Assembly (NCBI RefSeq): GCF_003334385.1
Contig: NZ_QOWN01000014.1
Source: Escherichia coli
Lineage (GTDB): Bacteria > Pseudomonadota > Gammaproteobacteria > Enterobacterales > Enterobacteriaceae
Length of the DNA stretch: 64,000 nucleotides
Reading direction: 5' to 3' (one strand)
Part shown: one piece after another, positions 1 to 64,000 of the stretch
How the letters are laid out: each line of letters begins with the position of its first letter
Position numbering within the stretch: the first letter of the stretch is position 1
The notes under the pieces: model-generated
Told to the model about the DNA's origin: nothing
Databases searched by the model: none
What the model saw: the letters and a program-made list of their open reading frames with translations, nothing else
Made by a program: the position numbers and the translations under genes

Positions 1-15305: not shown

Positions 15306-15717
15306 AAGAAAACATCCCCTGAGAGTTTAATTTTCGTCAAGATGCGTGGCGGACAATCCCCTGCCAGCGAAACGTTATCTTCCTGCTCCAGGTTTGCGAC
15401 AATTTGCTGCGTCGCAAAAAAGCAAACGTTTAGCTCCGCGCATACAAAACGGGTGGTAAAAAAAGCAAACGATTATCCGGCGATCATAGCGGCTTTTTCA
15501 ACCGAAGTTTGCTGCTTTTTTCTCTTTTATTGTCTTGACGATGAAAAACCAGGCAATTGATGCGCAAACGTTATCGTCGGTGCGCAAGATTGCAGCGTTA
15601 TCGAGCCGTATACCGTTCAGGATTGCGATAAAAAATCGTCTGAGATGACAAAAATATTGCGGTTAAAAAGTATACTTTTACACTGGCGAAGAAACGTCGG
15701 TGACATACAATTAAAGC

Positions 15718-15861
15718 ATCAACACCAACCGGAACCTCCACCACGTGCTCGAATGAGGTGTGTTGACGTCGGGGGAAAACCTCCTGTGTACCAGCGGGAT
15801 AGAGAGAAAGACAAAGACCGGAAAACAAACTAAAGCGCCCTTGTGGCGCTTTAGTTTTGTT
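15718..15861 (+). ncRNA. sraL: Candidate small RNA (SraL/RyjA-like) antisense to the soxR 3' end
   Basis: Good -10 hexamer TACAAT at 15706-15711 about 140 nt upstream of an intrinsic terminator (stem 15832-15839 / 15845-15852, then T-rich tail to 15861); no coding ORF with RBS in the interval; SraL is recalled to lie in the soxR-yjcD intergenic region on the opposite strand. Confidence 0.4.
15832..15861. terminator. Bidirectional intrinsic terminator at soxR 3' end
   Basis: Hairpin AAAGCGCC-cttgt-GGCGCTTT with T-rich run on plus strand and A-rich run upstream (T-run for minus strand); overlaps soxR stop codon. Confidence 0.7.
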
Positions 15862-16315
15862 CATCTTCCAGCAAGCGTGCGCCGGTACCTTCTTCTCCTA
15901 AGCGGTCGCCCGGGTTACGCAACGGGCAATCACTGCGCGAAAGGCAGCCACAACCAATACATCCGTCCAGTTCGTCACGCAGCGCCACTAAGGTATGAAT
16001 GCGCCGATCCAACTCTTCTCGCCATTGGGACGAAAGCTGTTTCCACTCTTTCGCACTTAACGTATGCCCTTCGGGCAACACGCCAAACGCTTCACCAATG
16101 GTCGCCAGCGGAATGCCAATACGCTGAGCAATTTTGATAATTGCAACATATCGCAACACATCACGTTTATATCGCCGCTGATTGCCGCTGTTACGGATAC
16201 TGGTAATCAACCCTTTACTTTCATAGAAATGCAGCGCCGATACCGCCACACCGCTGCGTTTCGCCACTTCGCCGGGGGTTAGCAGCGCTTTAATGCGGGG
16301 TAATTTCTTTTCCAT
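15851..16315 (-). CDS. soxR: SoxR, MerR-family redox-sensing regulator with [2Fe-2S] cluster (154 aa)
   Basis: 154 aa; N-terminal MerR HTH; C-terminal [12 protein letters not shown] cluster motif; divergent from soxS. Confidence 0.96.
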
Positions 16316-16326
16316 AAATCGCTTTA

Positions 16327-16344
16327 CCTCAAGTTAACTTGAGG
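16327..16344. promoter_or_regulatory. SoxR binding site within the soxS promoter spacer
   Basis: Perfect 18-bp palindrome CCTCAAGTTAACTTGAGG between a TTTACC -35-like hexamer (16323-16328) and TATACT -10 (16348-16353), giving the unusual 19-bp spacer. Confidence 0.9.
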
Positions 16345-16400
16345 AATTATACTCCCCAACAGATGAATTAACGAACTGAACACTGAAAAGAGGCAGATTT

Positions 16401-16724
16401 ATGTCCCATCAGAAAATTATTCAGGATCTTATCGCATGGATTGACGAGCATATTGACCAGCCGCTTAACATTGATGTAGTCGCAAAAAAATCAGGCTATT
16501 CAAAGTGGTACTTGCAACGAATGTTCCGCACGGTGACGCATCAGACGCTTGGCGATTACATTCGCCAACGTCGCCTGTTACTGGCCGCCGTTGAGTTGCG
16601 CACCACCGAGCGTCCGATTTTTGATATCGCAATGGACCTGGGTTATGTCTCGCAGCAGACCTTCTCCCGCGTTTTCCGTCGGCAGTTTGATCGCACTCCC
16701 AGCGATTATCGCCACCGCCTGTAG
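16401..16724 (+). CDS. soxS: SoxS, AraC-family superoxide response activator (107 aa)
   Basis: 107-aa ORF with two HTH regions; immediately downstream of the palindromic SoxR box. Confidence 0.96.
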   Translation: MSHQKIIQDLIAWIDEHIDQPLNIDVVAKKSGYSKWYLQRMFRTVTHQTLGDYIRQRRLLLAAVELRTTERPIFDIAMDLGYVSQQTFSRVFRRQFDRTPSDYRHRL

Positions 16725-16726
16725 TT

Positions 16727-18313
16727 TTATTGCCCGCGCGTTAACTCCCGCGCGGGTAATTGCTCCATCCATTGCATAAACACCTGCGGCGGCATCGCCT
16801 TCGCAAAAAACCATCCCTGGCAATAGCGCACGCCGCGTTTGCGCAGCCAGTTAACCTGCTCCTCAGTTTCGACGCCTTCAGCGATCGTTTTTAACCCCAG
16901 GCTGTGCGCCAGCTCGATGATGTGTTCCGCAATCAAATGACTGGTTTTGTGGGTGGTCAGCGTTTCAACAAACGATTTATCGATTTTCAAAATATCGACA
17001 TTCAATGATTTAAGGTTATGCAAGTTAGAGTAGCCAATACCAAAATCATCAATTGCCACTTCGTAACCAGCCTGGCGGAAAGCCAGAATAATCGGCGTCA
17101 TTTTTTCGACATCAAGAAATGCATGCTCAGTCACTTCAAATTTAATTTGCTGCGGACGCACCGCGTATTGCTCTGTTTTCTGATTGATTCGCGCTATCAA
17201 CCGTGACGTATGAAAATCGGAGGCCGACAGGTTAATAGAAACATAGCGATCGGCATGTGTTGCCAAGTACGCGCCCAGATCACGGAAGACATTATCAATA
17301 ACATAATCAGTTATCTGTTCTATCATCCCCTCCTTTTCTGCCAGCGGAATAAACTCTGCCGGATTCATTATTTGCCCCTGCTCACCAAGCCAACGTAACA
17401 ACGCTTCAGCGCCGATACATTTTTCTGTTTTGATATCGATTATTGGCTGGTAATAAAGACAAAGTTGATGTTTTTCGAGGGCGCGTTGCAATTTACGTTT
17501 GGGAGATAAATAGTTTTGTCGAATACGTAGCCAGAGTAATAGCAGAACAAGACTCCCCAAAATACCGGCGGGCAACGCAAAAATAAGATGATTATAAAAA
17601 TGGGTTATAAGACGTTGATATGAAGTCGCAACAATGGCTGCAATTGGGCGTTTTGTCGAATAAACTGTCGCATATAAATAGCCATTTCTTTGTACGGTTA
17701 AATCCTTCAAATGAATCAGCGGAGAAAACGTTGCTGCCGAGGCCTCTTTGCTTAACGAGAAAAAGGTTTTCGTCACCGTATCATACACACCCCATTGCAA
17801 TGTCGGATCATCAGACATCACTTCACTCCAGAAGAGAGGGTTGATAACTGCCACATAATTTCCCCGCTGCATATAGGTCATTTTATAGCCAGAGAAAAAA
17901 GGCGTATCGCGGTAATAATAGATAGAAACGTTAGGTTCACGCTTATAATCGGCCGGTGCAATCGTATAGCCGTTTACAGGCGCTATCAGCGATGAGCATA
18001 AAAAATGGTTATCACGGGCATAGATCAATTCATTAATATAAAGATAGCCACGAATAATATTCAACATTCGCTTTTGATGGGCTGGAGTGCAAACTTGCCC
18101 CTGATAGCGTTCAGCTGCATCGCTCACTAAATCTGCCTGGCGAATGACCAGCTCGGATTTATCCAGTGCCAGTTGAGCAAAGGTTCGGAGCTGATTATTC
18201 ACTTCTGATTTTGCCCAAAGGAAGGCAATCCATAGCGAAAGAATGATGGGAAAGAGAACTAAAAAGATAATGCCCGGCAACGCCAGTAATTGGTGTCGTG
18301 CACGATGACTCAT
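16727..18313 (-). CDS. pdeC: PdeC (YjcC), membrane-anchored EAL-domain c-di-GMP phosphodiesterase (528 aa)
   Basis: Two TM segments flanking a periplasmic domain, then an EAL domain (EALLRW); ATG at 18311-18313 gives 528 aa. Confidence 0.88.
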
Positions 18314-18618
18314 TGCTATCAATTTCCTGCCTGTTTATACCCGGCCATTGCAAGGTGAAAACCCTGGGTACCGACGTCTTTAGATAAATCTTACGGTATA
18401 AATAGCACTTTTGCCTGATTTGAAATTGATACCTTTCTAATCGTCACCTGGATGAAAATAATTCATTGATATTCAAAATTAATTTCCTACAGGAATGCAG
18501 AGGCGGCGGGAAGATATGCCCTTAATGCCACTGAAAAACCACATAATCTGTACAGCAATAAAAGTCACGGCCTAATATGGCTAACAAACAATCAATTGTG
18601 ATATAGTTCACAAAATTA

Positions 18619-18650
18619 ATGAAACAAACAGAGTGTTTCATTTTTGTGTT
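18619..18650 (+). terminator. Orphan terminator-like hairpin in the pdeC-yjcB intergenic region
   Basis: ATGAAACA-aacagag-TGTTTCAT stem-loop followed by TTTTTGTGTT; no plus-strand gene ends nearby. Confidence 0.35.
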
Positions 18651-18742
18651 CTGCAAGCCCCGCGATAGCCAGAGTGTACCACGCCTCCCGTGAACAACGC
18701 CGCGCTGTCCAGGGCATCGGCTCTTTTCAGAGGAATTGTTTG

Positions 18743-19024
18743 ATGGCTACCCTCACCACTGGCGTGGTTCTTCTTCGCTGGCAACTTCTTAGTGCCGTAA
18801 TGATGTTTCTGGCCAGCACACTCAACATCCGTTTTCGTCGGTCTGATTATGTCGGGCTTGCGGTGATCAGCAGCGGTCTGGGCGTTGTTTCCGCCTGTTG
18901 GTTCGCAATGGGGTTGCTTGGCATCACAATGGCGGACATCACCGCTATCTGGCACAACATCGAGTCGGTGATGATAGAAGAGATGAATCAGACACCGCCA
19001 CAATGGCCAATGATTTTGACCTGA
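18743..19024 (+). CDS. yjcB: YjcB, small inner membrane protein (93 aa)
   Basis: ATG at 18743 gives 93 aa (MATLTTGVVLL...); two hydrophobic segments; followed by a terminator hairpin. Confidence 0.75.
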   Translation: MATLTTGVVLLRWQLLSAVMMFLASTLNIRFRRSDYVGLAVISSGLGVVSACWFAMGLLGITMADITAIWHNIESVMIEEMNQTPPQWPMILT

Positions 19025-19029
19025 TACGT

Positions 19030-19060
19030 AGAAGCCTCCATAACGGAGGCTTCTTTTTTA
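19030..19060 (+). terminator. Intrinsic terminator downstream of yjcB
   Basis: GAAGCCTCC-ataac-GGAGGCTTC hairpin followed by TTTTTTAT. Confidence 0.75.
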
Positions 19061-19122
19061 TGGCTGGCAGATGCTTTAATCATCCACCTTAAAACAATAT
19101 AACCTATTGTTTTAATGACAAA

Positions 19123-19659
19123 TCAGAACGGAATGTCATCATCAAAGTCCATCGGCGGCTCGTTAGACGGCGCTGCCGGAGCGGACTGCTGCGGGCGAGA
19201 CTGCGCGCCGCCGCTGAACTGATTGCCACCCTGCGGCTGCTGAGGCTGACCCCAACCGCCCTGCGGCTGACCACCACCGATATTGCCACCTGCCGGAGCG
19301 CCACCACCCTGACGACCACCCAGCATCTGCATGGTGCCGCCAACGTTCACCACGACTTCTGTGGTGTAGCGATCCTGACCGGATTGATCGGTCCATTTAC
19401 GGGTACGCAGCTGACCTTCGATATAAACCTGAGAACCTTTACGCAGATATTCGCTGGCCACTTCTGCCAGTTTGCCGAACAGCACAACGCGGTGCCATTC
19501 AGTCTGTTCTTTCATCTCGCCGGTCGCTTTATCACGCCAGGATTCGGAAGTAGCCAGCGTAATGTTGGCAACTGCGCCACCATTTGGCATGTAGCGTACT
19601 TCCGGGTCCTGACCCAGATTACCAACGAGAATAACCTTGTTTACGCCTCTGCTGGCCAT
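19123..19659 (-). CDS. ssb: Single-stranded DNA-binding protein SSB (178 aa)
   Basis: [29 protein letters not shown]-terminus; Gly/Gln-rich linker; acidic C-terminal tail [11 protein letters not shown] at 19657-19659. Confidence 0.97.
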
Positions 19660-19809
19660 GTTCGTGTCTCCTGAAAAAAATCGTTCTGAATAAGTGTAAA
19701 CGCGCGATTGTACCATTACCAATAGCGCTTTTACTATGTTGTGACCTCGGTTCCGGGAAACAAACCTGGCCAGACATTGTTACACAACACTCCGGGTAAT
19801 GCATTCCAA

Positions 19810-19829
19810 TACTGTATATTCATTCAGGT
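19810..19829. promoter_or_regulatory. LexA box (SOS box) shared by divergent ssb and uvrA promoters
   Basis: TACTGTATATTCATTCAGGT matches CTGT-N8-CAG SOS-box consensus; located in the ssb-uvrA intergenic region. Confidence 0.85.
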
Positions 19830-19912
19830 CAATTTGTGTCATAATTAACCGTTTGTGATCGCCGGTAGCACCATGCCACCGGGCAAAAAAGCGTTTAATC
19901 CGGGAAAGGTGA

Positions 19913-22735
19913 ATGGATAAGATCGAAGTTCGGGGCGCCCGCACCCATAATCTCAAAAACATCAACCTCGTTATCCCCCGCGACAAGCTCATTGTCGTGA
20001 CCGGGCTTTCGGGTTCTGGCAAATCCTCGCTCGCTTTCGACACCTTATATGCCGAAGGGCAGCGCCGTTACGTTGAATCCCTTTCCGCCTACGCGCGGCA
20101 GTTTCTGTCACTGATGGAAAAGCCGGACGTCGATCATATTGAGGGGCTTTCTCCTGCCATCTCAATTGAGCAGAAATCGACGTCTCATAACCCGCGTTCT
20201 ACGGTGGGGACAATCACCGAAATCCACGACTATTTGCGTTTGTTATTCGCCCGCGTTGGCGAGCCGCGCTGTCCGGACCACGACGTCCCGCTGGCGGCGC
20301 AAACCGTCAGCCAGATGGTGGATAACGTGCTGTCGCAGCCGGAAGGCAAGCGTCTGATGCTACTCGCGCCAATCATTAAAGAGCGCAAAGGCGAACACAC
20401 CAAAACGCTGGAGAACCTAGCAAGCCAGGGTTACATCCGTGCTCGTATTGATGGCGAAGTCTGCGATCTTTCCGATCCGCCGAAACTGGAACTGCAAAAG
20501 AAACATACCATTGAAGTGGTGGTTGATCGCTTCAAGGTGCGTGACGATCTTACCCAACGTCTGGCCGAGTCGTTTGAAACCGCGCTAGAGCTTTCCGGTG
20601 GTACCGCGGTAGTGGCGGATATGGACGACCCGAAAGCGGAAGAGCTGCTGTTCTCCGCCAACTTCGCCTGCCCAATTTGCGGTTACAGTATGCGCGAGCT
20701 GGAGCCGCGACTGTTTTCGTTTAACAACCCGGCGGGGGCCTGCCCGACCTGCGACGGCCTTGGCGTACAGCAATATTTCGATCCTGACCGCGTGATCCAG
20801 AATCCGGAACTGTCGCTGGCAGGTGGTGCGATCCGTGGCTGGGATCGCCGCAACTTCTATTATTTCCAGATGCTGAAATCACTGGCAGATCACTATAAGT
20901 TCGACGTCGAAGCGCCGTGGGGCAGCTTGAGCGCGAACGTGCATAAAGTGGTGTTGTACGGTTCTGGCAAAGAAAACATTGAATTCAAATACATGAACGA
21001 TCGTGGCGATACCTCCATCCGTCGTCATCCGTTCGAAGGCGTGCTGCACAATATGGAGCGCCGTTATAAAGAGACAGAATCCAGTGCGGTACGTGAAGAA
21101 TTAGCCAAGTTTATCAGCAATCGCCCATGCGCCAGCTGCGAAGGAACGCGTCTGCGTCGGGAAGCGCGCCACGTGTATGTCGAGAATACGCCGCTGCCCG
21201 CCATCTCCGACATGAGCATCGGTCATGCGATGGAATTCTTCAACAATCTCAAACTCGCAGGTCAGCGGGCGAAGATTGCGGAAAAAATTCTTAAAGAGAT
21301 CGGCGATCGTTTGAAATTCCTCGTTAACGTCGGCCTGAATTACCTGACGCTTTCCCGCTCGGCAGAAACGCTTTCCGGCGGTGAAGCCCAGCGTATCCGT
21401 CTGGCGAGCCAGATTGGTGCGGGCCTGGTTGGCGTTATGTACGTGCTGGACGAGCCATCTATCGGCCTGCACCAGCGCGATAACGAGCGCCTGTTGGGTA
21501 CGCTTATCCATCTGCGCGATCTCGGTAATACCGTGATTGTGGTGGAGCACGACGAAGACGCGATTCGCGCCGCTGACCATGTGATCGACATTGGCCCGGG
21601 CGCAGGTGTTCACGGCGGTGAAGTGGTCGCGGAAGGTCCACTGGAAGCAATTATGGCGGTGCCGGAGTCGTTAACCGGACAGTACATGAGCGGTAAACGC
21701 AAGATTGAAGTGCCGAAGAAACGCGTTCCGGCGAATCCGGAAAAAGTGCTGAAGCTGACAGGCGCACGCGGTAATAACCTGAAAGACGTGACGCTGACGC
21801 TGCCAGTCGGTCTGTTTACCTGCATCACAGGGGTTTCAGGTTCCGGTAAATCGACGCTGATTAACGACACACTGTTCCCGATTGCCCAACGCCAGTTGAA
21901 TGGGGCGACCATCGCCGAACCGGCACCGTATCGCGATATTCAGGGACTGGAGCATTTCGACAAAGTGATCGATATCGACCAAAGCCCAATTGGTCGTACT
22001 CCGCGTTCTAACCCGGCGACCTATACCGGCGTGTTTACGCCTGTGCGCGAACTGTTTGCGGGCGTACCGGAATCCCGTGCGCGCGGCTATACGCCGGGAC
22101 GTTTCAGCTTTAACGTTCGTGGCGGACGCTGCGAGGCCTGTCAGGGCGATGGCGTGATCAAAGTGGAGATGCACTTCCTGCCGGATATCTACGTGCCGTG
22201 CGACCAGTGCAAAGGTAAACGCTATAACCGTGAAACGCTGGAGATTAAGTACAAAGGCAAAACCATCCACGAAGTGCTGGATATGACCATCGAAGAGGCG
22301 CGTGAGTTCTTTGATGCCGTACCTGCACTGGCGCGTAAGCTGCAAACGTTGATGGACGTTGGCCTGACGTACATTCGACTGGGGCAGTCCGCAACCACCC
22401 TTTCAGGCGGTGAAGCCCAGCGCGTGAAGCTGGCGCGTGAACTGTCAAAACGCGGCACCGGGCAGACGCTGTATATTCTCGACGAGCCGACCACCGGTCT
22501 GCACTTCGCCGATATTCAGCAACTGCTCGACGTACTGCATAAACTGCGCGATCAGGGCAACACCATTGTGGTGATTGAGCACAATCTCGACGTGATCAAA
22601 ACCGCTGACTGGATTGTCGACCTGGGACCAGAAGGCGGCAGTGGTGGCGGCGAGATCCTCGTCTCCGGTACGCCAGAAACCGTCGCGGAGTGCGAAGCAT
22701 CACACACGGCACGCTTCCTTAAGCCGATGCTGTAA
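19913..22735 (+). CDS. uvrA: UvrA, excinuclease ABC subunit A (940 aa)
   Basis: 940 aa; two ABC ATPase modules (GLSGSGKSS and GVSGSGKST Walker A); zinc-finger CxxC pairs; divergent from ssb with shared LexA box. Confidence 0.97.
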
Positions 22736-22740
22736 TCGTT

Positions 22741-22768
22741 AAGGCCGCTTTCTGAGCGGCCTTTTCCT
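22741..22768. terminator. Bidirectional intrinsic terminator between convergent uvrA and yjbR
   Basis: AAGGCCGCT-ttctg-AGCGGCCTT hairpin followed by TTTCCTTT on plus strand; sits in the 34-bp gap between the two stop codons. Confidence 0.75.
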
Positions 22769-22769
22769 T

Positions 22770-23126
22770 TCAGAGTTGCACCAGCAATTTACGTTTTTCT
22801 TCCGGCAGTAAATTCACCGCCTGCTGATAAGACGCATCCACCAGATAATAGATTTGCGAATCTGGCAGCGAACCGTCGAGATACACGGTGCTCCAGTGCG
22901 CTTTATTCAGATGGCGGCTTGGACGCACATCGCTGTGCTGCTGACGTAGCAGCTCCGCCAGCTCCGGGCTGGTTTTCAGCGAAACAGCTGGGCGATTTTC
23001 TACTTCTTTCACCATCGCAAACAGTACATCTTCCACTTTGATCTGCGTCGCTTTCCAGTCGTTATGCACGCTCTGTTCTGCGCCTGGTTTTGCCATGCAA
23101 TATTGTAGCAACTCCGAAATGGTCAT
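22770..23126 (-). CDS. yjbR: YjbR, small uncharacterised protein (118 aa)
   Basis: 118-aa ORF recalled as YjbR; position immediately downstream of uvrA. Confidence 0.8.
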   Translation of the reverse strand: MTISELLQYCMAKPGAEQSVHNDWKATQIKVEDVLFAMVKEVENRPAVSLKTSPELAELLRQQHSDVRPSRHLNKAHWSTVYLDGSLPDSQIYYLVDASYQQAVNLLPEEKRKLLVQL

Positions 23127-23129
23127 TTT

Positions 23130-23546
23130 TTACTCCCCTTGTAGTGTCGCGATGATGCGACGCGATCCGCCGTGGATGCGATGTTCCCCCAGCCAAATGC
23201 CTTGCCAGGTGCCGGTCTGAATACGCCCTTTATGCACCGGCAATACAAGCGATGTTCCCAGCATTGAGGATTTGATATGAGAAGGCATATCGTCTGCTCC
23301 CTCATAGTCATGCTCATAATTTCCGTTGTCGGGAACGGTGCGGAGGAAAAAACGCTCCATGTCGTGGCGTACGGTGGGATCGCAGTTCTCATTAAGTGTC
23401 AGAGAGGCGGAGGTATGTTGCAGCAACAGATGCAGTAAGCCGATGTTAACGCGCGGCATATCAGCCAGCTGATTCAGAATTTCATCCGTTACCAGATGAA
23501 ACCCACGAGATTTGGCGCTAAGCGTGAGCGTCTTTTGATACCACAT
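23130..23546 (-). CDS. yjbQ: YjbQ, uncharacterised protein (138 aa)
   Basis: 138-aa ORF recalled as YjbQ; tandem with yjbR. Confidence 0.8.
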
Positions 23547-23656
23547 GTGCTGCTCCTTGATAAAACTCTCTTAATCAGTTTGCAGCAAGACAGCGAAAGG
23601 ATAAAGGTGTGATTAAAAAAACAGCATTCGGGAGAGCATCACGCTCTCCCGCTCTG

Positions 23657-24649
<993 letters not shown>

Positions 24650-24732
24650 TTAATGAACTTAATGATACAGCATTACAAAAACAATCGAAGTTTATAAAGA
24701 TGATTCCTGATTGACCAGAACCCTATCCTACA

Positions 24733-25158
24733 ATGGTGACTAATTTTATTACTCCCGATGGAGATGATGATATGAATATATCATATGTGAATAGCAACAA
24801 AACGACATCTTTACCTGTTGAGCTAGATGCACTAAATAATAAAGATACCTCTTATGCCAAAGATTTTTCTTATGCTAAAGATTTCTTTTTATACATAGAA
24901 ACACAGTTAAAAATTGCAAAAGATTTTTGTAGACCTGGAGAAGAAGTATCAAGTTCTATTGCAAGTAAAGTTTTTCACGCATTTATTGATTTAGTTAACA
25001 AAATCAGGGGTAAGAAAGACTTTATGTATATTTGCACGCTTTGCTGTTTTGCCGAGGAGGTTAAAGGTGATTATTCTCATTACAGGACCTTTTTATTTGA
25101 TATTGGTAATCAATATAAGGTTAAACTTACACAAAGCGGAAAAAATAGCTCTCTTTAA
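24733..25158 (+). CDS. Hypothetical protein in AT-rich islet (up to 141 aa; true start uncertain, possibly the internal Met at MNISYV)
   Basis: Open frame in a low-GC tract between aphA and tyrB; internal tandem SYAKDF-SYAKDF from an 18-bp nucleotide repeat; no homology assignable from memory. Confidence 0.3.
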   Translation: MVTNFITPDGDDDMNISYVNSNKTTSLPVELDALNNKDTSYAKDFSYAKDFFLYIETQLKIAKDFCRPGEEVSSSIASKVFHAFIDLVNKIRGKKDFMYICTLCCFAEEVKGDYSHYRTFLFDIGNQYKVKLTQSGKNSSL

Positions 25159-25197
25159 CATTAGAATTTAACGATACTATAATTGAATCTCAGAAAG

Positions 25198-25422
25198 TCA
25201 CAGGTAATAAGGCAAAGCATATTCTTGAGGATATAGAAATATTCTATCGTAACAAACCCGATACTTATTATTAAATTTAATAATGGTTAGATGTGCAGAA
25301 ATTATTACTCCACACGAAAAAATAGGGAAAGGAATTCCAGATAATTGGGATAAACTTAACAATAAAAGAACTGACAACGTTTTATTATCTCTCACGTAGA
25401 ACAACGGCATCAAAAAAATCAT
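25198..25422 (-). CDS. Hypothetical small hydrophobic protein (74 aa), possibly yjbS-like
   Basis: Small ORF convergent with the 24733-25158 ORF in the same AT-rich islet; hydrophobic N-terminal half; K-12 has a small yjbS gene in this interval but I cannot confirm identity. Confidence 0.2.
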   Translation of the reverse strand: MIFLMPLFYVRDNKTLSVLLLLSLSQLSGIPFPIFSCGVIISAHLTIIKFNNKYRVCYDRIFLYPQEYALPYYL

Positions 25423-25496
25423 CTACAAAGAAATAGTGAAAGCGACGACAGTTTAATTTCACTGCAGGCTGGGTAACTCCAGCCTGCTTTCCTGCA

Positions 25497-26690
25497 TTAC
25501 ATCACCGCAGCAAACGCCTTTGCCACACGTTGTACATTTGCCGTATTTAACCCGGCGACACACATGCGACCGCTGGCGATGAGATAGACACCAAATTCTT
25601 CACGTAGTCGGTCAACCTGAGCGGCACTTAAACCGGTATAACTGAACATGCCGCGCTGATTAAGCAGATAATCGAAATTGCGTTCTGGCATCTCTGTGCT
25701 TAATACCTTCACCAATTCCTGACGCATTGCCAGAATGCGAGTACGCATCTCTTCTACTTCCGCCAGCCAGCTGGCTTTCAATGCCTCGTCATTCAGCACT
25801 GCAGCCACCACCTGCGCACCAAAATTCGGCGGGCTGGAGTAGTTGCGGCGAACTGTTGCTTTCAATTGCCCCAGTACGCGGCCAGCGGCTTCGGCATCTT
25901 CACACATAACAGAAAGTCCGCCGACGCGCTCGCCGTAAAGGGAGAAAATTTTCGAGAACGAATTGCTCACCAGAGCGGGTAATCCAGCGCTGGCAATGGC
26001 GCGAATAGCGTAGGCATCCTCTTCCATACCGGCACCAAATCCTTGATAGGCAATATCGAGGAATGGAATAAGCTCGCGGGCTTTGAGAATTTCAATCACC
26101 GCATCCCACTGATCATTAGTGAGATCGGCACCCGTTGGGTTGTGGCAACATGGATGCAGCAACACAATACTGCGGGCAGGTAATGTTTTCAGCGTCGCCA
26201 ACAGGTCATTAAAGCGCACGCCGTTAGTCGCTTCGTCATACCAGGGGTAAGTACTCACTTCGAATCCAGCCCCGGCGAATATTGCTACGTGGTTTTCCCA
26301 GGTAGGATCGCTGACCCAGACGCCTGATTCCGGGAAGTAGCGTTTCAGGAAATCCGCGCCCACTTTCAATGCCCCGGAGCCGCCAAGGGTTTGAATGGTT
26401 GCTACGCGCTGTTGTTTCAGTACCGGATGGTCCGCACCAAACAGCAGCGGCGCAATGGCATGGCGATAGCTGTTAAGCCCTTCCATCGGTAAATAAAGCG
26501 AAGCGCCATGAGGCTGCGCATTCAGGCGCGCTTCCGCCTCCGCCACGGCTTGCAGTTGTGGAATAATTCCGTCTTCGTTGTAGTACAGACCGATACTTAA
26601 ATTCACTTTGTCGCTGCGAGGGTCTTCTTTAAAACGCTCCATAAGCGTAAGAATCGGGTCGCCAGCGTAGGCGTCAACTTTTTGAAACAC
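25497..26690 (-). CDS. tyrB: TyrB, aromatic-amino-acid aminotransferase (397 aa)
   Basis: GTG start at 26688-26690 gives 397 aa ([16 protein letters not shown]...); PLP-dependent class I aminotransferase sequence. Confidence 0.95.
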
Positions 26691-26885
26691 GCGATGGTTC
26701 TCCAGGTTTACGGGCAGGTGGTTAAAACACAATAAACCGGAAGAAGGCGAAGATCGAGTGGATGTTCAGGAGCGAACGGCAATTAGCAACAGAGTGAGAC
26801 TCATGACAAACGTACATCCGCCAGAGGCACGACCTTTATAAGAGCATGAAAGAACATCAACTTATTGAATTTTTAGGATTTTATT

Positions 26886-26920
26886 GGCCGGATAAGGCAT
26901 TCACGCCGCATCCGGCACAG
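26886..26920. repeat. Single REP element between tyrB and alr
   Basis: GGCCGGATAAGGCATTCACGCCGCATCCGGCA palindromic unit. Confidence 0.8.
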
Positions 26921-26942
26921 ACAATCAAATATTACAGAACGA

Positions 26943-51557: not shown

Positions 51558-53022
51558 ATGAATACCCAGTATAATTCCAGTTATATATTTTCGATTACCT
51601 TAGTCGCTACATTAGGTGGTTTATTATTTGGCTACGACACCGCCGTTATTTCCGGTACTGTTGAGTCACTCAATACCGTCTTTGTTGCTCCACAAAACTT
51701 AAGTGAATCCGCTGCCAACTCCCTGTTAGGGTTTTGCGTGGCCAGCGCTCTGATTGGTTGCATCATCGGCGGTGCCCTCGGTGGTTATTGCAGTAACCGC
51801 TTCGGTCGTCGTGATTCACTTAAGATTGCTGCTGTCCTGTTTTTTATTTCTGGTGTAGGTTCTGCCTGGCCAGAACTTGGTTTTACCTCTATAAACCCGG
51901 ACAACACAGTGCCTGTTTATCTGGCAGGTTATGTCCCGGAATTTGTTATTTATCGCATTATTGGCGGTATTGGCGTTGGTTTAGCCTCAATGCTCTCGCC
52001 AATGTATATTGCGGAACTGGCTCCAGCTCATATTCGCGGGAAACTGGTCTCTTTTAACCAGTTTGCGATTATTTTCGGGCAACTTTTAGTTTACTGCGTA
52101 AACTATTTTATTGCCCGTTCCGGTGATGCCAGCTGGCTGAATACTGACGGCTGGCGTTATATGTTTGCCTCGGAATGTATCCCTGCACTGCTGTTCTTAA
52201 TGCTGCTGTATACCGTGCCAGAAAGTCCTCGCTGGCTGATGTCGCGCGGCAAGCAAGAACAGGCGGAAGGTATCCTGCGCAAAATTATGGGCAACACGCT
52301 TGCAACTCAGGCAGTACAGGAAATTAAACACTCCCTGGATCATGGCCGCAAAACCGGTGGTCGTCTGCTGATGTTTGGCGTGGGCGTGATTGTAATCGGC
52401 GTAATGCTCTCCATCTTCCAGCAATTTGTCGGCATCAATGTGGTGCTGTACTACGCGCCGGAAGTGTTCAAAACGCTGGGGGCCAGCACGGATATCGCGC
52501 TGTTGCAGACCATTATTGTCGGAGTTATCAACCTCACCTTCACCGTTCTGGCAATTATGACGGTGGATAAATTTGGTCGTAAGCCACTGCAAATTATCGG
52601 CGCACTCGGAATGGCAATCGGTATGTTTAGCCTCGGTACCGCGTTTTACACTCAGGCACCGGGTATTGTGGCGCTACTGTCGATGCTGTTCTATGTTGCC
52701 GCCTTTGCCATGTCCTGGGGTCCGGTATGCTGGGTACTGCTGTCGGAAATCTTCCCGAATGCTATCGCTGGCAATCGCGGTGGCGGCCCAGTGGCTGGCG
52801 AACTACTTCGTCTCCTGGACCTTCCCGATGATGGACAAAAACTCCTGGCTGGTGGCCCATTTCCACAACGGTTTCTCCTACTGGATTTACGGTTGTATGG
52901 GCGTTCTGGCAGCACTGTTTATGTGGAAATTTGTCCCGGAAACCAAAGGTAAAACCCTTGAGGAGCTGGAAGCGCTCTGGGAACCGGAAACGAAGAAAAC
53001 ACAACAAACTGCTACGCTGTAA
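51558..53022 (+). pseudogene. xylE: xylE (D-xylose:H+ symporter, MFS) disrupted by a frameshift near 52765
   Basis: Frame from ATG 51558 matches XylE through ...SEIFPNAI, then diverges and stops at 52952; the recalled XylE C-terminus (LAIAVAAQWLANYFVSWTFPMMDKNS...TATL) continues in another frame to 53022; span is 11 nt short of a 491-aa gene. Confidence 0.8.
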
Positions 53023-53065
53023 TCTTCCTGTCCAGCACGCCGCGCCATTTCGGCGTGCTGACTTT

Positions 53066-53476
53066 TTACTCCCGCTTCAGCCGTTTCGAATTACACAGCC
53101 ACAGGGTGATCACCAGTAACAGGATCGCAGCCGAGTAGATCAACACATCCAGTGGCGATTTATGATCGACGATGATCAAGCGCACAATGGCGGTGATCCC
53201 AATATAGACAAAGTAACGTAGCGGGAAGTGAAAACCGGACTGAAAGTACTTCACAATCAGCGCGATAAATTCGAAATAGAGAAAGTAAACCACCAGTCCT
53301 TCTACCAGCTCATATTTGCTGGTTTGTTCTGGCGCGAACAGCACATCAGCCAGATGCACCGTTTCTTTGCCGAGGAAGACAACCAAAATCAGGCCGAGGC
53401 ACAGCAGGCCAAGATTGAGTACGGTCTGCAAAATGGTGGAGATAAACTCCACGCGCGGACGAGAGAGTGACGTCAT
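53066..53476 (-). CDS. psiE: PsiE, phosphate-starvation-inducible membrane protein (136 aa)
   Basis: 136 aa [38 protein letters not shown]... Confidence 0.93.
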
Positions 53477-53589
53477 AGCAGTACCTCCTTCACAGTGGCG
53501 AGCTTCCTGTATAACGCAAAAATGTGACGGAGATCTATATTTTTTGTATATGTTTTGTTCAACCTGGATTTGGAGCGCGCCTCCACCAA

Positions 53590-53650
53590 AGCCGGATATA
53601 CCTACCCGTAGGCCGGATAAGCCGCGCCTGGCGGCGCATCCGGCAAGACA
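53590..53650. repeat. REP element(s) upstream of psiE
   Basis: GCCGGATATACCTACCCGTAGGCCGGATAAGCCGCGCCTGGCGGCGCATCCGGCA. Confidence 0.75.
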
Positions 53651-53745
53651 AACCGCACCAAAGCCGGTAATTCAAAAATCACCCATTCAGGTGATTCCCA
53701 GCCACCAGCAATGCGCGAAAAATCGACAATGTTCCTCTGGAACAA

Positions 53746-54024
53746 ATGAAACGTAACCTGATAAAGGTGGTAAAAATGAAGCCTTATTTTGCTGCTTTGA
53801 TGTTATCAGTCTCTGTTCTTCCTGCTTATGCTGGTCCGCTCGGTACTGCTGATAAAGCCGACCTACCGCAAAGCAATGTCTCCAGCCCAATGATGGCCCA
53901 GTCGCTCAGGCAACCAGACCTGCAACCGATATCGACGGACAGGAAGACAGAATGTTTTCGCCTTTACACACCAGATCGCAAACCGGGGGTGAACTGCGTT
54001 CCTGATGGCTCAACAGGCCATTAA
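53746..54024 (+). CDS. yjbT: Small secreted protein of unknown function (up to 92 aa), likely YjbT
   Basis: ORF with signal-peptide-like segment MKPYFAALMLSVSVLPAYA; position between yjbH and psiE; start uncertain (could be internal Met at residue 11). Confidence 0.5.
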   Translation: MKRNLIKVVKMKPYFAALMLSVSVLPAYAGPLGTADKADLPQSNVSSPMMAQSLRQPDLQPISTDRKTECFRLYTPDRKPGVNCVPDGSTGH

Positions 54025-54070
54025 GAATGAGGGTGCCAGTGATTGCGAAAACTGGCACCTTTCCCATGAC

Positions 54071-56167
54071 TTAGCGGAAATTGACGCTACGGTCGCTGGT
54101 CATGTCATACAACTGGAACTTACGCCCAAGTTGTTGACCACCGTCACGCGTCAGCGGCGTCCAGCCAATCGCCGCACGGCTGCGTGTCGGGCCAGACGAG
54201 AAGAGATCCAACGGTACCGAGACATACACGCCTTTGGTGAAGTCCCCTTCGCCGTACTCCTCTTTCGAAACATTAGTGATCGTGGCATAGCCACCCACCA
54301 CCACGCCGCTATCAAAGCGTTTGGCGATCTCCAGCGTGCCGCCTTTATCCCCTGCCAGATACTGCCCGACGCTGGCTTTAACTAACACATCCTGAGCGAA
54401 AGATGGCGTCCAGTAGGCGGTCAGATGTCCGGTTTTCACGCTGTAGTCGGTGAATTTCATCATATCTTTTGCACTACGCCAGTCGCGCTGTTTAACGTAG
54501 TTGGCATCCAGACCAAACGCCCAGTTGCTGTCCAGCGGGCGATACAACACTTCTGCCCCCGCACCGCCAAACATGGTTTCGAGATAACCACCGTAGACCT
54601 GACCGTAGAAGCCGTTGCCCAGATGCTGGAAGTAGTTGGCTTGCAGGTTATTCACATAGACATCGTTCTGCACATACTCGCGCACATGGGTACGCACGCG
54701 CGGTAAGTGCGAGTCCTGCGGAGGATTAGTGTAGTTAAACTTGTCGTAGTTGTTGGCAAGATTTGCAAACAGGCTGCCGGTGGTCAGCAGATGGTCCGTC
54801 AGCCACAAATCTGCCGTTCCCATCACGCCCAGCTGATACATGTAAAAGTTTTCCGGGCCACCGACCGACTGGTTCAGCACCGGATCGATATGGAAATCAA
54901 AGCGTGATTTGTCGATATACCAGCCCTGCTCGGTGGACTGCGGAACCACTGGCTCGACGCGTTTTTGCGCCAGCGTCGTTTCGTGGCCCAACGGCTCTCC
55001 GGCGAGATGATTTTTCAGGCTGGCGACATCGGTTTCCGTCGTCGCCTGCGGCATGTTAAGGCGATTTTCCGTAATGCGGATCGTTTTGATCCCATCCGGC
55101 AGATCGTTCATCACGATCCGATTCGCACGGATGATCCCTTCGCGCGAATCACGATATTTCACCTGCTCGCCGGTAACATACAGCGTATCGCCTTTCGCCT
55201 GGATCTGTGGATCGGCAAGTCCGGCATTGTATTTCAACAGCGTTAACTGATTCGCCACCACCGAATGCTGCAAAATGGCATCCTGCGGCTGCGGTTGATA
55301 TTGCGGGCGGGCGTTATCGTTGTAAGACGGGCGCAGATCGTTAAAGTTGGTGCGCAACGTAACGCCAAACATAAAGGTGTTGCCACGTTCATAGCTAAGG
55401 TTAACGTCGGCCCAATCGGTAACGCGATAAATCGCACCGACGTTAAACTTACTTTTTTGCTCCAGCTTCCCGGCAAAATCCTGCTGATAATTATTGCCTT
55501 CATACTCCAGTTTCAGGCGCAGCGGTTGCCAGGGCGTCTGGTATTCCACGCCGCCAAACAGTGAGGCAGGACCGTGGAACATCTGGCTACCGTCGATAGA
55601 TCCCGCCTGTTTGTAGCTGTTATCGCGATAGCAATATTTATCACTGGCTGAACAGAGCGGATTTTTCACATTACCGCTGGTGCCCAAATATCCCCAGCCC
55701 AGGCCGAGCGTAAAATCGAACGGCCCCCAGGCTTTGCTGGCAACAAGATATTCCGCATCAAACAGCCCCGTACCGCCGATATCCCGCGCACCAACCGCCA
55801 CTTGCGGCAGCCAGTAACTCTCTTCCCACAAACGCAGTTTGAGATCGAAGGCTTTATCTTTATACGTTTGATCGCCAGAGAACGCTTCGACGCTGCTGTA
55901 CTGCCGGGTGCGCACGTCGGTGTAGCGCAGCGTTGTTTCCAGCCACGGGAAGAGTTGCACTGAAGCTGAGTAATAACGGTACTGATCGTTATCGCGATAG
56001 TTCAGGCTCAACTCCCCTTCCCGCGCCATGCGTGCGGTGGGCGTTTGTAATAATCCTACGCCACCGAAATCCGACTGCGACGGGCCAATGGGCGCAGGAT
56101 ATGTTTCGCCGTAGCAAGCCATGCTAATGCCCAGCGCCAGTAAGCTAAGCAGATGTCTTTTTTTCAT
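54071..56167 (-). CDS. yjbH: YjbH, outer-membrane lipoprotein-like component of the yjbEFGH exopolysaccharide locus (698 aa)
   Basis: 698 aa with signal peptide [20 protein letters not shown]; last gene of four co-oriented overlapping genes. Confidence 0.9.
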
Positions 56168-56904
56168 TATTGAGGTATCCGCTGCGTCAGAGTCTGAAGA
56201 ATGTCGGCGTTAAGGGCATCAGGCGTCTCACTCCAGACGGAGTCCGCGAGGCCAACATAAATAATGCTGCCGGGCATCGGCTCTACGTGACGCTTGTTCC
56301 AGTAAGCCACCGGCGCTTTTTGCGTGCGTCCGTCCGGGTAAACCACCCACGCGTAGCTGCGATCCGCACCGCTGAGCAGGCTCTGGTCAGAGAGATAGCT
56401 CGCCACGTCGCGACCTGGAGTGAATGGCTGCTTGCCAGGACGGCTGATAAGCCCGAACAACGTGACCGTGGACGGCGGTGGTCCGACCCACAGCGTGTAG
56501 TTGCCCTGCAACGGCGGGTTACCGCGTTCGGCAACGCGGACGATATCGGGATCAAGATTGATTTTTTGCCTGCCCGTCACTTTCAACGCCTGAATTTGCT
56601 GGCGTAAGGCGTTAATCGCAGCGGCATCGTCGGCGCTGGAATCTGCGCCCTGTTCTGCCAGCCGTGTCAGCAACGCCTGCTGCTGACGCAATGCTGCCGC
56701 CGTTGCCAGCTCTTCGCTAATCACCGCACCGGGCCACCAGCTGTTTGCCAGCCGCGGTTGGCCTACCAGATCGATTAAATGCTCTGCGCCCGTTAGCGTT
56801 TTGGCCTCACTGCTGCCATTGCTGAACACCTTGACGGTTCCTGCCGCGAAGACCGATGACGCTCCCACACTCAAAAGCAACGCGACAATAGTTTGTTTAA
56901 TCAT
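56167..56904 (-). CDS. yjbG: YjbG, periplasmic protein of yjbEFGH locus (245 aa)
   Basis: ATG at 56902-56904 gives 245 aa [20 protein letters not shown]... (signal peptide); 4-bp overlap with yjbF. Confidence 0.88.
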
Positions 56905-57539
56905 TGTTTTGCCGCCTTGATGAGAGTGGTTTTCACCGGAAAATAATCCGCGCCGAGATACTGTTCCGACTGGCGAATTTGCCCTTCGCTGTCGATCCAA
57001 TAGCGGTTATGCCAGCGCGCCTGGTCGGTGGAGACTTCTTCGTCCAGCACGCGAACCGGGGTTTCATCGCTGCCGACTTTGACGGTATCGGTGCCATCCC
57101 ATTTGAAGACTGAGCGTGCGGTGGCGTAGCGTACCTGCTGGTACTCGGTCCAGCCCATCGTGCGCGTCCAGCTTGCGCCATCAACGATTTGTGCGGGTTT
57201 AATCAGCGGGTCGGCAGCAAGGTTATTCACTTCAATCAGGTTGTCGCCGCCGAGCAGAGTCTTCACCAGACGGCCATGTTGGGTAACGAGAGTAGCCTGA
57301 TCCTGAGTGACCCATTTTTGTTGTCCGTCTTCAGCGAAGGCCAGCACCACAAATAACTGCGGCCCGCCATTAAGCTGCATGTACTGGCTGGCGTAGGGCA
57401 TATTTTGAATATCATCATCCGTCAGCTGTACGCCTGGCGGGCCGAACAGACTGTCCCACAGTGAATTGCCCAGCTCTTTAGTCGTGGCTGAACAGGCCTG
57501 TAATAGCAGGCAGATAAGAATGAGTGCAGGTCGCTTCAC
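56901..57539 (-). CDS. yjbF: YjbF, lipoprotein of yjbEFGH locus (212 aa if GTG start at 57537-57539)
   Basis: Lipobox LLQAC in signal peptide; no ATG in N-terminal region, GTG at 57539 gives 212 aa (ORF track starts a further 10 codons upstream at another GTG). Confidence 0.8.
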   Translation of the reverse strand: MKRPALILICLLLQACSATTKELGNSLWDSLFGPPGVQLTDDDIQNMPYASQYMQLNGGPQLFVVLAFAEDGQQKWVTQDQATLVTQHGRLVKTLLGGDNLIEVNNLAADPLIKPAQIVDGASWTRTMGWTEYQQVRYATARSVFKWDGTDTVKVGSDETPVRVLDEEVSTDQARWHNRYWIDSEGQIRQSEQYLGADYFPVKTTLIKAAKQ

Positions 57540-57652
57540 GACTCTTCTCCAGAGGGGCAGAATAACCACACCGGAGTGTGGTTATGGTAAATCCCTTCAT
57601 ACTTCAAGCCACAGATGCAATGACTCAAATTATTTTGGGGATACATACTTTA

Positions 57653-57895
57653 TTACTGGGTACTGGTGGTCGTGGTTGTGGTGGTCCCGGTATTAGAACC
57701 ATCACCGCCACCGGTTGCCGCGAGCGCGACACCCACCGCCGAGCTTACGGTGCTGACGCTGGTCGCGGAGGAACTCCCCGCCGAAACCGACGTTGCTGCC
57801 GACCCTGCCGCTTCGCCCACCTGTACAGGTGCAGCCCACGCAGAAGTCGCCGCAAGCGCAGATATGGCAAAAATGCCATACAGAACTTTTTTCAT
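57653..57895 (-). CDS. yjbE: YjbE, small secreted low-complexity Ser/Thr/Gly/Ala-rich protein (80 aa)
   Basis: 80 aa [21 protein letters not shown] followed by low-complexity tail ending [10 protein letters not shown]. Confidence 0.88.
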
Positions 57896-58299
57896 AACAA
57901 TTTCCCTTCATTGAATGAATGGAGATTTACCCAAAAACATTTCGGGCGGGATCGAGTATACACAACTAAAGCATGCGAATTACGGCGCGGGGAATTAGCG
58001 ATGGCGTTTTAGGATAATTGGAATGAATATCAAATATAAGTTTCAACCTATATTTAAATAACAATAAAAATCATAAACTTAAAATAAAAACAAAAGCAAT
58101 TAATCTGCGTATTTTCCGAAATAAACAACGATTAAAAATCTATTTTAGGATTAACCTCACGGTATGATTTCCGTTAAATTACAGACAAGGGGATTTATCT
58201 GATAAAAAAATGCCGACATAACGTCGGCATTGTTATTAAGGTTATTTAATCAATCGTGCTATGTATTAATTGCCGAATACGATGTACATATCGGCATCG

Positions 58300-58383
58300 A
58301 CCTGTAGGCCTGATAAGACGCGACCGCGTCGCATCAGGCATCGGTTGCCGGATGCGGCGTGAACGCCTTATCCGGCCTACATA
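58300..58383. repeat. REP cluster downstream of pgi
   Basis: TGTAGGCCTGATAAGACGCGACCGCGTCGCATCAGGC and GCCGGATGCGGCGTGAACGCCTTATCCGGCCTACA units. Confidence 0.9.
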
Positions 58384-58393
58384 TCGACGATGA

Positions 58394-60043
58394 TTAACCG
58401 CGCCACGCTTTATAGCGGTTAATCAGACCATTGGTCGAGCTATCGTGGCTGCTGATTTCTTTATCATCTTTCAGCTCTGGCAGAATACGGTTCGCCAGCT
58501 GTTTACCCAGTTCCACGCCCCACTGGTCGAAGGTGAAGATGTTCAGGATCACGCCCTGAGTAAAGATTTTGTGCTCATACAGCGCAATCAACGCACCCAG
58601 GCTGAACGGAGTGATTTCACGCAGCAGGATGGAGTTGGTCGGGCGGTTACCTTCGAATACTTTGAACGGCACCACGTAGTCAAGCGTTGCCGGATCTTTA
58701 CCCTGATCACGATATTCCTGCTCAACCACTTCGCGGGATTTACCAAACGCCAGCGCTTCGGTCTGGGCGAAGAAGTTAGACAGCAGTTTCTGGTGATGAT
58801 CAGAGAGCGGGTTATGGGTGATAGCCGGAGCGATGAAATCGCACGGTACCATTTTGGTTCCCTGGTGGATCAGCTGGTAGAACGCGTGCTGACCGTTAGT
58901 GCCTGGTTCACCCCAGATAATCGGGCCAGTCTGGTAATCCACAACGTTACCGTTACGGTCAACATACTTACCGTTGGACTCCATATTGCCCTGCTGGAAG
59001 TACGCCGCGAAACGGTGCATATACTGGTCATACGGCAGAATCGCTTCAGTTTCCGCACCAAAGAAATTGTTGTACCAGATGCCAATCAGCGCCAGCAGTA
59101 CAGGCAGGTTTTTCTCGGCAGGCGTGGTGGAGAAATGCTTGTCCATCGCGTGTGCGCCGGAAAGCAGTTCAACGAAGTTATCAAAGCCGATGGAGAGAAC
59201 AATCGACAGGCCAATCGCTGACCACAAAGAGTAACGGCCGCCAACCCAGTCCCAGAACTCGAACATGTTGGCAGTATCAATACCAAACTCGCCAACGGCT
59301 TTGGCATTGGTGGAAAGCGCCGCAAAGTGTTTTGCAACGTGTTTTTCATCACCTGCCGCTTTCAGGAACCAGTCACGCGCGCTATGGGCGTTGGTCATAG
59401 TTTCCTGAGTGGTGAAGGTTTTAGATGCTACCAGGAACAGCGTGGTTTCCGGGTTTACTTTTTTCAGCACTTCCGCGATGTGAGTCCCATCGACGTTAGA
59501 AACAAAGTGCATGTTCAGGTGGTTTTTGTACGGACGCAGAGCTTCGGTCACCATGTATGGGCCGAGGTCAGAACCGCCGATCCCGATGTTCACTACGTCA
59601 GTGATTGCTTTGCCGGTATAACCTTTCCACTCACCGGAAATAATCGCTTCTGAGAAGGTTTTCATCTTCTCCAGCACCGCGTTGACTTCCGGCATTACGT
59701 CTTTGCCATCAACCAAAATCGGGGTATTGCTACGGTTACGCAGCGCTACGTGCAGCACGGCGCGGTTTTCAGTGCGGTTGATCTTCTCGCCAGAGAACAT
59801 CGACTTAATCGCGCCCGCCAGATCGCACTCTTTCGCCAGATCCTGTAATTTCGCCAGCGTCTCTTCAGTGATGCGGTTTTTGGAGTAATCCACCAGCATC
59901 TGATCGTCGAAGGTTGCGGAGAACTTAGAAAAACGATCGCCGTCTTTAGCAAAAAGATCGGCGATCGTAACGTCTTTCATTTCATCGAAGTGTTTCTGTA
60001 GTGCCTGCCAGGCAGCGGTCTGCGTTGGATTGATGTTTTTCAT
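58394..60043 (-). CDS. pgi: Pgi, glucose-6-phosphate isomerase (549 aa)
   Basis: ATG at 60041-60043 gives 549 aa ([19 protein letters not shown]...). Confidence 0.97.
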
Positions 60044-60261
60044 TAGCAATACTCTTCTGATTTTGAGAATTGTGACTTTGGAAGATTGTAGCGCCAGTCA
60101 CAGAAAAATGTGATGGTTTTAGTGCCGTTAGCGTAATGTTGAGTGTAAACCCTTAGCGCAGTGAAGCATTTATTAGCTGAACTACTGACCGCCAGGAGTG
60201 GATGAAAAATCCGCATGACCCCATCGTTGACAACCGCCCCGCTCACCCTTTATTTATAAAT

Positions 60262-60567
60262 GTACTACCTGCGCTAGCGCAGGCCAGAAGAGGCGCGTTG
60301 CCCAAGTAACGGTGTTGGAGGAGCCAGTCCTGTGATAACACCTGAGGGGGTGCATCGCCGAGGTGATTGAACGGCTGGCCACGTTCATCATCGGCTACAG
60401 GGGCTGAATCCCCTGGGTTGTCACCAGAAGCGTTCGCAGTCGGGCGTTTCGCAAGTGGTGGAGCACTTCTGGGTGAAAATAGTAGCGAAGTATCGCTCTG
60501 CGCCCACCCGTCTTCCGCTCTTCCCTTGTGCCAAGGCTGAAAATGGATCCCCTGACACGAGGTAGTT
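60262..60567 (+). promoter_or_regulatory. Lysine riboswitch (L-box) in the lysC 5' leader
   Basis: Long GC-rich structured leader directly upstream of lysC containing AGAGGCGC ... GGAGGAG ... CCUGAGGGG-type segments; lysC is a well-known riboswitch-controlled gene. Confidence 0.75.
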
Positions 60568-61917
60568 ATGTCTGAAATTGTTGTCTCCAAATTTGGCGGT
60601 ACCAGCGTAGCTGATTTTGACGCCATGAACCGCAGCGCTGATATTGTGCTTTCTGATGCCAACGTGCGTTTAGTTGTCCTCTCGGCTTCTGCTGGTATCA
60701 CTAATCTGCTGGTCGCTTTAGCTGAAGGACTGGAACCTGGCGAGCGATTCGAAAAACTCGACGCTATCCGCAACATCCAGTTTGCCATTCTGGAACGTCT
60801 GCGTTACCCGAACGTTATCCGTGAAGAGATTGAACGTCTGCTGGAGAACATTACTGTTCTGGCAGAAGCGGCGGCGCTGGCAACGTCTCCGGCGCTGACA
60901 GATGAGCTGGTCAGCCACGGCGAGCTGATGTCGACCCTGCTGTTTGTTGAGATCCTGCGCGAACGCGATGTTCAGGCACAGTGGTTTGATGTACGTAAAG
61001 TGATGCGTACCAACGACCGATTTGGTCGTGCAGAGCCAGATATAGCCGCGCTGGCGGAACTGGCCGCGCTGCAGCTGCTCCCACGTCTCAATGAAGGCTT
61101 AGTGATCACCCAGGGATTTATCGGTAGCGAAAATAAAGGTCGTACAACGACGCTTGGCCGTGGAGGCAGCGATTATACGGCAGCCTTGCTGGCGGAGGCT
61201 TTACACGCATCTCGTGTTGATATCTGGACCGACGTCCCGGGCATCTACACCACCGATCCACGCGTAGTTTCCGCAGCAAAACGCATTGATGAAATCGCGT
61301 TTGCCGAAGCGGCAGAGATGGCAACTTTTGGTGCAAAAGTACTGCATCCGGCAACGTTGCTACCCGCAGTACGCAGCGATATCCCGGTCTTTGTCGGCTC
61401 CAGCAAAGACCCACGCGCAGGTGGTACGCTGGTGTGCAATAAAACTGAAAATCCGCCGCTGTTCCGCGCTCTGGCGCTTCGTCGCAATCAGACTCTGCTC
61501 ACTTTGCACAGCCTGAATATGCTGCATTCTCGCGGTTTCCTCGCGGAAGTTTTCGGCATCCTCGCGCGGCATAATATTTCGGTAGACTTAATCACCACGT
61601 CAGAAGTGAGCGTGGCATTAACCCTTGATACCACCGGTTCAACCTCCACTGGCGATACGTTGCTGACGCAATCTCTGCTGATGGAGCTTTCCGCACTGTG
61701 TCGGGTGGAGGTGGAAGAAGGTCTGGCGCTGGTCGCGTTGATTGGCAATGACCTGTCAAAAGCCTGCGGCGTTGGCAAAGAGGTATTCGGCGTACTGGAA
61801 CCGTTCAACATTCGCATGATTTGTTATGGCGCATCCAGCCATAACCTGTGCTTCCTAGTGCCCGGCGAAGATGCCGAGCAGGTGGTGCAAAAACTGCATA
61901 GTAATTTGTTTGAGTAA
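60568..61917 (+). CDS. lysC: LysC, lysine-sensitive aspartokinase III (449 aa)
   Basis: 449 aa MSEIVVSKFGGTSVADFDAMNRSADIVL...; preceded by ~300-nt structured leader (lysine riboswitch). Confidence 0.97.
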   Translation: MSEIVVSKFGGTSVADFDAMNRSADIVLSDANVRLVVLSASAGITNLLVALAEGLEPGERFEKLDAIRNIQFAILERLRYPNVIREEIERLLENITVLAEAAALATSPALTDELVSHGELMSTLLFVEILRERDVQAQWFDVRKVMRTNDRFGRAEPDIAALAELAALQLLPRLNEGLVITQGFIGSENKGRTTTLGRGGSDYTAALLAEALHASRVDIWTDVPGIYTTDPRVVSAAKRIDEIAFAEAAEMATFGAKVLHPATLLPAVRSDIPVFVGSSKDPRAGGTLVCNKTENPPLFRALALRRNQTLLTLHSLNMLHSRGFLAEVFGILARHNISVDLITTSEVSVALTLDTTGSTSTGDTLLTQSLLMELSALCRVEVEEGLALVALIGNDLSKACGVGKEVFGVLEPFNIRMICYGASSHNLCFLVPGEDAEQVVQKLHSNLFE

Positions 61918-62169
61918 ATACTGTATGGCCTGGAAGCTATATTTCGGGCCGTATTGATTTTCTTGTCACTATGCTCATCAATAAACGAGCCTGTACTCTG
62001 TTAACCAGCGTCTTTATCGGAGAATAATTGCCTTTAATTTTTTTATCTGCATCTCTAATTAATTATCGAAAGAGATAAATAGTTAAGAGAAGGCAAAATG
62101 AATATTATCAGTTCTGCTCGCAAACGAATTCCCGTACACTGAACTCTCTGGCTCACTGAGGGCACCATC

Positions 62170-62442
62170 ATGGCACTCCCCCGTATTACCCAAAAAGAGA
62201 TGACTGAACGCGAGCAGCGTGAACTTAAAACACTGCTGGATCGGGCGCGGATTGCGCATGGTCGCGTATTGACCAACTCCGAAACCAACAGCATTAAGAA
62301 AGATTACATCGATAAATTAATGGTTGAGCGTGAGGCTGAAGCGAAAAAAGCCCGCCAGTTGAAGAAAAAGCAGGCTTATAAACCGGATCCTGAAGCGTCA
62401 TTTAGCTGGTCAGCAAATACGTCGACGCGCGGCAGGCGCTAA
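62170..62442 (+). CDS. yjbD: YjbD, small uncharacterised protein (90 aa)
   Basis: 90-aa basic/charged ORF MALPRITQKEMTEREQRELKTLLDRARIAHGRVL...; position between lysC and rluF. Confidence 0.75.
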   Translation: MALPRITQKEMTEREQRELKTLLDRARIAHGRVLTNSETNSIKKDYIDKLMVEREAEAKKARQLKKKQAYKPDPEASFSWSANTSTRGRR

Positions 62443-62574
62443 TCCACAATCAACGCCTGAGATTTTCACTCGTCAGTGTGAACACAATTTTCCCCTCACC
62501 CTAACCCTTTTCCCGAAGGGGCGAGGGGACTGTCCGGGCACTTTTGGGCCGTTTTCATCAGTCTGAGGCGTTAA

Positions 62575-64000: not shown

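Follow-up and report, generated by a model that had tools for sequence, protein, structure and literature searches.

sraL in the ghxP-soxR intergenic region

The gap between ghxP and soxR contains the small RNA gene sraL (ryjA). We analyzed a 64-kb window (the whole stretch of Escherichia coli DNA, 64,000 nucleotides), in which ghxP (yjcD; 13956-15305, minus strand) and soxR (15851-16315, minus strand) flank a 545-bp gap at 15306-15850, the length given by the first-pass annotation. On the plus strand, positions 15718-15858 encode an RNA of 141 nt, measured from its 5' end to the end of the terminator stem. Its gene is divergent from the upstream neighbor ghxP and convergent with soxR.

The identity of this RNA is established by covariance-model matching and by its position. 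Rfam 15 was run at gathering thresholds on the entire window, and RF01408 (sraL) matched 15718-15858 on the plus strand with a score of 146.2 bits (gathering score, 39) and an E value of 8e-33 that applies to all 64 kb. The match is full length (model positions 1-142 of 142) and takes in 109 nt 5' of the terminator hairpin. In MG1655 (NC_000913.3), the noncoding RNA gene ryjA (b4459) occupies 4277926-4278066 on the strand opposite soxR, with ghxP on its far side, and shares 8 nt with the end of soxR (4277933). The window sequence and MG1655 ryjA have the same ends and are identical at 140 of 141 nt. The model scan and the coincidence with ryjA thus validate the SraL call, which had first been made from the sequence alone.

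SraL at this locus is already known and is not a discovery of the present analysis. It was discovered in 2001, Rfam and the K-12 annotation both include it, and two of its targets have been published. A transcript of ~140 nt that accumulates in stationary phase has been published for both E. coli and Salmonella (PMC12266141, PMC2190706). Stationary phase induces RyjA in E. coli K-12, where the RNA is also listed as RpoS-regulated (PMC12266141).

The RNA is easily overlooked in current genome annotations. Of 5426 complete E. coli genomes, 5421 contain the 595-bp region. In PGAP-annotated E. coli records, soxR is the sole annotation at the sraL site and the RNA is unlabelled in most genomes, so a reader of such annotations would find no feature here. 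A permissive Rfam search of the ghxP-soxR gap detected no second RNA family. The sole extra match in that search paired the palindromic terminator with the sraL model on the minus strand, at 23.7 bits and below the gathering score.

Conservation of the locus

The convergent arrangement of soxR and sraL is general among the Enterobacteriaceae examined. We scanned species-representative genomes with the pattern AACCGGAACCTCC-N(20-45)-GGGGGAAA, which returned 48 loci, 45 of them enterobacterial SraL. The other three (L005, L015, and L039) were chance pattern matches with neither soxR nor ghxP and were dropped. SraL genera include Escherichia, Salmonella, Citrobacter, Enterobacter, Klebsiella, Raoultella, Leclercia, Lelliottia, Trabulsiella, Pluralibacter, Silvania, Pseudocitrobacter, and Huaxiibacter, among others. 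Within the fetched DNA, soxR was found at 44 of the 45 SraL loci, and it is convergent with sraL in all 44.

Overlap with the soxR coding sequence, in contrast, is lineage-dependent. The soxR stop codon overlaps the T-run of the terminator in 29 of 44 species; in the other 15 it lies 2-510 nt beyond the T-run, and SraL itself is unchanged. An overlap with coding sequence is thus dispensable. SoxR of Escherichia and some Citrobacter carries a C-terminal ...EQN extension that puts the stop codon inside the stem. The breadth of the shared-terminator layout of soxR and sraL is now documented.

Two of the loci carry unexpected taxonomic labels. Locus L021 is a 2.9-kb contig of a metagenome-assembled genome labelled "Bacillota bacterium" that is 99.7% identical to the E. 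coli soxR-sraL-ghxP region, and locus L027 (4076-4682) is an enterobacterial soxR-sraL-ghxP locus on a contig labelled "Chryseobacterium sp. 18061". Both labels probably reflect contamination or mislabelling in public assemblies. The window's SoxR protein and the E. coli copies in loci L008 and L021 are 100% identical.

Secondary structure of SraL

Compensatory changes support the Rfam fold and two of its internal helices. When the Rfam structure was placed on a MAFFT alignment, 95.8% of cells were paired, compared with 40-55% when partners were slid by 1-3 columns. Pairs changed on both sides numbered 8, against 2.7 in shuffles, and none of 500 shuffles reached 8; these counts come from related sequences, retrieved by a search pattern in which two conserved blocks are fixed. 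Covariation occurs mainly in the helix that closes the 5' domain (4 of 7 pairs) and in the hairpin at 15782-15799 (3 of 6 pairs).

The closing helix delimits a 5' domain at 15719-15766. In the Rfam consensus structure, this helix 1 is formed by 15719-15725 paired with 15760-15766. The compensatory changes in its four covarying pairs are on both sides, and 96.5% of its cells are paired across 41 distinct sequences. An RNAalifold consensus instead proposed a long-range CCGG/CCGG pairing made up of invariant pairs only. We prefer the Rfam structure because its helices 1 and 6 carry covariation.

Within the 5' domain lies the invariant block AACCGGAACCUCC (15727-15739, SraL nt 10-22), which is mostly unpaired in the Rfam model. 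Its identity across the fetched loci is partly by construction, because the block belonged to the search pattern. The Rfam consensus, which is independent of that pattern, likewise gives it in upper case, denoting high conservation. The block is a candidate region for contact with targets or proteins.

The sraL promoter

The sraL promoter has the features of an RpoS promoter. The first-pass annotation had pointed to a -10-like TACAAT, and we confirm this hexamer at 15706-15711, directly followed by a TAA discriminator motif (15712-15714). The 5' end at 15718, given by both the Rfam match and MG1655 ryjA, lies such that the hexamer ends 7 nt before it and the TAA 4 nt before it. The -35-like element CTGGCG (15683-15688), 17 bp upstream of the -10, is a poor match to TTGACA. 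Among 46 aligned Enterobacteriaceae sequences, A(-11), A(-9), and T(-7) of the -10 are invariant, and the T, A, and A directly after the hexamer are present in 45, 46, and 39 sequences, respectively. The -35 region reads CTGGC(G/A) in the alignment, with the GG at 15685-15686 invariant (46/46).

These elements agree with published work on the promoter. Silva 2013 (PMC3753932) described RpoS-type features of the sraL promoter, namely the -10, the TAA, and a conserved but degenerate -35. In the same study, SraL was nearly absent in an rpoS mutant, and RpoS ChIP enrichment of the sraL promoter exceeded 100-fold (PMC3753932). Judged by its -10/TAA and degenerate -35, the promoter in the window appears to be of the RpoS type as well.

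The same weak -35 could be read in another way: that there is no independent gene here, the hairpin being only the soxR terminator and TACAAT a chance promoter-like hexamer. A generic sigma-70 scan does report no promoter at 15683-15711, but it misses the sraL promoter because the -35 is too weak, as is expected for an RpoS promoter. Against a chance hexamer, the full-length covariance-model match reaches 109 nt upstream of the hairpin, and conservation covers the -10/TAA as well as the body of the RNA, with covariation between genera. Northern blots, 5' and 3' mapping, and RpoS ChIP have also been published (PMC3753932, PMC2190706). Published transcript mapping and the pattern of conservation have thus already refuted a mere soxR terminator, to which we give next to no probability, and we proceed with sraL as an independent gene.

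An A/T-rich block, GACAAAAATATTGCGGTTAAAAAG, lies upstream of the sraL -35 at approximately 15645-15668 and is conserved across Enterobacteriaceae. In several genera the block is GGCGAAAAAATTTTGCC-like and quasi-palindromic. It may serve as an UP element or as a site for a regulator.

The terminator and its overlap with soxR

SraL ends in a strong intrinsic terminator. A terminator scan placed its sole plus-strand site of the region at 15827-15857, with 13 pairs (6 of them G-C) and a loop of 5 nt, followed by TGTTCATCTT. The whole element spans 15827-15861 and includes the U-rich tail UUUUGUU (15855-15861), which starts within the last three stem bases. As RNA, the plus-strand hairpin folds with -20.5 kcal/mol (z = -7.4 against shuffles) and the minus-strand hairpin with -21.8 kcal/mol (z = -5.7); no shuffle folded as stably on either strand. 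The stem is near-invariant across species, with one compensatory pair, U-A to G-C, in Pseudocitrobacter sequences. The first-pass annotation had placed a strong terminator stem over the soxR stop codon; indeed, the stop TAA (15851-15853, minus strand) sits inside the 3' arm of the stem.

The same hairpin is also the probable terminator of soxR. On the minus strand it occupies 15820-15857 and is followed by UUUGUUUUCC (15829 down to 15820). Under its strict rule, the terminator scan makes no minus-strand call at the hairpin, because the tail after the full 13-bp stem is GUUUUCCG. When the three terminal A-U pairs are counted with the tract, it reads UUUGUUUU, with U at 7 of 8 positions. All 46 sequences retain the A-rich tract 5' of the stem. 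Viegas 2007 (PMC2190706) noted that the SraL terminator overlaps the soxR terminator on the opposite strand and suggested RNase III cleavage there; our literature searches found no Term-seq or bidirectional-terminator paper that names RyjA. The earlier proposal of a shared bidirectional terminator therefore stands in part: the hairpin is stable on both strands and the overlap is published, but the strict rule calls the plus strand only. Bidirectional termination at this hairpin, which has been noted before, is a reasonable inference. The hairpin would then also end soxR transcripts, and the 3' ends of SraL and soxR mRNA would be complementary over ~30-40 nt.

How far SraL is antisense to soxR depends on what is counted. 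The first-pass annotation had described the RNA as antisense to the soxR 3' end. Overlap is present, but only 8 nt of it (15851-15858) is coding, so "antisense" here refers mainly to the common terminator and the 3' untranslated region (3'UTR). The antisense overlap is confined to the soxR stop codon, two further codons, and the 3'UTR with the terminator.

Such an overlap raises the idea that SraL also acts in cis, with soxR mRNA stability modulated, upon the induction of SraL in stationary phase, either through RNase III cleavage of a duplex between the complementary 3' ends of SraL and soxR mRNA or through interference by convergent transcription. The two genes have a terminator in common with the stop codon inside its stem, and the layout is conserved (convergence in 44/44 species, overlap in 29/44). 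An effect of RNase III on SraL has also been observed, with cleavage within the overlapping terminators suggested (Viegas 2007, PMC2190706). The 15 species in which the stop codon stands off the T-run, with SraL unchanged, argue against a cis role, as does the fact that the complementary part of each RNA is held in a very stable intramolecular hairpin. Literature searches found no report of an effect of SraL on soxR. We consider regulation of soxR in cis improbable, and below we treat SraL as a trans-acting RNA.

Coding potential

The sraL transcript shows no convincing open reading frame (ORF) with a ribosome-binding site, in agreement with the first-pass annotation. The only ATG within the transcript, at 15753, opens a frame of 27 codons and has no Shine-Dalgarno sequence. 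Of 46 aligned species, 17 have this ATG, and only 9 of those keep the length of the frame.

A small mRNA or dual-function RNA would have to encode either this 27-residue peptide or the product of a 62-codon frame at 15645-15833. Both ORFs exist mechanically. The longer one, however, begins 73 nt upstream of the transcription start, and the shorter has the shortcomings just described. Indels of 1-2 nt are scattered across the region, conservation tracks the base-paired helices rather than codons, and no coding sequence is annotated there in MG1655 or in PGAP records. A coding role is close to refuted, and we assign it only a very small chance; SraL is best regarded as noncoding.

A third frame of 125 codons, started by GTG, runs from inside sraL through the terminator (15760-16137, plus strand) and is antisense to soxR. 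It is almost certainly spurious, because it crosses a strong terminator and has species-specific indels in its 5' part. All three ORFs that overlap SraL (27, 62, and 125 codons) were rejected as not conserved.

A private substitution at SraL nucleotide 62

The single difference from MG1655 ryjA is an A in place of C at SraL nt 62 (C62A; 15779, plus strand). This nucleotide is C in 45 of 45 other aligned species, and a search of 5416 complete E. coli genomes found no exact copy of the 61-mer around 15779. Compared with NZ_CP047277.1, the nearest genome, the window differs across 9000-23000 at two positions only, 15779 and 20419. At 20419 the window has A where NZ_CP047277.1 has G; by arithmetic from the annotated start, this is a third codon position of uvrA. 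C62A could be either a real mutation or a sequencing error.

C62A falls in a short conserved helix, a 3-bp GGG/CCC, whose innermost G-C pair it disrupts; cmscan marks this pair as non-standard. With the substitution, the predicted pair probability goes from 0.49 down to 0.07, and the fold of minimum free energy moves off the Rfam-like fold. These predictions suggest that C62A weakens one small helix and that full SraL function in this strain may not be guaranteed. A stronger proposal is that C62A refolds the central domain and alters SraL stability, ProQ or Hfq binding, or targets. We judge this unlikely, as we do, separately, the cis effect on soxR through RNase III. The allele matters only if it is real and alters function.

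Other features of the gap and the window

The ghxP-sraL gap also contains a PurR operator. This site, GCGCAAACGTTATCGT (15562-15577), is flanked by the promoters of ghxP and sraL, which are divergent. Its reverse complement is ACGATAACGTTTGCGC, the motif listed for the PurR ChIP-chip peak "ryjA/yjcD" (Cho 2011, PMC3159470). Three of the four GCAAACGWT sites in the window cluster in this gap across 15422-15572, at 15422-15430, at 15465-15473, and within 15562-15577. A sigma-70-like promoter on the minus strand (15501 to 15472) overlaps the second of these.

Rfam families were also matched elsewhere in the window. A lysine riboswitch (60280-60476, plus strand; 99.5 bits) and the enterobacterial small RNA STnc430 (58092-58241, plus strand; 77.5 bits) both score above gathering. 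Four minus-strand matches to naRNA4 (nucleoid-associated noncoding RNA 4, CssrE), at 8409-8480, 44418-44488, 48647-48717, and 58307-58377, look like REP-type repeats.

Targets, chaperones, and decay

We are nearly certain that the feature at 15718-15858 is the sraL (ryjA) gene for a 141-nt trans-acting small RNA, and none of the evidence speaks against this identification. The mechanism of SraL comes from published experiments, in Salmonella and partly in E. coli K-12. RNA polymerase containing RpoS transcribes sraL as cells enter stationary phase. Through its 5' part, SraL pairs with a stretch of the tig leader that lies just upstream of the ribosome-binding site, leading to less trigger factor mRNA. 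It also pairs with the rho leader, across a putative Rho utilization (rut) site, leading to no premature Rho-dependent termination and more full-length rho mRNA. Hfq stabilizes SraL and ProQ binds it heavily; its removal proceeds by polyadenylation by PAP I and degradation by the degradosome and PNPase. The targets were studied in Salmonella, and we infer the same ones for this E. coli strain.

SraL lowers tig mRNA approximately two-fold, and direct pairing was established by compensatory mutations, both in vivo and in gel shifts (PMC3753932). The published pairing comprises segments of 7 bp and 3 bp and joins the 5' part of SraL to a site that lies upstream of the tig Shine-Dalgarno sequence by a few nucleotides (PMC3753932). 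For rho, the prevention of premature Rho-dependent termination at a putative rut site of the leader is a Salmonella result (Silva 2019, as summarized in the reviews PMC6582626 and PMC12360218).

Complementarity to these leaders can be found in the E. coli sequences, at a level that shuffled RNAs also reach. GUGCUCG (15745-15751, plus strand; SraL nt 28-34) is the complement of CGAGCAC, which occupies -29 to -23 in the tig leader of E. coli (MG1655). This 7-nt complementarity fits the published description of the pairing, yet 69% of shuffled small RNAs match at least 7 nt, so the tig pairing in E. coli is putative. The exact complementarity search returned 7-nt runs to tig at -29 to -23 and at -74 to -68 and one to rho at -260 to -254. 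Runs of at least 7 nt occur in 69-86% of shuffles, and the tig and rho runs by themselves are thus no evidence of pairing. Simple searches of SraL against the rho leader gave no convincing pairing. Full-length duplex prediction between SraL and the MG1655 tig and rho leaders was uninformative: it returned unrealistic whole-molecule duplexes, and shuffles did as well in 21% (tig) and 61% (rho) of cases.

By the literature, the relevant chaperone of SraL is ProQ, not only Hfq. The first-pass annotation had called the RNA Hfq-associated, which tells only part of the story. In Salmonella, Hfq stabilizes SraL ~3-fold; in E. coli, an early co-immunoprecipitation with Hfq was negative and did not confirm binding (PMC2190706). 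In stationary-phase Salmonella, SraL makes up approximately half or more of ProQ ligands (PMC8136791). Its decay is governed by PAP I polyadenylation, PNPase, and the degradosome (PMC2190706).

Comparison with known systems

The closest known system is SraL/RyjA of K-12 itself (RF01408, b4459). The RNA described here has the same position, neighbors, length, promoter, terminator, and fold, and differs from it only at nt 62.

The arrangement of SraL and soxR resembles that of GadY and gadX, in which an RpoS-dependent small RNA gene is likewise convergent with a regulator gene and the 3' ends are complementary. GadY uses its 3' overlap as the functional pairing site, whereas the known targets of SraL are in trans.

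In its regulation, SraL resembles SdsR (RyeB). Both are RpoS-transcribed, stationary-phase, trans-acting base-pairing RNAs that are conserved across enterics, and SraL was described as the second widely conserved RpoS-dependent enterobacterial small RNA beside SdsR (Silva 2013, PMC3753932). The two nevertheless have unrelated sequences, loci, and targets (ompD and others for SdsR), and SdsR is a classic Hfq small RNA, whereas SraL is a dominant ProQ ligand (PMC8136791).

In its proposed action on rho, SraL resembles DsrA, ArcZ, and RprA acting on rpoS. According to PMC6582626 and PMC12360218, pairing upstream of the ribosome-binding site blocks premature Rho-dependent termination in these systems also. 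Unlike them, SraL has the mRNA of Rho itself as its target, by a mechanism described for Salmonella only, and its chaperone use is reported to be ProQ-dependent (PMC8136791).

Follow-up and report, generated by a model that had tools for sequence, protein, structure and literature searches.

The window analyzed here, i.e., the whole stretch of 64,000 nucleotides of Escherichia coli DNA, is identical to MG1655 at the yjcB locus and inverted relative to it, such that the MG1655 coordinate equals 4293784 minus the window coordinate. The genes are arranged in the order soxR, soxS, pdeC (minus strand, ATG at 18313), yjcB (plus strand, ATG at 18743), ssb and uvrA. The spacer between the divergent genes pdeC and yjcB (18314-18742) comprises 429 bp. 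An earlier note on this DNA, made from the letters alone, called this spacer AT-rich, which is correct for positions ~18400-18650 (GC content 0.30-0.42) and incorrect for positions 18650-18742 (GC content 0.55-0.58). The same note described a hairpin in the spacer, followed by a T-rich run, as an orphan that resembles an intrinsic terminator. The features of the locus that bear on this hairpin are as follows.

18555-18569, plus strand: MarA binding motif gcaataaaagtcacg, a MEME-predicted site from ChIP-seq (PMC5684230, Table 1)
18581-18586, plus strand: weak -35 hexamer CTAACA, with a 15-nt spacer to TATAGT (sequence and Shimada 2014)
18597-18612, no strand assigned: perfect CRP core TGTGA-tatagt-TCACA (TGTGAtatagtTCACA), centred at -10.5, over the -10 element (sequence)
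18599-18607, plus strand: extended -10 element TGaTATAGT (TGATATAGT) (sequence; the position fits the start site at 18615)
18615, plus strand: primary transcription start site (TSS) of yjcB, converted from MG1655 4275169(-)
18615-18742, plus strand: 5' untranslated leader of yjcB, 128 nt, counted from the mapped TSS
18617-18626, plus strand: outer half-site on the left (R1), tAATGAAACA, forming the 5' arm of the hairpin at +3 to +12 (9/10 to the left half of the KdgR box)
18623-18643, no strand assigned: 21-mer AACAAACAGAGTGTTTCATTT at the canonical spacing of the KdgR box, +9 to +29 (15/20 to the consensus)
18627-18633, plus strand: loop AACAGAG, found where most genera have an intact inner left half-site, R2 (GAAACA)
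18634-18643, plus strand: right half-site R3', TGTTTCATTT, the 3' arm of the hairpin (10/10 to the right half of the KdgR box)
18644-18650, plus strand: rest of the T-rich tail, TTGTGTT, non-conserved
18663-18674 and 18702-18710, plus strand: invariant leader blocks CGATAGCCAGAG and GCGCTGTCC, respectively
18730-18734, plus strand: Shine-Dalgarno (SD) sequence GAGGA
18743-19024, plus strand: yjcB coding sequence, 93 aa, PF15940, an uncharacterised small membrane protein
19030-19060, no strand assigned: the real intrinsic terminator, bidirectional and common to yjcB and ssb, with a 10-bp G+C-rich stem and a T-run (-17.8 kcal/mol, fold of 19030-19054)

Promoter Context

The primary TSS of yjcB was mapped by Cappable-seq (GSE215300, analyzed in PMC12987492, Table 1) to position 4275169 on the minus strand of MG1655, and the yjcB promoter was predicted independently as CTAACA-15-TATAGT by RpoD genomic SELEX (Shimada 2014). 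The extended -10 element shows no variation, either between genera or inside Escherichia. The perfect CRP core that covers it is the only one in the 64-kb window, in which 0.02 are expected, and none of the 16 positions of the CRP/-10 core varies in Escherichia. PhyloScan ranked yjcB among the best CRP predictions, yjcB mRNA is up in a crp deletion, and the crp-KO iModulon includes yjcB. With a TGTGA-N6-TCACA core, conservation, and an expression shift in crp mutants, the CRP site over the yjcB -10 element is a repressor site. Repression through CRP sites that overlap core promoter elements has been described for a minority of CRP targets. A perfect site over the -10 hexamer and raised expression in crp mutants are what yjcB has in common with CRP-repressed promoters; it should be noted that this likeness concerns the CRP element adjoining the hairpin, not the hairpin. 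We also considered the possibility that the CRP site serves pdeC, and rejected it: the minus strand has no acceptable -10 element at class I or class II distances, and the site is kept where pdeC is absent.

Upstream of the CRP site lies the MarA motif; yjcB has also been cited among the targets in SoxS ChIP-exo and as common to MarA and SoxS (PMC5684230), and activity of its promoter was reported only under antibiotic treatment. The pdeC/yjcB spacer is a dense promoter region for yjcB. The supplements of the SMRT-Cappable-seq study contain nothing for the yjcB locus, those of the Salmonella MarA/SoxS/Rob/RamA studies contain no match for it, and a literature search by the coordinate number of the TSS returned irrelevant matches only.

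Sequence and Fold of the Inverted Repeat

The hairpin is placed exactly as first reported, with ATGAAACA at 18619-18626, the loop aacagag, and TGTTTCAT at 18634-18641, followed by TTTTGTGTT at 18642-18650. The repeat extends to 9 bp, in which AATGAAACA (18618-18626) pairs with TGTTTCATT (18634-18642) and is followed by TTTGTGTT. Because the TSS is at 18615, the stem occupies positions +4 to +28 of the yjcB mRNA. The hairpin is not an orphan, since the mapped start site of yjcB is 3 nt upstream of it. The tight 29-nt fold has a predicted free energy of -6.9 kcal/mol with 2 G-C pairs (z = -3.05), and the fold in a 46-nt context is unremarkable (z = -1.3); the 9-bp stem is the dominant predicted fold across the first 29-86 nt of the mRNA. 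Perfect 9-bp inverted repeats with loops of 3-10 nt are found at ~20 places in the window, compared to 2.1 +/- 1.7 in shuffled sequences; thus, the yjcB repeat stands out but has counterparts elsewhere in the window. The case for its being real is its conservation in 79/79 orthologous loci. A search with the covariance models of Rfam 15 yielded zero matches overlapping positions 18560-18715, even at E <= 10.

Terminator Properties

We found that the hairpin does not have the canonical terminator architecture ascribed to it. The consensus terminator scan, in which at least 3 G-C pairs are needed, passed over it because the stem contains 2 G-C pairs. The real terminator of yjcB and ssb resembles the hairpin of E. 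coli in having a stem-loop followed by a T-rich run, and differs from it in the number of G-C pairs (6 vs 2) and in stability (-17.8 vs -6.9 kcal/mol). Unlike a terminator, the hairpin is located at +4 to +36 rather than at a transcript end, its T-run is not conserved, and the two sets of 3'-end tables consulted list no end at it. The published 3' end of yjcB is 4274721 (window 19063; TRS tables), and those of ssb are 4274757/8 (window 19027/19026; Term-seq of Adams 2021). No 3' ends at MG1655 42751xx are present in the accessible portions of the Term-seq tables of Adams 2021 and of the TRS tables. This is weak evidence, because the promoter is largely silent under the conditions of those maps and RNAs of ~35 nt are easily lost.

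The T-run itself shows no sign of constraint. In E. coli and E. albertii, the 9-bp stem is followed by 8 bases of which 6 are T; this run is confined to Escherichia and is absent in Salmonella, Citrobacter, Enterobacter and Klebsiella. Inside Escherichia, 5/7 positions of the tail are variable, i.e., the tail is as free as the loop (5/7). The hairpin thus lacks three properties expected of an intrinsic terminator: a stable G+C-rich stem, a selected U-tract, and a location where a transcription unit ends or where a regulatory leader with alternative structures precedes it. The proposal that an unannotated small transcript ends here is not borne out, given that no plus-strand unit ends there, the accessible 3'-end tables are empty at this place, and the T-tract is not conserved. 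The related proposal of an attenuator in a yjcB leader was right as to the leader; attenuation itself is disfavored by the weak stem, the unconstrained T-tail, and the lack of a conserved alternative structure or leader peptide. We searched the yjcB leader for a competing conserved structure and found none. Very probably, the hairpin belongs to the beginning of the yjcB transcription unit, as opposed to being an orphan terminator.

Two coding possibilities were also discarded. A small ORF starting at the ATG in the hairpin (24 aa, MKQTECFIFVFCKPRDSQSVPRLP) is reduced to ATG-TAA in Citrobacter and Enterobacter, has TTG, CTG or GTG as its first codon elsewhere, and differs in length from genus to genus; it has no SD sequence and begins only 4 nt from the TSS. 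A minus-strand ORF (18522-18656) has its frame broken by spacer indels, and the conservation of this region is not three-periodic.

Conservation of the Repeat

Orthologous yjcB loci were collected from many genera of Enterobacteriaceae, namely Escherichia, Salmonella, Citrobacter, Enterobacter, Klebsiella, Raoultella, Kosakonia, Phytobacter, Leclercia, Lelliottia and others; an 80th locus (L007), labelled Flavobacterium and 100% identical to E. coli, was excluded. The remaining 79 loci comprise 76 distinct sequences. The string GTGATA[TCG]AGTTCACA is found in 79/79 loci, and the repeat comes 8-10 nt after it in each of them; promoter, CRP site and repeat together precede yjcB in 79/79 loci. 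The divergent neighbor is pdeC in 43/79 loci, and pdeC is not nearby in the other 36. This module belongs to yjcB, because it is always found before yjcB, with or without pdeC; the same counts do not support the idea that the hairpin is a part of the pdeC regulatory region.

Representing the repeat by its half-sites, we define the following three elements, with the register of R1 anchored by sequence similarity and not by pairing (the all-genera MAFFT alignment misregisters the 5' arm): (i) R1, (A)ATG[A/T/C]AAC, at +4 to +12, which is kept in all genera; (ii) R2, (A)GAAACA, directly before the 3' arm, which is present in Salmonella, Citrobacter, Enterobacter, Klebsiella and most others, and is degenerate in Escherichia and Kosakonia; (iii) R3', the inverted TGTTTCATT, i.e., the 3' arm, in which GTTTC is invariant in 76/76 distinct sequences and CATT is nearly invariant. 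The spacing between R1 and R3' is 9 or 10 nt across the orthologues (dyad ATGNAAC-N9/10-GTTTCAT). In Klebsiella and Raoultella, this dyad is lengthened to an 11-bp perfect palindrome.

Inside Escherichia, the arms are variable at 3/20 positions, the loop at 5/7, and the rest of the leader at 26/78; the difference between the arms and the rest of the leader is not significant. The arms are near-perfect half-sites in five Escherichia species or clades, and most positions have changed in the 7 nt that separate the arms and in the 7 nt that follow them. The inner left half has been destroyed differently in E. albertii and in the cryptic clades. One strain of E. coli, EC2257, carries an A-to-T substitution in the 3' arm that disrupts the stem.

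Comparison to the KdgR and PlaR Operators

The half-site sequences of the repeat match those of the published KdgR box, AAATGAAACAnTGTTTCATTT, an operator of the IclR family that serves the pectin/hexuronate regulon and has been published in a second formulation as well, and those of the almost identical box of PlaR/YiaJ. Sequences were scored by the number of matches, out of 20, to the 21-bp KdgR consensus with a 1-nt centre. The validated operators of MG1655, which served as positive controls, scored 15 (kdgK), 17 (kdgT), and 17 and 19 (kduI). The E. coli yjcB 21-mer scored 15/20, the same as the kdgK operator, and no other position in the 64-kb window matches better; its right half matches at 10/10 positions and its left half, at canonical spacing, at 5/10. 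Boxes at the same position in the orthologues scored at least 15 in 50/76 and at least 17 in 16/76 distinct sequences, compared to a background in which, over ~235 kb of flanking sequence, a single unrelated position reached 15. The Kosakonia box scored 11/20. The variable positions fall on degenerate positions of the published KdgR consensus, e.g., the Y before GTTTC.

Two properties of the box are those of an operator: counted from the TSS (18615), it covers +9 to +29, in the same place in all genera, and it is conserved as sequence, not by base pairing. In most genera, it has the canonical centre and scores 15-17/20, as validated operators do, and it adjoins the start site, where a repressor would be expected to bind. 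Conversely, there are several differences from the known KdgR system. The two arms in E. coli, R1 (9/10) and R3' (10/10), are 7 nt apart, as opposed to the canonical 1 nt, and yjcB loci keep an extra outer half-site everywhere. Unlike the KdgR regulon, yjcB has no known link to KDG metabolism; genes of this regulon are usually activated by CRP, whereas yjcB is repressed by CRP. It should also be noted that yjcB is not among the genes shown for the deletion-1 iModulon (kdgR loss; kdgK, kdgT, kduI, kduD), a display that leaves 6 more members unshown. The PlaR gSELEX paper makes no mention of the pdeC/yjcB spacer, the PlaR supplements contain no match, and no paper in the searched literature connects yjcB with KdgR or PlaR.

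Several other regulators were compared to the repeat on the basis of their consensus sequences. OmpR (which has a resemblance of TG[A/T]AACA to R1), CytR (octamer AATGCAAC), Cra, TyrR, CpxR, PhoP and the LysR-type motif T-N11-A do not appear to fit in spacing or core bases, and the right arm is never GTTGC, which also speaks against these candidates.

Base Pairing versus Sequence Conservation

If the repeat is maintained as an RNA stem, compensatory changes are expected, a check that the earlier note had proposed. Its outcome was divided: the repeat is kept in 79/79 loci, and the covariation that an RNA stem should leave is weak. The centre pair of the outer stem (R1 with R3') is A-U in 43, U.U in 28 and C.U in 5 of the 76 sequences; thus, 33/76 sequences have an uncompensated mismatch at the centre. 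The outer helix has 530 paired cells compared to 513.9 +/- 3.1 in column shuffles, and 18 double changes compared to 11.8. The inner palindrome (459 paired cells compared to 459.2 in column shuffles) shows no signal. Covariation pairs were counted in a gap-free alignment of 36 sequences with 500 shuffles and a slid control. In this alignment, 80.8% of the outer helix is paired vs 78.7% after shuffling (a value reached in 2/500 shuffles); the covariation score of the outer helix, however, was matched by 61/500 shuffles, and the +1 slid control scored higher. The inner helix has zero double changes in the same alignment. RNAalifold, applied to the whole leader, did not recover the 5' hairpin and returned only a long-range, sequence-conserved helix with a covariation term of -0.33.

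Some changes do look compensatory, e.g., TTGAGAC/GTTTCAA in Phytobacter and GTGAAATGG/CCGTTTCAC, with swaps of the U-A and G-C type. Another such case is the Kosakonia stem, which is extended and strengthened by G-C pairs, although the KdgR-spaced box has been lost there. The Enterobacter stem has a predicted free energy of -3.6 kcal/mol (z = -1.2). The loop length ranges from 5 to 9 nt across genera. If the start site is taken to be the same throughout, E. coli has 3 unpaired nt ahead of the stem and most genera have 3-5, in line with the distance of no more than ~4 nt at which a 5'-terminal stem-loop is expected. The 5' arm could alternatively pair with GTTTCATG, adjacent to the yjcB start codon; this pairing was set aside, as the partner reads GTTTGATG in E. 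coli and is absent in Klebsiella and Enterobacter.

The centre mismatches, along with the weak covariation in the outer helix and its lack in the inner one, suggest that the repeat is conserved mainly as sequence, as is typical of protein contacts. At the same time, the compensatory-looking swaps, the variable loop length and the Escherichia pattern of conserved arms and a free loop keep a role of the RNA alive.

Discussion

We tentatively interpret the repeat as a promoter-proximal repressor operator of the KdgR type that would also give rise to a weak 5' stem-loop (probability of about 0.4). This reading builds on the position and promoter context of the repeat, its sequence match, its conservation, and its lack of terminator properties; the identity of the repressor and the direction of regulation are putative. 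A dimeric IclR-type repressor, either KdgR or its paralogue PlaR/YiaJ, would bind just downstream of the yjcB start, and, when bound at +9 to +29, it may block promoter clearance or early elongation. A sugar-acid ligand would release the repressor from the yjcB operator. The operator would thereby act as a third input, beside repression by CRP and activation by MarA/SoxS/Rob. In most genera, the site would consist of the canonical 1-nt centre (R2 + R3') plus the outer R1, whereas in Escherichia the inner half appears to have decayed, so that R1 and R3' remain, with 7 nt between them. Because of this decay, the operator in E. coli has probably been weakened or altered, and because the operator is a palindrome, the yjcB mRNA would begin with a weak 9-bp stem-loop. 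It should be noted that the universal conservation of R1 and the variable spacing between R1 and R3' do not fit a canonical dimer site.

The stem-loop could conversely be the selected entity, with the likeness to KdgR half-sites being secondary or ancestral; a 5'-terminal stem-loop might guard the yjcB mRNA from decay by RppH/RNase E, as in ompA, or tune translation. We consider this somewhat unlikely. The yjcB mRNA shares with ompA-type transcripts a hairpin 3-5 nt from the 5' triphosphate and a long leader, and this hairpin is the dominant fold of the first 29-86 nt; the conserved arms (3/20 variable) around a free loop (5/7) in Escherichia, the G-C pairs gained in Kosakonia despite the loss of the box, the slight excess of pairing over shuffles, and loops of 5-9 nt, which an RNA can tolerate, point in the same direction. 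However, the yjcB stem differs from ompA-type stems in being weak, A-U rich (-3.6 kcal/mol in Enterobacter), mismatched in many genera and devoid of significant covariation: 33/76 sequences have U.U or C.U uncompensated in mid-stem, and the stringent covariation measure is non-significant, with a higher value for the slid control. The invariance of the 3' arm as sequence, moreover, is not required by pairing alone. A still less probable interpretation is that Escherichia, after losing the inner half-site, retains a decayed relic, such that the repeat would have little or no function in K-12 and the hairpin would be incidental. The inner left half with 5/10 matches in E. coli, its different loss in E. 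albertii and the cryptic clades, the stem-breaking change in EC2257, the lack of a significant difference between arms and leader, and the fact that yjcB is not visible among the displayed genes derepressed by kdgR deletion are consistent with such decay. However, arms that stay near-perfect across five Escherichia species or clades while their flanks changed argue for maintenance, as does the independent retention of R1 and R3' without R2 in Kosakonia.

The remaining interpretations have a low probability. The split dyad ATGNAAC-N9/10-GTTTCAT might be read by another regulator, or the repeat might be an element of pdeC. The R1/R3' dyad is indeed the most universal arrangement, kept where the KdgR-spaced box has been lost and extended to the 11-bp perfect palindrome of Klebsiella and Raoultella; however, no known E. 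coli regulator with such spacing can be named and the spacing itself alternates between 9 and 10 nt, while an element of pdeC is hard to reconcile with the 36 loci in which the module is present and pdeC is not nearby. We regard this pair of options as quite improbable. Slightly lower still is the likelihood of a promoter-proximal terminator or attenuator, in which the Escherichia stem and UUUUUGUGUU would stop some polymerases at ~+34 to +38, yielding a ~35-nt RNA and lowering yjcB expression. It would account for the 6/8 T residues after the stem in E. coli and E. albertii and for the emergence of the T-run in the very lineage that lost the inner half-site, and the 3'-end maps, made with a near-silent promoter and prone to the loss of short RNAs, could have missed its product. 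Against it stand the weak A-U-based stem (-6.9 vs -17.8 kcal/mol), which the scan did not call, the T-tail that varies at 5/7 positions in Escherichia and is missing elsewhere, the lack of 42751xx 3' ends in the available parts of the published tables, and the lack of a conserved leader peptide or anti-terminator.

Returning to the KdgR-type operator, a further-reaching version of it, which is doubtful, would have the split dyad remodelled from such an operator in Escherichia, and independently in Kosakonia, and now acting at the RNA level; put more modestly, yjcB would be a family-wide member of the KdgR/PlaR regulon. If the split-dyad reading is true, the role that survives in Escherichia and Kosakonia would be in mRNA stability, or in early termination with the new U-run, and a transcription-factor operator would have been co-opted as an RNA element.

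These results dispose of the puzzle of a terminator that ends no gene, because the repeat makes up the first 30 nt of a transcription unit that is already known. They also assemble the control region of yjcB, an uncharacterised and widely conserved stress-regulon gene, from the MarA/SoxS site, the weak -35 hexamer and the extended -10 element inside the CRP site to the start site and the operator-like repeat. The novelty is modest, i.e., a probable addition to a known operator class, with half-sites in an odd arrangement; nothing here would overturn current understanding, and the finding is largely ordinary. If the assignment to KdgR/PlaR is true, yjcB would gain a third, metabolic input, and the KdgR regulon would gain a conserved member that comparative studies have apparently missed. 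A small membrane protein controlled by MarA, SoxS and CRP would then be linked to the sensing of plant sugar acids, and the lineage-specific loss of the inner half-site would represent a small, tractable case of operator evolution.

Conserved blocks and alternative pairings in the yjcB leader

Using the orthologous yjcB loci retrieved from many genera of Enterobacteriaceae, we found two near-invariant blocks in the yjcB leader, downstream of the hairpin (inverted repeat 18618-18642):

18663-18674, CGATAGCCAGAG, near-invariant block
18702-18710, GCGCTGTCC, near-invariant block

The two blocks can pair (GATAGC/GCTGTC plus GCC/GGC, with a variable insert between them), and the covariation of this helix is next to nil (term -0.33). 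In the Enterobacter cloacae complex, the yjcB leaders are only ~60 nt long and are devoid of the entire CGATAGCCAGAG-GCGCTGTCC segment. A search of this segment against Rfam returned no match. One retrieved locus labelled Flavobacterium paronense (NZ_JAUFQN010000013.1) is 100% identical to E. coli K-12 across the yjcB locus, including the whole leader, which almost certainly reflects contamination of the assembly with E. coli DNA.

In many loci, GTTTCATG is located between the Shine-Dalgarno sequence and the yjcB start codon (in E. coli, the version is GTTTGATG, 18735-18745); it is not conserved near the start codon in Klebsiella and Enterobacter. GTTTCATG repeats the hairpin's 3' arm, which means that the 5' arm (AUGAAAC) might, in theory, base-pair with the ribosome-binding region of yjcB rather than with the 3' arm.

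Comparison with the kduI operator

The hairpin arms resemble half-sites of the box recognized by KdgR, an IclR-family repressor. In the kduI upstream region of MG1655 (L089, 4138-4188), the validated KdgR box TAGTGAAACACTGTTTCGTTT is preceded upstream by GAAA(A/C)-type repeats with a spacing of ~7 nt (gtGAAAAtaGAAAACga), a layout that recalls the arrangement of R1 (the 5' arm of the hairpin) and R2 (the inner left half-site) at yjcB. Judging from this likeness, accessory half-sites may be a feature of some KdgR operators.

The pdeC side of the spacer and the 3' ends of yjcB and ssb

The predicted pdeC promoter TTTTCA-16-TATAAA (Shimada 2014) maps to the minus strand at 18361-18334, and its distance to the pdeC ATG downstream is only ~20 nt. 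The table that lists this promoter also marks the pdeC-yjcB spacer for H-NS binding. In E. coli T16R (NZ_CP046716.1, 4229708-4231035), an IS1 element is inserted inside this spacer, which is matched in two pieces, together spanning 1328 bp.

The convergent yjcB/ssb terminator (19030-19060) works both ways; the published 3' ends of yjcB (19063) and ssb (19026/19027) flank one hairpin. Between this common terminator and the ssb stop codon (19123-19125), the ssb 3' UTR contains an AT-rich inverted repeat with perfectly matching 11-bp arms, TTAAAACAATA-taacc-TATTGTTTTAA (19089-19115).

A candidate MarA/SoxS/Rob site over the -35 region

Most genera share a conserved block over the yjcB -35 region:

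18576-18596, (C)ACTGG[C/T]GAA[T/C]AAA(A), in E. coli TGGCTAACAAAC; in loci L013-L086, ~25-45 nt upstream of the CRP core (18597-18612 in E. coli)

The block is similar to one half of the marbox (AAYAAAY), and the Citrobacter version also has GCAC-like bases upstream. By this resemblance, it may be the real MarA/SoxS/Rob site of yjcB. If so, the site would lie ~15 nt downstream of the ChIP-seq motif predicted by MEME (18555-18569).

Follow-up and report, generated by a model that had tools for sequence, protein, structure and literature searches.

The closest described system is the SOS box shared by the divergent Escherichia coli genes uvrA and ssb, which was described by Brandsma et al. (1983, Nature 305:243; 1985, NAR 13:5095; both as cited in PMC9505508). 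The box overlaps the −35 element of uvrA and has a heterology index (HI) of 6.98 (PMC9505508). For ssb, the same paper lists three promoters: two proximal ones that are constitutive and a most distal one, P1, which alone is LexA-controlled (Brandsma 1985 via PMC9505508). The ssb–uvrA arrangement is reported to be conserved in gamma-proteobacteria (PMC3323433). Both this box and the double operator of lexA have been textbook material since the early 1980s, which limits what their recovery can count for as discovery.

The locus and its surroundings

The stretch of DNA analysed here (the window) is 64 kb long and contains both systems. The coding sequences of ssb (single-stranded DNA-binding protein; 19123-19659, minus strand) and uvrA (excinuclease ABC subunit A; 19913-22735, plus strand) were assigned from their open reading frames and the annotation of a 100%-identical record, for ssb also from its translation. 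The 253-bp gap at 19660-19912 is the whole intergenic region, bounded by the start codons of ssb (19659, minus strand) and uvrA (19913, plus strand). Farther along, dnaB (28075-29490), dinF (34688-36013), lexA (transcriptional repressor LexA; 36086-36694) and dgkA (36804-37172), all on the minus strand, were placed from the annotation of an identical E. coli record; gene coordinates are those annotated in E. coli strain N18-04097, with 6 differing positions relative to the window over 39.5 kb. A 1.3-kb stretch around the box has 100% identity to many complete E. coli chromosomes. This segment was matched in 5,426 of 5,426 complete E. coli genomes (most of the query being covered in 5,425), and of the 5,427 records from these genomes that matched, only two fall below 95% identity. 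The ssb–uvrA segment also occurs in four records that are labelled as plasmids in complete E. coli assemblies, and one genome has two copies.

Several other features of the window were recorded in passing. The annotation has two pentapeptide-repeat proteins resembling T3SS effectors, espX5 and a “SopA family protein”, which are encoded amid housekeeping genes at 10710-12002 (plus strand) and 41526-43106 (minus strand). The Hfq-binding sRNA sraL (RyjA; 15718-15858, plus strand; Rfam, 146 bits) is convergent with soxR (15851-16315, minus strand), with whose 3′ end it shares a few bases. A lysine riboswitch upstream of lysC (60280-60476, plus strand), the sRNA STnc430 near pgi (58092-58241, plus strand) and four intergenic naRNA4/REP-type elements (8409-8480, 44418-44488, 48647-48717 and 58307-58377, all minus strand) are ordinary E. 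coli features.

A single LexA operator between ssb and uvrA

The box common to uvrA and the distal ssb promoter reads TACTGTATATTCATTCAGGT and occupies 19810-19829. Its CTG-N10-CAG core is CTGTATATTCATTCAG at 19812-19827 (consensus TACTG(TA)5CAGTA), and the right half-site is TCAG, not ACAG. The sequence-only reading that preceded this analysis had the coordinates right to the base; its notation, CTGT-N8-CAG, is off by one and fails as a literal pattern, the site being CTGT-N8-TCAG (that is, CTGT-N9-CAG or CTG-N10-CAG). Apart from the box, the ssb–uvrA intergenic region holds no notable inverted repeats.

A palindrome in AT-rich intergenic DNA could arise by chance and bind no protein at all, and pattern matching does little to dispel that idea: CTGT-N9-CAG matches the window 11 times against 5.3 ± 2.5 in shuffled sequence, only about a 2-fold enrichment, and 4 of 100 shuffles reach 11. 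The loose pattern by itself is weak evidence that barely exceeds chance. The full-matrix score, on the other hand, is far beyond the shuffle distribution. A symmetrised log-odds position weight matrix (PWM) was built from 17 LexA sites (the 18 sites of PMC3009722 Table 4 minus lexA), all of which lie outside the window, so that the matrix is independent of the boxes under test. Scanned over 63,981 positions, it places the three boxes put forward by the sequence-only reading at ranks 1 to 3: the distal lexA box at 19.2 bits, the proximal lexA box at 18.1 and the uvrA/ssb box at 17.4, with the next match at 11.8. Judged by 300 dinucleotide-preserving shuffles, a window should contain 0.027 sites scoring 17 bits or more, and this one has 3; at 10.9 bits or more the expectation is 0.95 and the count is 5, of which the real boxes make up 3. 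Leave-one-out scores of the 17 training sites run from 6.3 (polB) to 27.9 bits, and the uvrA/ssb box is of middling strength among validated sites, a rank that agrees with its published heterology index. The box is also identical in sequence to an experimentally studied site: the uvrA site in PMC3009722 Table 7, with its 18-nt core ACTGTATATTCATTCAGG.

The sequence-only reading had proposed such a scan to confirm its boxes and to bring out weaker ones. The fourth and fifth matches are at chance level, and the scan found no further credible LexA site in the 64-kb window. The best match after the three real boxes, TATTGTTTTTCACGACAGTA at 6064-6083 in the nrfA–acs intergenic region, scores 11.8 bits, and a shuffled window should contain 0.57 sites that reach 11.78 bits. 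The next, GTCTGAATGAATACCCAGTA at 51552-51571 (10.95 bits), lies over the xylE start codon; shuffling yields about 0.95 sites per window at 10.9 bits or more. Both are put down to chance. A 6.9-bit match beside the lexA boxes (36763-36782) is insignificant.

Conservation across species and strains

Relatives were collected from GTDB representatives, one genome per species, with a back-translated pattern of the UvrA N-terminus that is blind to the operator. At least 120 loci were obtained, and in 61 of them, among the matches listed, ssb is adjacent and divergent to uvrA. These 61 species comprise Enterobacterales (from Escherichia to Proteus, Budvicia, Pantoea and Pectobacterium) and, again among the matches listed, two Photobacterium. 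Together with the window they give 62 intergenic regions of 214-467 nt, with 31-93% identity to the window among the listed matches. Every one of the 62 has exactly one strong LexA site (12.9-22.3 bits, median 17.4, among the matches listed), and the second-best non-overlapping match is at most 7.3 bits in all 62 of these listed regions; 12.9 bits is reached by just 0.5% of shuffled versions of the same regions. One such site at the homologous place in 61 other listed species, over intergenic DNA as dissimilar as this, argues against a chance palindrome, as do the matrix score and the identity to a studied site. Scan, shuffles, footprint and cross-species counts together rule that explanation out, and its probability is practically nil.

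A conservation footprint of the 62 regions, among the matches listed, shows islands at the box, at TGTGYCATAAT, at the uvrA ribosome-binding region (19899-19912), at TGGTACAAT and at the ssb Shine-Dalgarno sequence (around 19668-19674). The ssb leader at 19750-19805 shows no conservation in this footprint of the 62 listed regions. As a possible remnant of a lost gene (an MFS transporter or galU), that leader was rejected: a tblastn search of the intergenic region with those proteins turned up nothing but noise (best E-value 0.3). Of 5,421 E. coli records, 4,683 carry an identical 51-nt stretch that takes in the box and the −10, and in three variant E. coli sequences (two from the 51-nt search and locus L065) all differences fall outside the 20-bp box.

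The site thus has a palindromic core, a match over the full 20 bp, overlap with a core promoter and a lexA gene in the same genome, as an E. coli-type LexA operator does, and the divergent pair keeps its single LexA site in relatives. It is real, strongly conserved and already well described, a textbook case. With high confidence, the palindrome at 19810-19829 is the known E. coli uvrA/ssb LexA operator, with the dual repression proposed for it.

Operator geometry and the uvrA promoter

A strict σ70 promoter and terminator scan of 19500-20050 returned no promoter and no terminator, and for this reason the promoter hexamers given here rest on conservation and literature. On the uvrA side, conservation points to a putative extended −10, TGTCATAAT (TGT-CATAAT; 19837-19845, plus strand, hexamer at 19840-19845), which is nearly invariant in 62 species (the window included, among the matches listed). 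A weak candidate −35, TATTCA (19817-19822, plus strand), lies inside the box. Downstream, the ribosome-binding region at 19899-19912 (plus strand), with GGGAAAGG at 19902-19909, is a conserved footprint block before the uvrA ATG at 19913. No structured RNA was found in the uvrA leader (19852-19915), whose fold energy equals that of shuffles (z = 0.11).

The spacing between box and −10 is nearly fixed. Here the 3′ end of the box is 10 nt from the −10 hexamer; among the matches listed, 43 species have a 10-nt gap, one has 11 nt and 13 have 12 nt, which makes 57 of 62. In the footprint of the 62 listed regions, the box and TGTGYCATAAT (19835-19845) form one contiguous conserved module. This conserved spacing of 10-12 nt suggests that LexA covers the −35/spacer region of the uvrA promoter. 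If transcription of uvrA starts near 19852, as the position of the putative −10 would suggest, a bound LexA dimer would span roughly −43 to −24. The arrangement reads as classical promoter occlusion, agreeing with the published overlap of the −35. A few species depart from the usual spacing: Pectobacterium betavasculorum (L027) has ~75 nt inserted between the box and the conserved −10, and two Rahnella loci (L044, L074) have ~18 nt extra there. With the spacing broken, LexA may no longer be coupled to the uvrA promoter in these three loci.

The ssb side of the operator

The geometry is looser toward ssb. In the 62 regions (matches listed), anywhere from 114 to 362 nt separate the box from the ssb ATG, and the standard deviation is 44 nt, against 23 nt on the uvrA side. 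Conservation also points to a putative LexA-independent proximal ssb promoter, whose extended −10, TGGTACAAT (19715→19707, minus strand), lies 47 nt before the ssb ATG. Its footprint has the T1/A2/T6 pattern typical of a −10 element plus a conserved upstream TG, and TGnTAnnnT occurs at most 120 nt from the ssb ATG in 58 of 62 species among the matches listed, mostly 43-47 nt before it. A conserved proximal promoter so far from the box would explain high LexA-independent basal expression of ssb.

The distal promoter P1, known from the literature, would fall in the zone 19813-19842 (minus strand), where reading the sequence gives two candidate sets of hexamers: a −35 TTGACC (19832→19827, minus strand), or a −35 ATGACA (19842→19837) with a −10 TATACA (19818→19813), both on the minus strand. 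With either set the P1 core would overlap the box. Neither candidate passes a consensus scan of 19500-20050. TTGACC is not conserved beyond Escherichia, Citrobacter and Enterobacter among the matches listed, and among the same matches no P1 hexamer outside the box is conserved across genera.

Published measurements of ssb induction are small or inconsistent. By RNA-seq, uvrA is induced 3.9-fold with a lexA dependence of 4.4, and ssb 1.5-fold with a lexA dependence of 1.0 (PMC11228462). RT-qPCR found ssb induced after UV and gamma irradiation, with the induction lost in lexA3, and overexpressed in an SOS-constitutive mutant (PMC9505508); older immunoassay and microarray studies saw no ssb induction (PMC9505508). 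In Salmonella, the induction is 11.2-fold for uvrA and 9.6-fold for ssb (PMC8072944). The sequence-only reading had described one box common to divergent ssb and uvrA promoters. A single operator it is, by the matrix, by the 61 species among the matches listed and by the literature, but the two genes share it unequally: box and uvrA promoter are rigidly coupled, and the ssb side is weaker, ssb being weakly or inconsistently induced. Asymmetric sharing fits the published expression of uvrA and ssb.

A stronger version of this asymmetry would have the operator work for uvrA only, its proximity to ssb being a by-product of divergent gene order, the effect of LexA on ssb physiologically negligible and the sharing nominal. 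Several observations lean that way: the lock between the box and the uvrA −10 in 57 of 62 listed species next to a distance to ssb that varies from 114 to 362 nt, the lack of conserved P1 hexamers outside the box in the listed matches, the conserved proximal ssb promoter, the 1.5-fold RNA-seq response of ssb with a lexA dependence of 1.0, the earlier immunoassays and microarrays that detected no induction, and most of the listed Vibrio loci with ssb apart from uvrA, in which ssb has no strong box within 300 nt. Set against these are the lexA3-sensitive RT-qPCR induction of ssb after UV or gamma irradiation and its overexpression in the SOS-constitutive mutant (PMC9505508), the 9.6-fold induction in Salmonella, and Aliivibrio, where ssb and uvrA have separate boxes after the pair was split (the ssb box of L058 scores 17.8 bits; PMC3323433). 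An operator for uvrA only is unlikely, if still worth weighing, and asymmetric sharing is the preferred reading.

A related and likewise unlikely proposal is that the Enterobacterales operator is, evolutionarily and mechanically, a uvrA element, with P1 made wholly from the reverse complement of uvrA promoter parts. If so, the −35 ATGACA would be the complement of the uvrA extended −10, with the −10 TATACA within the box, and the promoters, completely interlocked, would exclude each other. The response of ssb to SOS would then be a side-effect that varies by lineage, stronger where TTGACC or another good hexamer occurs and otherwise absent.

The lexA-dinF operators and SOS gene clustering

The two tandem boxes that had been reported before lexA-dinF are confirmed, at 36701-36720 and 36722-36741. 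The distal operator, TGCTGTATATACTCACAGCA (36722-36741, read 36741→36722, minus strand), is the top match of the scan at 19.2 bits, with the lexA site left out of training, and the proximal one, AACTGTATATACACCCAGGG (36701-36720, read 36720→36701, minus strand), is second at 18.1 bits. They lie 27 nt (distal) and 6 nt (proximal) upstream of the lexA ATG at 36694 and are 21 bp apart centre to centre. A −10 candidate, TATACT (36734→36729), is inside the distal box, with TTCCAA 17 nt upstream of it. The gap between lexA and dinF is 72 nt, and none of the best 25 PWM matches falls in it. The promoter and leader of lexA therefore carry two tandem boxes with an offset of about two turns of the helix, and lexA-dinF comes after them.

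The sequence-only reading had also drawn attention to SOS genes clustered within ~17 kb, and to a window that holds the SOS repressor, its targets and dnaB. Both statements are true as description: the uvrA/ssb box and the lexA boxes are 16.9 kb apart, and the window does contain ssb, uvrA, dnaB, dinF and lexA. With the replicative helicase gene and four genes under LexA control in 17 kb, the region could be taken for a functional SOS/replication island kept together by selection. Yet when 20-40 operator regions are scattered randomly over a 4.77-Mb circle, a genome should contain 1.3-5.2 pairs of neighbours no more than 17 kb apart. It is almost certain to have one or more, and the probability that a given operator region, such as that of lexA, has a neighbour within 17 kb is 0.13-0.24. 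About twelve unrelated genes intervene, including aphA, tyrB, alr, qorA, pspG, dusA and zur, and the scan of the window found no LexA box above chance near dnaB, which on this evidence is neither a LexA target nor an SOS gene. Clustering at ~17 kb is at chance level and uninformative, and a selected island is very improbable.

A model for regulation of the divergent pair

The geometry of the locus, combined with LexA binding as known from the literature, would give the following sequence of events. In undamaged cells, a LexA dimer would bind 19810-19829. The LexA would come from lexA, 17 kb away (36086-36694), which is itself autoregulated through its two operators. Since only 10 nt lie between the end of the uvrA/ssb operator and the uvrA −10 hexamer downstream, bound LexA would occupy the −35/spacer region and keep RNA polymerase off the uvrA promoter. 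The same dimer would cover the core of the weak distal ssb promoter P1, which points in the opposite direction. Most ssb transcription would come from LexA-independent promoters near the gene, for example the putative one at 19715→19707, and this would account for the high basal level of ssb. Upon DNA damage, RecA on single-stranded DNA would trigger self-cleavage of LexA and the operator would empty; uvrA would then rise about 4-fold and ssb slightly, going by the published ratios. The exact hexamers and transcription start points in this scheme are putative.

Comparison with known systems

Outside Enterobacterales, ssb and uvrA are still divergent among the matches listed, but they are separated. 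In Vibrionaceae (PMC3323433), as in the window, uvrA has a strong LexA box, here 63-76 nt ahead of its start codon (20.8-25.7 bits; loci including L011, L096 and L108, among the matches listed). In the Vibrio loci listed, ssb is set apart from uvrA by two genes on the strand of uvrA, one for a CsgD/LuxR-type regulator and galU, and the box is therefore not shared with ssb. Most Vibrio loci among the matches listed have no strong box within 300 nt of ssb; Aliivibrio finisterrensis (L058) has a separate one upstream of ssb. Among the listed Aeromonadales, Alteromonadales and Shewanella loci, ssb is immediately preceded by a gene for a ~455-aa MFS transporter, which shares its strand and diverges from uvrA (L007, L110 and L117 from Zobellella, Oceanisphaera and a gammaproteobacterial MAG; L043, L060 and L070 from Alteromonas, Aliidiomarina and Shewanella). 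In Zobellella and Oceanisphaera, among the matches listed, a single box of 14-15 bits is found 41 nt before uvrA, in the region common to the opposite transcription unit. In most of the listed Alteromonadales loci, no box of the E. coli type is found 400 nt or less from uvrA.

Set beside these relatives, the value of the analysis lies in operators located to the base from sequence, in a 64-kb window cleared of further credible LexA sites, and in the comparative picture: across Enterobacterales the box keeps a fixed spacing to the uvrA −10, and ssb appears to rely on a conserved LexA-independent proximal promoter. Both features fit the long-standing difficulty of detecting SOS induction of ssb.

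The lexA locus matches the known E. coli autoregulatory double operator without any difference being found: two 20-bp boxes 21 bp apart, one over the −10 candidate and one just before the ATG, the distal box being identical to the lexA site in PMC3009722 Table 4. The ssb–uvrA locus likewise differs in nothing of substance from that of E. coli K-12, strain-level intergenic polymorphisms lying outside the box alone. The divergent genes are the same, the 18-nt core of the SOS box is identical, and the ~170 nt between the box and the ssb coding sequence in K-12 (PMC9505508) corresponds to 19829-19659 here.

Follow-up and report, generated by a model that had tools for sequence, protein, structure and literature searches.

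An apparently genuine 11-bp frameshift deletion in the xylose symporter gene xylE of an Escherichia coli lineage

Overview

The stretch of E. coli DNA analysed here (the window; 64,000 bases) carries what is, with a probability of roughly 90%, a genuine, recent and lineage-private loss-of-function allele of xylE, which encodes a D-xylose/H+ symporter belonging to the sugar-porter family of the MFS. The reading frame is shifted after Ile403 by the loss of 11 bp, proposed to be spontaneous, from the cytoplasmic loop between TM10 and TM11. The allele is previously undescribed, and the event itself is of a very common kind, namely a frameshift that is private to one strain and affects a transporter gene the species can do without. 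The evidence comprises alignments to intact alleles, profile and structural matches of the encoded product, searches for the deletion junction in public genomes, and recovery of the same junction in a separate assembly.

Reading frames of xylE and the 11-nt deletion

The first xylE frame (51558-52952, plus strand) begins at ATG 51558 and ends at a TAA stop at 52950-52952, as established by direct reading of positions 51400-53200 and from the list of open reading frames. It encodes a product of 464 aa, recognized both in that list and by a match to the profile NF007484, that comprises XylE residues 1-403, covering TM1-TM10, and then a tail of 61 aa read out of frame (AGNRGGGPVAGELLR...PGNQR). 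The intact reference was the 491-aa product of strain 1409, annotated 'D-xylose transporter XylE' (WP_001097274.1). In pairwise nucleotide alignments to strain 1409 and to strain KE58, the sole gap in the gene is the absence of TCGTGGTAAAG, 11 nt that are missing between positions 52765 and 52766 of the plus strand. The codons for R404, G405 and K406 are lost together with the first two bases of the A407 codon, while I403 is retained with ATC replacing ATT; the first amino-acid mismatch with XylE of strain 1409 is accordingly at residue 404 (R to A). When TCGTGGTAAAG is put back, the 1465-nt span of the window (51558-53022) becomes a gene of 1476 nt with 0 nucleotide differences from xylE of strain 1409 (100% identity).

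The 3' part of the gene is stranded in the +1 frame (52766-53022, plus strand; L408-L491), where both the reading of open frames and a match to NF007484 positions 401-480 identify it. This downstream frame carries ...LAIAVAAQWLANYFVSWTFPMMDKNSWLVAHFHNG...KKTQQTATL before a TAA stop at 53020-53022, and encodes TM11 (with Q415 and W416), TM12, the PETKG motif and the C-terminal tail. The frameshift is a deterministic result of the reading frame in which chance plays no part. These observations bear out every detail of the sequence-only reading of the frames. It had proposed a match to XylE from ATG 51558 through ...NAI with a stop at 52952, and identity indeed extends through Ile403; its placement of the XylE C-terminus in another frame ending at 53022 agrees with the open reading frames; its shortfall of 11 nt (1465 versus 1476 nt) is reproduced by the alignment and the re-insertion of the missing bases; and the RGKA segment that it reported as missing corresponds to the loss of R404-K406 and two bases of A407. 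It had further suggested aligning the site, which it located within 52740-52800, to a reference xylE; the alignment places the gap at 52765/52766, inside this interval, and the reference has the 11 nt.

The junction shows no microhomology (T versus C at the left boundary, T versus G at the right), and the placement of the deletion is therefore unambiguous. Slipped-strand deletion between direct repeats was considered as a mechanism and is unsupported, given this lack of microhomology. The region upstream of the gene, which includes its promoter (51400-51557, plus strand), is the same as in intact alleles: a query of positions 51400-53100 matched many genomes at 99.4% identity over 100% of its length (1690/1701), a value fully explained by the 11-nt gap, and the upstream region is thus unaltered. 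With its upstream sequence unaltered, the disrupted gene presumably continues to be transcribed.

Identity of the locus and of its product

Residues 1-406 of the 464-aa product match NF007484, the NCBIfam equivalog profile for XylE, at positions 1-400 of 480, with positions 401-480 covered by the downstream frame, so that the two frames tile one gene. The product scores 754.7 bits against a curated cut-off of 608, with coverage of only positions 1-400 of the 480 in the model. Its match to TIGR00879 ends at product residue 403 (model position 444 of 510), whereas intact XylE reaches position 510. The complete 12-TM sugar-porter MFS fold described by TIGR00879 is absent from the 464-aa product, which lacks TM11 and TM12; of the substrate and motif residues, R404 of the E397-x6-R404 motif has been lost with the deletion, and the frameshift removes Q415 and W416 from the reading frame. 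In the annotations of the collinear KE58 genome and of strain 1409, xylE sits between malG and psiE (order malG, xylE, psiE). As judged from these comparisons, the locus is xylE by descent and the protein that it is predicted to encode is truncated. The appropriate annotation is a frameshifted xylE pseudogene rather than a pair of hypothetical MFS fragments.

Predicted effect on transport

Intact XylE matches PDB chains 4GBY, 4GBZ and 4GC0 over residues 1-491. Relative to this structure, the deletion cuts into the conserved SEIFPNAIRGK motif (E397-x6-R404) of the cytoplasmic loop that joins TM10 to TM11, and the last 88 residues of XylE are replaced by 61 unrelated, non-hydrophobic residues. 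The 61-aa tail contains no hydrophobic segment, its maximum Kyte-Doolittle average over 19 residues being 0.67; as the threshold of 1.6 missed TM11/TM12 even in intact XylE (maximum 1.42), helix assignments are those of the published structure. In the 2012 study of Sun et al., the R404A substitution is said to have abolished XylE transport. On TM11, Q415 and W416 form part of the D-xylose binding site of XylE (PMC3853582). Another paper cites Sun et al. 2012 for Q415A and W416A being sufficient to abrogate xylose transport by XylE, and mentions R404A just among the residues modelled there (PMC7427733).

Structure and mutagenesis literature together indicate that the frameshifted xylE is almost certainly a null allele with a product incapable of xylose transport, since this product lacks R404, TM11 with Q415/W416, TM12 and the C-terminal PETKG motif. 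The truncated membrane protein would be made and then probably misfolded or degraded.

Two routes by which XylE might still function are +1 ribosomal frameshifting and assembly in the membrane of two fragments, one of TM1-10 and the other an 87-aa peptide of TM11-12. The latter would be the product of a hypothetical open reading frame (MLSLAIAVAAQW...TATL; 52759-53022, plus strand) that opens at ATG 52759, which happens to lie in the frame of the C-terminus, and spans NF007484 positions 401-480; split MFS transporters, for example the halves of LacY, can complement each other. However, inspection by eye revealed neither a slippery sequence nor a shift site like that of prfB, and upstream of ATG 52759 there is just a weak GGA at a distance of ~11-15 nt and no good ribosome-binding site. 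Any product of either route would still lack R404-G405-K406, the first of which lies in the conserved cytoplasmic E-x6-R motif, and the large fragment would bear the 61-aa junk tail. The exact 87-aa peptide is absent from a collection of 15 billion proteins, where no gene caller predicted it. Rescue of this kind is the most improbable of the alternatives weighed here. Only slightly less remote are the broader propositions that the allele is not null, with a split XylE retaining some transport or transporting in an altered way, or that loss of xylE is adaptive in the clone rather than neutral.

Rarity and age of the allele

Complete RefSeq E. coli genomes were searched with an 81-nt query spanning the deletion site. 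The deletion junction occurs in 0 of the 3,637 genomes that match across the site, all of which align at 81/92 (88%), i.e. have the 11 nt present. An exact search with a 41-nt junction likewise returned 0 matches in GTDB species-representative genomes and 0 in JGI metagenome contigs. The gene is also free of secondary decay, with 0 other nucleotide changes relative to the intact allele. As far as these sequence collections indicate, the deletion allele is rare, recent and private to a narrow clone, its rarity and recency following from its absence from the 3,637 genomes and from the lack of secondary decay. The junction …CCGAATGCTAT / CGCTGGCAATCG… is a handy clone-specific marker, given that it is found in no complete RefSeq E. 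coli genome having that part of xylE.

Authenticity of the deletion

The sequence-only reading had left undecided whether xylE is a genuine pseudogene or an artefact. An artefact of sequencing or assembly would mean that the real genome still has the 11 nt and that assembly or polishing removed them, and a junction found in no complete RefSeq E. coli genome also has the look of a one-off error. However, an exact copy of the 464-aa product occurs in the 15-billion-protein collection, its source there being Logan (assemblies of public read sets), and a different assembler working on public reads has thus yielded the identical junction. The Logan contig that carries the product, ERR1948963_266 (9,722 bp), is recorded for 7 samples and is 100% identical to positions 48652-58373 of the window, with no mismatch or gap and with the junction covered. 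The Logan assembly is separate from that of the window; if the same runs underlie both, it is the assembler alone that is independent, and not the library.

The remainder of the window argues in the same direction. Across all 64,000 bases, the differences from KE58 amount to 10 SNPs, an in-frame indel of 3 bp and the 11-bp deletion in xylE, and no further frame-breaking indel is present; a generally poor assembly is ruled out by this full 64-kb comparison. Typical errors of sequencing platforms involve 1-2 nt in homopolymers, whereas here 11 nt were lost from non-repetitive sequence. An artefact is therefore judged very improbable, and the junction in a separate Logan contig, together with the clean 64-kb window, strongly favours the pseudogene branch of the original alternative. 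The xylE locus shows the hallmarks of a recent, non-decayed pseudogene, with a frame disrupted relative to intact orthologs and a junction recovered in the Logan contig.

A real deletion might instead be a xylE knock-out that was engineered on purpose or evolved in the laboratory. The complete lack of microhomology at the junction is compatible with a designed edit, and a literature search on ERR1948963 and on the prefix ERR1948 turned up no origin of the run. Against this, the window contains neither a cassette nor an FRT or lox scar nor any foreign sequence, and the background resembles that of a natural isolate, lying 10 SNPs from a urinary isolate and including espX5 and a SopA-family effector gene. 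Designed deletions are usually whole-gene or in-frame, and engineering of xylE is normally carried out in K-12, B, W or C strains. Deliberate or laboratory origin is thus improbable, if marginally less so than an artefact, and a spontaneous deletion in a natural lineage remains the favoured reading.

Genomic context of the window

The window (1-64000) is collinear with positions 4332953-4396960 of E. coli KE58 (NZ_CP141075.1), a urinary isolate from Dallas. No xyl gene other than xylE occurs in the syntenic KE58 annotation, which extends from nrfG to pepE, and xylFGH does not lie within the window. Two genes resembling those of type III effectors are placed in the window by synteny with the KE58 annotation, at 10710-12002 (plus strand) and 41529-43109 (minus strand); one is espX5, which codes for a pentapeptide-repeat effector, and the other, of the SopA family, is inserted between ubiC and malM. 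In ubiC, the window has a specific in-frame tandem duplication of 3 bp (41259-41264, minus strand), already counted above as the 3-bp indel relative to KE58, that supplies an extra TAT codon and one additional Tyr, and that is found in neither KE58 nor strain 1409.

Differences from strain 1409 are concentrated in one region. Positions ~30000-36000, which contain the DUF2713 / yjbL-yjbM region, zur and dinF, account for 138 of 146 SNPs and 7 small indels relative to that strain, and are identical to KE58. From its distribution of differences, this segment looks like a recombination patch separating otherwise near-identical backgrounds. The DUF2713 gene is annotated as frameshifted in strain 1409.

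Loss of xylE across E. coli and its expected consequences

Megablast searches with an intact xylE coding sequence as the query gave matches in 3,638 of 5,426 complete RefSeq E. coli genomes, and none in 1,788 of the 5,426 (33%). Individual strains record further forms of disruption, including an IS5 insertion in xylE of strain 730V1, an IS1 insertion in strain ES11 and a remnant of only 248 nt in strain TOE17. Loss of xylE is recurrent and the gene is dispensable across the species.

Xylose uptake in E. coli is shared between the low-affinity XylE (Km 63-169 uM) and the high-affinity ABC system XylFGH (Km 0.2-4 uM; PMC10989795), the latter being the dominant xylose system (PMC2808357). In enteroaggregative strain EAEC 042, which lacks xylE, xylose metabolism is reduced but effective, which has been attributed to XylFGH (PMC2808357). 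Deprived of XylE, the strain from which the window derives would rely for xylose on XylFGH and on promiscuous carriers such as AraE or GalP. Given the dominance of XylFGH, a mild phenotype would be expected, as in natural xylE-negative strains, and the mutation probably has little or no effect on fitness, in view of the dispensability of xylE across the species. For metabolic models of the strain, proton-coupled uptake of xylose via XylE should be removed. In other respects the allele is one further case of the repeated loss of this gene in E. coli and matters little beyond annotation.

Comparison with known xylose transporters and xylE-negative strains

The closest characterized system is E. 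coli XylE itself, the D-xylose:H+ symporter represented by structures 4GBY, 4GBZ and 4GC0, with which the gene of the window shares its locus and residues 1-403. It differs from this protein in being frameshifted after I403, such that in-frame translation ends ahead of R404-K406, TM11, TM12 and the C-terminal tail. With regard to outcome, the nearest parallels are the natural xylE-negative E. coli EAEC 042 and the IS-disrupted alleles of strains 730V1 and ES11, in all of which the low-affinity symporter is likewise lost. However, the allele of the window differs from these three in the route taken, having arisen by an 11-bp frameshift deletion rather than by absence of the gene or insertion of an IS element.

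Follow-up and report, generated by a model that had tools for sequence, protein, structure and literature searches.

The exopolysaccharide promoters of cps and wza carry the RcsAB box, reportedly defined by Wehland and Bernhard in 2000. At narG, NarL occupies distal sites near -200, IHF bends the DNA near -125, and an activator acts from a proximal position. Within operons, intercistronic stem-loops such as the malE-malF REP and that of papB-papA set differential expression of the genes on either side. The group 4 capsule operon gfcABCDE-etp-etk contains a four-gene set paralogous to yjbEFGH, headed by GfcA, which like YjbE is a small Ser/Thr-rich exported protein. YjbE has 80 aa and GfcA 101 aa, and the two are homologous according to the literature. 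The locus considered here is the yjbEFGH operon described by Ferrieres et al. (2007), under the same regulator, with expression reported to be RcsA/RcsB-dependent, osmotically induced, and antagonised by RpoS. Locus, operon structure, and Rcs control have been published since 2007, so nothing categorically new is added to them; the subject of this analysis is the DNA around the promoter.

The window analysed is a 64,000-nt stretch of E. coli DNA, reversed in orientation relative to K-12. All genes of the locus lie on the − strand: pgi (58394-60043), yjbE (57653-57895), yjbF (56901-57539, with a GTG start), yjbG (56167-56904), and yjbH (54071-56167). The 854-bp stretch 57540-58393 differs from MG1655 by 5 SNPs and has matches in 5426/5426 complete E. 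coli genomes. As 57540 is the first base past the yjbF start codon, this range, which was taken from the initial annotation, mixes two intergenic regions, the pgi-yjbE gap (57896-58393, 498 bp) and the yjbE-yjbF spacer (57540-57652, 113 bp), the latter with elements of its own. The initial annotation also described the four downstream genes as co-oriented and overlapping. They are co-oriented, but overlaps are limited to yjbF/yjbG (ATGA) and yjbG/yjbH (TAATG), with yjbE and yjbF 113 bp apart.

The gap had been described as ~500 bp, unusually long, and extremely AT-rich, and all three descriptions hold. Its segment 58009-58208 is the lowest-GC 200 bp of the entire 64 kb, at 24% vs. 50.7% overall, and only 2.4% of 200-bp windows have a GC content of 30% or less; the AT-rich string originally quoted lies at ~58053-58097. 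For the corresponding 64 kb of K-12, the annotation shows only three gaps of comparable length, lysC-pgi (524 bp), tyrB-yjbS (501 bp), and soxR-ghxP (545 bp, with ryjA), leaving pgi-yjbE as the longest co-directional gap without an annotated feature inside. A long AT-rich gap at this position (335–510 bp, 30–40% GC) is kept in ~20 genera. A 32-aa ORF in the AT-rich tract (57966-58064, TTG start) was rejected as a candidate gene as it sits in the least conserved part.

Part of the gap consists of repeats. The REP cluster placed by the initial annotation at the pgi-proximal end is present as a BIME of two inverted REPs (58307-58377, − strand) in the pgi 3′ UTR, 17 nt past the pgi stop codon, followed by a degenerate third REP-like piece (58272-58297). 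The Rfam family naRNA4 matches the BIME with 79.5 bits on the − strand and 54.8 bits on the + strand (gathering score 59.5). The BIME contains the inverted repeats I5 and I6 and the direct repeat D1, and E. coli genomes have REP-driven matches at 38 places each (median). Its units are inverted, palindromic, present in many copies, and located between the pgi stop codon and the terminator, as expected of REP/BIME elements. REP and REP-like sequence makes up ~130 of the 498 bp and is missing from most other genera. This composition, together with the lowest GC content of the window and the ease with which degenerate boxes match by chance, would suit a generic AT-rich spacer, namely H-NS-coated or curved DNA without site-specific architecture that owes its length to REP insertion. 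However, the gap still measures 335–370 bp in ~20 genera without the REPs.

An intrinsic terminator for pgi lies inside the gap at 58199-58231 (− strand), where a terminator scan placed it 314 nt upstream of the yjbE ATG. It has a 9–10 bp stem, AATGCCGAC-GUUAU-GUCGGCAUU, followed by U7, and folds at -13.7 kcal/mol (z -4.96). With ten pairs ahead of T7 on the − strand, it has the G+C-rich hairpin and U-run of an intrinsic terminator. Different genera form the hairpin from differing stem sequences, and its T-run stays on the pgi-sense strand. Read on the + strand, the same hairpin has the tail UGUUAUUAAGG, a poor U-run in E. coli.

Conservation, consensus, and spacing beyond the terminator were counted in 63 aligned Enterobacteriaceae loci. 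The profile shows a near-invariant block from the -10 element to the ATG and discrete blocks upstream. Five of these upstream positions are treated as candidate sites, four RcsB-type half-sites and one IHF-like core. Site A (58189-58202, − strand, TCAGATAAATCCCC) is RcsB-box-like, with one mismatch to TNRGAN4TCYNA, and lies 8 nt past the terminator T-run, a distance fixed in 59 loci. The pattern T-N-R-G-A-N4-T-C-Y is found there in 55/63 loci (consensus TTaTcnGATaAtTCc), and site A and the terminator are both lost in 8 loci with a gene inserted beside pgi.

Site B (58142-58159, − strand, TGAGGTTAATCCTAAAAT) is the best RcsAB/RcsB-like box of the gap and lies ~200 nt upstream of the predicted transcription start site (TSS). 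Its match to the RcsAB consensus, 10/14, is the highest in the gap, a score that occurs 43 times by chance in the window. Two RcsB boxes have been defined, TN(G/A)GAN4TC(T/C)NA and the weaker TN(G/A)GAN4(A/C)CTNA (PMC7913699); site B has one mismatch to the first, and on the + strand (58146-58159) it matches the lower-affinity box TNRGAN4(A/C)CTNA perfectly. It also contains an exact TCCTAAAAT, the canonical RcsB right half-site (10.1101/2025.05.13.653802), and yjbE is among the motif-scan candidates of the same study. T-N-R-G-N5-TCYNA is present at site B in 63/63 loci.

Site C (58106-58119, + strand) is an inverted half-site, TGCGTATTTTCCGA, which reads ATCCTAAAAT in most genera and has the + strand consensus TccgnatanTCcnAAAataa in 61 loci. 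Site D (58006-58023, − strand, TTCCAATTATCCTAAAAC; consensus tccanTtnTCnnAAAacc) is the promoter-proximal half-site, centred ~68 nt upstream of the predicted TSS. It scores 9/14 against the RcsAB consensus and contains an exact ATCCTAAAA, a sequence with 3 copies in the 64 kb, 2 of which lie in the pgi-yjbE gap, 136 bp apart and in the same orientation. Half-sites A, B, and D are direct and C is inverted, and they share the core TC(C/T)(T/G)AAAA (TCCTAAAA). Between C and D, ~120 nt upstream of the predicted TSS, site X (58069-58081, + strand, AATCATAAACTTA) resembles an IHF core with one mismatch to WATCAANNNNTTR. This match is perfect in only 15/63 loci (consensus aaatCAnnnanTTanaat), with only CA and TTA conserved at 90% or more, and the consensus match is weak evidence for a predicted IHF site. 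Site X also overlaps the -10-like TAAAAT of a promoter-like site on the + strand (58058-58085).

Across the 63 loci the inter-anchor spacings are two-valued, with the values ~11–12 bp apart: 43/32, 45–46/34–35, 59–60/47–48, and 56/44–45. Between B and C, 55 loci have 43 bp whereas 7, E. coli among these, have 32 bp, and D lies 56 bp from the -10 in 50 loci and 44/45 bp in 8. Indels that are seen only in steps of ~11–12 bp speak for DNA bound by proteins in helical phase and against an RNA. In loci with a gene other than pgi next door, the distances of sites B, C, and D and of the -10 from the ATG are unchanged as well. An AT-rich spacer of the generic kind would not be expected to combine quantised indels, module boundaries that survive gene insertion, and discrete blocks conserved at 90% or more between freely varying sequence, and this explanation is considered very unlikely.

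Assignment of the phased sites to RcsB is a separate matter. Like the exopolysaccharide promoters controlled by RcsA-RcsB, the AT-rich upstream boxes of yjbE carry the TCCTA right half. Unlike classical RcsAB promoters, the gap has four half-site-like motifs over ~200 bp and no single 14-mer with three or fewer mismatches, a search of the E. coli gap with the classical RcsAB consensus TaAGaatatTCctA finding no match at this level. Matches to the degenerate RcsB box number 37 in the window vs. 60 expected, so the box shows no enrichment. As chance matches are common, the assignment of the sites to RcsB rests on their conservation and on the known regulator. The search for RcsAB boxes suggested by the initial annotation does return several conserved RcsB-type motifs in the AT-rich DNA; a full-text literature search for the site sequences returned only unrelated papers.

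A parallel for the layout is narG. Candidate distal sites for RcsB, a NarL/FixJ-family protein, at ~-170 to -250, an IHF-like core at ~-120, and a proximal site at ~-68 would reproduce the order of elements at that promoter. The restriction of spacing to whole helical turns is a further shared feature. Among the differences, IHF binding here is guessed from a weak consensus, and no Fnr-like partner is known at the yjbE promoter.

The distal block coincides with a described RNA family. Rfam RF02053 (STnc430) matches 58092-58241 on the + strand, a segment that includes the pgi terminator hairpin together with sites A–C, and its 77.5 bits exceed the family gathering score of 47. Both the E. coli match and the Salmonella seed fall in the pgi/yjbE gap, and further matches are found in the Salmonella, Citrobacter, Enterobacter, and Kluyvera loci. 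If STnc430 were a real small RNA, it would run on the + strand from ~58092 to the hairpin 58209-58231, divergent from the yjbE promoter, and the distal block would owe its conservation to an sRNA gene. The sigma-70-like + strand site 58058-58085 (9/12) ends 7 nt ahead of the match, its TAAAAT/TATAAT element is fairly conserved, and the Salmonella segment folds well (z -5.8). However, the family was predicted computationally, has 0 reads in either cDNA library (control or Hfq), and was never probed by Northern blot (Sittka 2008, Table S3), and its mentions in the literature are confined to two unrelated papers. Across 50 sequences RNAalifold finds no conserved structure (-0.1 kcal/mol), the E. 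coli segment folds no better than shuffles, cmscan flags several non-canonical pairs, and the U-run after the + strand hairpin is poor in E. coli. Genomes without the hairpin still have sites B and C at the same spacing, and both the Escherichia loci and a second lineage, a Kluyvera-like group of loci, have an 11-bp deletion within the putative RNA. A small RNA gene is regarded as quite unlikely on this evidence. The conserved columns of the family coincide with the pgi terminator and sites A–C, and the Rfam model probably describes a terminator and protein-binding DNA rather than an RNA gene.

The promoter itself appears to lie close to yjbE. The -10 hexamer TATACT (57955-57960, − strand), within the invariant block GTTGTGTATACTCG, is the sole promoter element that is invariant across the 63 loci and ends 60 nt before the ATG. 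It has no recognisable -35, and the promoter scan reports no sigma-70-like site on the − strand. The hexamer 17 bp upstream of TATACT is GTAATT, which is consistent with an activator-dependent promoter. Judged from the sequence, transcription of yjbE would start at ~57947-57949 and give a 5′ UTR of ~52 nt. Neither yjbE nor its coordinates are listed in the supplementary data of Kim 2012, Ettwiller 2016, or Adams 2021.

The initial annotation had proposed instead that the AT-rich DNA is a long transcribed leader. A promoter past the pgi terminator, or read-through from pgi, would then produce a regulatory 5′ UTR of 170–300 nt. The AT-rich DNA does contain -10-like hexamers on the sense strand; TTGCTT-17-TATGAT, for example, would give a leader of ~168 nt, and the block that contains TATGAT is partly conserved. 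This pair scores only 8/12, too low for the scan to call, and read-through is blocked by the strong U7 terminator. The distal part of the AT-rich tract, which runs from that terminator to a little beyond site C, has no consensus structure (-0.1 kcal/mol), and the B–C segment folds no better than shuffles on either strand, with mean z values of -0.84 and -1.13 (+0.2 and -0.5 in E. coli). No cis-regulatory Rfam family matches the gap, and what is conserved consists of sequence motifs with spacing quantised at 11–12 bp. A long leader is unlikely on these grounds: the pgi terminator lies within the gap, TATACT is near the ATG and leads straight into a hairpin whose variation suits only sense-strand RNA, and the AT-rich part has no conserved RNA structure on either strand. 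The initial annotation named a short leader with the AT-rich region untranscribed and unbound by regulators as the outcome that would speak against it; the leader is probably short, and the AT-rich DNA probably is bound by regulators. Its broader suggestion of complex regulation agrees with the conserved RcsB-type motifs and the Rcs, osmotic, and RpoS control in the literature; it is the route through a long leader that lacks support.

The short 5′ UTR contains two hairpins. Hairpin 1 (57929-57947, − strand, GCCCGAAA-UGU-UUUUGGGU) forms the 5′ end of the predicted transcript. In the RNAalifold consensus 97% of its cells are paired vs. at most 70% with the partners slid, and its pair types include CG/UG/UA and GC/GU. 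The G-U pairs and the U-A alternation are valid only on the yjbE-sense strand. Its covariation score of 0.147 is reached by 4/500 shuffles, a modest excess. Hairpin 2 (57903-57923, − strand) pairs UCC-A-UUCA with UGAA-G-GGA, and the Shine-Dalgarno sequence, GAAGGGA, forms its 3′ arm 7 nt ahead of the AUG. All 7/7 pairs are invariant in 47 distinct sequences, with variation in loop positions only, and this invariance leaves hairpin 2 without covariation support. It is part of the minimum-energy fold of the E. coli UTR (-13.8 kcal/mol), which is not significantly below shuffles (z -1.73). A repeat of ATGAAGGGA at 57592-57600 and 57903-57911 was considered as a duplicated ribosome-binding site and rejected, as the second copy is the terminal repeat of an ERIC remnant in the yjbE-yjbF spacer.

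That spacer carries a short-form repeat at 57592-57646 (− strand), which is ERIC-like as judged by the ERIC primer sequences. The insertion is confined to Escherichia among the loci examined. A Citrobacter locus has a full-length element in the corresponding position, and the short form can be aligned to its two ends. Copies of the full-length element are scattered through intergenic DNA of E. coli, at a median of 11 places per genome. A 40-aa ORF (57478-57600) was discarded because its start falls within the Escherichia-specific remnant.

Directly 3′ of yjbE the spacer also contains a strong hairpin (57562-57585, − strand), a 10-bp stem, AUAACCACAC-UNCG-GUGUGGUUAU, followed by UUCUG. It is the perfect inverted repeat I11 and folds at -19.4 kcal/mol (z -4.28). 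Its stem does not vary among the loci listed, and its loop takes only the forms UUCG, UCCG, UGCG, and UACG. The tail is UUCUGCCCC in E. coli and UUUUG/UUUCG in most genera, and the terminator scan makes no call here. The hairpin probably acts either as a partial terminator or to stabilise the 3′ end. According to Ferrieres 2007, as cited in PMC8208086, yjbE mRNA is more abundant than yjbFGH mRNA, an excess that the invariant hairpin fits. A strong hairpin beside the reportedly more abundant upstream message recalls malE-malF and papB-papA. Unlike the malE-malF REP, the yjbE hairpin is unique and non-repetitive, has a UNCG loop, and is identical over 24 nt in the genera examined. Its sequence conservation exceeds what stability alone requires.

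The initial annotation had described YjbE as a Ser/Thr/Gly/Ala-rich protein of 80 aa with a poly-Thr tract near its end, and this is accurate: A/S/T/G account for 45/59 residues of the low-complexity mature part, which ends T7-STQ. The N-terminus of the precursor reads as a signal peptide, with MKK, a hydrophobic core, and AWA-AP, and some sources label the protein 'YjbE secreted protein'. Pfam PF11106 matches with an E-value of 5.5e-33, residues 1–79 aligning to model positions 1–79 of 79, while no NCBIfam model matches YjbE, YjbF, YjbG, or YjbH. The C-terminal stretch and a length of 80–82 aa are kept in ~20 genera. A homologue search recovered no distant relatives, mainly truncated or frameshifted copies of YjbE, three of which were included in the alignment used for folding. 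AlphaFold2 gave no confident fold for YjbE alone (mean pLDDT 47.9). The mechanistic role of the protein had been called poorly defined, which agrees with the literature consulted.

Taken together, the gap probably contains ordinary elements around the known Rcs-activated yjbEFGH promoter, with upstream activating DNA and a short leader. Under this explanation, pgi mRNA would pass the REP pair and stop at the hairpin-U7 terminator (58231-58199). The ~250 bp of AT-rich DNA beyond it would act as upstream activating DNA rather than as transcribed leader. The half-site array, including the IHF-like core that separates the distal sites from the promoter, would keep a constant helical phase relative to TATACT (57960-57955). 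RcsA-RcsB, or possibly RcsB with another partner under osmotic stress, is expected to bind the half-sites. A bend or loop could then carry the distal sites (~-170 to -250) to RNA polymerase, in the manner of NarL with IHF at the narG promoter. The AT-rich tract may also be coated by H-NS, which is compatible with this explanation. Transcription from ~57948 would yield the ~52-nt leader, in which the 5′-terminal hairpin is likely a stability element and hairpin 2 likely occludes the Shine-Dalgarno sequence, resulting in translational damping. The UNCG hairpin would partly stop transcription or protect the 3′ end of yjbE, so that the yjbE message exceeds that of yjbFGH. Control of yjbE by RyhB was set aside, as the reports contain only an unverified 2-fold RNA change, with ribosome profiling unchanged.

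A stronger version, which is considered doubtful, treats the gap as a phase-locked, enhancer-like nucleoprotein module that acts with two RNA-level controls, the hairpin over the Shine-Dalgarno sequence and the UNCG hairpin past yjbE, such that YjbE is deliberately over-produced and translationally gated. The half-sites and the bend would here integrate Rcs signalling with an osmotic RcsB partner, the same activator as has been proposed for yjbJ, ybaY, and yciGFE. If true, this would fit YjbE as a stoichiometric substrate or carrier, for example a Thr-rich glycan acceptor, over a machine component.

The helical-turn-constrained map of candidate operators offers a tractable case for the action of RcsB at distal sites and with other partners. 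The combination of an invariant low-complexity protein with two RNA hairpins that do not vary either points to selection on YjbE dosage, an idea which may aid the design of experiments on the role of YjbE and GfcA.

The interval 57540-58393 spans the two spacers on either side of yjbE, as follows from the gene coordinates found. The pgi-yjbE spacer (57896-58393, 498 bp) separates pgi (58394-60043) from yjbE (57653-57895), and the yjbE-yjbF spacer (57540-57652, 113 bp) is followed by yjbF (56901-57539, GTG start), yjbG (56167-56904), and yjbH (54071-56167), with all of these genes on the minus strand. The four yjb genes had been described as co-oriented and overlapping; the orientation holds, as do the yjbF/yjbG (ATGA) and yjbG/yjbH (TAATG) overlaps, but yjbE and yjbF do not overlap. 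The yjbEFGH system is already known, and the initial annotation of this region was largely correct. The window is E. coli DNA. The 854-bp interval is matched in 5426 of 5426 complete E. coli genomes, and MG1655 differs from it at five positions (K-12 coordinate = 4293801 minus window coordinate, reverse complement). The pgi-yjbE gap is indeed unusually long: over the corresponding 64 kb, the K-12 annotation has just three others of that length, lysC-pgi (524 bp), tyrB-yjbS (501 bp), and soxR-ghxP (545 bp, which includes ryjA). Its extreme AT-richness is also borne out, with 58009-58208 having the lowest 200-bp G+C value of the window (24%). The neighbouring divergent 524-bp gap carries a lysine riboswitch upstream of lysC (Rfam RF00168, 99.5 bits, 60280-60476, plus strand).

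The REP cluster noted near pgi consists of two inverted REPs (58307-58377; naRNA4 hits from Rfam on both strands; inverted repeats I5 and I6), and their family matches a median of 38 places per E. coli genome. Beyond it, a terminator scan identified a 10-pair hairpin at 58231-58199 on the minus strand (AATGCCGAC-GTTAT-GTCGGCATT followed by T7; fold -13.7 kcal/mol, z -4.96). Transcripts of pgi therefore cross both REPs and end 314 nt short of the yjbE ATG. For comparison, 80 loci from ~20 Enterobacteriaceae genera were retrieved with YjbF as probe, in most of which pgi adjoins yjbE. The gap is 335-510 bp with 30-40% G+C across genera and thus the long AT-rich spacer is ancestral, while ~130 bp of excess in E. 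coli is REP material. In an alignment of 63 gaps, the terminator hairpin and T-run form a conserved block, although the stems differ between genera.

The initial annotation read the gap as a long leader of yjbEFGH, which is probably wrong given the terminator inside it, the lack of conserved RNA structure distally, and an invariant -10 element followed by a sense-RNA hairpin close to the ATG. The segment from GTTGTGTATACTCG to the ATG (57966-57896) is near-invariant, and TATACT (57960-57955) is the sole invariant promoter element. There is no -35 element, with GTAATT found at 17 bp, and a generic promoter scan of the minus strand found no site. An invariant -10 lacking a -35 fits an activator-dependent promoter. 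Directly downstream lies hairpin 1 (57947-57929, 7-8 bp), paired in 97% of alignment cells compared with ≤70% when the partners are slid. Its pairs alternate among C-G/U-G/U-A and G-C/G-U. Of 500 shuffles, 4 reached its covariation score. Hairpin 1 belongs to a sense-strand RNA because its G-U pairs, of which there are many, would turn into C-A mismatches on the opposite strand, and the yjbE transcript therefore includes it. We infer a transcription start near 57948 and a leader of ~52 nt, in agreement with the position of hairpin 1 right after the -10.

Hairpin 2 (57923-57903, minus strand) covers the yjbE Shine-Dalgarno sequence GAAGGGA. Across 47 distinct sequences none of its seven pairs changes, nor does an A-G mismatch, and variation is confined to the loop. 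Invariance of both arms suggests that, over and above base pairing, the sequence itself is recognised by an sRNA, a protein, or temperature. The fold of the E. coli yjbE UTR alone is not significant (z -1.73). The 3' arm of hairpin 1 (57930-57942) also has 13-nt, 85% complementarity to 57627-57639, just past the yjbE stop, so that the two arms flank the ORF. This is probably chance, as one arm lies inside an Escherichia-specific ERIC remnant.

Upstream of the promoter, the 63-gap alignment resolves into separate conserved blocks with freely varying sequence between them. These include candidate RcsB-type motifs at site A (TCAGATAAATCC, 58202-58189), site B (TGAGGTTAATCCTAAAAT, 58159-58142), site C, which is of the same kind but inverted (TGCGTATTTTCCGA, 58106-58119, plus strand), and site D (TTCCAATTATCCTAAAAC, 58023-58006), together with the IHF-like block X (AATCATAAACTTA, 58069-58081, plus strand). 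In the region of the retrieved loci (L001-L081) homologous to 57955-58205, each interval between anchors takes two values about one helical turn (~11-12 bp) apart. B-to-C spacing is 43 bp in 55 loci vs. 32 bp in seven, C-to-X 45/46 bp (58 loci) vs. 34/35 bp (five), X-to-D 59/60 bp (50) vs. 47/48 bp (seven), and D to the -10 56 bp (50) vs. 44/45 bp (eight). The shorter spacing is carried by different sets of loci in each of the four intervals. Selection on helical register is expected for proteins sharing one face of the DNA, not for RNA.

Eight loci (L014, L045, L046, L052, L055, L057, L059, L063) carry a ~1.5-kb gene insertion adjoining pgi, enlarging the gap to ~2.0-2.7 kb. Site A and the terminator are missing in these, while B, C, D, and the -10 remain at 265, 218, 121, and 71 nt from the ATG, hence the B-to-ATG module belongs to yjbE. 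The upstream module is intact up to site B in most of the eight. The insert holds an opposite-strand ORF of 476-518 aa in seven of the eight, beginning MKTFTVGLFGIGLDTYWPQF in most; L057 has other ORFs in its place. RNAalifold found no consensus structure on the plus strand of the distal gap (-0.1 kcal/mol), and the B-C segment gave mean z values of -0.84 (plus strand) and -1.13 (minus strand) over 50 sequences, and +0.2 and -0.5, respectively, in E. coli. The absence of RNA structure, the helical-turn spacing, and the retention of the module after insertion point to blocks that would act at the DNA level.

The same region contains a match to the Rfam family STnc430 (RF02053, 58092-58241, plus strand, 77.5 bits), on the other strand from pgi and yjbE. 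The match is immediately preceded by a sigma-70-like site, and the family is also matched in loci of four other genera. However, STnc430 originated as a computational prediction, for which Sittka et al. 2008 (Table S3) list no reads in either library and no probing. Its columns overlie the pgi terminator and sites A-C, the region lacks conserved structure, the plus-strand tail in E. coli is a poor U-run, and sites B and C survive in loci without the STnc430 hairpin. A real sRNA here is improbable, and RF02053 may represent something other than an RNA gene.

In the literature, yjbEFGH is activated by RcsA-RcsB, with osmotic and envelope stress as further inducing conditions and RpoS acting against its expression. 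Sites A and B each have one mismatch to the structural RcsB box TNRGAN4TCYNA, and B exactly matches a weaker variant. The best sites for the classical RcsAB consensus score 10/14 and 9/14, which is not significant alone. Block X has one mismatch to the IHF core WATCAANNNNTTR in E. coli and is perfect in 15 of 63 loci. Relative to the predicted start site, A would lie at ~-248, B at ~-200, C at ~-168, X at ~-120, and D at ~-68. At narG, NarL binds near -200 and IHF near -125, a layout that the yjbE sites resemble by analogy only. H-NS is likely to bind the gap, on composition alone.

Sites B and D share the exact 9-mer core ATCCTAAAA, which occurs three times in the 64 kb, twice in the pgi-yjbE gap (136 bp apart, same orientation). 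The third copy is at 26871-26879 (minus strand), which in K-12 corresponds to the stretch between alr and tyrB. A connection of yjbE with yciE/yciGFE appears in two independent sources (PMC8208086; 10.1101/2025.05.13.653802): the genes are induced together in a Salmonella lptG mutant (PMC8208086), and a motif scan lists yjbE and yciGFE as candidates of one proposed osmotic activator whose motif has an RcsB-type half-site (10.1101/2025.05.13.653802). The proposal of complex regulation is probably right, given conserved RcsB-type motifs in helical register and the Rcs, osmotic, and RpoS control reported.

The yjbE-yjbF spacer is 60-65 bp in most genera and contains a 24-nt hairpin after yjbE (AUAACCACAC-UNCG-GUGUGGUUAU, 57585-57562, minus strand; fold -19.4 kcal/mol, z -4.28 in E. 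coli). Its stem is identical in every locus listed (~60 loci, ~20 genera) and the only loop variants are UUCG, UCCG, UGCG, and UACG, a confinement to the UNCG family that is a signature of RNA-level selection. With its short U-rich tail, the hairpin would act as a partial terminator or else stabilise the 3' end, and its sequence conservation is greater than a plain stabiliser needs. In either role it would account for the excess of yjbE over yjbFGH mRNA reported in work cited by PMC8208086.

The spacer is also an insertion hot spot. The additional 50 nt found in Escherichia correspond to both ends of a dispersed repeat (short form, 57592-57646, minus strand), which we take to be ERIC-like from the ERIC primer sequences. 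The full-length repeat occupies the same site in one Citrobacter locus (L031:3820-3950), and other genera have a REP-like insert downstream of the UNCG hairpin. Laboratory evolution has also yielded IS1 insertions here, and one was found in a natural genome (H1).

YjbE, a member of Pfam PF11106, is as described an 80-aa Ser/Thr/Gly/Ala-rich protein with a signal-peptide-like N-terminus and a T7-STQ end (A/S/T/G make up 45 of the 59 mature residues, counted manually). A database search returned mostly truncated or frameshifted copies (P0011, P0027, P0035); its GC-rich, low-complexity reading frame seems to invite errors of sequencing or gene calling. Length is kept at 80-82 aa across orthologues, all intact orthologues aligned retain a 13-residue stretch, and the same T7 run occurs in 58 of 63 full-length sequences listed. 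This constraint is striking for a low-complexity protein. AlphaFold2 did not give a confident fold for YjbE (mean pLDDT 47.9). Mechanistic roles in exopolysaccharide production were said to be poorly defined, and GfcA and YjbE are still described as uncharacterised in the literature, where it is speculated that the Ser/Thr-rich peptide might undergo modification and leave the cell through the GfcD/YjbH barrel. We speculate that YjbE is a dosage-sensitive substrate or carrier, with which its invariance, excess message, and Shine-Dalgarno occlusion would agree.

Follow-up and report, generated by a model that had tools for sequence, protein, structure and literature searches.

The interval 60262-60567 on the plus strand of the window (the whole 64,000-nt stretch of Escherichia coli contig NZ_QOWN01000014.1 analysed here) is almost certainly the 5' untranslated leader of lysC, carrying the wild-type K-12 lysine riboswitch. 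A cmscan search of the whole window against Rfam 15 places RF00168 (Lysine riboswitch) at 60280-60476 (+) with 99.5 bits (E-value 3.1e-25) against a gathering score of 30, and the match spans model positions 1-182 of 182, i.e., it is not truncated. A first-pass annotation, made from the sequence alone, had proposed an L-box lysine riboswitch upstream of lysC, and the covariance-model scan suggested there as a check returned a significant match rather than none. The two sequence blocks quoted in it, AGAGGCGC (60289-60296) and CCTGAGGGG (60341-60349), both fall on conserved core positions of RF00168 in the cmscan alignment, and nothing found contradicts the identification. The element itself is already known, annotated in RefSeq, and experimentally characterised, and is in this respect ordinary; the only lead worth passing on is the presence/absence dimorphism of the leader among related species.

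The regulated gene, lysC, encodes the lysine-sensitive aspartokinase III of 449 aa at 60568-61917 (+), according to both NF006570 (767.9 bits, cut-off 455) and the K-12 annotation. Its ATG lies 91 nt beyond the end of the aptamer on the same strand, and the divergent upstream neighbour is pgi (58394-60049, minus strand; NF001211, 909 bits). Positions 60044-60620 (577 nt) are 100% identical to E. coli K-12 BW25113, whose RefSeq annotation has a riboswitch at the matching coordinates and, after it, lysC, yjbD, and rluF. The closest known system, the K-12 lysC riboswitch studied in the Lafontaine, Masse, and Wade laboratories, is the same element without any difference, with the same gene context (pgi, lysC, yjbD, rluF) and the same numbering of functional sites.

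As for the transcription start, five published positions of the lysC riboswitch match the window only if +1 is the G at 60262 (+): RNase E Site1 at +250-253 (TCTT, 60511-60514), G309 (60570, the G of the lysC AUG), G349 (60610, g), U354-357 (60615-60618, tttt), and A364 (60625, a). The start coordinate of the first-pass annotation, 60262, is exactly this published start, and its estimate of about 300 nt agrees with the 306 nt of the interval 60262-60567, which runs from +1 to the base preceding the ATG at 60568. Relative to the published +1, the sequence places the lysC promoter at 60227-60260 (+), with the consensus -35 box TTGACA at 60227-60232 and, at 60250-60260, an AT-rich -10 block TTATTTATAAA, both conserved in orthologous loci with long and short leaders alike. 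This promoter escaped a simple promoter and terminator scan, which also reported no terminator on the plus strand of the leader; since the scan missed the site, the exact -10 hexamer can only be inferred.

Several other RNA elements were matched in the window. The Hfq-binding sRNA sraL (RyjA) has a full-length Rfam match of 146 bits at 15718-15858 (+), and its distance of 44.5 kb to the lysC leader fits the K-12 map. An STnc430 match (77.5 bits, 58092-58241, plus strand) and a REP-type naRNA4 match (58307-58377, minus strand) are located just beyond the 3' end of pgi, and further naRNA4/REP matches, all on the minus strand, are reported at 8409-8480, 44418-44488, and 48647-48717.

The leader had also been described as GC-rich and structured. 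The first holds only mildly, GC content being 0.56 for the leader and 0.60 for the aptamer vs 0.44-0.52 just upstream. The second is supported by the MFE of the leader, −125.6 kcal/mol (z = −2.74 vs dinucleotide shuffles, 1 of 100 shuffles being as stable). The whole-leader MFE does not reproduce the aptamer fold and was left aside, the structural model of the aptamer being derived from Rfam. With the model pairs mapped onto the plus strand, P1 is formed by 60285-60290/60466-60471 (extendable by C60284-G60472), P2 by 60295-60303/60350-60358, P2b by 60310-60317/60336-60343, P3 by 60362-60373/60382-60392, P4 by 60393-60403/60410-60419, and P5 by 60421-60427/60455-60461. Each of the six helical segments can thus be placed on the sequence; in E. 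coli, 47 of the 51 model pairs are canonical, and the P5 loop contains an extra hairpin in comparison with the family consensus. The kissing contact L2-L3, important for the aptamer (PMC3082890), is assigned by complementarity and covariation to GCCAG at 60324-60328 and CUGGC at 60376-60380 (+). Immediately 5' of P1, MFE folds contain a hairpin CCUGCG-CUAG-CGCAGG at 60268-60283 (+7 to +22, plus strand). In several genera this region has a different yet also self-complementary sequence; 61% of the cells are paired, a weak column count because the 5' flanks fall into several unalignable types.

Orthologue covariation supports the aptamer (60280-60476). In 46 distinct orthologous aptamers the Rfam-derived structure is paired in 88% of cells, vs at most 46% for slid controls, and compensatory changes affect 26 pairs (206 cells) in helices P2, P2b, and P3, values reached by none of 500 shuffles. 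The L2-L3 contact is paired in 82% of cells vs at most 40% in slid controls, with G-C replaced by A-U in 15 sequences and A-U by G-C in 1. The core blocks AGAGG.GC (after P1), GGGG/CGCCGA (around P2-P3), UGUCA (before P5), and GGAG.(A/G)CU (before the 3' strand of P1) are identical to the consensus in the cmscan alignment and invariant in the 46 orthologues. P1 and P5 are likewise invariant in 46 of 46, which we attribute to the requirement that their strands fit two alternative partners. Judging from these substitution patterns, strong selection, both purifying and compensatory, acts on the aptamer. The same patterns bear on attenuation through a translated leader peptide or small ORF, of the kind seen in classical amino-acid attenuators, for which mechanical ORF calling offers a candidate, a 57-codon ORF starting with TTG at 60367-60540 (+). 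This ORF, however, lacks a preceding SD, carries indels of arbitrary length in orthologues (located in the P5 loop and in the hairpin of the platform), and accumulates substitutions that compensate base pairs rather than follow codons, and the region is fully accounted for by RF00168. The probability of such attenuation is practically negligible.

Downstream of the aptamer, two alternative sets of pairings are predicted. The 5' strand of the anti-P1 (antisequester) helix, 60450-60475 (+189 to +214, plus strand), overlaps the 3' strands of P5 and P1 and is taken from the MFE in the ligand-free context; its C/U-rich 3' strand, assigned by folding to 60505-60530 (+244 to +269, plus strand), carries RNase E Site1 (UCUU, 60511-60514) and the proposed rut. 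Inside this helix, which has been described as "particularly large" (PMC5234074), MFE folds contain a small hairpin at 60480-60500 (+219 to +239, plus strand) that differs in sequence and length among orthologues. The last 7 nt of the anti-P1 3' strand, CCUUGUG (60524-60530, +263-269, plus strand), are, according to complementarity and folding, the 5' half of the SD sequester helix. Its 3' half is CACGAGG (60556-60562, +295-301, plus strand), found in the fold of +255..+312 and containing the SD GAGG at 60559-60562. The lysC AUG follows at 60568-60570 (+), its G being G309, the published pause and site of Rho/NusG-dependent, lysine-enhanced termination (PMC10946432, PMC5234074). This complementarity agrees with the initial proposal that the expression platform extends to the lysC RBS, which is further backed by folding of the sequester helix in 42 orthologues and by the published SD sequestration in the lysine-bound state (PMC10946432).

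According to column counts, the anti-P1 helix is paired in 96% of cells in 41 distinct orthologues vs at most 67% for slid controls, with 1 compensatory pair, and the sequester helix in 97.6% of cells with none. Because the strands hardly vary, these helices can be neither confirmed nor refuted by covariation, and per-sequence folding was used instead. To this end, 42 distinct long Enterobacteriaceae leaders were folded in two contexts, with the aptamer strands either free or withheld. The mean probability of the sequester helix is 0.15 with the strands free vs 0.92 with the strands withheld, and the SD is paired with mean values of 0.67 and 0.97, respectively, while CCUUGU is paired to the 3' strand of P5 with a mean of 0.83 when the strands are free. 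The rut/RNase E tract (20 nt upstream of CCUUGU) shifts in the opposite direction to SD and sequester pairing, its mean pairing being 0.58 free vs 0.29 withheld. Thus, in these models the switch behaviour is reproduced across the 42 orthologous leaders. For the E. coli sequence alone the thermodynamic contrast is weak (sequester probability 0.54 vs 0.66); some folds of its fragments contain a competing local hairpin, and tract-exposure values are mixed, the tract being C-rich and G-poor. In the MFE model the bases of Site1 (+250-255) are not in a duplex but in an internal loop within the anti-P1 helix.

One further pairing arises in the aptamer-constrained MFE. The 5' end of the mRNA, ACUACCU (60264-60270, +3-9), is perfectly complementary to AGGUAGU at 60560-60566 (+299-305), which overlaps the SD. 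By inspection of the alignments, this pairing is not kept in Kluyvera, Pseudocitrobacter, and most other genera, and because of this absence it is regarded as a chance or E. coli-specific complementarity.

Lysine dependence, RNase E cleavage, and Rho termination are taken here from publications on the identical sequence, while the present analysis contributes the identity of the aptamer, the sequence identity with K-12, and the alternative pairings with their conservation. According to these publications, without lysine an anti-P1 stem forms, lysC is translated efficiently, and both rut and the RNase E sites are double-stranded (PMC10946432, PMC5499598, PMC5234074). With lysine, P1 forms, the SD is sequestered, RNase E cuts at the sites then exposed, and Rho loads on a C-rich tract near +240 overlapping the RNase E sites, terminating at the G309 pause and, indirectly, within the lysC ORF (PMC10946432). 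In the proposed mechanism, the five-helix junction P1-P5 (60280-60476) would bind lysine. In the ligand-free state the 3' strands of P5 and P1 (+189-214) would pair with the pyrimidine-rich +244-269, and this anti-P1 helix would bury the RNase E sites and rut and keep CCUUGUG off the SD, allowing both transcription and translation of lysC. Lysine binding would lock P1 and P5 in the aptamer and leave the tract single-stranded, which would permit RNase E cleavage and Rho loading, with Rho-dependent termination at the G309 pause and at further sites in the ORF, and the CCUUGUG-CACGAGG pairing would hide the SD. Repression would then operate at three levels, namely, translation initiation, mRNA decay, and transcription termination. 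The first-pass annotation omitted the control of RNase E cleavage and Rho-dependent termination by the platform, which goes beyond translation.

A purely translational switch, in which only the RBS is hidden and the mRNA is lost passively as an untranslated message, would agree with the SD belonging to the switching helix and with most E. coli riboswitches having first been described in this way (PMC5499598). Such a switch is, however, very improbable here, being contradicted by the lysine-enhanced Rho/NusG termination at G309 observed in vitro in a ribosome-free system and by the higher RNA polymerase occupancy in the ORF upon deletion of Site1 (+250-253) (PMC10946432), as well as by the direct cutting by RNase E of sites accessible only when lysine is bound (Caron 2012, as cited in PMC10946432). 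Lysine control exerted mainly at the promoter, through DNA elements or a transcription factor and with the structured leader secondary, has a still smaller chance of being correct. Indeed, 31 related species retain the promoter and have no aptamer, but repression by lysine is still 2.7- to 8.5-fold in constructs that carry only the riboswitch under lacUV5, and is absent from the riboswitch-less control (PMC10946432), and the selection acting on the aptamer also speaks against this explanation. Promoter-level control is additional and cannot explain repression under a heterologous promoter, and repression by the riboswitch at three levels is the preferred reading.

In comparison with other systems, the lysC L-box of Bacillus subtilis has an aptamer of the same family, with five helices and the L2-L3 and P2-L4 contacts, and as in E. 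coli it is repressed by lysine and located upstream of an aspartokinase gene (PMC3082890). The platforms differ: that of B. subtilis is an intrinsic terminator/antiterminator (PMC3082890), whereas E. coli combines SD sequestration with RNase E and Rho, and the simple scan found no terminator-like site on the strand of the E. coli lysC platform. The E. coli riboswitches of thiC (TPP) and ribB (FMN) are translational and, by means of RNA structure, also exert direct control over Rho-dependent termination, RNA polymerase pausing at the start codon (PMC10946432, PMC5234074). Their ligands and aptamers, however, are different, the pause half-life of lysC is independent of the ligand, and lysC also exposes RNase E sites that overlap rut (PMC10946432, PMC5234074).

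Within E. coli, the leader region is present in all 5426 complete genomes, and its identity is at least 99% in 5421 of them. Spontaneous lysC-constitutive mutants mostly map to the riboswitch helices (Patte 1998, cited via PMC3082890; PMC6254735). The comparison with the reference leader that had been suggested for deregulating point mutations was run and yielded none over the 577 nt; because of the 100% identity with K-12 the leader is wild type, with no deregulating mutation, and a position list of the classical constitutive mutations becomes moot. In three divergent E. coli strains the sole changes in the leader are at unpaired positions of the aptamer (C>T at 60380 and a deleted A at 60309). 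For the window itself the consequences are small, as it contains no variant altering lysine feedback. In practical terms, the lysC riboswitch is of interest because lysine analogues such as aminoethylcysteine (AEC) target it and because deregulating mutations arise in it in lysine overproducers (PMC6254735); to this side nothing new is added here.

Two E. coli strains have mobile elements in the leader. EECO1006, a clinical isolate, carries IS1 between the intact aptamer and the lysC expression platform, after the equivalent of 60474, with 60464-60474 duplicated, which should uncouple lysC from lysine sensing. In WB61, the SD region is interrupted by an ISEcp1 unit of ~1.8 kb that includes a fragment of a DUF4942 gene; the unit lies between the equivalent of 60560 and a second copy of the leader starting from 60448, and is flanked by a 113-bp duplication. 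Downstream of ISEcp1, the lysC gene of WB61 thereby retains just the part of the leader that begins at +187 and lacks the 5' half of the aptamer, and this arrangement is likely constitutive.

Klebsiella and Raoultella (12 loci) have a self-complementary insertion of ~100 nt in the apical loop of the SD sequester, between GGCTGAA and CCCCCTGACACGAGG, and their P5 loop contains a second extra hairpin; the switching strands are unchanged. A different set of ~120-nt insertions, of the form ...GAATCC(C/A)...GAGCTTAC...AAGTAAGTGA...GGTGAG..., occurs in the P5 loop of the aptamer in two loci, where one family leaves the Rfam-type riboswitch fold intact, and just downstream of the -10 block in three short leaders. 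These insertions have no Rfam match and, judging from the ERIC1R/ERIC2 primer sequences, resemble ERIC/IRU repeats. In Escherichia albertii, the sequence 5' of P1 (GCGCGAAAAGCAAAGGTAATAG) is of the Kosakonia/Klebsiella type, not that of E. coli, as is the distance from promoter to SD (389 vs 303). Such a leader points to a possible mosaic history of the intergenic region between pgi and lysC in the genus Escherichia.

A further variation concerns the aptamer as a whole. It was noticed because a fixed-length MAFFT alignment of upstream regions proved meaningless, with identities of 47-50% between close relatives. Among 80 Enterobacteriaceae lysC loci (a sample without Salmonella), the aptamer is found in 47; two loci are cut too near lysC to be scored, and 31 of the 78 informative ones have none (~40% of the sampled species). 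The aptamer-less group comprises Escherichia sp. E1V33, Escherichia whittamii, and all sampled species of the Citrobacter freundii and amalonaticus groups, as well as the Enterobacter cloacae complex, Lelliottia, Trabulsiella, Pluralibacter, and Superficieibacter. In the short-leader loci (L009, L010, L012, L014, L016-L024, L026, L039, L041, L049, L050, L053, L054, L056, L069-L071, L074, L075, L080, L081, L084, and L086; upstream of lysC, at about locus positions 1090-1200) blastn did not match the aptamer, and in 33 such loci no Rfam family, RF00168 included, reaches its gathering score.

The short leader of ~80 nt corresponds by homology to the final ~75 nt of its E. coli counterpart, including the pyrimidine tract, CCUUGUG, the hairpin, and CACGAGG. 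Thus, the aptamer-less relatives have in common with E. coli the promoter blocks, the pyrimidine tract, the CCUUGUG...CACGAGG hairpin, the SD, and lysC, whereas the segment from about +14 to +236, i.e., the whole aptamer and the anti-P1 5' strand, is missing. RNAalifold and per-sequence folds predict the SD-sequestering hairpin by default in these leaders, the mean pairing of the SD being 0.90. Two copies of a 6-nt direct repeat, CTGCGC, delimit the missing block in E. coli, one at +8-13 (60269-60274) and the other at +237-242 (60498-60503), and a deletion between the two copies would leave a leader of 80 nt, compared with the 81 nt observed in Citrobacter amalonaticus. On a neighbour-joining lysC tree, the aptamer must have switched between presence and absence at least 9 times. 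Short leaders have common features that are absent from every long leader, e.g., GGTCGCT after CCATGG, which may point to one origin with subsequent exchange. In E. coli, the long form is universal among the 5426 complete genomes.

One possible, though rather doubtful, reading is that a riboswitch cassette has long been polymorphic for presence or absence, the E. coli leader being one of the alleles; a hairpin core would be OFF by default and the aptamer would act as a removable, lysine-sensitive anti-repressor that has been repeatedly lost or exchanged by recombination. The literature search returned no report of loss of the lysC riboswitch (in Salmonella or Citrobacter) or of such a dimorphism, key older papers being outside its reach. 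If it is undescribed, the dimorphism would offer a natural experiment on the loss and gain of a riboswitch and on its replacement.
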